DNA of 29,718 nt from Candidatus Micrarchaeota archaeon (GTDB lineage: Archaea; Micrarchaeota; Micrarchaeia; Norongarragalinales; SBBD01): positions 1-29,718 of the forward strand of contig JBBSVW010000079.1 of the NCBI GenBank assembly GCA_038046605.1, in the 5' to 3' direction. The notes beneath the pieces were generated by a model. It searched no databases, had not been told where the DNA came from, and saw nothing but the letters and a program-made list of their open reading frames with translations. Each line of letters begins with the position of its first letter. Within the stretch, counting starts at the first letter, position 1. The position numbers and the translations under genes are program-made. Below, one piece after another: positions 1 through 29,718 of the stretch.

Positions 1-123
1 AATCACGACAAAAAAATTTGAGTAAAATGTTCAAATACATAGGTCTTTAGCTATAGCACCCGAAACCACCCCTCCAGATAGCCTTTTATTTCAATATTAT
101 AACATATTATAATGGTGAAAAGC

Positions 124-333
124 ATGTCAACTGTTTTTGAGTCAAAAGTGCGCCCAATTGGTTCATCCTTAGGGTTAATCATCCCAAGTGAAATCATAAC
201 GCGCCAGCACCTATCTTCAGGGAACAAGGTAGAGGTTGCAATACTTAAGCGTGATTTTTCCCTAATCCGAAAATTAATGGGTTCCATGAAAGGAGCAAAG
301 CCATTTGTTAGGGATCGGCGGGATCGAATTTAG
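124..333 (+). CDS. AbrB/MazE/SpoVT-type antitoxin (VapB-like)
   Basis: 'SKVRPIGSSLGLIIPSEI...LSSGNKVEV' swapped-hairpin motif, directly upstream of a PIN toxin. ATG124 is preferred over ATG112 because GGTGA lies just before it. Confidence 0.85.
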   Translation: MSTVFESKVRPIGSSLGLIIPSEIITRQHLSSGNKVEVAILKRDFSLIRKLMGSMKGAKPFVRDRRDRI

Positions 334-342
334 GCGATAGGC

Positions 343-717
343 ATGTTTGTTGATACTTGGGCATGGGTTGAGATTTTCCAGGATACTGTTATAGGAAGAA
401 AAACAGCAGACCTGATAGAAGGGAAAACATTGGTTATCAGTGCTCTTACGATTGCTGAAATAGCTGCATGGTGCTCCAAGACAAATAGGGAAGTTGCCAT
501 CTATCTCAACAGCCTTAGGGAAAATTGCATGATTATTTCAGTTACAGATGAAGATGCACAGCTCGCGGGCGTTAGTTTGAATAACTTACGCCAAAAAGTG
601 CCCGGAATAGGGATGATCGATGTAATAATCTATAATCAGGCGATCTCCCTAGGGCTCCCTCTTTTGACTGGCGATCCTCATTTCCGGAAACTGGAAGGAG
701 TAACCTTCCTAGGGTAA
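343..717 (+). CDS. vapC: PIN-domain toxin, VapC family
   Basis: 'FVDTWAWVE', 'TIAEI', 'MIDVII' and 'LLTGDPHF' acidic PIN motifs; 124 aa; 9 bp after the antitoxin. Confidence 0.9.
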   Translation: MFVDTWAWVEIFQDTVIGRKTADLIEGKTLVISALTIAEIAAWCSKTNREVAIYLNSLRENCMIISVTDEDAQLAGVSLNNLRQKVPGIGMIDVIIYNQAISLGLPLLTGDPHFRKLEGVTFLG

Positions 718-718
718 A

Positions 719-2107
719 TCAAAGCGGCTCAAACCTTGCCGTGAAATGCCTAAGGGAGCTCTTCACCCCGTAGGTCATCCTCATTCCTTTGATTTTATTC
801 CTCCTCTTGAAAATATTAATCAGCGCATCCGCAACAACATCCATGTGCCTGTCCGTATACACTCTTCGCGGAATTGCCAATCGTAAAAGCTCCAATTCCG
901 GCGGCACCAATTTCCCATCATCCCCAAATTTCCCAAATGCGCATGTTCCAAGCTCAACTCCCCTAACGCCGGCTTCAGCAAACAATTCCACTCCGAGCCT
1001 TTGGGCTGGAAATTCACTTTGCGGGATTTTCGGGAAGAACTTTTTCGCATCGACATAAATCGCATGCCCTCCAAATGGTTTGAGGACAGGCACGCCTGCT
1101 TTAGCCAAACGATCCCCCAAATATTCCACCTGCCTAATCCGATTCCTCAAATAATCCTCATCCAGCGCCTCCCGCATTCCTATAGCAACCGCCTCAAGAT
1201 CCCGGCATGCCATCCCTCCATATGATGGGAACCCTTCGATTAGAATCAGCATTTCCCTGGCTTTTTCAAAAAGCGCATCATCATTCATCGATAGGCATCC
1301 TCCGATGTTCACAAGCGCATCCTTCTTTGCAGAAAATGTGCATCCATCCGCATACGAAAAAAGCTCCTTTGCAATCTCCTTAACGCTTTTGCTTTCGTAC
1401 CCCTTCTCCCGAGTTTTGATAAAATAGCAATTCTCGGCGTACCTGCACGCATCAATGAAAAGCGGGATCTTATTATCCCTTGCAATTTTGCTTACCTCCC
1501 TCACATTTTCCATGGAAACCGGCTGGCCCCCTCCCGCATTATTGGTGATTGTGAGTAAAATTAGTGGAATTTTTTCCTTCCCCTCCTTCCTAACCAACTC
1601 CCTTAATTTCCCCGTATCCACATTCCCCTTGAATGGCGCAATCTTTTCCGTATCGTAAGCGTCTTTGATGACCAGATTTTCCGCGGTCCCCCCGTTATGC
1701 TCCACATTTGCACGGGTGGTATCAAAATGCGTGTTTGAGGGCACAATATCCCCCTTTTTCACCATGCACGAAAAAAGGATGTTTTCCCCCGCCCGCCCCT
1801 GATGCACAGGCAGCACGTTCCTAAACCCGAAAATTTCCTTTACCGTCCTTTCAAACTTATAGAAATTCCTACTCCCCGCATACGCCTGGTGGCCCATCAT
1901 GAGCCCGGCCATCTGCACATCGCTCATGGCTGATGTCCCAGAATCCGTCAGAAGATCGATATACACATCGTCCGCCGCTAGATTGAATAGGTTGTAGCCG
2001 GTTTGCTCTAGCGCTTTTTCCCGATAAGCCCCATTTGTGGTTTTCAGGTGCTCAATTACCTTGATTCGGAAAGGCTCGGCAAGATAGGTTATTTCATTAG
2101 AACTCAT
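719..2107 (-). CDS. tnaA: Tryptophanase (PLP-dependent beta-eliminating lyase, TnaA/Tpl family)
   Basis: 'IDLLTDSGT', 'HQGRAGE', 'SAKKD' (PLP lysine) and 'RLAIPRRVYT'. Specificity positions are TnaA-like ('HFDTT', 'VELG', 'LRHFTA') rather than Tpl-like (FTTT, ERG, LRFFTA). Confidence 0.85.
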   Translation of the reverse strand: MSSNEITYLAEPFRIKVIEHLKTTNGAYREKALEQTGYNLFNLAADDVYIDLLTDSGTSAMSDVQMAGLMMGHQAYAGSRNFYKFERTVKEIFGFRNVLPVHQGRAGENILFSCMVKKGDIVPSNTHFDTTRANVEHNGGTAENLVIKDAYDTEKIAPFKGNVDTGKLRELVRKEGKEKIPLILLTITNNAGGGQPVSMENVREVSKIARDNKIPLFIDACRYAENCYFIKTREKGYESKSVKEIAKELFSYADGCTFSAKKDALVNIGGCLSMNDDALFEKAREMLILIEGFPSYGGMACRDLEAVAIGMREALDEDYLRNRIRQVEYLGDRLAKAGVPVLKPFGGHAIYVDAKKFFPKIPQSEFPAQRLGVELFAEAGVRGVELGTCAFGKFGDDGKLVPPELELLRLAIPRRVYTDRHMDVVADALINIFKRRNKIKGMRMTYGVKSSLRHFTARFEPL

Positions 2108-2175
2108 GGTATTCCCCCCTCTCCTTTTCCTTCACATCTTTTATAACCGTTTGCAGTTATAGCTATGCTGATAAC

Positions 2176-3075
2176 ATGATCCTAGCAACCGGCACAGTGG
2201 CACTAGATACGACACGCACACCCTTCAAAACAGCGCAACGGGTGCTCGGAGGGAGTGCAAGCTATTTTTCACTGGCCGCCCGGTTTTTTTCACCGGTTGC
2301 AATAGTTGGGGCAGTTGGGCATGATTTCCCCCCCGCCTATTGGGATTTGCTTGAAAAGGCAGGAGTAAATTTGCAGGGATTGCAAAAGCACCCCGCCCAA
2401 AAAACCTTCTTTTTTGATTCCACCTTCTCCTTTGACATGTACACCCGCACGGCGAATGCAACCGAGCTAAATGTTTATGAAAATTTTGAACCCAAAATAC
2501 CTGATGATTTGAAATCCTCGGAATACGTCTATTTGGGCACTTCCCCCCCTGAAAAGCAGCTCAAGGTTTTGAGGGAATTTTCAAATCCTAAATTCTCAGT
2601 GCTGGATACGATCGAATTTTACATCCAGAACTCGAAAGCCGCCCTCGAAAAAACCATTTCCGAAGTTGACGGTATAGTTCTAAACGACATTGAAGCGCGC
2701 ATGCTTTGCAACACCCCAAATATCATCAAGGCGGCAAAGCATCTTTCCAATTTGGGCCCAAAGGTTGTGATCATAAAGAAGGGCGAGCACGGCTCAATCC
2801 TCTTCTACAAGGATGTGATCTTCCCCCTTGCCGCCTTCCCTCTTGAAAGCTCAATTGACCCAACCGGCGCTGGTGATTCATTTTCCGGCGGCTTCATGGG
2901 CCATATCGCAAGGAAGGGCAAGCTCACTCTAAAAACCCTAAAGGAGGCGGTCGCCTACGGCAACCTGATGGGCTCATTTGCAATAGAGGATTTCTCGGTT
3001 GACCGGCTCGTTTCACTGACACTGGATGAAATTGAGAAAAGGATGAAGGAATATAGGAAATTGACGAGATTTTAG
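2176..3075 (+). CDS. PfkB/ribokinase-family carbohydrate or nucleoside kinase
   Basis: 'GTVALD', 'LGGSASY', 'VGHD', 'IIKKGEHG' and the 'DPTGAGDSFSGG' PfkB signature. Confidence 0.9.
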   Translation: MILATGTVALDTTRTPFKTAQRVLGGSASYFSLAARFFSPVAIVGAVGHDFPPAYWDLLEKAGVNLQGLQKHPAQKTFFFDSTFSFDMYTRTANATELNVYENFEPKIPDDLKSSEYVYLGTSPPEKQLKVLREFSNPKFSVLDTIEFYIQNSKAALEKTISEVDGIVLNDIEARMLCNTPNIIKAAKHLSNLGPKVVIIKKGEHGSILFYKDVIFPLAAFPLESSIDPTGAGDSFSGGFMGHIARKGKLTLKTLKEAVAYGNLMGSFAIEDFSVDRLVSLTLDEIEKRMKEYRKLTRF

Positions 3076-3585
3076 GTGCGTACAATAATGATGGAGCCTG
3101 AATTAAGGTCAAAGCCAATAATCGCATCGGATAGGCTTCTCGATATACGGCTATCGCGAGTCCGGACGATAAACGAATTGGTGAAAAATGCCAATAGATA
3201 TAGGAGAGGTGGCGATGCACAAGCGATCCCCCTTTCTAAGTCTTTGCAGAGGCTCATCATGGTTGGTCGGCATACCTCGCCGGAAGGTTGGCTCGTAGGA
3301 AAATTGTTGCAAGGGAGAAAATTAACCCCCGGCAATTGGAATGGACTTATCCGACGATATTTCCGGATGGGAGGATCGGCTGATTCTTTAAATCATTTTA
3401 CTATTAGGGCAACTAAAGCCCTTAGATTTTCCGGGCAATATGTGGAAAGATTCACTTTCGATATTCCAACAATTGAAATGGCGGACTTCAGGCATACAGT
3501 TAATGGGGCTGTGACCTTTGTTAATGGCAGATTGATGCGGGCCCATTATACTGCGCAGCAACTAATTAGAAAAGAAAAACGCTAG
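3076..3585 (+). CDS. Hypothetical Arg-rich protein (start may be ATG3088)
   Basis: 169-codon ORF filling the gap between the pfkB gene and the convergent PEP-utiliser gene; no recognisable motif. Confidence 0.55.
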   Translation: MRTIMMEPELRSKPIIASDRLLDIRLSRVRTINELVKNANRYRRGGDAQAIPLSKSLQRLIMVGRHTSPEGWLVGKLLQGRKLTPGNWNGLIRRYFRMGGSADSLNHFTIRATKALRFSGQYVERFTFDIPTIEMADFRHTVNGAVTFVNGRLMRAHYTAQQLIRKEKR

Positions 3586-3600
3586 ATATGTATTGACCAA

Positions 3601-5082
3601 TCAGATTTTCCTAATTATCCCTCTTGCCGCATCAACTTCCACAACATCCCCATCCTTCAATATTTTATTCGCATTCTTCACACCGACAATGCAGGGGATG
3701 TTAAGCTCGCGGGAAACAATTGCCGCATGGCACATTATCCCTCCTTCATTAGTGATGATTGCCGCAGCCTTCTTCATCGCCGGCACCAAATCCGGGGAGG
3801 TTGCCGCAGAAACCAGAATATCTCCCTTTTCCATTTTTACCATATCCGCCATGACATTGATTATTTTTACCTTTCCATTCGCCTTACCCGGGCATGCCGG
3901 CATACCCCTAAGCTTTGTTGCTTTTGCATCAATCTCGTCCGTTGCAAATTCGCATTTGGAAAATTCCTCCTTTGCCTCCTTCCCCAAAATGATACTCTTT
4001 CCGCTTCTTTCCACAATTAAAAGCGAGCAGGCGATCCTCTCCTTTGCCATCCCCTTAAACTTGCCTGGATCTTCCATCACATTTTCCATTTCCTCCATGA
4101 AAAGATACATCGATTCCAGCGACGTAAGGCCTGCCCTCCTTCCGATTTCCACCTGCACCTCCATGTTGTTCCGGGTTGCCTGCTGGAATTCATGCTCGCG
4201 CGCCCATTTGTAATAGCCCATGTTCCTCACATGGTCGAATACGGAAATTTCCTCCACGCTTAATTTGAGCAATCGGCAAACCCTGGTGAATTCCTCCGAA
4301 ACCATGCGCTCGTAATCGTCCAATAAGGCTATTTCCTCCTCGATTTTTGCCCCCAATTTTTCCTCAACTAGCTTGGCATAATGATCAATATCCCAGCCAA
4401 CCAAATTGCTGTAATCATACGAGAGCCATTCGAAATCGGCCGCCATCCTTTGCAATTCCTCCCCAAATTCCCTCCTGATTTCACTTGCGCCATCAATTAC
4501 TTTTTCCTTTGCCTTCCGCGCAATCTCAAGAACCCTCTTTTCCTGCGCCTGCGTCTTAAGCCTGTAGGGCGAGCGGGTCAATGCAAGGAGGTAATCGGCG
4601 AATTTTTCCGGCTCCCGCGCAGTTTTCTCCCGAAGGATTTCCATCATCCGGTTGTATAGCGGCGTATCTTGCTGGTAGCCCATGATGATAAGCGAGGCTG
4701 CGTAGCTGTACGTTTCAAAAAAGCGCTTGTGAAATTCATCCATATGCCCAATTAGTTCATCACTCCCAATTCCACTAAGTTCTTTTCCCGCATATTTTTC
4801 GCTGAAAGCATTCAGGAGCTTTCCTTTCTGCAGGCTTTCCCTGAAAAATGCAAAAACACGGTAGGGGTTCCGCATTATTTCCTCATTCAGGAATTGTGCG
4901 GTTTTCCGCAGCTCCGCTTCCGGATAATAATACTCCGTTTGGCCATCCTTCCAGTAGCTGTACGATGATTCAATTGCGCTCTCCGGCAAGATTTTTGAAA
5001 ACCCCTGCACGGATGCCTCGATAACCACGCTGACAACTGAAGGCGAATAAGGCCTATGGCTCCAAATCCTGGTGTATCTCAT
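3601..5082 (-). CDS. PEP-utilising enzyme mobile (His swivel) domain protein with a long helical N-terminal region
   Basis: C-terminal 'LRGMPACPGKANGKV...GDILV...TSPD...AIITNEGGIMCHAAIVSRELNIPCIVG...DGDVVEVDA'. No ATP-grasp or PEP-binding barrel is recognisable. Confidence 0.85.
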   Translation of the reverse strand: MRYTRIWSHRPYSPSVVSVVIEASVQGFSKILPESAIESSYSYWKDGQTEYYYPEAELRKTAQFLNEEIMRNPYRVFAFFRESLQKGKLLNAFSEKYAGKELSGIGSDELIGHMDEFHKRFFETYSYAASLIIMGYQQDTPLYNRMMEILREKTAREPEKFADYLLALTRSPYRLKTQAQEKRVLEIARKAKEKVIDGASEIRREFGEELQRMAADFEWLSYDYSNLVGWDIDHYAKLVEEKLGAKIEEEIALLDDYERMVSEEFTRVCRLLKLSVEEISVFDHVRNMGYYKWAREHEFQQATRNNMEVQVEIGRRAGLTSLESMYLFMEEMENVMEDPGKFKGMAKERIACSLLIVERSGKSIILGKEAKEEFSKCEFATDEIDAKATKLRGMPACPGKANGKVKIINVMADMVKMEKGDILVSAATSPDLVPAMKKAAAIITNEGGIMCHAAIVSRELNIPCIVGVKNANKILKDGDVVEVDAARGIIRKI

Positions 5083-5315
5083 TTAACCACTTCAATAAAT
5101 ACTACTGAATCAAATTACAACTATATTCAAAATGGCCATTTTCCCCACATCCATTTCGAATGATTTCACGGCCACATCGGTATTCCGTCCGATGCAGTAT
5201 CCCTCCCCCAGCTCAATAGTGCCAATATCCCCAAAAATAAAAACAGCTCCATAGAAACCCCTCAAGCCGCAATGCAGCTCTCATAGTGGTATAACTAACC
5301 TTCCTAATTAGAATT

Positions 5316-5335
5316 TAGCCGCGATAGCGCGGTTA
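5316..5335. promoter_or_regulatory. Palindrome TAGCCGCG-ATAG-CGCGGTTA, candidate operator or hairpin
   Basis: CCGCG-N4-CGCGG inverted repeat between the HTH regulator and the downstream minus-strand genes. Confidence 0.35.
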
Positions 5336-5408
5336 TTTGATTCGTATCCAAGACCAGCCTCATCACTTGCCTCGCCTCACTTCCTTGACCATCCCCTCCA
5401 CATCCCTT

Positions 5409-6080
5409 TCATTTCAACTCATCAATATCCGGCGTCAGGAATTTCCAAAGCGCCGGGAAGAGCTTGCTCTCCGCAATGCGCAAATGCTCCCGGAATGTGC
5501 TCTCGGGCGTTTTCAATTTTTTTGCAACCGTCTCAAGGTTATTTTCCCGCGGATAGGAATAATAGCCGTACTTGCACGCCATCTCGTATGCCCAGCGCTG
5601 CTTTTCCGTCAGTTTGGAAAACGCGCTTGGCATGAATAAATTCAAATCCTCCTCCCTAAGCGAAAGCATCTGCGCCCATGCATCCTTTTTGTTGCGATTC
5701 ATCCTTTCCATGAGCTTTTTTATGTGCTTTTTTTCCATCGCCGCAATCTCCCAATACTCGAAGCCATCCTTTGCAATCGGGGGCCTCAGCTGGAAGACGC
5801 TGCCATCTAGTAAAATGGTGTGGTACGTCCTGCTTGCAGGCATCTTGAATATGACCTGCCTTCCGGATGCCTTCAATACCTCTATCCGGGGATCCGCCAT
5901 GATCGCCCTCATCAGTTTGTCCGAATCCTTCCCGAACACCAGCCCAACCCTTGTAATGAATGTGGTTTCGCCCTCCTGGTAGGTATTCAAATAATAGTTG
6001 GTGAAGACCGCATCCAACTCCCGCGTCTTATCCGTCACGTACGAATTCGCGTGCCAGAACTTTATCTTTGCGACCCACAT
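5409..6080 (-). CDS. Bacterio-opsin activator (HTH_10)-type transcriptional regulator
   Basis: C-terminal 'LTEKQ..AYEMA...GYYSYPRE..LETVAKKL..PESTFREHLRIAESKL', the typical HTH_10 pattern. ATG6080 is chosen over TTG6089. Confidence 0.88.
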   Translation of the reverse strand: MWVAKIKFWHANSYVTDKTRELDAVFTNYYLNTYQEGETTFITRVGLVFGKDSDKLMRAIMADPRIEVLKASGRQVIFKMPASRTYHTILLDGSVFQLRPPIAKDGFEYWEIAAMEKKHIKKLMERMNRNKKDAWAQMLSLREEDLNLFMPSAFSKLTEKQRWAYEMACKYGYYSYPRENNLETVAKKLKTPESTFREHLRIAESKLFPALWKFLTPDIDELK

Positions 6081-6136
6081 AATTACCAATAGAATTAGTA
6101 TCGTCGGGTTTTATAATTAACTGAAAAAATTATCCC

Positions 6137-6180
6137 TTCTTCTCCATATACCCGCACTTCCCGCATCCCCACCTATCCGG
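6137..6180. repeat. 44-bp direct repeat, copy 1 (duplicate of the rps27ae 3' end)
   Basis: TTCTTCTCCATATACCCGCACTTCCCGCATCCCCACCTATCCGG is identical to 7652..7695. On the minus strand it reads ...[15 protein letters not shown] and continues G-stop. Confidence 0.97.
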
Positions 6181-6211
6181 CTGATTTGCATTTACTTTTG
6201 CTTCTGCCAGT

Positions 6212-6838
6212 TCATTTTTTCAATTCCCGCAAGAAACCACGTTTCCATTTTGCGAATTCATTCAAATTCAAGTTGAGATACTCCGCATCCTTCGGATTAA
6301 AAAAAAGCACCTCCTTTTCCAGCTCATCGCTCAATTTTTCAAGCTTGTATTTTTCCAATATTCCCTTATATTTCTCAAGCGAAAATCCCGAATGCACAAG
6401 CAATGTGAGGATATCTATCAAATCCTTTTTCCCTTTTGCAGAACCTCTCCTTTCCACTTCGGCGCCTTGTTTCAATATAATCAGCACTTCCGGCAAAGGC
6501 ACCCGGAAGCCTTGCACTACCGTCGAGTATTCCTTCAGGTGTTCAAGGGGAAAAGCGAGGCGCGAGTAACCCGGAAGGTAAATATCTGCATCGAATCCGC
6601 CCATCTTTATTTCGTATTTATGCAGCCGTTCATTCTTCTCCAAATTGAAATTTGCACGCAATAAGTTCAAGGCATTGTAGTCTATGACCATATCGATATC
6701 CTTGGATTTGTGAAGGCCCGCCCATACATATGCCGCCCAACCGCCGATGAGCGTAAATTCATATTCCTTCGATAGCGATATCAGCGCTTCCCAGCTCTTT
6801 TCCGTTACGCTTTCATTCCAGAATTCATGCATTTTCAT
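6212..6838 (-). CDS. Nucleotidyltransferase, AbiEii/type IV TA toxin-like
   Basis: 'LIGGWAAY', 'SKDIDMV', 'LKQGA...R...KGKKDLID'. Its ATG overlaps the upstream stop (ATGA at 6838..6835). Confidence 0.75.
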   Translation of the reverse strand: MKMHEFWNESVTEKSWEALISLSKEYEFTLIGGWAAYVWAGLHKSKDIDMVIDYNALNLLRANFNLEKNERLHKYEIKMGGFDADIYLPGYSRLAFPLEHLKEYSTVVQGFRVPLPEVLIILKQGAEVERRGSAKGKKDLIDILTLLVHSGFSLEKYKGILEKYKLEKLSDELEKEVLFFNPKDAEYLNLNLNEFAKWKRGFLRELKK

Positions 6839-7419
6839 TTCAACAGCCTCGCTTTCAATGCAAGAAGATAATCCCTTGCGTACCATTCCTTGAGATTCCA
6901 GAGATCGACATAAATTTGCGGCAGCGGTGCCGTTGCAGAATCCTTCATAAATTCATCCTTATTTAACACAAATAAATTCTGCCTGCCTTTCTGAAAAGGA
7001 AACCGCCACTTTATTTCCTCAAGGGTTTTAGCATCTGCGTATACATATGCCTCGCCGTAATCTGCAGGCGCGTCATCAAATCGCAGGCGGAACGCCGAAT
7101 ACGCGGTAAAGATTGTCCCGGGCGGCATTTCGCCCTCAATTTTAATTGGAGGCATTTCCGAACGCGTAGAATAAACGAGGTCCTTTTCAATGTTCCTGAT
7201 GGTCGCCCAGTATGTCAAAATCTTCTCAGCATCGGTTACAATAAAGGAGCGGGTTCTTTTCTCAATTCCCCCCATTTTCTCCAGGGGCTTTAGTGCATTG
7301 TTAACAGTGCTCAATGAAAAGCCGAATTTCCGTGAGAGCGAAAGCTGCGTAAAAGAATATTGCCTATGCTCCAATGCCTCGCTTAAAATATGCCTGTAGA
7401 CCAGCTCTTTTTTCAACAT
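6835..7419 (-). CDS. Winged-HTH plus AbiEi-like antitoxin
   Basis: N-terminal HTH 'TQLSLSRKFGFSLSTVNNALKPLEKMGGI'; 'FTAYSA' and 'PLPQIYVDLW' are typical of AbiEi C-terminal domains; coupled to the NTase gene. Confidence 0.75.
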   Translation of the reverse strand: MLKKELVYRHILSEALEHRQYSFTQLSLSRKFGFSLSTVNNALKPLEKMGGIEKRTRSFIVTDAEKILTYWATIRNIEKDLVYSTRSEMPPIKIEGEMPPGTIFTAYSAFRLRFDDAPADYGEAYVYADAKTLEEIKWRFPFQKGRQNLFVLNKDEFMKDSATAPLPQIYVDLWNLKEWYARDYLLALKARLLK

Positions 7420-7485
7420 GTTTCGAATATTGCCGATTATTATTTATAAATGTTTCGATGTTTATAGAAAGAAGTGCCGAAATAT
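7418..7485 (-). promoter_or_regulatory. TATA box (TTTATAAA 7443..7450) with flanking ATGTTTCG-type repeats, candidate autoregulatory operator
   Basis: ATGTTTCGA at 7418..7426 and 7450..7458; near-inverted copy CGAAATAT at 7478..7485; TATA ~24 nt before the antitoxin ATG. Confidence 0.45.
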
Positions 7486-7647
7486 TTTGAAAACTACGTT
7501 GGTTTGCGGCAAGTTCCGGAAGGCAGGTGCCGCCCTTCAGGCGATGCGGTAAAACACCGCTTTCAAATCACGATTCTCCGAAGATAAAGCGCCTTGGCCG
7601 AGCGCAATTCGTTTAATGCTGAAAAGGGCACTTTTCCGGGGCATCGG

Positions 7648-7785
7648 TTATTTCTTCTCCATATACCCGCACTTCCCGCATCCCCACCTATCCGGATGGC
7701 TTGCTAGATTGGAGCCGCACTTCGGGCATTTCCGCTTCTTGAAATCGTAATCCTTGAACTTCTTTGCGCCCTTTTTTACTGCCAT
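7648..7785 (-). CDS. rps27ae: 30S ribosomal protein S27ae (eS31), 45 aa
   Basis: Not in the ORF track. Translates as [45 protein letters not shown] with a CxxC..H.DR..CGKCGY zinc ribbon; conserved position after rps24e. Confidence 0.95.
7652..7695. repeat. 44-bp direct repeat, copy 2 (inside the rps27ae 3' end)
   Basis: Identical to 6137..6180, offset 1515 bp. Confidence 0.97.
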
Positions 7786-7834
7786 AAATATTTCACCGTT
7801 TTATAATTTTTTACTATATGCCCTCTTTACAAAT

Positions 7835-7941
7835 GTTTTCTTTCCAGCGGAGCCGTTCGCCGCTTTCTTTTTCACCGGGCAGACAAAGTCTGCGCGGCCC
7901 CAAAGAACTTAAGTTCTTTTGGGAAAGAAAGGGGCAAGGCA
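7835..7941. repeat. Structured palindromic element, copy A (intergenic, rps24e-rps27ae)
   Basis: Core 7874..7923 (ACCGGGCAGAC-aaa-GTCTGCGCGGCCCCAAAGAAC-ttaa-GTTCTTTTGGG) sits inside CTTTCTTT/AAAGAAAG inverted repeats and matches 12535..12638. Confidence 0.85.
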
Positions 7942-7942
7942 G

Positions 7943-8239
7943 TTATTTCTTACCTTCCTCCGCCTTCTTTTCCGTCTTTGTTCCGCGCGCCCTCTTGTAT
8001 GCCGGCTCCTTCAATGCGCCCTGCGCATTATCATAAATCCTAACATATACCTTTGCATACTTGGTCCCAAACGGATGGACCACCCTTTCAATGATTATCT
8101 CATCGGCGGCTGCCGTGAACTGCTTTTGAATTTCACTCATCAGATGCTTCCTGGATGGCGTTTCCTTCTCCACCGGAAGCTTAACTATGATCTCCTTCCT
8201 CCCAAGCAATTTGTTTTCCTTGTTTTCCAATATTTCCAT
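7943..8239 (-). CDS. rps24e: 30S ribosomal protein S24e
   Basis: 'MEILENKENKLLGRKEI...TPSR...FGT..AKVYVRIYD...EP'; GAGGGG SD-like sequence before ATG8239. Confidence 0.93.
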   Translation of the reverse strand: MEILENKENKLLGRKEIIVKLPVEKETPSRKHLMSEIQKQFTAAADEIIIERVVHPFGTKYAKVYVRIYDNAQGALKEPAYKRARGTKTEKKAEEGKK

Positions 8240-8324
8240 ATGAACCCCTCGTTTTTTAGAATTGTTTTCCGAATGCACCAGATTACCTTGGTTTAATATC
8301 GTCCATTCATTTTTTCAAAATAAC

Positions 8325-8507
8325 CTATTTCAATTTAAGCGCAAACTTCCCCGGAACCTTTGCCCCTATTGCAGCGGCTATCAACGAATCCGTAGGATCC
8401 GCAACGTAGATCGTCCCCTCATAGCTTTTTGTCAGGTCGGATCCGCCGCAAACCGCGCACTTATCGCCCGCAAGGACAATTGCCCTGCAATTCCTGCATG
8501 CTTTCAT
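8325..8507 (-). CDS. spt4: Transcription elongation factor Spt4 (RpoE'')
   Basis: 'KACRNC...CAVCG...G...DP..SLIA......PGKFALK'; follows rpoE'. Confidence 0.93.
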   Translation of the reverse strand: MKACRNCRAIVLAGDKCAVCGGSDLTKSYEGTIYVADPTDSLIAAAIGAKVPGKFALKLK

Positions 8508-8614
8508 TTTGATTTCACCAATAATTTTTTTTATTTAAATGAAGGGTTTGGCGGGTGTAAAAGCGAGCAAGCAATTTTTTCCCGTTATCCCCCAATTCCA
8601 ATTTTTACATTCCT

Positions 8615-9142
8615 TTATTTTTTCGAAATCTTCCCAAGCCCATCCGGCCTCATGGTAAGGGCAATTTTCGAATTCGGGATGGTGTCCTTGAAGGATACCG
8701 TTGCAACTTTTGCCCTCACAAGATCGCCCTTCTTGATTGTCTTCTTGCTGTTCTTCCCAATGAGCTGCGTGTTCTTCTTATCGTAGCTCAAAAACTCATT
8801 TGCAACCTGCGAAACGTGGACCAGCCCATCAATTGGCCCAAGCCTGACAAAGGCGCCAAACTCGACGATTTCGGACACTTCCCCCTCAAGCACCTCATTG
8901 ACCTCCAATGCAAAAACAAGAGCATCATATTTGACATCAAAATAAGCCGCGCCATCTCCGGGCAGTATTTTCCCATCGCCCTTGATCTTCGCATTGAAAA
9001 TCCCAAGCATGATCCCGTAATTCTTATCGACAGTCCTTTCGTACCTTTCCCTAAGCATCTTTTCAGCCGCATCATTTAGCTTTAGCCCAAAAAGGTTTGG
9101 GGGAATGCGCACGGAATCCTCGAATGTTATCAATTTGTACAT
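8615..9142 (-). CDS. rpo7: DNA-directed RNA polymerase subunit E' (Rpo7)
   Basis: 'VRIPP..FG', 'GDGAAY', 'EVLEGEV..IVEFGAFVRLGPIDGLVHVSQ', 'KIALTMR..GLGK'. Confidence 0.96.
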   Translation of the reverse strand: MYKLITFEDSVRIPPNLFGLKLNDAAEKMLRERYERTVDKNYGIMLGIFNAKIKGDGKILPGDGAAYFDVKYDALVFALEVNEVLEGEVSEIVEFGAFVRLGPIDGLVHVSQVANEFLSYDKKNTQLIGKNSKKTIKKGDLVRAKVATVSFKDTIPNSKIALTMRPDGLGKISKK

Positions 9143-9157
9143 ATGTTCTCACCATTT

Positions 9158-11143
9158 TCAAAGAAGTTGTATGGCATATTTTGCAATCATTGCGCCCGCA
9201 ATCAGGGAAACCGTATTTAGCACCTTGATTAGGGCATTAAGCGCAGGCCCGGCCGTATCCTTGAATGGATCGCCAACCGTATCGCCAACTACTGCTGCCA
9301 TATGCGCATCCGATCCCTTCCCGCCAAATTTCCCATCCTCAATGTATTTCTTGGCATTATCCCAGGCCGCGCCGGTATTTGCCATGAATAGCGCAAGCAG
9401 CAAGCCGGAAATGATTGCGCCTGCAAGCATCCCCCCTAGTGCCTCGACGCCAAATATCAATCCCACCACAAGAGGCGATAGCACTGCGATAAGCGCCGGC
9501 ACCATCAATTCGCGAAGCGCTCCTTGCGTTGCAATATCGACGCACTTTGCATAATTTGGTTTTGCCTTCCCCTGCATTATCCCCTTGATTGTTTTAAACT
9601 GGTGCCTAACCTCCTCCACCATCTTGAATGCGGCATTCCCAACCGCCTGCATCAAAAAGCTTGCGAAAACAAATGGCAAAAGCCCCCCAATGAACAGCCC
9701 CACCACTACTAGCGGATTTAGGATATTGATATTTGTGAGATTCACTTCAATTGCATAAGCTGCAAATAAAGAGAGCGCCGAAAGCGCCGCCGAGGCAATT
9801 GCGAATCCCTTGGTTGTTGCCTTGGTTGTGTTTCCAACGGCATCAAGGGCATCCGTCACCTTCCTAACCCCTTCCGGAAGGTTGCTCATTTCTGCAATCC
9901 CCCCTGCATTATCCGTGATTGGGCCGTATGAATCAATTGCTACAATTATCCCGGTTGTTGCAAGCATTGCAGATGCCGCAAGCGCAATTCCATAAACTCC
10001 CGCAACCGAATAAGAAATGATGATTCCAAGGACAATTGCAATCACTGGGAGCGCCGTGCTCTTCATGCCAATTGCCATTCCTGAAATCAGGTTTGTGGCA
10101 GCGCCCGTCCTGCTTGCCTGCGCAATCTGCGATACTGCATTGCTTTCCTTAACCGTGTAATGCTCTGTAATTTTGCTTATAGCTACTGTTAGTGCAAGGC
10201 CCACAAGTCCCGCATACCAGTAGTTGATCCCAACTCCTATGAGTGAGAATGCAAAGAACAAGAAGCCCGCAAGCATGATTACCGTTGAAAATGTGCCCTT
10301 ATCCAGTGCGTGCATGATATTCTTGCTTGCTCCAAGCCTCACAAATTGCGCTCCAATTATGGATGCAAAAATCCCAAGGCCCCCGACGACAAGCGGGAGC
10401 ATCACCAATAGCTCGCTTCCAAGGCTGATGCCAAGAAGCATTGCCGCAATAACTGTGACAACAAAGCTCTCGAATAAATCCGCGCCCATGCCTGCGCAAT
10501 CTCCGACGTTGTCCCCGACATTATCCGCGATAACTGCCGGATTCCGCGGATCGTCCTCAGGAATCCCCTTCTCAAGCTTCCCAACCAAATCCGCGCCAAC
10601 ATCGGCTGCCTTGGTGAAAATGCCCCCACCAACCCTGGCGAAAAGTGAAATAAGTGACGCCCCAACCCCAAAGCCAATAAGTGCCGAAATATCCTTCATT
10701 GGCAGGTAAAATACAATGGTAATAAGTGTTACGCCAAGAAGGCCAAGGCCAACTACTGAAAAGCCTGTTACCGAGCCTCCCTTGAATGCCAAATCAAGCG
10801 CGCCCTTAAGGCCGCTTTTTGCCTCTTCAGCTGTCCTCACATTTGCCCTAACTGAAATGCTCATGCCAATGACTCCAGCTAAATACGAAAGCGCCGCCCC
10901 GAAAACAAATCCGATTGCGGCATTTATCCCGATGAAATACCAAACAAGCGCCCCAACTACCACTGCGAACAATGCAATTGTCTGCAGTTGCCTCTTCAAG
11001 TACGCATAAGCGCCATCAGAAATGGCTTTTGCAATCTCCCTCATCTTAGGGGTGCCGGATGGCTTTTCCATTATCTGCCTAACCACATAGTAGGCATATA
11101 TGATTGCCGCAATTCCCGAAACCATTGCAAAGTATTCCAGCAT
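9158..11143 (-). CDS. hppA: Membrane-bound H+-translocating pyrophosphatase, K+-independent type
   Basis: 'GGGIFTKAADVGADLVGK', 'EDDPRNPAVIADNVGDNVGD', 'DTVGDPFKDT'. 'GNTTKATTKG' has Lys at the K+-dependence determinant. Start ATG11143 (GGTGA upstream) or GTG11155. Confidence 0.96.
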   Translation of the reverse strand: MLEYFAMVSGIAAIIYAYYVVRQIMEKPSGTPKMREIAKAISDGAYAYLKRQLQTIALFAVVVGALVWYFIGINAAIGFVFGAALSYLAGVIGMSISVRANVRTAEEAKSGLKGALDLAFKGGSVTGFSVVGLGLLGVTLITIVFYLPMKDISALIGFGVGASLISLFARVGGGIFTKAADVGADLVGKLEKGIPEDDPRNPAVIADNVGDNVGDCAGMGADLFESFVVTVIAAMLLGISLGSELLVMLPLVVGGLGIFASIIGAQFVRLGASKNIMHALDKGTFSTVIMLAGFLFFAFSLIGVGINYWYAGLVGLALTVAISKITEHYTVKESNAVSQIAQASRTGAATNLISGMAIGMKSTALPVIAIVLGIIISYSVAGVYGIALAASAMLATTGIIVAIDSYGPITDNAGGIAEMSNLPEGVRKVTDALDAVGNTTKATTKGFAIASAALSALSLFAAYAIEVNLTNINILNPLVVVGLFIGGLLPFVFASFLMQAVGNAAFKMVEEVRHQFKTIKGIMQGKAKPNYAKCVDIATQGALRELMVPALIAVLSPLVVGLIFGVEALGGMLAGAIISGLLLALFMANTGAAWDNAKKYIEDGKFGGKGSDAHMAAVVGDTVGDPFKDTAGPALNALIKVLNTVSLIAGAMIAKYAIQLL

Positions 11144-11334
11144 TTCTTGTTTCACCTAATTTTCAAGATTTGGCCATTTTGGCTAGTTTGCTTATTCTTC
11201 CATATCGCAAGATAAGCCTTCAATTCAAGGAAGAAATAGAGGGAATTATTATTGGGGAAAATGATTAAAAAGACGACTATTGGCTCTTTTGGAGAGGAAA
11301 AATTAGTTATACGCAAATATGCCTGCCCCAAAAA

Positions 11335-12039
11335 TCACTTGATCCATTCCGGAGTGATGAGGCCAAATGGCATATCTCCCAGGTGCTTTTTGTAAAATGC
11401 CCTTTTCCTCCTGAGTTCATCCAAGCTAAGCCTCCTATCCTGCCAAATGTTTACCCGCAATATCTGGTTGGGAGTGCTTTTTCCAATAGATGAATTGGAA
11501 TAGGGCGCGAGCATTTCAAGTTGATATGCATCGCCTTCCGTTTCTTTGCCTCCAGACCTAAACGGATGCCTCAACTGTATGCCTCTTCTTCTTTCAAAAT
11601 CTACATTAGGCTCATGTTTGCCTACAAAACCAGTCTTCAAAATTGATTTCAGGGTATCCAGCACGTCTTGCCCGCCAGTTCCTCTCATGATTGTATGCAA
11701 AAGCGGAAGCTGATAAATTGCAATATTTCCACTCCTTAATTTCCTGAGCTGAAGCACAATGTCTCCCATCGGTAGCCTAAATGTTGCAGTATCCTTGCCA
11801 TGCCTATAATTGGGCCAATTCTTCCCAATTTCGGCCATCAATTTCTCCCTAATTGAATTAATTTTCTTTCCTTTTCCAAATCGCAATCCTGCTGGCAAAC
11901 TAACTGGCCCGATTTTAACTGGGAAAAATAGTTCAGAAATAGTGGACGCCTTTACCTGCTTTAGCTCATCAATCGTCCCCTTGAAAAAAACAAGCGGGGC
12001 AGCGCCTTTACGGCTCGATTCCCTGCGATAAATTGGCAT
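11335..12039 (-). CDS. Hypothetical basic protein (possible ADP-ribosyltransferase-like fold in the C-terminal half)
   Basis: 234-aa ORF with no competing long ORF; weak 'LLHT...LKSILKTGF' pattern. Confidence 0.6.
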   Translation of the reverse strand: MPIYRRESSRKGAAPLVFFKGTIDELKQVKASTISELFFPVKIGPVSLPAGLRFGKGKKINSIREKLMAEIGKNWPNYRHGKDTATFRLPMGDIVLQLRKLRSGNIAIYQLPLLHTIMRGTGGQDVLDTLKSILKTGFVGKHEPNVDFERRRGIQLRHPFRSGGKETEGDAYQLEMLAPYSNSSIGKSTPNQILRVNIWQDRRLSLDELRRKRAFYKKHLGDMPFGLITPEWIK

Positions 12040-12109
12040 ACTATTAAGCGGTTTTTAGGAAATAATAAACTGAGTATATGGATTAACTGGACGATTTTGC
12101 AATCAGGCT

Positions 12110-12490
12110 TCATCCAATATCCACGTGCCCCTTGCCGCGCATCCCAATTGTCCTAACTTTTAGCTTTTTGAGCTTCGCCTTAAGCTCCTTATCCAATGTC
12201 GCAACGTAAAACTCCTCCGAATTGTTCTTTTCCGAATACTCCAAAATAATTTCGTCGGTTTTTCCCTGCACCTTCACTATTTCGAATTTGCCCCTAAGCC
12301 TATTGATGAACGAAAGCATCGTCCTAGCGTACATCCTTTCCCTGCCCCTAAGCGATCTCAATTCCGCAAGTGTGCTCGAAAGCAGTATGAATTTCACACC
12401 CCCGGCAAGCGCCCTGTCTATCTCCTCGAAAATATCCACATGGTTCGTGAATGGTATCAGGAGGAAATTCGTATCCAAAAGAACTTTCAT
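12110..12490 (-). CDS. PIN-domain protein, archaeal Fcf1/Utp23-like (VapC9-like)
   Basis: 'MKVLLDTNFLLIP...VDIFEEI', 'EL..L', 'D', 'VATLDKELK'; GGTGG before ATG12490. This family normally precedes rpoE'. Confidence 0.88.
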   Translation of the reverse strand: MKVLLDTNFLLIPFTNHVDIFEEIDRALAGGVKFILLSSTLAELRSLRGRERMYARTMLSFINRLRGKFEIVKVQGKTDEIILEYSEKNNSEEFYVATLDKELKAKLKKLKVRTIGMRGKGHVDIG

Positions 12491-12514
12491 ATCCACCACT
12501 TGATAATAAGAAAA

Positions 12515-12788
12515 CGGGCTCGGCGGGATTTCCATGCCTTGCTTTTCTTTTGCAACCGGGCAGAACACTGTTCTGCACGGCCCCGAAGAACTTTCGTTCT
12601 TCGCGGAAAAGAAAAGCGGTGGCGCCGCAAAAGAAAACGGATTTCATTTGCATATCAAAACAAACTGCTTCCCAAAGAGGGGGAGCGAGCAGTCTGCTCA
12701 AGGGGGATGCTTCCCCCGACGCAGACATTTGAACCCACGGCCTTCTGGTTAAAAGCCAGACGCTCTAGCCAAGCTGAGCTACGAGCCC
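12515..12788 (-). tRNA. tRNA-Lys(UUU) with a 199-nt intervening sequence in the T-loop (best fit 59/60; intron 12529..12727)
   Basis: 5' part: GGGCTCG TA GCTC AGCTTGGCTA GAGC G TCTGG CTTTTAA CCAGA AGGCC GTGGG TTCAAA. 3' part: T CCCGC CGAGCCC G (12528..12515). Joined, they give a complete 75-nt cloverleaf. Confidence 0.93.
12535..12638. repeat. Structured palindromic element, copy B (inside the tRNA-Lys insert)
   Basis: Core 12555..12606 (ACCGGGCAGAAC-act-GTTCTGCACGGCCCCGAAGAAC-tttc-GTTCTTCGCGG) lies between GCTTTTCTTTT and AAAAGAAAAGC inverted repeats; homologous to 7835..7941. Confidence 0.85.
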
Positions 12789-12915
12789 GTTAATTGCGAA
12801 AAAGGGGCATCGATCCCATTTAAATTTGGGAAGGCATGCCCCCCACCTCCTAAATTAGCAGGGCAACATTTAAAATAAACGCATCAATAAGCATTCACGT
12901 TGTTTGGGTGATCAA

Positions 12916-13512
12916 ATGCTCGTATTCCTTCTTGGCGTTAAGGCTGTTGGCAAAAGCAAGCTAACCGCCGAGCTTAACACATTCCTTGGGGGCAAAATCA
13001 ATGAAATCTCATATGGGGATGTGATGCTTGAAATCGGGAAGGAAAAAGGCATAATCACTGATAGGGAGCAGATTGCCAAATTGCCAAGTGCCACCCAGAA
13101 TCAAATAAGGCAGGCGGCTGCCGAAAGGATAAGGGCGCTTGCGGACAAGGAGGATTTTGTCTTCCTCAATACCCACGGCTACATCTATACCATTCCCCAT
13201 CACACCTATTTGCCCGGTTCGCCGGATTCCGTTTCAGACCTCCTTAAGCCAAACCTTCTCTTGCTGGTGGAAGCCGAGCCCGAGGCGATAATTGCCAGAA
13301 GGAAGATGGATTTGGAAAAGACCGGCAGGCAGCGCGAGATTGGGACAGTTCCGGAAGTTGCGGAAGCGCTATTCTACGAGCGCATTTCAGCCGTCCACAT
13401 CTCCATGCGCTACGCATGCGACCTTAAGCCCTTTGACAACACGAAGGCGGTTGATGAAAATACGGCGGAAATCTCAAAACTTTCTGAAATGTTCAAGGGA
13501 ATGGTGAAATAG
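12916..13512 (+). CDS. adkA: Archaeal adenylate kinase (AdkA family, somewhat divergent)
   Basis: P-loop 'GVKAVGKS', 'SYGDVMLE', 'DRE.I.KL', 'NTHG', 'YLPG.P', 'EAEPE.I..RR..D..R.R'. Confidence 0.85.
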   Translation: MLVFLLGVKAVGKSKLTAELNTFLGGKINEISYGDVMLEIGKEKGIITDREQIAKLPSATQNQIRQAAAERIRALADKEDFVFLNTHGYIYTIPHHTYLPGSPDSVSDLLKPNLLLLVEAEPEAIIARRKMDLEKTGRQREIGTVPEVAEALFYERISAVHISMRYACDLKPFDNTKAVDENTAEISKLSEMFKGMVK

Positions 13513-13599
13513 TGCTTATATCGTTATAGGCGTTGGGTTGCTGCAATTGCAACTGTCCCCTTCATTTTGCCCGCAATTTTACCTCTTCAAGGAAAAAAT

Positions 13600-14322
13600 A
13601 TGATTTCAAGCAAAAAAAGGGGCCAAACCGCAATTGAATACGTAATGATAGTTGGCGGCGCGATCCTATTTGTCGTGCTGGTTGTGATTATTATAAGGCA
13701 GCTGACAAGCAAGGAAACCCTAAGGATCACAAACGACACAATAAAACTGCAGGATTGCCTTTTGCGCCCGGGGGTTTTATTTTTCGATAATTTTGACGAG
13801 GCAATAGCAGGCAAATGGACCTCCATCCGCGGCAGCTGGGCCTATCAAAACGGGAAGCTTGTACAGGTCCAGGTTGGAGGGCAAACCGCTATTTACTTGA
13901 TAAACGGAAAATTATTCGATAATTTCACGATGGAATTCAGGACCAAGCTGAATTTTGACGGCACAAACGGAAATTACCCCGGAATTGTTTTTCGTTCAAA
14001 TCGCCTTGCCTCGAATTTCTATCTTGTAAAAATAGGAAGGTTCGATGTTTCCAACGTATTCTTCCTCATAAGGAAGGAATATATTACAAGCAAAGGAAGC
14101 GGCTCCTATACTTTTGAATCTGTTGAACCTGAAGTTGAAGTCACTATTAAAATTAGGGTATATGGACAAATAATGCAGATATACTTGAACGGCAAAAAGA
14201 TAGGAACCAGCTTTCCTTTGACCGAATACAATTCGGGTTTAATTGGCTTAATTGCAGCTAGTTCAAATACAAATGCCGCCCTGCCAGCGGAGTTCGACAC
14301 CGTCTGCGTCTACAAAGAGTAG
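13600..14322 (+). CDS. Class III signal-peptide (pilin-like) protein with a ConA/LamG-like (DUF1080-like) beta-sandwich
   Basis: 'KKRG|QTAIEY' plus a hydrophobic helix; 'FFDNFD...W....GSW', 'GIVFR', 'IYLNG', 'G.IGL', 'AEFD'. Confidence 0.8.
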   Translation: MISSKKRGQTAIEYVMIVGGAILFVVLVVIIIRQLTSKETLRITNDTIKLQDCLLRPGVLFFDNFDEAIAGKWTSIRGSWAYQNGKLVQVQVGGQTAIYLINGKLFDNFTMEFRTKLNFDGTNGNYPGIVFRSNRLASNFYLVKIGRFDVSNVFFLIRKEYITSKGSGSYTFESVEPEVEVTIKIRVYGQIMQIYLNGKKIGTSFPLTEYNSGLIGLIAASSNTNAALPAEFDTVCVYKE

Positions 14323-14376
14323 CCAGTGGCGCCTAGGGATACTTTTTTTAAGCGCCGTTCCGTTCCGATTCCTGCC

Positions 14377-15033
14377 ATGATCGGATTCCAAACCCCCAAA
14401 ACGCGCGGACAAACCGCACTCGAATACGTGATGATAATTGGCGGAGCCATTATGTTCGTCGTCCTTGTTGTCATCATCCTGCGCTCTGGCATACTCTCTG
14501 GCGGAGTAGCTGATGTCCAGAAAAAGTCTGAAGATTACCAGAAAACCTACCTCCAAAACTACCTTGTTTTCGAGAATTTCAACACTGGCACTTCCAAGAA
14601 ATGGTCGCCAAGCCCGGGGCCAACAATCCAGAATGGGAGGCTCAAGCTGCTTTCGGGCGAGCAATTCACGGTGCAGGGCACATTTACAAATTTTACATTA
14701 GAGGCAACTGGCAAAAGGACAGGCGGTGGGGGGAAATTCGGCGTTATTTTAAGATCCCTTGGAACCAGGTCCTATCAGGTTTACCTGGATGGATCCAATG
14801 TTGTATTGATTGGCAACAATGCGCTGCCGGCATCCGTTCCTGCGCTTTTTGCTTATTCGGACAATATTGACGCGACCTTGAAAGTAGCAGCCTATTCGAA
14901 CAATATCGAGGTTTTTGTGAATGGCGTATCGAAGTTCAAAATCACAAATGCTGACGCCTTTATGGGATCTGCCGGAGTTTATACTGACGGGGTAACTTCT
15001 GCCGAGTTCGACTCCTTCCGCATATCAAAATAA
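14377..15033 (+). CDS. Class III signal-peptide (pilin-like) protein with a ConA/LamG-like domain, paralog 2
   Basis: 'KTRG|QTALEY' plus a hydrophobic helix; 'FENFN...W', 'FGVILR', 'VFVNG', 'G.AGVY', 'AEFD'. Confidence 0.8.
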   Translation: MIGFQTPKTRGQTALEYVMIIGGAIMFVVLVVIILRSGILSGGVADVQKKSEDYQKTYLQNYLVFENFNTGTSKKWSPSPGPTIQNGRLKLLSGEQFTVQGTFTNFTLEATGKRTGGGGKFGVILRSLGTRSYQVYLDGSNVVLIGNNALPASVPALFAYSDNIDATLKVAAYSNNIEVFVNGVSKFKITNADAFMGSAGVYTDGVTSAEFDSFRISK

Positions 15034-15054
15034 CCGCCATAACCGTGTGATTCA

Positions 15055-17349
15055 ATGGATCAAAAAACTTTAATGGGACCGGTTTCAAAAGAAAATAAAC
15101 ATGCCCAAACCTCGCTCGAATACCTCTTCCTGGCCGTTGGCGTCATCATCTTCATCGTCCTCATATACCTACTTTTGAATGGCGGCATAATTGGAAAGCA
15201 AAAAACGCAGGTGGAAGCGGGGCTTGGCGATTTCCTAAAAATCGGCGAATACTTCCTATTCTATGACAATTTCGATTCAGGCTCATCCGACCAATGGACG
15301 CAGCGCCAGGTCTCATGGGCGGTTGCAAATAGGGAATACGTTCAAAACGATGTAGCCGATGCGCAAAAAACAACGATGGCTGGTTCGCTTGGCTGGGTAA
15401 ATTATTTTGCGGATGTGAAAATTACCTTTCCAGAACTTCCCTCCGTTATAGGAACCCACATGGGCGGCCTTGCCGCAAGGGTCAATAAGAACAATGGCCG
15501 GCGGTATGTTTGTGAAATGAAGCTAACCAAAGTTGCGCCTTCGCCGGAAGGGAAACTGGCGCTTTACCGTTTCACCGATTGGGACTATGCCGCTTCATTC
15601 GAGCTTGCCAATTCCGCAACAATGCCGCTGGACACTTCCGTACACACCCTTGGTGTTCAGGTAAATGGCAATTCCATACTGTGCTTCTGGGATGGGCTCT
15701 TGCAGATTAATTTCACCGATCCAACCCCCTTCAAATACGGAGAAATTTCCCTTGAAACGCGGGAATCCAAGGCAATTTTTGACATCGTTCGCGTGAAATA
15801 CCAAAACGGCCCGCAGCCAATTGGCCCCGACCCCACTGCGATTCCGACACCTACGGTTTCGCCATCGCCAACCCCATCGCCCACGCCTTCTACGGGCCCT
15901 TCCCACAAAATTTGCTCTGGTGCAAGCTGCATTTCGGTTGCAGGCGCAGGCGTGGACGGCTGTTCGACCGATTTGGATTGCGACCTGATTATTTTGAGCT
16001 GCTCCGATGGCACATTGTACAATTCATGCAGCATCAACAAGCCATATTTCTGCCCGAAGCTCGGAAACCCTCTCCAACTCAAATGCTCCTCTTGCGGCTG
16101 CCCTGCGGCATACCCATACTGCAATCCCGACCAGAATTGTTCTGCCGGAATCCAAAGCATCTGGCTCTTCAATGCGAATGCCACGAACATCAATTTCTCA
16201 AATGCCACTGCCGTATGGCAGACAAATATTCTGGGCAATGGTTCCGTCGAATATGGCTTGGATGCCGGCTATGGAAATAACTCGGGCAACTCGAGCTATA
16301 TGATTAACCATTCAGTCGACCTTCAGTACCTGATTCCGGATACGCTCTACCATTACAAACTCACTTCCTGCAATGCGACCTTATGCAATTCCACATCTGA
16401 TCTGACCTTCAAAACCCTCACGCCGATGCGCCTCTACAACATTACAAGCGGAAACATTACGGGAGACTCGGCCTCCTTTTCCTGGGATTCAAACCTAATC
16501 GGATCAGGCACCGTTTCATACGGCATTGGCGCCCCATCCCCCTATGTCGGTTCCCAAGTGGGCTATACTCTCCATCATTATGTCCCTATCGGCGGGCTCC
16601 TTCCCGATACTGCTTACCAATACCGACTCTCCAGCTGCAATGCGACAATATGCAATACGACGGAAGTGCGCAATTTCACTACAATACACCCAATAATAAT
16701 ATCTAATGTGGTAAACAACACCATTACCTATTCTTCCGCAACAATTTGGTGGGATACGGACGTAAATACTAACGGAAGCGTCGAATACGGGTTGACGCAA
16801 AGCTACGGTTCATTCAAAAACATCTCCGCATCCGCAAAAACTCATTCGGTGCAGCTATTTGGCCTTGCCGGCGATACGACCTACCATTACAGGATACACG
16901 CGATTGACAATCTCACGTCCAATATTACCGGCGATTACACCTTCAAGACCTTGGTTCTGCCCTGTTATGACGGCGATGCTGCGTACTTTGCCGGGGTCGA
17001 CCACGTAACACGTGCAAACGGCACCAACAGCACCGGAACAGTATGGGATTACTGCCAAAGCAGCCCGTTCGGTCCGCAACATGTTGAGCAATATTGCAGC
17101 GGAGGGCCAGGCGGATGGCTAATTCAGGTGATTGCAAATGCCACCCTCTGCCAGGGCGGCGCGGCCGTACCAGATACGGATCTTATTCCTCCGGGCGGCC
17201 CGTTCTGCTCTAAAGTTGGATTCACCGCATATAATGAAACCGGAAGCTACAACGATTACTGCGTAACACTAGCTCAAAGGCGGGTCTATTATTGCCTTGG
17301 AGTGAACATGCTTTCAAGCGTGGCGGCATGGGCGTGCTCGGGCGGTTAA
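15055..17349 (+). CDS. Class III signal-peptide surface protein: ConA/LamG-like domain, Pro/Thr linker, Cys-rich segment, 3 FN3/purple-acid-phosphatase-N-like repeats, Cys-rich C-terminus
   Basis: 'KHA|QTSLEY'; 'FYDNFD..W'; 'PTPTVSPSPTPSPTP'; three 'W.(T/S)....G.V.YG...H.V.(L/I)..L..DT.Y.Y' repeats; many N-x-S/T sequons. Confidence 0.85.
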   Translation: MDQKTLMGPVSKENKHAQTSLEYLFLAVGVIIFIVLIYLLLNGGIIGKQKTQVEAGLGDFLKIGEYFLFYDNFDSGSSDQWTQRQVSWAVANREYVQNDVADAQKTTMAGSLGWVNYFADVKITFPELPSVIGTHMGGLAARVNKNNGRRYVCEMKLTKVAPSPEGKLALYRFTDWDYAASFELANSATMPLDTSVHTLGVQVNGNSILCFWDGLLQINFTDPTPFKYGEISLETRESKAIFDIVRVKYQNGPQPIGPDPTAIPTPTVSPSPTPSPTPSTGPSHKICSGASCISVAGAGVDGCSTDLDCDLIILSCSDGTLYNSCSINKPYFCPKLGNPLQLKCSSCGCPAAYPYCNPDQNCSAGIQSIWLFNANATNINFSNATAVWQTNILGNGSVEYGLDAGYGNNSGNSSYMINHSVDLQYLIPDTLYHYKLTSCNATLCNSTSDLTFKTLTPMRLYNITSGNITGDSASFSWDSNLIGSGTVSYGIGAPSPYVGSQVGYTLHHYVPIGGLLPDTAYQYRLSSCNATICNTTEVRNFTTIHPIIISNVVNNTITYSSATIWWDTDVNTNGSVEYGLTQSYGSFKNISASAKTHSVQLFGLAGDTTYHYRIHAIDNLTSNITGDYTFKTLVLPCYDGDAAYFAGVDHVTRANGTNSTGTVWDYCQSSPFGPQHVEQYCSGGPGGWLIQVIANATLCQGGAAVPDTDLIPPGGPFCSKVGFTAYNETGSYNDYCVTLAQRRVYYCLGVNMLSSVAAWACSGG

Positions 17350-17398
17350 CTTCCATCGGAATTAATAATTTTCCCTGCCCATTTCATCTTGATTATTT

Positions 17399-18031
17399 AT
17401 GCGCATCTACAAGCACGGCGATTCACTGGCAATAGTCCTTCCGGAAAAAATCCGGAAAAGCTCCGAAATGAAGGAGGGAGACGAATACGAGCTCTTTGAA
17501 CTGGAGAAGGGCTCCTTTGTGATGGTAAGCAAGGGCAATTTGGAGGATGCGGCAAAAAAAAGCGCGATTGCACTGCTAATCAGGGGGCAAGAAAAAAAGG
17601 AGGAATTTGCGGATGGAAAAATCCCTCTGGATGGGGCAGATCCCCAAAAGGGGAGGCCATCAAATCCTTCTAGTTCCGTTCCAGCCAACCAAATTGCCCA
17701 AACCGACCCTTCCCTTGGAAAAGGCTATATGGTGATTGCCAGCGAGGAGGAGGCAAAGCAGATTTCAATGAAATACGAAAAGGAAATAAAATCCGGCGAA
17801 ATCATGGGAGTTAGGGGCTTTGACAAGAAATTCTACATCGTAGCTGCGCCCTATTTCAGGCTGGGCCGCCAGAATATTTTGGCTGCAATAGGGAGCCGCG
17901 AAATGGGCCTTCGCGACATTGCGCTTGCTACAAATCTTGATGAGGATGGCTGCAATTCAATATTGCAGGTGGCAAAAGAGCAGGGCGAAGTGATCGAAAA
18001 GAAAAAGGGCCTATTCAAGGTAATCGCATGA
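17399..18031 (+). CDS. AbrB/MazE/SpoVT N-terminal domain protein with a probable C-terminal winged helix
   Basis: 'RIYKHGDSLAIVLPEKIR...MKEGDEYE'; C-terminal 'LRDIALATNLDEDGC..ILQV.KEQGEVIEKKKGLF'. Confidence 0.75.
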   Translation: MRIYKHGDSLAIVLPEKIRKSSEMKEGDEYELFELEKGSFVMVSKGNLEDAAKKSAIALLIRGQEKKEEFADGKIPLDGADPQKGRPSNPSSSVPANQIAQTDPSLGKGYMVIASEEEAKQISMKYEKEIKSGEIMGVRGFDKKFYIVAAPYFRLGRQNILAAIGSREMGLRDIALATNLDEDGCNSILQVAKEQGEVIEKKKGLFKVIA

Positions 18032-18306
18032 ACTACCTGCTTTTGGTGGAGGGCGATTTTCCCGGCACCAAGGCGCTTGAAACCATTGCCCCCGGCGATT
18101 CGCTTAAGATTCTTCTTGCGATAAGGAAGGATAAGCTCGCTTCCGAAATAGATTCCCACATCAAAAAAATCCTCCAGCAGGCGCAGGAATTGCAATCCCA
18201 GCTTTTGCAGCAAAACATCCAATCCGAAATCCTGATGGAATTTTCCGCAACCGACGAATCCATATCCGCCCATGTCGAGCGCGAAAAGGCAATATTGCTA
18301 AAATAA
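18028..18306 (+). CDS. Small protein, possibly a truncated universal-stress-protein-like fold
   Basis: ATGA overlap with the upstream gene; the beta-alpha-beta-long helix-beta-helix pattern resembles USP only weakly. Confidence 0.6.
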   Translation: MNYLLLVEGDFPGTKALETIAPGDSLKILLAIRKDKLASEIDSHIKKILQQAQELQSQLLQQNIQSEILMEFSATDESISAHVEREKAILLK

Positions 18307-18437
18307 GGTGAAGATAACCGGATGGGGTTTGCTGCAATATTGCCTTTTACCCGGTTGATTTCCCCATTTGGCCGTTTTACCCCTGCTGCATACGCATATT
18401 TATTTTGTTTATCCGTAAGGGAATGCGGGGTTTTTCC

Positions 18438-19553
18438 ATGAAAACGATCCGGGACGCCATCCATGAAAACATCGAACTAAGCGATGCCGAAATCGCCGTA
18501 ATAGATGCCCCACAGATGCAGCGCCTTCGTTATGTCAAGCAGCTTTCCCTTGCCTACCTCGTCTACCCTTCAGCCCATCATACCAGGTTCGAGCATTCGC
18601 TTGGCACCCTTCACCTAACCAAAATGCTCTCCGAGCGCCTTTTTTCCGATCCAACAGATAGGCAGCTCCTTTGCCTATCCGCCCTCCTGCACGATGTTGG
18701 CCATAGCGCCTTTTCGCACCTACCCGAGCCCATAATTTTTGAAATCACCGGCAAAAACCATGAAAAAATCGGTGAGGAAAAAATTGCATCCGGTGAAATT
18801 GCCAAGGCCCTTGAGAAAAACGGCATTTCCCCAAAAGAACTCCTAAAAAGCCATCGCAGCGCAAAGGAAAAAATCATTTCCTCGGAGCTTGGGACCGACC
18901 GCATGGATTACCTATTAAGGGATGCATATTTCACCGGCGTTGGCTATTCCCTGATCGATGCGCAAAGGCTCCTATATTCGTTAAGATTCGAAAATGGCGA
19001 CCTTAAGCTAATGGAAAAAGGGCTTATTGCCGCCGAATCCCTCCTGGTTTCGCGCTACCTCATGTTCAATGCCGTCTACAACCATCATGCAGTCCGTATA
19101 GCAACCGGGATGCTTGAAAATGCCCTCCGTATCGGCATTGACAAGGGGAAAATCGAGGTTGCAGACCTTACGGAAGGGACCGATGAACTTGTCCTGAATA
19201 AATTGCGCTCCCTTCCCCTTGCCCAAAAAATCCTATCGCGAAACCTTTACAAGGCCGCATTCGAGCTCCCGCGGTTCTTTTACAAGGAAGGCGAGGAGGC
19301 CGCAAAGAAAAAAATCGAGCGGGAGCTGCTAAAGGAGCTCGATTTTTCCGAATTCGTAGTTTGCATGCCAAAGCAGCCGATGGGCGAAATTGGCATTGAT
19401 GTGGTATCCGAGAACGGGAATTCCTCGCCCTTCTTTTCCAAATCGCCCATTTCAGAGGCCGTCTCAAAGGAGCGCAAGGCATCGGGGCTTATTGTTGCGG
19501 CCGATAAAAAGGACGTTGTGAAAGCCGAGCGCATTTGCCGGAAATTATTCTGA
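18438..19553 (+). CDS. HD-domain phosphohydrolase (SAMHD1/dNTPase-like)
   Basis: 'IRDAIH', 'QRLRYVKQL', 'HTRFEHSLG', 'LLHDVGH..FSH', 'DRMDYLLRD', 'VYNH'. Confidence 0.92.
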   Translation: MKTIRDAIHENIELSDAEIAVIDAPQMQRLRYVKQLSLAYLVYPSAHHTRFEHSLGTLHLTKMLSERLFSDPTDRQLLCLSALLHDVGHSAFSHLPEPIIFEITGKNHEKIGEEKIASGEIAKALEKNGISPKELLKSHRSAKEKIISSELGTDRMDYLLRDAYFTGVGYSLIDAQRLLYSLRFENGDLKLMEKGLIAAESLLVSRYLMFNAVYNHHAVRIATGMLENALRIGIDKGKIEVADLTEGTDELVLNKLRSLPLAQKILSRNLYKAAFELPRFFYKEGEEAAKKKIERELLKELDFSEFVVCMPKQPMGEIGIDVVSENGNSSPFFSKSPISEAVSKERKASGLIVAADKKDVVKAERICRKLF

Positions 19554-19730
19554 TGGTAATGCAAATTAGTGGCGGGAGGTGGAGAGGGGAAATTCCCAAA
19601 ATTTTCAGACATTTATTGCCAAATAGCCAGATGCCTTTTGCCATACTTGCCCCTTTTCTAAAATTGCCCATTCCCCCCCTCATAACTTATTGTTTTAAAG
19701 CATCCTCCCCAAAACAAATTGGGTTGTCCA

Positions 19731-22700
19731 ATGGGCATAGGTGAATCCTTAAGCGAATTCTACTCAAAAATAGAGGAGGGATACTATACTCTCCTAGACA
19801 AGCTAAAGGATGCAGGCTTCCCAATTTACGATTTGTTTGTGACGCCCCTTGAAAGCAAGGGCATCCCCTCCCTTCCGGTGCTTGTTTTGCTGATGCTTTT
19901 GATCGTCGGAGGCATCGCATTTTTCGCATTCTCCAGCCAGCCAGTTTCGCTAAAGCTATCCGTCGAATCGGATGATGGCACTGCAATTGATGGGGCATCC
20001 GTCATTTTGACCTCGGGCGATTTTCGCAAGGAGGCCCTCACTTCGGATGGAGTTGCCGAATTCACAAATCTGCCAAAAAACAAGGCTGCAACAATCACGG
20101 TTGAAAAGGAAGGATACGCGCCAGTATCCCGCGACATTATACTAGGACAACTCACTTCCGTAAAAATAATCATGGAAGCAGATGCTGGGGTACTCATTGA
20201 ACTATTGGTTGTAGATTTCCAAGGTTTAGCCCTAGAAGGCGTTGCAATTGATTATACATATGCCGACAAGTCCGGGGAGGAAATAACCCAAAGCGCGGTA
20301 ACTGATGCCTTGGGGAAAGCAGCAATCAATATGCCCGAAAAAACCCAAGTTACCGCAAATGCGCTTCTTTCAGGCTACGAGCCAAATTCTATAACATTCA
20401 CCCCGGAAAAGGGGCAAACAAAACGCATCGTGCTCAAAAAAATCGAGGCAACCCCCGAACCTCCGCCAAGTTCTGACAAATCGCAGCTTGAAATCCAGGT
20501 GAAGGATGACTCCGACGAATCTGCAATCGAGGCAAACCTTGAGATCTACGACCAGGATACGCAAGAGCTTTTGAAGGAGGCAAGGACAACTAGGGGGATA
20601 TACAAGACTTCTGAATTTTCCGTGGGCGCAAAGATCAAGGTCGTTTCCAAATCTGTCGGCTATGAGGATGCCATCAAGGTAAAAACGCTCCTGCCAAAAA
20701 CCATCCTTCCAATTCGCATGGTCCGGCAAATTATCTTCACCCCCCCAAGGCCCCCGACCAATGATTCAGTCATTTCCGTTTATAATGAAAAAGGCTCCCC
20801 ACTCTCATCTGAAATCCGCATGTGGGAATACCTCGAGGAGGCAAATTATACCCTCCTAAAAAAGCTCACCGGCTCCGAACTTCGCATGCCCCTTAACCCT
20901 GAGCGCTTGCACTATGCAACCGCCTGGAAGGAGGGCTACCTTCCTGCAAAATCCCCATTATTCATCGGCTCTGCTTCCATCAATCTAACGCTCATCAAGG
21001 GCTCCGCAAACAATTCGGCAAACATAAGCGTAATTGTGATTGACGAGGATGCAAAGAAAATAAGCGGCGCAACAATTGCCTTCTTCGATGAGCTTGGCGA
21101 CCAGGTCGCGCCCTTTGACCTCAAGACTGATTTTGCTGGAAAGGTGCGGGTGAAATACTTCCCATTCGGGGTATACAGATTCCTTGCCTCAAAATCCCCG
21201 CAAACAGGGTTTGTGATGGCAAATACAGCGGAAACAACTGAGATAACAATAACCCTTGGCTCCCAGCACGGCACGCTCGAAATTTCCGCAACAGATTGGA
21301 GCGGGAATGAAACTGTTGCCGAGTTCCAGGCAAGCATTGCCGTTTCGGGGGATAAGAATTCGACCTATTCTGCCAGTTGCACTGCCTTCTCCGGCTCGTG
21401 CAGCGTGGATGTGAGGGCTGGCCGTGACCTTGTTGTTGCAATTTCAGCTCCAGGATACGAGGCTGCCTCGCAAGTTGTAAAGCCCATCCCGAATGCCGCA
21501 AAGATAGTCAAATTCAAGCTCATGGAACTTGGCGCATCCACACAATCCAAAATAGCCCTTGACCGTGTTGTTGACCTAAATTACAACGGAACGGAAAACC
21601 TGGTCGCAGGATCGCTTTACGTTGCCCTAATTGATGTTTATGCCGGCAATTCAACTGATTATTCGGGCGTATTTGTCCGCCTTGAGGATGAGGCGGGAAA
21701 TGAAATTGCGCACATTGTGAATTATTCCTGGGAGGGCGAAATTCCCGATTCGGTAATCGGCTCGATGCAAATAAAAAAGGCAAACCCGTGCGTTACCTCC
21801 TTTGAATACCCTCCCCAGCGCATGCAGCCCCTTTCATGGCTTGATGCGAAATATTCCTTTGGGGGCAGCGCTAAAGTTGCCTATCTCTTCAAGGTAGATT
21901 CAGGCCTGCCCGCATCATCGCTCAAAATAAAATACCGATCCTATTCCGTTATTGGCAGGAATTTCTTCCGTGATCCGCTCGATGCAATACTTGGCGAAAA
22001 GGAGGAAACAGGGCAGAAGGAGTGGTGCGAAGCGCAGGCAAAAAGCGCGTCCTTTGCAATTGAGGTTTGCGGCGGCATATCCCAATCCTGCTGCGCTTCC
22101 CGCGATCCATCAAATGGCGGCCTTTGCAATGACAATTTGCAGTGCAAAAAGGGGGATGGAATTGCAACTGGCATTTGCTCCCTTCCAACTGCCTGCGGCT
22201 CATCTAGCTATTTCTGCACCGACAATAATGTCTGCTGCGAACGCAACGGCAACAAGGCCTGCATCGATTCTTCCAAATGTTCCGATGAAAACAATCGGGA
22301 ATGCAACCCCGGTTGTGAATCTACCTCCGAATTATGCAATTCTGCAGGGCCAGTAAATGAAGCTGGCAAATGCGGCGATGAGGATTCACTTTGCGGATCC
22401 GAAGGCGCCATTTGCTGCATCTCCGGCGACAAATGCGAGGCCAATTTGAAATGCTCGCCATTGCAAAACCGGTGCATTGCATGCGGTGGACGGTACCAGG
22501 CGTGCTGCATCTTCCCTCCTACCGATCCCAAAATCGCCTGCAGGGATGACCTTCAGTGCAACTATGGTGTATGCTCCCCTCCGCAGCTTTGCGGCGCCTC
22601 AAAGGAAAAATGCGTCGGAGGCGAGGTTTGCTGCAATGTTGGCGATAACAAGGGCGCCTGCACTGCGGCTGATGATTGCAAGGCGCCGGTTAAATGCCCT

Positions 22701-25700
22701 GTTTGCCCAAGCAACTTTTTCTGTGATTCGACGAATCTGGATAAACCATCATGCGTTGATTGCAAAACCAATCCATCAGCCTGCGGCTTTTGCTCCCTTA
22801 ACGACAGTTCAACTGCCTGCAAAAACGGAATTTGCCTCTTAGCGCCTGGAAAGGACTATGGCCTTTGCACCTCCTGCGGGAACCAATCCCAGCCATGCTG
22901 TGCAAACAATGCCTGCAGCTCCCCAACCCTGCTCTGCTCCAATTCAACAAACAAATGCGAGATTTGCGGCACTGTCTCCTCCCAATGCTGCCCTGGAAGC
23001 GTGTGCGGTGGCAACCTTACCTGCTCTTCAACAAATGTTTGCGAGGCATGCGGAATGAAAGGCCAAACCTGCTGTGGAAATGGCGCCCAATGCGTGCAGG
23101 CAAACACCGTTTGCTCGAGTGAGGATGGCAATGTTTGCGCATTTGGCAACAAGGATTGCAATTCCGAAAGCTGCCTCTCATTTGATTTTGAGCAAGTGCA
23201 GTGCGATCTTTCAACAAAAAGCTGCGGCAAGGTGACTGGCACAAATGGTTTTGTTGCCCACTCCCTTAAAAATTGTGGCTCCAATTGCTCGATTGGCAAC
23301 CTTGTGGTCTCTTATGATGTAGAGAATTTGGCTGATACTTACCCTGGAGAGCTAACAATTGAAATTTCAGACATCAAATCACTTGAGCCAATTTCCCTCT
23401 TTTCCGGCGGCAACAAAATCACCCAGCTGGACCATGGTAATTCCAGGATAAGGATTCCAATCCCCGATTCCTTGTGGCTAAAGGGAAAAATCAACTTCAG
23501 GCCCCTTGCCAAAAACCCGCGCGTAATCCTCTCGTTCACATTCGATAATGGCAATTCGGAAATAGTGCTTCGGCCATTTGTTTCCGTCATCAATCTGCAG
23601 GCCCCAATCCCCCCAAAGAATCTGCCTAACCTTTTTGCCTGTGAAAAACTAGAGCTAAAAGCCGTGATTTACCCTGGCACAACAACTCCCGTAATTGAAA
23701 GCTCCTGCGACAAGATCATTTTCCAAGTGGATCCCATTTTCCCGGCTGATGCAATACCATTTGATGATTCGGGCATGTCAATTTGCGGCACCTATGACCT
23801 GCTGTTTGGAACGGCTGCAAACTCCTCTATCTACAATAATTGCTTTGATTATTCCGCATCGCCCGGAGGAAAAGCCCTGCGCTATTGGCCTTCCAAGAAT
23901 TCTGCATGCCCCATTTCTCCAGTTGGCAATATGGTGCAAGCTCCCAATGTGACAATGGGAGTACGCTGCCTTGCATCTGAAGGGGCAACACGCGGGCTGG
24001 AAAAGAAAATCCAAATCATAATCTCGAATTATTCCCTGCTCGACATTCCGGCTCTTGACATTTCGACAATCAATTACAAGAGTTCGCTTCTCCCGCTGCA
24101 GGCTCTTCCCCCCTCATTTTACCTCTTCAATGATGAGCAATATTCTCCCCTCCGGCTGGTTTACGCTCTTAACAACCGTGTGCGCACCTCTGATGACAAC
24201 GCATTTAATCGCAAGGACAATTTCTGGCTTGCTGAATATTCCGGAACCGGCTCCTTGTTCACGCGCGCTGCAACTGCAAGCCAGCTCATCCGAAAATCGG
24301 AGATCGCATCCCTCATTTCCTGGGATTCCTCCAAGAAGGCATCGCCAAAAATCTATTTCGATGATTCCTCCGGAAGCCTTGCCAAAATGCCCTCGCAGGT
24401 TGCTGCAATTTCCCAAAAGGAGCCATTGCCAAAGAGCCTTGCCAGCAAACTTGTGACCAAAACGCTTGGCAGGATAAATCCGGAACTAAATTCACTTAAA
24501 AACGCATTCGATTCATGCAAAACCAGCTGCGAATCCGATGTTGGCACTTGCAAGAGTGATTGCCCAAGCGGGGATGATGGATTTGCATCAGTTGCGAAAA
24601 GTTTGGCATGCGGGCTGGCTTGCGATGCCAAGAAAAACCCATGCCTCATGCAATGCTCCTCTAATTATGCCAATGGAGTTGATCTGGCCTTCTCAAAAGG
24701 AATTGTCTCCGAATTCAAATCCATTTCCACCGATGTCGCCTCCAAAACCGCATTCCGGCGCAGTTTTGAGAAATCAATTTTCTGCACAAAGGCAGAGCCA
24801 AATGAGGCGGATACGCAAAACCGCGCCATTTGCAGGGGATCTGCCGCCGATTGGCTTGGCATAAAGAAAAACATTGAAACCGATTCGCAGGCGTGCACCT
24901 TCTGCAAGGAAGTTTATGCGAGTTCCTATGGGGCTCCTGCTTCCGACAACGATGATGTCGATTCCTGCGACATAAGGTGCCAACCGGATGAATCTGCGGA
25001 GTGTTCGGCGCTTGGAAGCACGGGCTACTGTGCAAGCATTACCGCTGGTGAAAGCTATATCAATTCAACCGGTGCCAACAATATCTGTGCAGATGGCGAT
25101 GACGACCCCGCTACCGATGATGGCTATGGCTGCCTATATTCGTGCAATGCAAAATCCCCCAAGCTTGGCGATTACTGCGGCATGCCTTCCGAATGCAGCG
25201 CCTGCTCTCCAGATGGCAAGAAATTCACCGAATCAATTGTCAGCTATGATTATGTCTGGGAAAACACCTCCCGCCTCTTCGAAGTTGTGATCCCATCCGG
25301 AGTAGAAGCGCAGGATGCGATGGTTCCCTACAAATATTTCGTTTCCTCTCCAAAAGCGCAACCGTTCACATTCTCGGCTGTACTTCCACTAACCGCCAAC
25401 ATGGTTTACAACCAGCTCAACAAGGCTCCATATTTCAACCAAATCGACAACAACCTGATTTCGATTGGGGATATGCCGGATGCCTGCAAAGTGCGCCAAG
25501 GGATTTATCTCCTGCAAACCAAGACGCATAACGGAATTGCCTTCTATTCCGAATCATCGGATTCATCTGAGATAGCGTCGCTTTCACCACTTTCCTTAAG
25601 CGACAACTATCCGGAATCGCAAAAGAGAGGGGAGCAGGACTATTGCGGCAACGTCCCCGCCTGCAACCTCTTCGACCCGTATGATGTTGAAAGCTGGAAG

Positions 25701-26429
25701 CCCAGCATGAAGAGCTATTTCAATAAAACGACTTATCCCTCAAGATGTTTCACATATGAGTGGCCGATAATACCGGATTCTATGAAACTTGCTAACGAGG
25801 ATGATAAAATTTGGATGGGTTTAATGCCGTACGGAGGCACAAGAACAGATTTCAATAGATACATAACCGAGTCAGTTTCCGTATTCTCGGCCCGCTTAAT
25901 CCTTACAATTGCATTTGGCTTAGCGGGAGGCGTTCTTGGAGGAATTTATCTAAGTGGTGTAGCCGCATTCTCGTCGGGATTATCTGTATACACAATATCG
26001 ACTTTAGGTGCAATTATTTTGGGTAGTGCAGCAGGTTCTTTGGTTGGTCGTGGCACTTCCGAGCTAGTTTTAAGCCCCCATCCGAAAAAATGGATATATG
26101 TACAACCAGAATTCTATTCCTTCCCAGTTAGCCAGCAGTTGCCTACCGATCTCGAATCAGCGTACTTGCTTGGTCAATTAATTTATACCGGCGGAAAAGC
26201 ATGCTTTGGCTGCAATGACGTGCCATGGACTGTCCATGCTTATGCAGTATCACCATATGATATTTACAAATATCCAAATGTATTTGGAACCGAGTGGCAA
26301 TATGCTCATAAGAAAACTAGCCTAGATCCCGACGACATCGACACCGTAACAATTGATGATTTCGGGGATCAGAATTTGCAATTCCATATTTGTGGTAAAG
26401 ATATAGGTGAAACCGATTGCTACAGTTAA
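19731..26429 (+). CDS. Giant (~2230 aa) N-terminally anchored surface protein: prealbumin/carboxypeptidase-regulatory-like repeats, Cys-rich repeats, C-terminal Gly-rich hydrophobic hairpin
   Basis: TM segment 'VLVLLMLLIVGGIAFFAF'; repeated 'V.D..G..I.GA.V....T...G.A....GY' units; 'CG...Q.CC....C...L.C' repeats; 'LILTIAFGLAGGVLGG...LGAIILGSAAGSLVG' near the C-terminus. Confidence 0.9.
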   Translation: MGIGESLSEFYSKIEEGYYTLLDKLKDAGFPIYDLFVTPLESKGIPSLPVLVLLMLLIVGGIAFFAFSSQPVSLKLSVESDDGTAIDGASVILTSGDFRKEALTSDGVAEFTNLPKNKAATITVEKEGYAPVSRDIILGQLTSVKIIMEADAGVLIELLVVDFQGLALEGVAIDYTYADKSGEEITQSAVTDALGKAAINMPEKTQVTANALLSGYEPNSITFTPEKGQTKRIVLKKIEATPEPPPSSDKSQLEIQVKDDSDESAIEANLEIYDQDTQELLKEARTTRGIYKTSEFSVGAKIKVVSKSVGYEDAIKVKTLLPKTILPIRMVRQIIFTPPRPPTNDSVISVYNEKGSPLSSEIRMWEYLEEANYTLLKKLTGSELRMPLNPERLHYATAWKEGYLPAKSPLFIGSASINLTLIKGSANNSANISVIVIDEDAKKISGATIAFFDELGDQVAPFDLKTDFAGKVRVKYFPFGVYRFLASKSPQTGFVMANTAETTEITITLGSQHGTLEISATDWSGNETVAEFQASIAVSGDKNSTYSASCTAFSGSCSVDVRAGRDLVVAISAPGYEAASQVVKPIPNAAKIVKFKLMELGASTQSKIALDRVVDLNYNGTENLVAGSLYVALIDVYAGNSTDYSGVFVRLEDEAGNEIAHIVNYSWEGEIPDSVIGSMQIKKANPCVTSFEYPPQRMQPLSWLDAKYSFGGSAKVAYLFKVDSGLPASSLKIKYRSYSVIGRNFFRDPLDAILGEKEETGQKEWCEAQAKSASFAIEVCGGISQSCCASRDPSNGGLCNDNLQCKKGDGIATGICSLPTACGSSSYFCTDNNVCCERNGNKACIDSSKCSDENNRECNPGCESTSELCNSAGPVNEAGKCGDEDSLCGSEGAICCISGDKCEANLKCSPLQNRCIACGGRYQACCIFPPTDPKIACRDDLQCNYGVCSPPQLCGASKEKCVGGEVCCNVGDNKGACTAADDCKAPVKCPVCPSNFFCDSTNLDKPSCVDCKTNPSACGFCSLNDSSTACKNGICLLAPGKDYGLCTSCGNQSQPCCANNACSSPTLLCSNSTNKCEICGTVSSQCCPGSVCGGNLTCSSTNVCEACGMKGQTCCGNGAQCVQANTVCSSEDGNVCAFGNKDCNSESCLSFDFEQVQCDLSTKSCGKVTGTNGFVAHSLKNCGSNCSIGNLVVSYDVENLADTYPGELTIEISDIKSLEPISLFSGGNKITQLDHGNSRIRIPIPDSLWLKGKINFRPLAKNPRVILSFTFDNGNSEIVLRPFVSVINLQAPIPPKNLPNLFACEKLELKAVIYPGTTTPVIESSCDKIIFQVDPIFPADAIPFDDSGMSICGTYDLLFGTAANSSIYNNCFDYSASPGGKALRYWPSKNSACPISPVGNMVQAPNVTMGVRCLASEGATRGLEKKIQIIISNYSLLDIPALDISTINYKSSLLPLQALPPSFYLFNDEQYSPLRLVYALNNRVRTSDDNAFNRKDNFWLAEYSGTGSLFTRAATASQLIRKSEIASLISWDSSKKASPKIYFDDSSGSLAKMPSQVAAISQKEPLPKSLASKLVTKTLGRINPELNSLKNAFDSCKTSCESDVGTCKSDCPSGDDGFASVAKSLACGLACDAKKNPCLMQCSSNYANGVDLAFSKGIVSEFKSISTDVASKTAFRRSFEKSIFCTKAEPNEADTQNRAICRGSAADWLGIKKNIETDSQACTFCKEVYASSYGAPASDNDDVDSCDIRCQPDESAECSALGSTGYCASITAGESYINSTGANNICADGDDDPATDDGYGCLYSCNAKSPKLGDYCGMPSECSACSPDGKKFTESIVSYDYVWENTSRLFEVVIPSGVEAQDAMVPYKYFVSSPKAQPFTFSAVLPLTANMVYNQLNKAPYFNQIDNNLISIGDMPDACKVRQGIYLLQTKTHNGIAFYSESSDSSEIASLSPLSLSDNYPESQKRGEQDYCGNVPACNLFDPYDVESWKPSMKSYFNKTTYPSRCFTYEWPIIPDSMKLANEDDKIWMGLMPYGGTRTDFNRYITESVSVFSARLILTIAFGLAGGVLGGIYLSGVAAFSSGLSVYTISTLGAIILGSAAGSLVGRGTSELVLSPHPKKWIYVQPEFYSFPVSQQLPTDLESAYLLGQLIYTGGKACFGCNDVPWTVHAYAVSPYDIYKYPNVFGTEWQYAHKKTSLDPDDIDTVTIDDFGDQNLQFHICGKDIGETDCYS

Positions 26430-26487
26430 ATGATTAATGGTATCGATGAATCTGCATACTTAAAATTAGGGCAATTATCCCTTCACT

Positions 26488-27048
26488 CTAAAACAAGCTC
26501 TTCCCACCACTCCCCAAATCAGTCATGTCATCCGTTCCGCTGGTGCCAATCGAACTTGTGGATCCGGTTTCATCCGTATCCCCGCTTGCAACTGCTGCCA
26601 TCGCCCCAAACATGCTCATCGCATTTGTCATATCCTGGTTTGCGATATCCCCCGCTAAACCAGATGGAGAAGATTGTATTTTTGAAACCGCCTCTGCAAT
26701 CATCCCAAGCCTTTGCTCCATGATTGCCTCCAATTCCGCCTGGTCCTTGAATTCTGAATCCGCGATGATGCAGAAATAGACCGGCTTCATCTCATCCAAT
26801 TCCAAGTCGATTATTTTCTCATGCACCAAATCAAGCTCCGCCGCATCCTCCTCGAGCATAGTCAGGAATACAATCACGGCATCCGCGCCGTTCCTTAGGA
26901 GCATCTTGGAAAAGAGGGGAATTTTCAGGAGGTGCGGGACGGTCATTCGTTCAAGGGTTGTGGAGGGAATTCGCGTCTCGAAAACTTTTACCGCAGCCTC
27001 GTACACGTCCGCATAGTTGTAGATGCTGTCAAGGAAGCCGAGTTTCAT
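26488..27048 (-). CDS. Divergent archaeal riboflavin synthase (RibC)/lumazine-synthase-fold protein with an acidic low-complexity tail
   Basis: Collinear with my recollection of archaeal RibC: 'KLGFLDS...D', 'R.TVP....P...K.L...G.D.V', 'HE', 'K.V......E..D..EL....R'. Extra ~50-aa Ser/Gly/Thr/Asp tail. Confidence 0.6.
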   Translation of the reverse strand: MKLGFLDSIYNYADVYEAAVKVFETRIPSTTLERMTVPHLLKIPLFSKMLLRNGADAVIVFLTMLEEDAAELDLVHEKIIDLELDEMKPVYFCIIADSEFKDQAELEAIMEQRLGMIAEAVSKIQSSPSGLAGDIANQDMTNAMSMFGAMAAVASGDTDETGSTSSIGTSGTDDMTDLGSGGKSLF

Positions 27049-27049
27049 A

Positions 27050-27367
27050 TCAACCAACTTTTATGCCTTCCTTTGCCGCTATGTTTATTATGCCAATTTC
27101 ATGCCTTTTCCTTTCGTATTCCTCTGGCGTTAGGCAAATGATATCCGCCGGAAAAGGATGCGATAGCGAGCCATAGGCCAATTGCAGGCGTTCCCTGAAA
27201 TTATACTTCAAGAAGAATGAGGAAATGAGGAGCAAATCATAGTCGCTTTCCTTCAGGTAATCCCCCCGCGCCCTGGAGCCGAAAAGAATCATTTTTTCCG
27301 GCTTGAATTTGGCTTTCAATTTTTTTAAAACGTCGTTCAATCCTTTGCCATTTGCGCCCTTAGCCAT
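27050..27367 (-). CDS. Minimal nucleotidyltransferase (MNT antitoxin)
   Basis: 'ILFGSRARGDYLKESDYDLLLIS', 'DIICLTPEE', 'A.KEG'. Confidence 0.9.
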   Translation of the reverse strand: MAKGANGKGLNDVLKKLKAKFKPEKMILFGSRARGDYLKESDYDLLLISSFFLKYNFRERLQLAYGSLSHPFPADIICLTPEEYERKRHEIGIINIAAKEGIKVG

Positions 27368-27426
27368 TTCAACAACCTCTGGGTTTTTTCAATAAGCTCG
27401 GATGCTGCTCTATCATCGTAAAGATG
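27337..27426 (-). pseudogene. C-terminal remnant of a HEPN-domain gene
   Basis: A frame overlapping the MNT start reads HLYDDRAASELIEKTQRLLKWLRAQMAKD-stop, like the last HEPN helix. It is preceded by an in-frame TAA and has no N-terminal start codon. Confidence 0.6.
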
Positions 27427-27458
27427 TTAGGGAAAGGTTTTACGGCAATAAAAAATGA

Positions 27459-27613
27459 TAGCCCCGGGCAGATTCGAACTGCCGTCCTAGGCTGGCCCCG
27501 AAATGATCGGGAAAAACAATTTTGCTTTCCTCTTAAAATTTCACCAGAGGCCCATATCCTTGACCATTGCCTAAAGATTGCCGGATGCGGCAATCCTTCT
27601 AGACGACGGGGCT
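27459..27613 (-). tRNA. tRNA-Gln(CUG) with two introns: 32 nt in the D-loop (15/16; 27567..27598) and 50 nt at canonical 37/38 (27494..27543)
   Basis: Exons AGCCCCGTCGTCTAG / TGGTCAAGGATATGGGCCTCTGG / AGCCTAGGACGGCAGTTCGAATCTGCCCGGGGCTA give a 73-nt cloverleaf with A1-U72. The 37/38 intron forms a clear bulge-helix-bulge (CTCT/GGGG, GAAAT/ATTTC). Confidence 0.95.
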
Positions 27614-27638
27614 ATTATCGAATTGTTACAGAAAAACA

Positions 27639-27650
27639 CGTTTATAAACG
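27639..27650. promoter_or_regulatory. Palindromic TATA box CGTTTATAAACG between divergent tRNA-Gln and the giant gene
   Basis: Perfect 12-bp palindrome; its TTTATAAA core is ~28 nt from tRNA position 1 and ~24 nt from ATG27672. Confidence 0.6.
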
Positions 27651-27671
27651 AATTTATTCATCAATTCTGTC

Positions 27672-29718
27672 ATGGCCAAGGATGATGGGCAAGGTCCCTC
27701 CGCAATTGAATCCCTCAAGGAAAAATACGAGGAATTCATGGCAAGCCTTGAGGAAAAGGGCGTCCCATCCCCAAGGGTTTTGATTCCGGCAGTTTTCCTC
27801 CTCCTAATCCTGGTTGCGGGCTATTTCCTGATCCCTTCCAAACTGGTGCAGCAAAAGCAGGACCTATCCTTGAAAATAATGACCGATTCCGGAACGCCCC
27901 TCCCGAAAATGGAAGTTTCACTCTCCGGTGATGGAAAACTTTTGGGGGTAGCAACCAGTGATGATGATGGAGTTGCGCTGTTTCGGGGTGTTCCAAAAGG
28001 CGCCGCCCTAACCGTCGACATAGAGGATCCAAATGGCATCTATGCAATATTCAAGGATTCGATCTCCATTGACACCAAGGAAATCAAGCTCTCGCAAATA
28101 GAGGGCGGCGGAAAGGGAACTCCCTTTTCCGTTTGGGTCAAGGATGAAAACTCAATTTACATCACAGGCGCACAGGTGGTTTTGCAATTCGATGGCAGTG
28201 AAAAAATGGACGCATCGACGGATTACCATGGCGCAGCCGAATTTGACCTAACCACAATTCCAGATCACCTAACCGTAAAAGTGTTTGCAAACAGGCACGA
28301 GGATGCGCAAAAAAGCGTTTCAAAGGAGGAGATAGAATCCGGTTCAATTGTAATTACGATGGTTTCCCTCGAGCAAAAAAAGAACGGGGAAAAGGATGGG
28401 GAAGAAGAGCAGGATCCGAAGTACGGCTCCGTTTCAGTTTTCCTTGGATCGCTTAGCGGCGAATCGCTGGAGGGCATTTCCATTCTCATGAAGGATGCGG
28501 TAACTCTTCGCAACATTGCAATGGCAAAATCCGACTCAACCGGGAATGCGCTATTTGAGGATGTCCTTCTCGGAAAGGAATTTTTCATTGAGGTTTCCGA
28601 AAGCGCCAAATATCTGGGCATCTCCTCGGAATCATTTTTGCTAACAAGCAGCCGCGACACATTGGAAATTACACTTGATTTGAAGGAAAAGCGGCTTGGC
28701 GATTACCTTGATTTGGAAATTTCCTCCTCTGATGGTGCCATTTCCGATGCATTCGTGAACATTTTCGATGAAAAAGGAACGCACCTGAAAACGGATTATT
28801 CGGATGAGAATGGAAAAATAAGCTTCCTAGTTTCGCCGGAAAAGGATTATTATTTGACTGTTTATGCGCTTGATTATGCGCCCATCTCATTTACTTCCAC
28901 GCCTTCCAAAACACCGATAAAAATATCCCTAATGCCGCTTACAGAGGAAAATTCCGCGGAGTTAAAAATATCGGTTGTACAGGATGGTGAACCCGCCGAG
29001 AGAGTTGAGGTTACTCTTTACAAGGCGGATGGCAGATTCCTTGGGCTCCCTTCGGAATACACCGATTTGGAGGGAAATGCGGCATTCGCCATTCCAAAGG
29101 AACTGGAGGGCTCCCCCTACAAACTAATGGCAAGGGCATCCAAAGACTCATATTACGGGGAGAGTGCAACCGTATTTTCCAATTCCGTGGAAAGCCTCCA
29201 AATCAACCTTGTTGGCGCGCCTGCATCCCTAAGCTTGGAACTTATTGATGCGCTTAGGAAAAAGCCGCTCGAATCGGGAACAGTATCTGCAATAGATGCA
29301 AATGGTGGAATGCTCTCAACCTGCGAGGTGAAAGAGAAACTTTGTGCCCTATTGGTTCCCTCCAATTCCGAAATAACCCTCGTTGCCATTTCCAATGGCT
29401 ATTTGCAAACAACCTCGGATCCCCTGTCCCTTTCGCCAAGCGAAAATAGGCCCCTTCAATTAAGCCTTATCTCAAAGGCGGATGCAACTGGTGTTTCCAC
29501 TACTTTCATTGGCGTTTACGATTCACGTGGTGAGGTTACTGAACTAGGAAACGCGCAAAGCTACATCGCAAAATTCCTTGCCTCCTTCCAAACCGCTTCT
29601 GATATTTCCGGCTTCCACCTGCACCTTTCCGCCCCCGGCAATTTTGTTGAAATCACGGAAATAGACGCCGCCTACCAAACACTCTTTACCTCCTCATCCT
29701 TTTCATCCGAAAGCTGCT
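27672..29718 (+). CDS. Second giant membrane-anchored surface protein, paralog of 19731..26429 (3' end outside the window)
   Basis: Not in the ORF track. Manual translation is open for 682 codons: MAKDDGQGPSAIESLKEKYEEFMASLEEKGVPSPRVLIPAVFLLLILVAGYFL..., with the same 'LE.KG(I/V)PS' + TM + beta-sandwich repeats. Confidence 0.9.
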   Translation, partial: MAKDDGQGPSAIESLKEKYEEFMASLEEKGVPSPRVLIPAVFLLLILVAGYFLIPSKLVQQKQDLSLKIMTDSGTPLPKMEVSLSGDGKLLGVATSDDDGVALFRGVPKGAALTVDIEDPNGIYAIFKDSISIDTKEIKLSQIEGGGKGTPFSVWVKDENSIYITGAQVVLQFDGSEKMDASTDYHGAAEFDLTTIPDHLTVKVFANRHEDAQKSVSKEEIESGSIVITMVSLEQKKNGEKDGEEEQDPKYGSVSVFLGSLSGESLEGISILMKDAVTLRNIAMAKSDSTGNALFEDVLLGKEFFIEVSESAKYLGISSESFLLTSSRDTLEITLDLKEKRLGDYLDLEISSSDGAISDAFVNIFDEKGTHLKTDYSDENGKISFLVSPEKDYYLTVYALDYAPISFTSTPSKTPIKISLMPLTEENSAELKISVVQDGEPAERVEVTLYKADGRFLGLPSEYTDLEGNAAFAIPKELEGSPYKLMARASKDSYYGESATVFSNSVESLQINLVGAPASLSLELIDALRKKPLESGTVSAIDANGGMLSTCEVKEKLCALLVPSNSEITLVAISNGYLQTTSDPLSLSPSENRPLQLSLISKADATGVSTTFIGVYDSRGEVTELGNAQSYIAKFLASFQTASDISGFHLHLSAPGNFVEITEIDAAYQTLFTSSSFSSESC

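Follow-up and report, generated by a model that had tools for sequence, protein, structure and literature searches.

What kind of element can lie both in the spacer of a ribosomal-protein operon and inside a tRNA gene? The stretch of Micrarchaeota DNA analysed here (29,718 nt; "the window") holds two palindromes, copies A and B, one in each setting. A preliminary description proposed that they belong to a small mobile family whose core can take flip or flop orientation and which can sit inside or create spliceable tRNA introns, with a functional RNA motif as the alternative.

Both palindromes lie where they were first placed. Copy A in full spans 7819..7941 on the plus strand, in the rps24e-rps27ae spacer, and its ends form an imperfect inverted repeat. 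In gene sense (minus strand) it begins 1 nt past the rps24e stop codon, with the ribosomal protein S24e gene upstream (7943..8278, minus strand; Pfam Ribosomal_S24e, E 6.6e-16) and the ribosomal protein S27a(e) gene downstream (7648..7785, minus strand; 45 amino acids plus stop; Pfam Ribosomal_S27, E 2.1e-8). The repeat unit within copy A (7832..7940, plus strand; model R1 match, E 3.6e-8) reads pyrimidine run, GC hairpin, pyrimidine run, core-holding loop, purine run and terminal GGGGCAAGGC. The 49-nt two-hairpin core is a nested module at 7875..7923 (R2 match, 69.8 bits), assigned to the minus strand to denote its B-like orientation, and the junction defined by folding has identical coordinates. 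The window also contains a two-gene module between two identical 44-nt copies of the rps27ae 3' end.

We compared the two copies by local alignment against 1000 dinucleotide-preserving shuffles. A(+) and B(+) aligned across the core with a score of 64 (shuffle mean 16.9, z 18.8, no shuffle as high). The cores alone aligned plus-to-plus with z 15.9 (0/1000 shuffles) and plus-to-minus with z 4.2 (3/1000), and the flanks, comprising the GC hairpin and pyrimidine runs, aligned plus-to-minus only (z 4.9, 1/1000). The cores therefore lie on the same strand and the flanks are inverted, which bears out the mismatch first reported. Minimum-energy folds of A and B are three-way junctions on either strand, with an outer pyrimidine/purine stem around two hairpins (fold z -2.9 to -4.8), in agreement with the outer inverted repeat originally noted; this fold is predicted for 20 of 23 core-bearing units in the genome under study and its relatives. 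The pairing-preserving differences seen between A and B also hold more widely: across 22 aligned cores, standard pairs occupy 88.4% of cells compared with 82.4% in shuffles (0/500 reached the observed value), with both-side changes at 8 of 17 pairs, in an alignment that was fitted to the model and therefore leans towards structure. The weaker extra matches (CAAATG and others) proved to be the degenerate end of a conserved upstream extension common to many copies.

A and B are two of 27 genome copies of a ~60-nt palindromic unit, built of a pyrimidine run, a short GC hairpin, a pyrimidine/purine hairpin and the same terminal motif. Blastn and regular-expression searches recovered many copies, and the count of 27 comprises 26 R1 model matches at E <= 1e-3 and one found by regular expression only; for the core, nhmmer with the B sequence matched only itself and a covariance model was required. 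R1 matches number 16-33 in each of the six congeners, 0 in a same-family genome that is 90% complete, and 0 to 24 per genome elsewhere in the order (Micrarchaeota, DPANN), where three unit-rich genomes outside the genus (G023, G024 and G031) hold 15, 11 and 24. In public genomes searched with an exact 17-mer, 27 of the 80 matches listed have Micrarchaeota or Norongarragalinales titles, several per genome, and the other genomes among the matches listed have single matches at about the chance rate. Viral contigs gave four exact 17-mer matches, of which one has a weak partial model match (24 bits) and none is a real unit. The family's carriers are tiny groundwater archaea. We found no description of it in a limited literature collection searched in main text; for intron sequences of ARMAN-2, tRNA tables in the supplement of PMC3239211 could be relevant.

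Every copy of the unit lies in the interior of a chromosomal contig, either within a cellular gene or between two. Of the 27 copies, 20 occupy intervening sequences in 17 tRNA genes: 18 in T-loop inserts of 15 tRNA genes and two at other intron positions. Another four adjoin duplicated tRNA 3' ends, and the remaining three, including A, lie elsewhere, so that units occur, as first supposed, both in predicted spliceable tRNA introns and at non-tRNA sites. By our reading, the tRNA genes that carry units include Ala, Asn, Gln, Gly (two), Leu, Lys, Met, Phe and Thr. Their inserts measure roughly 90-200 nt. Units lie in both orientations relative to the tRNA and serve as the 5' arm, the 3' arm or both, with inverted doublets in three inserts (C1, C27a and C62). 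A tRNA insert opens with the complement of the unit end, or with a sequence resembling it, and closes with the unit end itself, and these ends pair (GCCTTGCC / GGCAAGGC).

Copy B illustrates this arrangement. ARAGORN found no tRNA in the unspliced window because of the intron, and the Rfam tRNA match covers only the 5' part, 12730-12788. In-silico excision of 12531-12729 yielded a canonical tRNA-Lys(UUU) cloverleaf in ARAGORN, which upholds the claim that the tRNA insert is real and gives a 274-nt gene including its T-loop intron (12515..12788, minus strand). We applied in-silico splicing with ARAGORN to Lys only and read the exons of the other tRNA genes by eye. A brute-force ARAGORN search for intron boundaries was dropped: second introns and too narrow a search range left most genes without a solution and several with odd ones. 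The intervening sequence (12531..12729, minus strand; 199 nt by in-silico removal and bulge-helix-bulge (BHB) geometry, its limits placed only to within the two bulges) consists of an X module, a spacer and copy B, all within the T-loop. The X module (12678..12725, minus strand; nhmmer, E 7e-15) is a distinct repeat with eight copies in the genome; it makes up the 5' part of the intron, and its first bases form the 5' strand of the intron-closing helix. The unit of copy B (12536..12645, minus strand; R1 match, E 5.2e-10) makes up the 3' end, forward in tRNA sense, with its core at 12556..12606 on the minus strand (fold-defined junction; R2 match 12556-12605, 55.1 bits).

The ends of the tRNA-Lys intron, together with a 4-nt complement of the T-loop, are predicted to be a BHB motif, with its 5' half at 12723..12738 and its 3' half at 12523..12539 (both minus strand). 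On the 5' side, T-stem 12738-12734 is followed by central helix H (T-loop positions 54-57) at 12733-12730, a bulge at 12729-12728 and inner helix h' at 12727-12723. On the 3' side, inner helix h' at 12539-12535, which is the end of copy B, is followed by H' at 12534-12531, a bulge at 12530-12528 and T-stem 12527-12523. The predicted motif thus has a central helix of 4/4 bp, bulges of 2 and 3 nt and an inner helix of 5 bp. We confined the scan of other inserts to T-loop starts, since a generic scan drowned in low-complexity matches. The predicted central helix is 4/4 in 7 of 15 T-loop inserts (Lys/B, Gln, Phe, C70, C106a, C90, where the inner helix is just 1 bp, and Leu) and 3/4 in six; this sequence-based scan found no convincing BHB in the other two, C27b and C62. 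The genome encodes a 388-residue EndA that matches the ARMAN-2 epsilon2 enzyme (PDB 4fz2) over its full length (E 3.5e-126), and also RtcB (E 2.4e-171). We infer that such introns would be excised from the transcript.

Orthologous sites differ between relatives, separately for the unit and for the core. The rps24e-rps27ae spacer holds a unit with core in the genome under study (G000), a coreless unit in congener G006 and nothing in G001, G004 and G005. tRNA-Lys lacks a unit in these same four congeners and has one in G000, G002 and G003, in three different states. Congeners share the tRNA positions of several unit-bearing introns. Vertical inheritance therefore accounts for much of the family, and the word "mobile" depends on a limited set of polymorphic sites.

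The core turns over by itself. A contig from another study (run X3) matches 7652-7874 and 7924-8324 with no differences, 223 and 401 identical letters, and skips exactly the 49-nt core of copy A; the comparison revealed neither a flanking repeat nor a target duplication at this indel, which could reflect a structure-driven deletion instead of an insertion. The core is absent from 17 of 27 units, and for Ala, Thr and Gly-UCC it is present in congeners where the orthologous G000 unit is coreless. Cores also lie within other flanks (C16, C89 and C62:178-229). We found no donor of an identical core in the assembly, where the nearest shares 33 identical bases. Relative to the flanks, both proposed orientations occur (11 flip, 8 flop), and the core is inverted between the orthologous units C93 of G000 and L069 of congener G005. 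A core that inserts either way round into a palindromic target explains most of these data as well as the hairpin resolution or template switching first suggested. Where a transcript strand could be assigned, 11 of 15 cores have the same RNA sense and four are antisense.

With further copies, similarity beyond shuffled controls and a core sense that is not constant, we consider it likely that A and B belong to a modular family of palindromic repeats specific to a lineage of Micrarchaeota, one that acts like a non-autonomous mobile element and provides most of the genus's tRNA-intron bodies. We infer that the family spreads at the DNA level. Copy A is probably a cored unit that landed in a ribosomal-protein operon spacer and is tolerated there rather than used.

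Of the alternatives to this reading, the one that survives best is that unit and core serve introns or transcripts in cis as modules of RNA structure. They might, for instance, offer the endonuclease a platform, act in processing or stability, or bind a protein, and they would have multiplied as introns were duplicated and passed on vertically rather than through mobility of their own. Such a role would account for the both-side changes that keep the core paired, for the matching arm changes that keep unit hairpins paired in the C89, C90, C106a and C68 variants, for the tRNA positions shared among congeners and for the unit end that belongs to the BHB motif. The core orientation shared by 11 cores likewise fits selection on RNA, and to that extent the RNA motif of the preliminary description stands, but the four antisense cores weaken it. 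Units also lie in both orientations relative to the tRNA, and the core is dispensable, being absent from most units, from the G006 ortholog of copy A and from the contig of the otherwise identical strain. Non-tRNA copies (A, C93 and C57b) have no BHB, and palindromic DNA retains its pairing by itself, on either strand. We therefore regard a purely cis-acting role as unlikely.

Direct repeats at several sites bear on a second alternative, in which units are the arms or ends of small integrative elements that enter tRNA and protein gene ends site-specifically, with introns as secondary products as in the Caldiarchaeum model. At C9, C57, C68 and C89 and in the tRNA-Lys of G002, the unit is directly followed by a duplicate of the tRNA 3' end that extends from the T-loop to 1-2 nt beyond the gene; such target-end repeats bracket these five inserts and not the true introns or copy A. 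Units or sister modules at C16, C93/L069, L073, L081 and C79:39336-39520 are flanked by 17-45-nt duplications of a gene's start or end, and others involve a PIN gene start in G001 and the rps27ae end in G002. The two copies of the duplicated gene start at C93 differ mostly by synonymous changes; an analysis of selection on both was dropped as under-powered after comparison with the G005 ortholog. Such integration would fit these duplications and the 44-nt rps27ae repeat around the two-gene module, and the available part of PMC3293823 proposes intron gain through integration of mobile elements. Against it, we found no tyrosine or serine recombinase in the 90.7%-complete genome and no unit on the viral contigs with exact 17-mer matches, and the core indel has no flanking repeat. 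True introns carry a T-loop complement, not a duplicate, and are therefore not simple att scars. An integrative origin thus appears quite improbable.

Searches for eight enzyme families in G000 (90.7% complete) revealed no mobilising enzyme and no unit-flanked transposase; Phage_integrase, Resolvase, TnpB, Cas1 and reverse transcriptase gave no match. One rve-type transposase lies at a contig end, with no link to units seen. The single Y1_Tnp gene in the genome lies 1.2 kb from the C9 unit and is GC-rich, a typical IS200 copy with its own, unrelated terminal hairpins. The co-occurring HUH/Y1 transposase that the preliminary description looked to did not emerge: Y1_Tnp is present in 2 of 7 genus genomes and was found in none of the three other unit-rich genomes (G023, G024 and G031), although these absences are unproven since the genomes checked are 68-97% complete. 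A third reading, in which a Y1 (HUH) transposase acts in trans to move the units, as hairpin elements of REP/REPIN-like or IS200/IS605-derived kind, in single-stranded form, would suit the units' hairpins and frequent inverted doublets, the gain and loss of the core without target duplication and the nearby Y1 gene, but given this patchy distribution, the gene's unrelated ends and the lack of a TnpB match in the genome, we consider it very unlikely.

On the likely reading, that of a non-autonomous mobile family, the paired ends of the insert sit right beside the splice sites; the four bases just past the 3' end pair with T-loop positions 54-57, with an AAU bulge next, and the end pairing, T-loop complement and T-stem together make a predicted BHB motif that the epsilon2-type endonuclease could cut and whose exons RtcB could rejoin. 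Because the T-loop is nearly universal, such an insert would be harmless in almost any tRNA, which accounts for the T-loop as a hot spot. The 49-52-nt two-hairpin core is, on this reading, a second, nested module that moves into or out of the loop of the unit's pyrimidine/purine hairpin base-exactly and with no target duplication; as this target is a perfect palindrome, the core can come to lie in either orientation relative to the asymmetric flanks. More tentatively, we suggest a mechanism, plausible although we would not stake much on it, in which the unit is a portable intron cassette that moves at the DNA level and brings its own half of the splicing motif, namely the closing helix, the T-loop complement and the bulge, and could therefore settle in the T-loop of almost any tRNA gene without harm. 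The core would seek out hairpin loops and nest in the cassette either way round. The mover would be an enzyme not recognised as a transposase, with the splicing endonuclease and ligase acting in reverse or a genus-specific, free-standing LAGLIDADG endonuclease as candidates. A LAGLIDADG gene of this kind lies beside a tRNA gene and has full-length orthologs in 5 of 6 congeners (58-63% identity); outside the genus there are weak matches alone, mostly in long open frames, and the unit-rich genomes G023, G024 and G031 have none, or only such weak matches. We treat this gene as a lead, not as support.

How archaeal tRNA introns arrive in genes is described as the central open problem, with no general route found, in the part of a 2026 preprint on Asgard tRNA introns available to us (10.64898/2026.10.13.758758), and the only positive case cited there is Thermoproteales. 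The Micrarchaeota family offers a second and anatomically much clearer case from another phylum, with introns visibly made from a repeat that settles at non-tRNA sites as well. Within one genus, orthologous sites are empty, filled, cored or flipped, and one core event is recent enough for polymorphism between otherwise identical strains. Introns built of units also account for the failure of standard tRNA finders on most tRNA genes of these genomes. If the intron-cassette reading is true, the genus shows archaeal tRNA introns being born, with intermediates still present, namely forms whose 3' exon is duplicated and alleles that are empty or filled, cored or coreless.

Parvovirus and AAV terminal hairpins are T-shaped, have flip and flop forms, and end a linear single-stranded replicon that encodes a Rep nickase. 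The analogy first drawn with them stands for the A-B-B'-C-C'-A' geometry and the two core orientations and fails otherwise: the repeats here are chromosomal, with no Rep or linear replicon, and flipping can follow insertion into, or recombination across, a palindromic hairpin. REP/REPIN and MITE-like repeats are short, multi-copy, hairpin-forming and non-coding, with inverted doublets, patchy distributions and nested insertions. The units resemble them as short multi-copy palindromes with inverted doublets, patchiness among relatives and nesting, but no cognate transposase co-occurs as with REP/REPIN and RAYT, there is no fixed-length target duplication as in MITEs (none at the core indel, and elsewhere flanking duplications of anything from about 7 to 45 nt), and most units lie inside tRNA genes, fitted to the RNA splicing machinery.

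The tRNA introns of ARMAN-2 are closer. They share the T-loop position of the 59/60 class, the BHB or relaxed BHB at exon-intron borders (here predicted), the full-length match of EndA and the large share of disrupted tRNA genes. The 59/60 intron tested in ARMAN-2 is 13 nt long, unlike the much longer inserts here, which are built from a shared palindromic repeat, often of nested modules, that occurs outside tRNA genes too.

Fujishima et al. reportedly described "large-scale intron transposition" in Thermoproteales in 2010. Accounts of that order, in the parts available to us, report intron families common to different tRNA genes under the same term (PMC4090602; 10.64898/2026.10.13.758758). 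As far as those parts go, in each case tRNA genes that differ in specificity within a genome hold introns that closely resemble one another, gains are recent and confined to a lineage, and the BHB requirement filters where introns persist; both traits of this type that we tested occur here, namely similar introns across tRNA specificities and gain or loss between relatives (tRNA-Lys). Within the same compass, the present family differs in its phylum and endonuclease type, in its defined modular anatomy of unit, optional flipping core and sister modules, and in its non-tRNA copies, its duplicated-3'-exon forms and an indel caught at strain level. We read it as a new variant of the known "transposing" archaeal tRNA introns.

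Our data show that copy A, in the spacer that separates the ribosomal protein S24e gene (7943-8278, minus strand) from the S27a(e) gene (7648-7785, minus strand), and copy B, in the T-loop intron of a tRNA-Lys(UUU) gene (12515-12788, minus strand), are related palindromic elements. Copy A spans 7819-7941. The tRNA-Lys gene was not detected by ARAGORN and its Rfam match covers the first 59 bases only; in-silico removal of 199 nt (12531-12729) yields a canonical tRNA-Lys cloverleaf. As the preliminary description had proposed, the cores of the two copies match plus-to-plus, with a score of 64 against 16.9 +/- 2.5 for dinucleotide shuffles (0 of 1000 as high), and the flanks, including a GC hairpin, align plus-to-minus only (z 4.9; 1 of 1000 shuffles). 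Both copies are predicted to fold into a three-way junction. The proposed analogy to parvoviral terminal repeats holds for this shape and extends to nothing beyond it.

A and B belong to a larger family, as had been suspected. We searched the genome under study (1.64 Mb, 106 contigs, 90.7% complete) by short-word BLAST with A and B as queries, and matched about 20 further loci. A regular expression for the conserved unit end gave 74 matches, from which we retained by eye 26 distinct copies with hairpins and discarded chance occurrences in coding sequence and repeated listings of one site. A covariance model built from 17 coreless units (R1) returned 26 matches at E <= 1e-3, A and B among them. 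One copy, on contig C68, was detected by the sequence and covariance models only and is the 27th; another, a 5'-arm copy on C62, was found by regular expression and BLAST only, and the total stands at 27 units. The common unit, about 60 nt long, opens with a pyrimidine run followed by a GC hairpin of 4-7 bp; next come pyrimidine and purine runs that pair, and then an end reading GGGGCAAGGC or GCAAGGC; many copies also carry an upstream extension. The six congeners (G001-G006) hold 16-33 R1 copies each, and the other four genomes of the same family 0-6. Beyond the family, the distribution in the order is patchy: three genomes carry 24, 15 and 11 copies, and many of comparable completeness have none; at least one R1 match occurs in 22 of 41 genomes. 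Of the eight best loci in other genera, four have an Rfam tRNA match that overlaps the unit or adjoins it. Among the 80 exact matches listed for a 17-mer of the unit, 27 cluster in public records titled Micrarchaeota or Norongarragalinales, several per genome, in support of the taxon; unrelated bacteria show single matches, at about the number that chance predicts for the database size.

Units are concentrated in tRNA genes. Fifteen tRNA genes hold 18 of the 27 in T-loop inserts, and three of these inserts contain two units in inverted orientation. One unit sits in a D-loop insert of tRNA-Gly(UCC) and one in an insert of tRNA-Thr(GGU) that we read as a canonical 37/38 intron, and four lie downstream of a complete tRNA, directly 5' of a duplicate of its 3' end (C9, C57, C68 and C89). 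The remaining three are copy A, a unit at a duplicated gene start on C93, and C57b. Since Rfam finds only 29 tRNA matches in this genome at E <= 10, 15 of them past its cut-off, the unit-bearing genes account for a considerable part of its tRNA complement. At the gene-start units (C16:6140-6270, C93:9290-9460 and the relative's locus L069 in G005), a duplicated stretch of 17-45 nt from the start of the gene stands on both sides, and both copies of the C93 gene start retain the same ten codons.

The T-loop inserts share a recurrent predicted bulge-helix-bulge (BHB) layout, the motif recognized in splicing, with the T-stem as outer helix. The predicted central helix pairs T-loop bases 54-57 with the four bases right after the unit end, the predicted cut sites fall in short bulges, the 5' one reading AA or AAU and the 3' one AAU, and the predicted inner helix is formed by the two ends of the insert. 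All four central pairs are present in seven of the 15 inserts (Lys/B, Gln, Phe, C70, C106a, C90 and Leu); among these, Gln and Phe show the strict 3-4-3 motif, and C90 has an inner helix of only 1 bp. Six inserts form three of the four pairs, and the last two of the 15, C27b (two of four pairs) and C62, fail the predicted central-helix test. An endonuclease of 388 aa is encoded in the genome and matches the ARMAN-2 epsilon2 EndA (PDB 4fz2) end to end (E 3.5e-126); RtcB is encoded as well. In tRNA-Lys, the predicted exon junction joins a 5' exon that ends within 12730-12728 to a 3' exon that begins within 12530-12528, and the predicted inner helix pairs the end of copy B with the leading bases of an X module. 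This ~48-nt repeat of two GC-rich hairpins is unrelated to the unit and forms the 5' part of the intron (12678-12725, minus strand). Seven other X modules are present (C3, C13, C23, C56, C57, C105 and C106), making eight in the genome; they usually lie directly 3' of a tRNA 3' end, and one follows the intact tRNA-Lys in G001, G002 and G004.

In ten of the 27 units, the pyrimidine/purine hairpin has a two-hairpin core of 49-52 nt in its loop. The core model, R2, finds 12 cores at E <= 1e-4, ten of them in these canonical units; cores in related but different flanks occur on C16, at C89:36817 and, in a tRNA leader, at C62:178-229. The Ala, Thr and Gly-UCC units have cores in congeners and are coreless in this genome. 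We compared contigs of four public sequencing runs with window positions 7500-13000. One, a 687-nt contig of run X3, which belongs to another study than the likely source sample, is identical to 7652-7874 and 7924-8324 and lacks precisely 7875-7923. These 49 bases are the copy A core by both the fold-based definition and R2, and no repeat lies beside the skipped piece. The core is a separate module nested in the unit. Nested inserts of a second type, two-hairpin pieces of ~40 nt, lie in the loop of the GC hairpin rather than the pyrimidine/purine hairpin at L071 and L074 (G003), L079 (G004) and L080 (G005), with ATCG on both sides in three of the four. Outside the window, at C79:39336-39520, a composite of a core-like two-hairpin piece and a Z-like hairpin (for the Z module, see below) stands at an apparent gene end, with a ~27-nt direct duplication on both sides.

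Relative to the unit, the core occurs in A-like (flip) and B-like (flop) orientations: pairwise scoring of 23 cores gave 10 flip, 7 flop and 6 ambiguous, and by the strand of the R2 match the 19 cores of canonical units divide into 11 flip and 8 flop. The C70 core is ambiguous in orientation. An asymmetric mismatch in the GCAGAC hairpin switches side with core orientation; the two orientations are therefore true inversions rather than hairpin swaps. Orthologous units at the duplicated gene start in C93 and L069 (G005) carry opposite orientations. An alternative reading, in which the core is a cis-acting RNA motif, had been tied to a core always in the sense orientation and at conserved positions. 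The RNA-sense orientation is the same in 11 of 15 cores with a known transcript strand and opposite in four (C62, L069, L077 and L078), a bias rather than a rule among cases that are not all independent, and this leaves the mobile reading standing. Core pairing is kept through compensatory changes, which fit either selection on structure or the behavior of palindromic DNA. Inversion could arise if the core inserts into the palindromic loop on either strand, or by recombination across a short inverted repeat.

Orthologous sites differ within the genus. In the rps24e-rps27ae spacer, the genome under study has a unit with core, G006 has the same unit, coreless, in a matching position and orientation, and G001, G004 and G005 have no unit; in G004 a unit instead overlaps the rps27ae stop codon. 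The tRNA-Lys gene is intact in G001, G004, G005 and G006, holds a T-loop intron of the 93-nt class made of one unit in G003, is intact and followed by two units and a tRNA 3'-end duplicate in G002, and holds the X module and copy B in the genome under study. Within the genus, this one gene has therefore undergone no fewer than three distinct events. Beside copy A, a 44-nt identical direct repeat of the rps27ae 3' end (~53 nt at 94%; 6137-6183 and 7652-7698) encloses a two-gene module of 1.46 kb; of its small genes (6212-6886 and 6835-7419, minus strand), one has a weak winged-helix match and the other has no Pfam family. The arrangement looks like an integrase-less integration scar.

We searched the 90.7% complete genome for candidate mobilizing enzymes and found no tyrosine or serine recombinase, TnpB, Cas1 or reverse transcriptase, and one rve-type transposase at a contig end. 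Its only Y1 gene, an IS200-like transposase of 148 aa (C9:24297-24650, minus strand; L089 1456-1902), is 1.2 kb away from the C9 unit, is far GC-richer than its surroundings and has its own terminal hairpins. Association of the units with such an enzyme, raised in the preliminary description, is not borne out: Y1 genes turned up in only two of the genus's seven genomes, and the three other unit-rich genomes gave none. A free-standing LAGLIDADG-type endonuclease gene (277 aa; C9:23271-24101, minus strand; L089 472-1305) lies directly upstream of the C9 tRNA gene, which is followed by a Z module, the unit and the duplicated tRNA 3' end. Its orthologs (58-63% identity) are present in five of the six congeners; the other unit-rich genomes have none, and searches outside the genus gave weak matches only. 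The Z module is a hairpin repeat of ~35 nt (GGGGGG/CCCCCC). It has 14 copies, commonly just beyond a tRNA 3' end (C8, C9, C26, C34, C55, C61, C73, C76, C78 and C106; in relatives, L043 and L055 of G001 and L066 of G002). A G001 copy separates two repeats of the opening ~33 nt of the PIN gene, and the G002 copy two repeats of the closing ~20 nt of rps27ae.

Duplications of variable length (7-45 nt) flank units at tRNA 3' ends, gene starts and gene ends, in this genome and its relatives; they recall integrase attachment sites and also the Caldiarchaeum model (PMC3293823). The true introns are not a simple scar of this kind, because they carry the complement of the T-loop and not a copy of it. 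The anatomy of the units, their context, the presence of splicing enzymes and the polymorphism are demonstrated here. We favor the reading that the units are a DNA-level, non-autonomous element, moved by some activity, whose ends make a ready-made BHB intron. Within the literature searched, we found no account of modular palindromic repeats that combine three traits: forming the introns of Micrarchaeota, harboring a nested core that flips, and occurring at non-tRNA sites as well. The closest described systems are the non-canonical introns of ARMAN-2 with its epsilon2 EndA and, as described in PMC4090602 and a 2026 preprint (10.64898/2026.10.13.758758), the intron families of the Thermoproteales.

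Follow-up and report, generated by a model that had tools for sequence, protein, structure and literature searches.

A tRNA-Lys(UUU) gene whose 3' end is displaced by 199 nt, on the minus strand at positions 12515-12788 of a 29,718-nt stretch of Candidatus Micrarchaeota DNA (hereafter the window), raises the question of whether the gene is spliced and used and, if so, where its intron came from. The arrival of non-canonical tRNA introns in archaeal genes is an open question that bears directly on this locus: the available part of a 2026 preprint on Asgard archaea states that "how they arrive remains open" (10.64898/2026.10.13.758758).

Gene structure and the predicted T-loop splice junction

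The first-pass annotation had described a split tRNA-Lys(UUU) with its last 14 nt lying 199 nt away, and the two exons indeed rebuild a canonical tRNA joined at position 59/60. Exon 1 (61 nt, minus strand, 12728..12788; tRNA positions 1-59) holds the acceptor strand GGGCTCG, the D arm, the anticodon loop CTTTTAA, the variable loop, the T stem strand GTGGG and the T-loop portion TTCAAA, whereas exon 2 (14 nt, minus strand, 12515..12528) provides U60, the T stem strand CCCGC, the acceptor strand CGAGCCC and the discriminator G. The intron between them (199 nt, minus strand, 12529..12727) was delimited by ARAGORN after its removal, by the bulge-helix-bulge and by the fold; once these 199 nt are excised in silico, ARAGORN calls tRNA-Lys(ttt), with hand-checked stems forming a canonical cloverleaf. 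The AAAT at both exon/intron boundaries and the richness of the insert in hairpins are present as annotated. In three related genomes (G001, G002 and G005) the uninterrupted gene matches exon 1 at 100% identity over 62 nt, and exon 2 is identical to the 3' end of intact tRNA-Lys(UUU) genes of congeners. Upstream of the tRNA, ~30 nt from its 5' end, sequence reading reveals an A/T box, TTTAAAT (minus strand, 12818..12824), a possible archaeal TATA-like promoter element, and downstream lies a gene for a 126-aa PIN-domain protein (minus strand, 12110..12490; Pfam PIN_9, E 4.9e-18). The suspicion that standard scanners could miss such a gene proved justified, as ARAGORN reported 0 tRNAs in the whole window and made no call for tRNA-Lys(UUU) in intron mode either, while the Rfam tRNA model matched 12730-12788 only, at 33.5 bits (cut-off 29), skipping the T arm.

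The helices and bulges proposed earlier for a relaxed bulge-helix-bulge were found again at the junction. Next to the 5-bp T stem lie a 3-nt 3' bulge (AA|U) and a 4-bp central helix (UUCA/UGGA), followed by a 5' bulge AA (2 nt, or 3 if a U-A pair opens) and a 5-bp outer helix (UGUCU/AGGCA), so that the modelled junction is a near-canonical bulge-helix-bulge at 59/60, relaxed on its 5' side. The 3' end of the intron, AAAAGAAAAGCAAGGCAUGGAAA (minus strand, 12529..12554), supplies three of these parts, UGGA for the central helix with UUCA, GGCA for the outer helix and AA for the 3' bulge. The predicted fold of the 274-nt precursor has a free energy of -128.5 kcal/mol (z = -6.7; 0 of 200 shuffles as good), and forcing the cloverleaf and the bulge-helix-bulge upon it costs only 4.4 kcal/mol. 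Both enzymes for protein splicing are encoded in the genome (G000): EndA by a 388-aa ORF on G000:C20, of the epsilon2 type, whose residues 14-388 match PDB 4fz2, the epsilon2 EndA of ARMAN-2, from end to end (E 3.5e-126), and the ligase RtcB (E 2.4e-171). The ARMAN-2 EndA, according to the available part of its description, cleaves a 59/60 intron in vitro (PMC3239211). Transcription of the gene would thus be expected to give a precursor of ~274 nt, in which the 5' half of the T-loop, UUCA, would pair with UGGA near the intron 3' end and, together with the T stem and the outer helix, would form the bulge-helix-bulge; the three-unit epsilon2 EndA would cleave each bulge, one cut following A59 and the other preceding U60, and RtcB would ligate the exons (61 and 14 nt) to give a tRNA of 75 nt and would probably circularise the 199-nt intron. 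Five T4 runs were read within the intron and could weaken read-through. From the junction, the machinery and the conservation of the exons we infer excision of a protein-spliced, EndA-dependent intron. A self-splicing group I or group II intron was rejected, as searches for their cores with Rfam on the window (gathering score) and on 12400-12900 (E<=1) returned tRNA only, and 199 nt with no ORF is too small.

The same architecture is widespread in this genome. There are 19 T-loop introns in G000, of 54-199 nt, the 18 others at the 59/60 site measuring 54-186 nt, and most of those others share the 3' end GGCAAGGC-N-G(G/A)AAA. Of the 19, 11 have a central helix of 4 bp, five one of 3 bp and three one of at most 2 bp; duplicate 3' exons that lie downstream in G000 and do not require splicing have a single contiguous base pair in 3 of 3 cases. 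The insert had been called unusually long. This is true in comparison with published archaeal tRNA introns, for which the available part of a review (PMC4033280) gives lengths of less than 100 nt, but within G000 the insert only stands at the upper end of the 54-199 nt range. ARAGORN without introns finds 8 tRNAs in G000, and 19 more genes need a T-loop splice. About half of the tRNA genes of G000 are therefore missed by standard tRNA finders, which biases the estimates of codon tables and completeness made for such genomes.

The 59/60 type of T-loop intron is already known from ARMAN-2 (Ca. Micrarchaeum acidiphilum), whose pre-tRNA-Cys(GCA) carries a 13-nt intron at this position and whose EndA is a three-unit epsilon2 enzyme (Fujishima et al. 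2011, PMC3239211). As far as the available part of that report goes, the two cases agree in phylum, in position, in a relaxed bulge-helix-bulge that uses the T-loop, in EndA type and in the heavy disruption of tRNA genes. They differ in that the Lys intron has 199 rather than 13 nt (other ARMAN introns may be longer), is made of dispersed repeats and has both bulges. What goes beyond ARMAN-2 is the probable recent gain of the intron, its near-copy in a tRNA-Met gene and its build from dispersed repeats.

Source of the intron

Read from its 5' end, the intron is composed of module A, a linker with part of a second module, a nested third module and the 3' end described above. Module A (minus strand, 12674..12727) is a structured repeat with an outer stem GUCUGC/GCAGAC around a hairpin GGGGGA/UCCCCC, followed by GAGCAG/CUGCUC and a C-run. 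It is followed by the linker and the left part of module R/B (GAUAUGCAAAUGAAAUCCG, UUUUCUUUUGCGGCGCCACCGC, UUUUCUUUU; minus strand, 12608..12673, delimited by nhmmer), a segment with 16 nhmmer matches in G000, mostly within or adjoining other tRNA genes. Module C (53 nt, minus strand, 12555..12607, boundaries good to ~2 nt) lies nested within the hairpin UUUUCUUUU/AAAAGAAAA, in its loop.

The T-loop insert is absent from the tRNA-Lys(UUU) genes of five of the six congeners (five of the seven genomes of genus g1), and G003 has a different insert of 88 nt. The loci can be matched by the PIN gene, a synteny marker downstream of tRNA-Lys(UUU) in G000, G001, G002, G004, G005 and G006, whose identity is only 64.6-73.4% between G000 and its congeners (65-74% over the genus). 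By contrast, the Lys intron and the T-loop intron that G005 has in its tRNA-Met(CAU) agree at 136 of 146 positions (93.2%), with one 53-nt gap, and module C is the sole length difference in this alignment; highly similar introns are found in two different tRNA genes. The same A-linker-R intron also occurs at G005:C21, and near-identical introns stand at one position in a class-II tRNA as well as in tRNA-Lys(UUU) and tRNA-Met(CAU). The Met locus, too, varies within the genus: it is empty in G002 and G003 and has a D-type insert in G001 and an A-type insert in G000 and G005. The Met intron of G000 itself has a module A with ~97% identity to that of the Lys intron but a different R part, so that an extra recombination must be assumed.

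The intron is most likely a recent gain in the lineage of G000, and the pattern of presence and absence in a few genomes suggests that it passed from Met to Lys; part of the high identity could be due to constraint on the repeat family. The Lys intron would then be a copy of the A-linker-R T-loop intron that tRNA-Met(CAU) and other tRNAs of the genus carry, with the shared flanks (GGGTTCAAAT / AAATCCC) as the probable site of recombination or template switching, and module C would have joined afterwards, in the hairpin loop. Taken together, we think it probable that this is a working, single-copy tRNA-Lys(UUU) gene, spliced by EndA and RtcB, and that its intron was recently copied from the T-loop intron of another tRNA. 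The first-pass annotation had considered the insert a possible insertion domesticated as an intron, which agrees with the uninterrupted genes in five of six congeners and with an insert made of repeats that look mobile elsewhere; a fresh insertion with a 4-bp target duplication, which it also suggested, is less likely, since the alignment points to another tRNA's intron as the most likely source.

Near-identical introns in tRNA genes of different identity were reported in work of 2010, their mechanism being given as unknown in the available text of one of two reviews (PMC4090602, PMC4033280). Judged by that text, this "intron transposition" resembles our case in that similar introns in tRNAs of different identity imply recent copying. 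The phylum and the EndA type differ, the copies in G000 keep to 59/60 and are 5-10 times longer, and parts of the G000 intron also occur between long direct repeats away from tRNA genes. The genus moreover offers a natural series of states at single syntenic loci, namely empty, carrying different modules, intact with a duplicated 3' exon, and carrying a complete intron whose nearest relative lies in another tRNA gene, and this series makes the question of arrival testable by comparative and population genomics.

Dispersed modules and possible insertion at the locus

Module A has nine nhmmer copies in G000 and BLAST matches in 11 of the 68 genomes of the order, with 1-11 per genome. In an alignment of 27 copies, 96.9% of the cells pair (46-64% in slid controls) and four of the six outer-stem pairs covary. 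For module C, short-word BLAST gave about seven copies at ~80% identity, positions 7864-7930 of the window among them, whereas nhmmer iteration with module C and with the 35-nt 3' end retrieved the query itself only; no Rfam family matched in the intron at E<=1. At 10 non-tRNA sites and at six tRNA ends in G000, module A, D or C lies between perfect direct repeats, with lengths of 17, 18, 19, 20, 23, 24, 26, 28, 29 and 31 nt, and such repeats likewise flank modules in G002, G004, G005, G010 and G044; some of them duplicate a tRNA 3' end. These patterns suggest that the small structured repeats of the intron (modules A, R and C), together with the related module D, act like mobile DNA within the genus.

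It is conceivable, if rather doubtful, that the intron is a fresh product of an undescribed family of small structured mobile elements (A, D, R/C), with a 4-nt duplication here and 17-24-nt duplications elsewhere. If this were true, elements in Micrarchaeota of one family would insert where a tRNA gene has a single-stranded stretch or a boundary (the T-loop, the D-loop and the mature 5' and 3' ends) and at other gene ends, with a variable target duplication: a 4-nt one (AAAT) in the T-loop would yield an EndA-spliceable insert, that is, a new intron, and a 17-24-nt one would leave an intact tRNA with a spare copy of its end. Such elements would provide a direct route at the DNA level for the arrival of archaeal tRNA introns, by machinery other than the known reverse transcriptase, Cas1 or tyrosine integrase; searches of G000 (90.7% complete) for RVT_1, Cas_Cas1 and Phage_integrase gave 0 matches each. 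Literature searches on Micrarchaeota tRNA introns with repeats returned one match, on group I introns, and those on DPANN/EndA and on MITE/target duplication/tRNA returned nothing describing these modules.

Known mobile DNA offers partial parallels. Module A is short, non-coding and dispersed in many copies, as MITEs are, and, within the available part of the report on the MITE-like small-RNA elements of Pyrobaculum calidifontis (Lui et al. 2018, PMC6009581), the likeness to these and to prokaryotic MITEs extends to structure and to flanking target duplications. Against MITEs, module A has no terminal inverted repeats; in 27-30 aligned copies the pairing lies in the interior, between columns 2-7 and 35-40 and between 11-16 and 25-30, and its ends are not complementary. 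The flanking repeats are also long and variable (17-31 nt) instead of short and fixed, with only AAAT at the Lys intron, and the intron has, by eye, no C/D box motifs, which sets it apart from the P. calidifontis elements as described in that part of the report. The tRNA-Thr(GGU) gene of Caldiarchaeum subterraneum is disrupted by a 1.8-kb element bearing a recombinase (Sugahara et al. 2012, PMC3293823); insofar as the available part of that paper describes it, heterogeneity of one tRNA locus at the level of the population or genus, duplicated tRNA fragments beside inserted DNA and the attribution of intron gain to mobile DNA are common to both cases, but the inserts of G000 have 47-200 nt and are non-coding.

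Archaeal viruses and plasmids integrate into tRNA genes and duplicate the 3' part of the tRNA. The direct repeats of tRNA 3' ends that bracket inserts at C57, C68, C89, C26 and C9 of G000, and in G002, resemble this, but the inserts are tiny and have no integrase, and only AAAT is repeated at the Lys locus. Because the same modules carry the repeats of each different target, the flanking repeat derives from the target and not from attP. A search for the marks of integrase-type insertion found no second copy of the 3' exon at the Lys locus and no Phage_integrase match in G000.

A birth of the intron in place, by insertion of a repeat after the tRNA with duplication of its last 17-20 nt and later loss of the proximal 3' exon, is improbable. 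Its intermediate can be seen at the orthologous locus of G002, where an intact tRNA-Lys(UUU) is followed by a 108-nt insert ending in GGCAAGGCGGGAC, a second CAAATCCCGCCGAGCCCGT, module A and the PIN gene, and the same form occurs at C57 (an A-R insert with a 19-nt repeat), C68, C89, C26 and C9 of G000 and in G009 and G010. Moreover, module A starts directly after the tRNA discriminator in 9 of 30 copies and here follows A59, as it would after the removal of 14 nt. This route, however, requires a deletion exact to the nucleotide, independently in at least five introns that start with module A or D; the G002 insert consists of modules D' and R as against A, R and C in the Lys intron; and module A stands after exon 2 in G001 and G004, whereas in G000 the interval from exon 2 to the PIN gene is free of modules. 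Copying from another tRNA is the simpler route, because a complete intron with 93% identity already exists there.

Pseudogene, assembly and ancestry

If the gene were a pseudogene disrupted by an insertion that stays, the cell would lack tRNA-Lys(UUU) or get it elsewhere. DPANN archaea rely on their hosts for many functions, and the incompleteness of G000 (90.7%) likewise leaves room for this explanation, which we nonetheless consider very unlikely. The first-pass annotation had asked whether another tRNA-Lys(UUU) exists; none was detected in the 90.7% of G000 by ARAGORN with or without introns, by the Rfam tRNA model, by a scan for T-loop splices or by a scan for UUU anticodon arms, which favours the intron reading. 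Since no second copy was found and AAA makes up 9976 of the 19366 Lys codons (52%) in 513 long ORFs, the tRNA-Lys(UUU) gene must work. In addition, both exons are unchanged relative to intact orthologs, the junction has a good bulge-helix-bulge, unlike the distal junctions that are not needed, the same architecture recurs in the 18 other tRNA genes, single isoacceptors included, and EndA and RtcB are encoded. An ARAGORN call of "Lys(ttt)" at 27457-27614 was rejected, as hand reading identifies this sequence as tRNA-Gln(CUG) with two introns; brute-force application of ARAGORN there was ambiguous, 97 of its 368 calls being Glu, 86 Gln, 84 Arg, 34 Gly and 22 Lys, with the rest spread over other identities.

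An assembly artefact, with exon 1 and module A wrongly joined through the repeat to R, C and exon 2, or with sequence missing, is highly improbable. Public contigs assembled at k=31 from two DNA samples break inside the intron at the repeat 12609-12634, for which nhmmer gives 16 matches in G000, and no contig runs through the entire intron, so that contiguity rests on the original assembly, on the match of exon 1 with exon 2 and on the G005 homolog. Against an artefact, these contigs cover both exon/intron junctions with 0 mismatches in the two samples, exon 2 pairs perfectly with exon 1, of which there is only one, synteny with the intact loci of congeners holds on the upstream side and for the PIN gene downstream, and the order A-linker-R is contiguous in an independent assembly (the Met intron of G005). 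A contig joint from 12555 to 12619, with 14 other letters between, was considered as a variant of the locus and rejected, being another repeat copy without module C.

An old intron ancestral to the order and repeatedly lost in most congeners is barely credible: inserts do occupy the 59/60 site of tRNA-Lys(UUU) in 7 of 16 genomes of the order, but they are unlike in length (199, 173, 112, 88, 57, 45 and 43 nt) and sequence, only G003 has another within the genus, of a different type, and the nearest relative of the Lys intron lies in a different tRNA, at 93% identity as against ~73% for the flanking gene. The scan for inserts also gave a 390-nt "distal copy" solution in G003.

Structure of an interrupted tRNA-Lys(UUU) gene

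The tRNA-Lys(UUU) gene lies on the minus strand of the window, with exon 1 at 12788-12728, a 199-nt intron at 12727-12529 and exon 2 (T-CCCGC-CGAGCCC-G) at 12528-12515. Exon 1 consists of the acceptor strand GGGCTCG, TA, the D arm (GCTC-AGCTTGGCTA-GAGC) and G, followed by the anticodon arm TCTGG-CTTTTAA-CCAGA (UUU), AGGCC, the T stem strand GTGGG and TTCAAA. ARAGORN without intron mode returned no tRNA across the window, the gene also went uncalled in intron mode, and the Rfam tRNA model covered only 12730-12788 (33.5 bits, cut-off 29), crossing the missing T arm by a local gap; the first-pass annotation had rightly suspected that scanners could overlook this gene. When we cut 58,697 candidate T-loop inserts out of the genome in silico by script and gave the products to ARAGORN, tRNA-Lys(ttt) with a 199-nt insert was called at this locus once the insert was removed. 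The precursor has a predicted fold of -128.5 kcal/mol (z = -6.7; 0/200 shuffles as stable), and the coordinates and description in the first-pass annotation are correct. Both exon/intron junctions are covered without mismatch by public k=31 contigs from two samples, which stop at a repeat inside the intron (12609-12634); the join across this repeat is upheld by exon complementarity, synteny and a contiguous homolog in the congener G005.

A search for another tRNA-Lys(UUU) in the host genome (G000), proposed in the same annotation, found none by five approaches, namely ARAGORN with and without introns, the Rfam tRNA model, the T-loop-splice scan and a scan for UUU anticodon arms. AAA accounts for 52% of lysine codons in G000, and both exons are the same as in uninterrupted orthologs. 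Judged from its sequence, the gene must function, and we conclude that it is real and almost certainly functional.

Elsewhere in the window, a 'Lys(ttt)' called by ARAGORN in intron mode at 27457-27614 (minus strand) was rejected, its acceptor stem and T arm being those of tRNA-Gln(UUG) and a CUG anticodon loop being readable; read by hand, this stretch appears to be tRNA-Gln(CUG) with introns in the D-loop (~32 nt) and at 37/38 (~50 nt). The 368 calls of a brute-force ARAGORN test of this stretch were split among Glu (97), Gln (86), Arg (84), Gly (34), Lys (22) and others. An ORF of 2236 aa occupies 19719-26429 (plus strand).

Splice motif and T-loop introns across the genome

At the tRNA-Lys junction, T-loop bases U54-A57 (UUCA) pair with UGGA in a 4-bp central helix. 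A 3-nt bulge (A-A-U60) sets this helix apart from the 5-bp T stem on the 3' side; on the 5' side A58-A59 are bulged, and the five intron bases that follow (UGUCU) pair with AGGCA. Imposing the full cloverleaf together with this motif makes the predicted fold 4.4 kcal/mol less stable than the unconstrained optimum, and the remainder of the intron is predicted to form a self-contained folding domain. The modelled junction is thus the relaxed bulge-helix-bulge that had been proposed at first pass, relaxed solely by its 2-nt 5' bulge. G000 encodes the RNA ligase RtcB and one tRNA splicing endonuclease (EndA) of 388 aa, which aligns end to end with PDB 4fz2 (E 3.5e-126), the three-unit epsilon2 EndA of ARMAN-2, and whose nearest public relatives come from Candidatus Micrarchaeota / Norongarragalinales MAGs (≤89% identity). 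ARMAN-2 EndA is reported to cleave pre-tRNA-Cys(GCA), whose intron at 59/60 has a relaxed motif (Fujishima et al. 2011, PMC3239211), so this kind of feature is already known; the tRNA-Lys intron is of the bulge-helix-bulge type at an already documented position, although the ARMAN-2 intron is 13 nt long and this one 199 nt.

Reading the 35 ARAGORN rows from the T-loop-insert scan singly, we accepted 19 distinct genes with a 59/60 insert, some of whose anticodon calls are uncertain; three rows were alternative registers of one gene, three were downstream duplicate 3' exons and ten were rejected as chance. The inserts measure 54 nt in Val(GAC), 63 nt in a gene on contig C68, 80 nt in Asp(GUC), 81 nt in Gly(GCC), 84 nt in Asn(GUU), 85 nt in Val(CAC), 93 nt in Leu(CAG), 100 nt in Ser(GGA), 110 nt in Glu(UUC), 118 nt in Gly(CCC), 125 nt in Gln(UUG), 136 nt in Phe(GAA), 140 nt in a C70 gene, 141 nt in both Ala(UGC) and Pro(GGG), 142 nt in a C55 gene, 143 nt in Met(CAU), 186 nt in a C27 gene and 199 nt in Lys(UUU). 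The earlier description of the Lys insert as unusually long holds relative to the 'less than 100 nt' that one review gives for archaeal tRNA introns (PMC4033280), by which the G000 set as a whole is long and Lys its extreme; within the genome, the insert is the top of 19 spanning 54-199 nt. Of the 19 inserts, 11 have a central helix of 4 bp, five one of 3 bp and three one of at most 2 bp, against 1 contiguous bp in all three duplicate 3' exons, where no splicing is required, a contrast that points to selection on the motif where it is needed.

ARAGORN without introns calls only eight tRNA genes in G000 (1.64 Mb, 106 contigs, 46.8% G+C, 90.7% complete), and 15 Rfam tRNA matches exceed the cut-off. 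Most tRNA genes of this genome carry one to three long introns, so that a badly incomplete tRNA set is to be expected from routine annotation.

Origin of the tRNA-Lys intron

We recognised the orthologous tRNA-Lys(UUU) locus in relatives by its downstream PIN-domain gene. Among the congeners, no insert splits the gene in G001, G004, G005, G006 or either G002 copy, and in G003 it carries an 88-nt insert different from that of G000; since this comparison covers only seven related genomes (84-91% complete), its counts are not independent events. Across the order, where we looked at 20 loci (two without an exon-1 match and one not Lys(UUU)), seven of the 16 genomes with an identifiable gene have an insert at this site (199, 173, 112, 88, 57, 45 and 43 nt), all unrelated in sequence. 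The distribution indicates that the 199-nt intron is a recent gain. At the G003 locus (L005), a script match ~390 nt beyond the T-loop, on its downstream side, also marked further sequence that could pair as another 3' exon.

Compared by BLAST with its own genome, the precursor proved to carry an insert pieced together from repeats that recur inside or next to other tRNA genes: module A at the 5' end, then a linker and module R, with module C nested near the 3' end (boundaries approximate). Outside G000, the tRNA-Lys intron is matched best by the T-loop intron of tRNA-Met(CAU) in G005 (146 nt; 136/146 identical), from which it differs in length solely by the 53-nt module C (~12555-12607), placed within the hairpin loop closed by UUUUCUUUU/AAAAGAAAA. 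Other elements hold relatives of module C in the same hairpin loop, including an intergenic R+C copy at window 7840-7940 (minus strand; GCCTTGCC, a TTTCTTT hairpin whose loop holds module C, and GGCGAACGGCTCCGC). This copy is ~80% identical to module C of the intron and lies reversed, with the stop of the 7943-8278 ORF on one side and a small gene for a zinc ribbon (CPKCG...CGKCG) on the other. In the G000 tRNA-Met intron, module A is ~97% identical to that of the tRNA-Lys intron and the R variant is different; the A-linker-R intron of tRNA-Lys recurs, identical at its 3' end, in a class-II tRNA on contig C21 of G005. The tRNA-Met locus has no T-loop insert in G002 and G003, one of module-D type in G001 and one of module-A type in G000 and G005. 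By comparison, the PIN gene beside tRNA-Lys in G000 shares 64.6-73.4% identity with its counterparts in the congeners. We infer that the whole intron was copied into the Lys gene from a Met-type gene; the copy step would have used short flanks common to both genes (GGGTTCAAAT on the left, AAATCCC on the right), and module C would have been gained afterwards.

The intron thus stands out by its length, its apparent origin as a recent copy that can be traced to the intron of another tRNA, and its construction from a structured repeat family. No description of such a family, which also duplicates tRNA ends, was found in the literature searched, and the family, with what it may tell of intron arrival, is the more novel lead.

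Module A and target-derived direct repeats

Module A is 54 nt long and present in nine copies in G000; BLAST matches it in 11 of the 68 genomes from the order, which comprise all seven in the genus, representatives of two further genera in the family and two isolated outliers. No Rfam family matches it. Copies are up to 98% identical between genomes whose coding genes are ~65-74% identical. Among 30 copies inspected, nine begin 0-2 nt from a tRNA discriminator, five begin at T-loop 59/60, two adjoin a tRNA 5' end in antisense and at least one is inverted between duplicated tRNA 3' ends. When 27 copies from nine genomes are aligned (alignment A2), the outer stem has compensatory changes at 4/6 pairs, and 96.9% of cells pair versus 46-64% with the partner column slid. 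Besides a G5A/UC5 hairpin, the module has overlapping covarying stems (columns 2-7 with 35-40; columns 33-36 with 42-45), which may reflect a pseudoknot or alternative folds.

A genome-wide search of G000 for exact direct repeats (≥13 nt, spaced 40-500 nt) gave 126 pairs, the longest of which were read by eye. Perfect 17-31-nt repeats enclose modules A, D or C at non-tRNA sites outside the window, several at gene starts or ends: C3:16616-16698 (18 nt), C16:6126-6285 (17 nt), C76:3089-3198 (29 nt), C55:24847-24957 (24 nt), C42:3953-4070 and 4982-5160 (28 and 24 nt), C9:8676-8805 (24 nt), C23:63639-63846 (31 nt), C73:31535-31711 (23 nt) and C79:39335-39521 (26 nt). They resemble insertions in which a long stretch of target, differing in length from site to site, was duplicated. 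At tRNA 3' ends (C57:10077-10248, C68:6014-6123 and C9:22964-23179, 19 nt each; C89:36687-36905, 18 nt; C26:10931-11031, 20 nt), perfect repeats again enclose modules A, D or C: an insert lies downstream of the gene, and beyond it the last 18-20 nt of the gene recur exactly. The GGCAAGGC intron-end module usually precedes this distal copy, which lacks the splice helix. At one 5' end, that of tRNA-Thr(UGU) (C9:50879-51065), a copy of the gene start lies upstream (~23-24 nt). Similar patterns occur in G002, G004, G005, G009, G010 and G044. In G002 the site is the Lys locus itself (L023, contig C42, ~1671-2000, mid-contig), with a 19-nt direct repeat: tRNA-Lys(UUU) is intact there, an insert of 108 nt separates it from a second CAAATCCCGCCGAGCCCGT, and module A comes next, ahead of the PIN gene. 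The locus forms an empty/filled pair with G004 (L006) and G001 (L003).

By these patterns, the building blocks of the intron behave like mobile, structured DNA. Long and variable, and drawn from the respective target, the repeats fit neither a classical MITE nor an integrase att site, and searches of G000 for a reverse transcriptase, Cas1 or a tyrosine integrase gave no match. Purely as a hypothesis, breaks at exposed tRNA-gene positions could be filled in around an inserted module: two T-loop breaks would yield AAAT...AAAT and a spliceable insert, and one T-loop break with one at the gene end would yield a 17-20-nt duplication that leaves the gene intact, accounting for both outcomes.

At L003 (contig C73 of G001, ~650-800), module D lies within a ~31-45-nt duplication of the PIN gene start, in which ATGCRCGTTTTGCTGGACACGAACTTCCT occurs twice.
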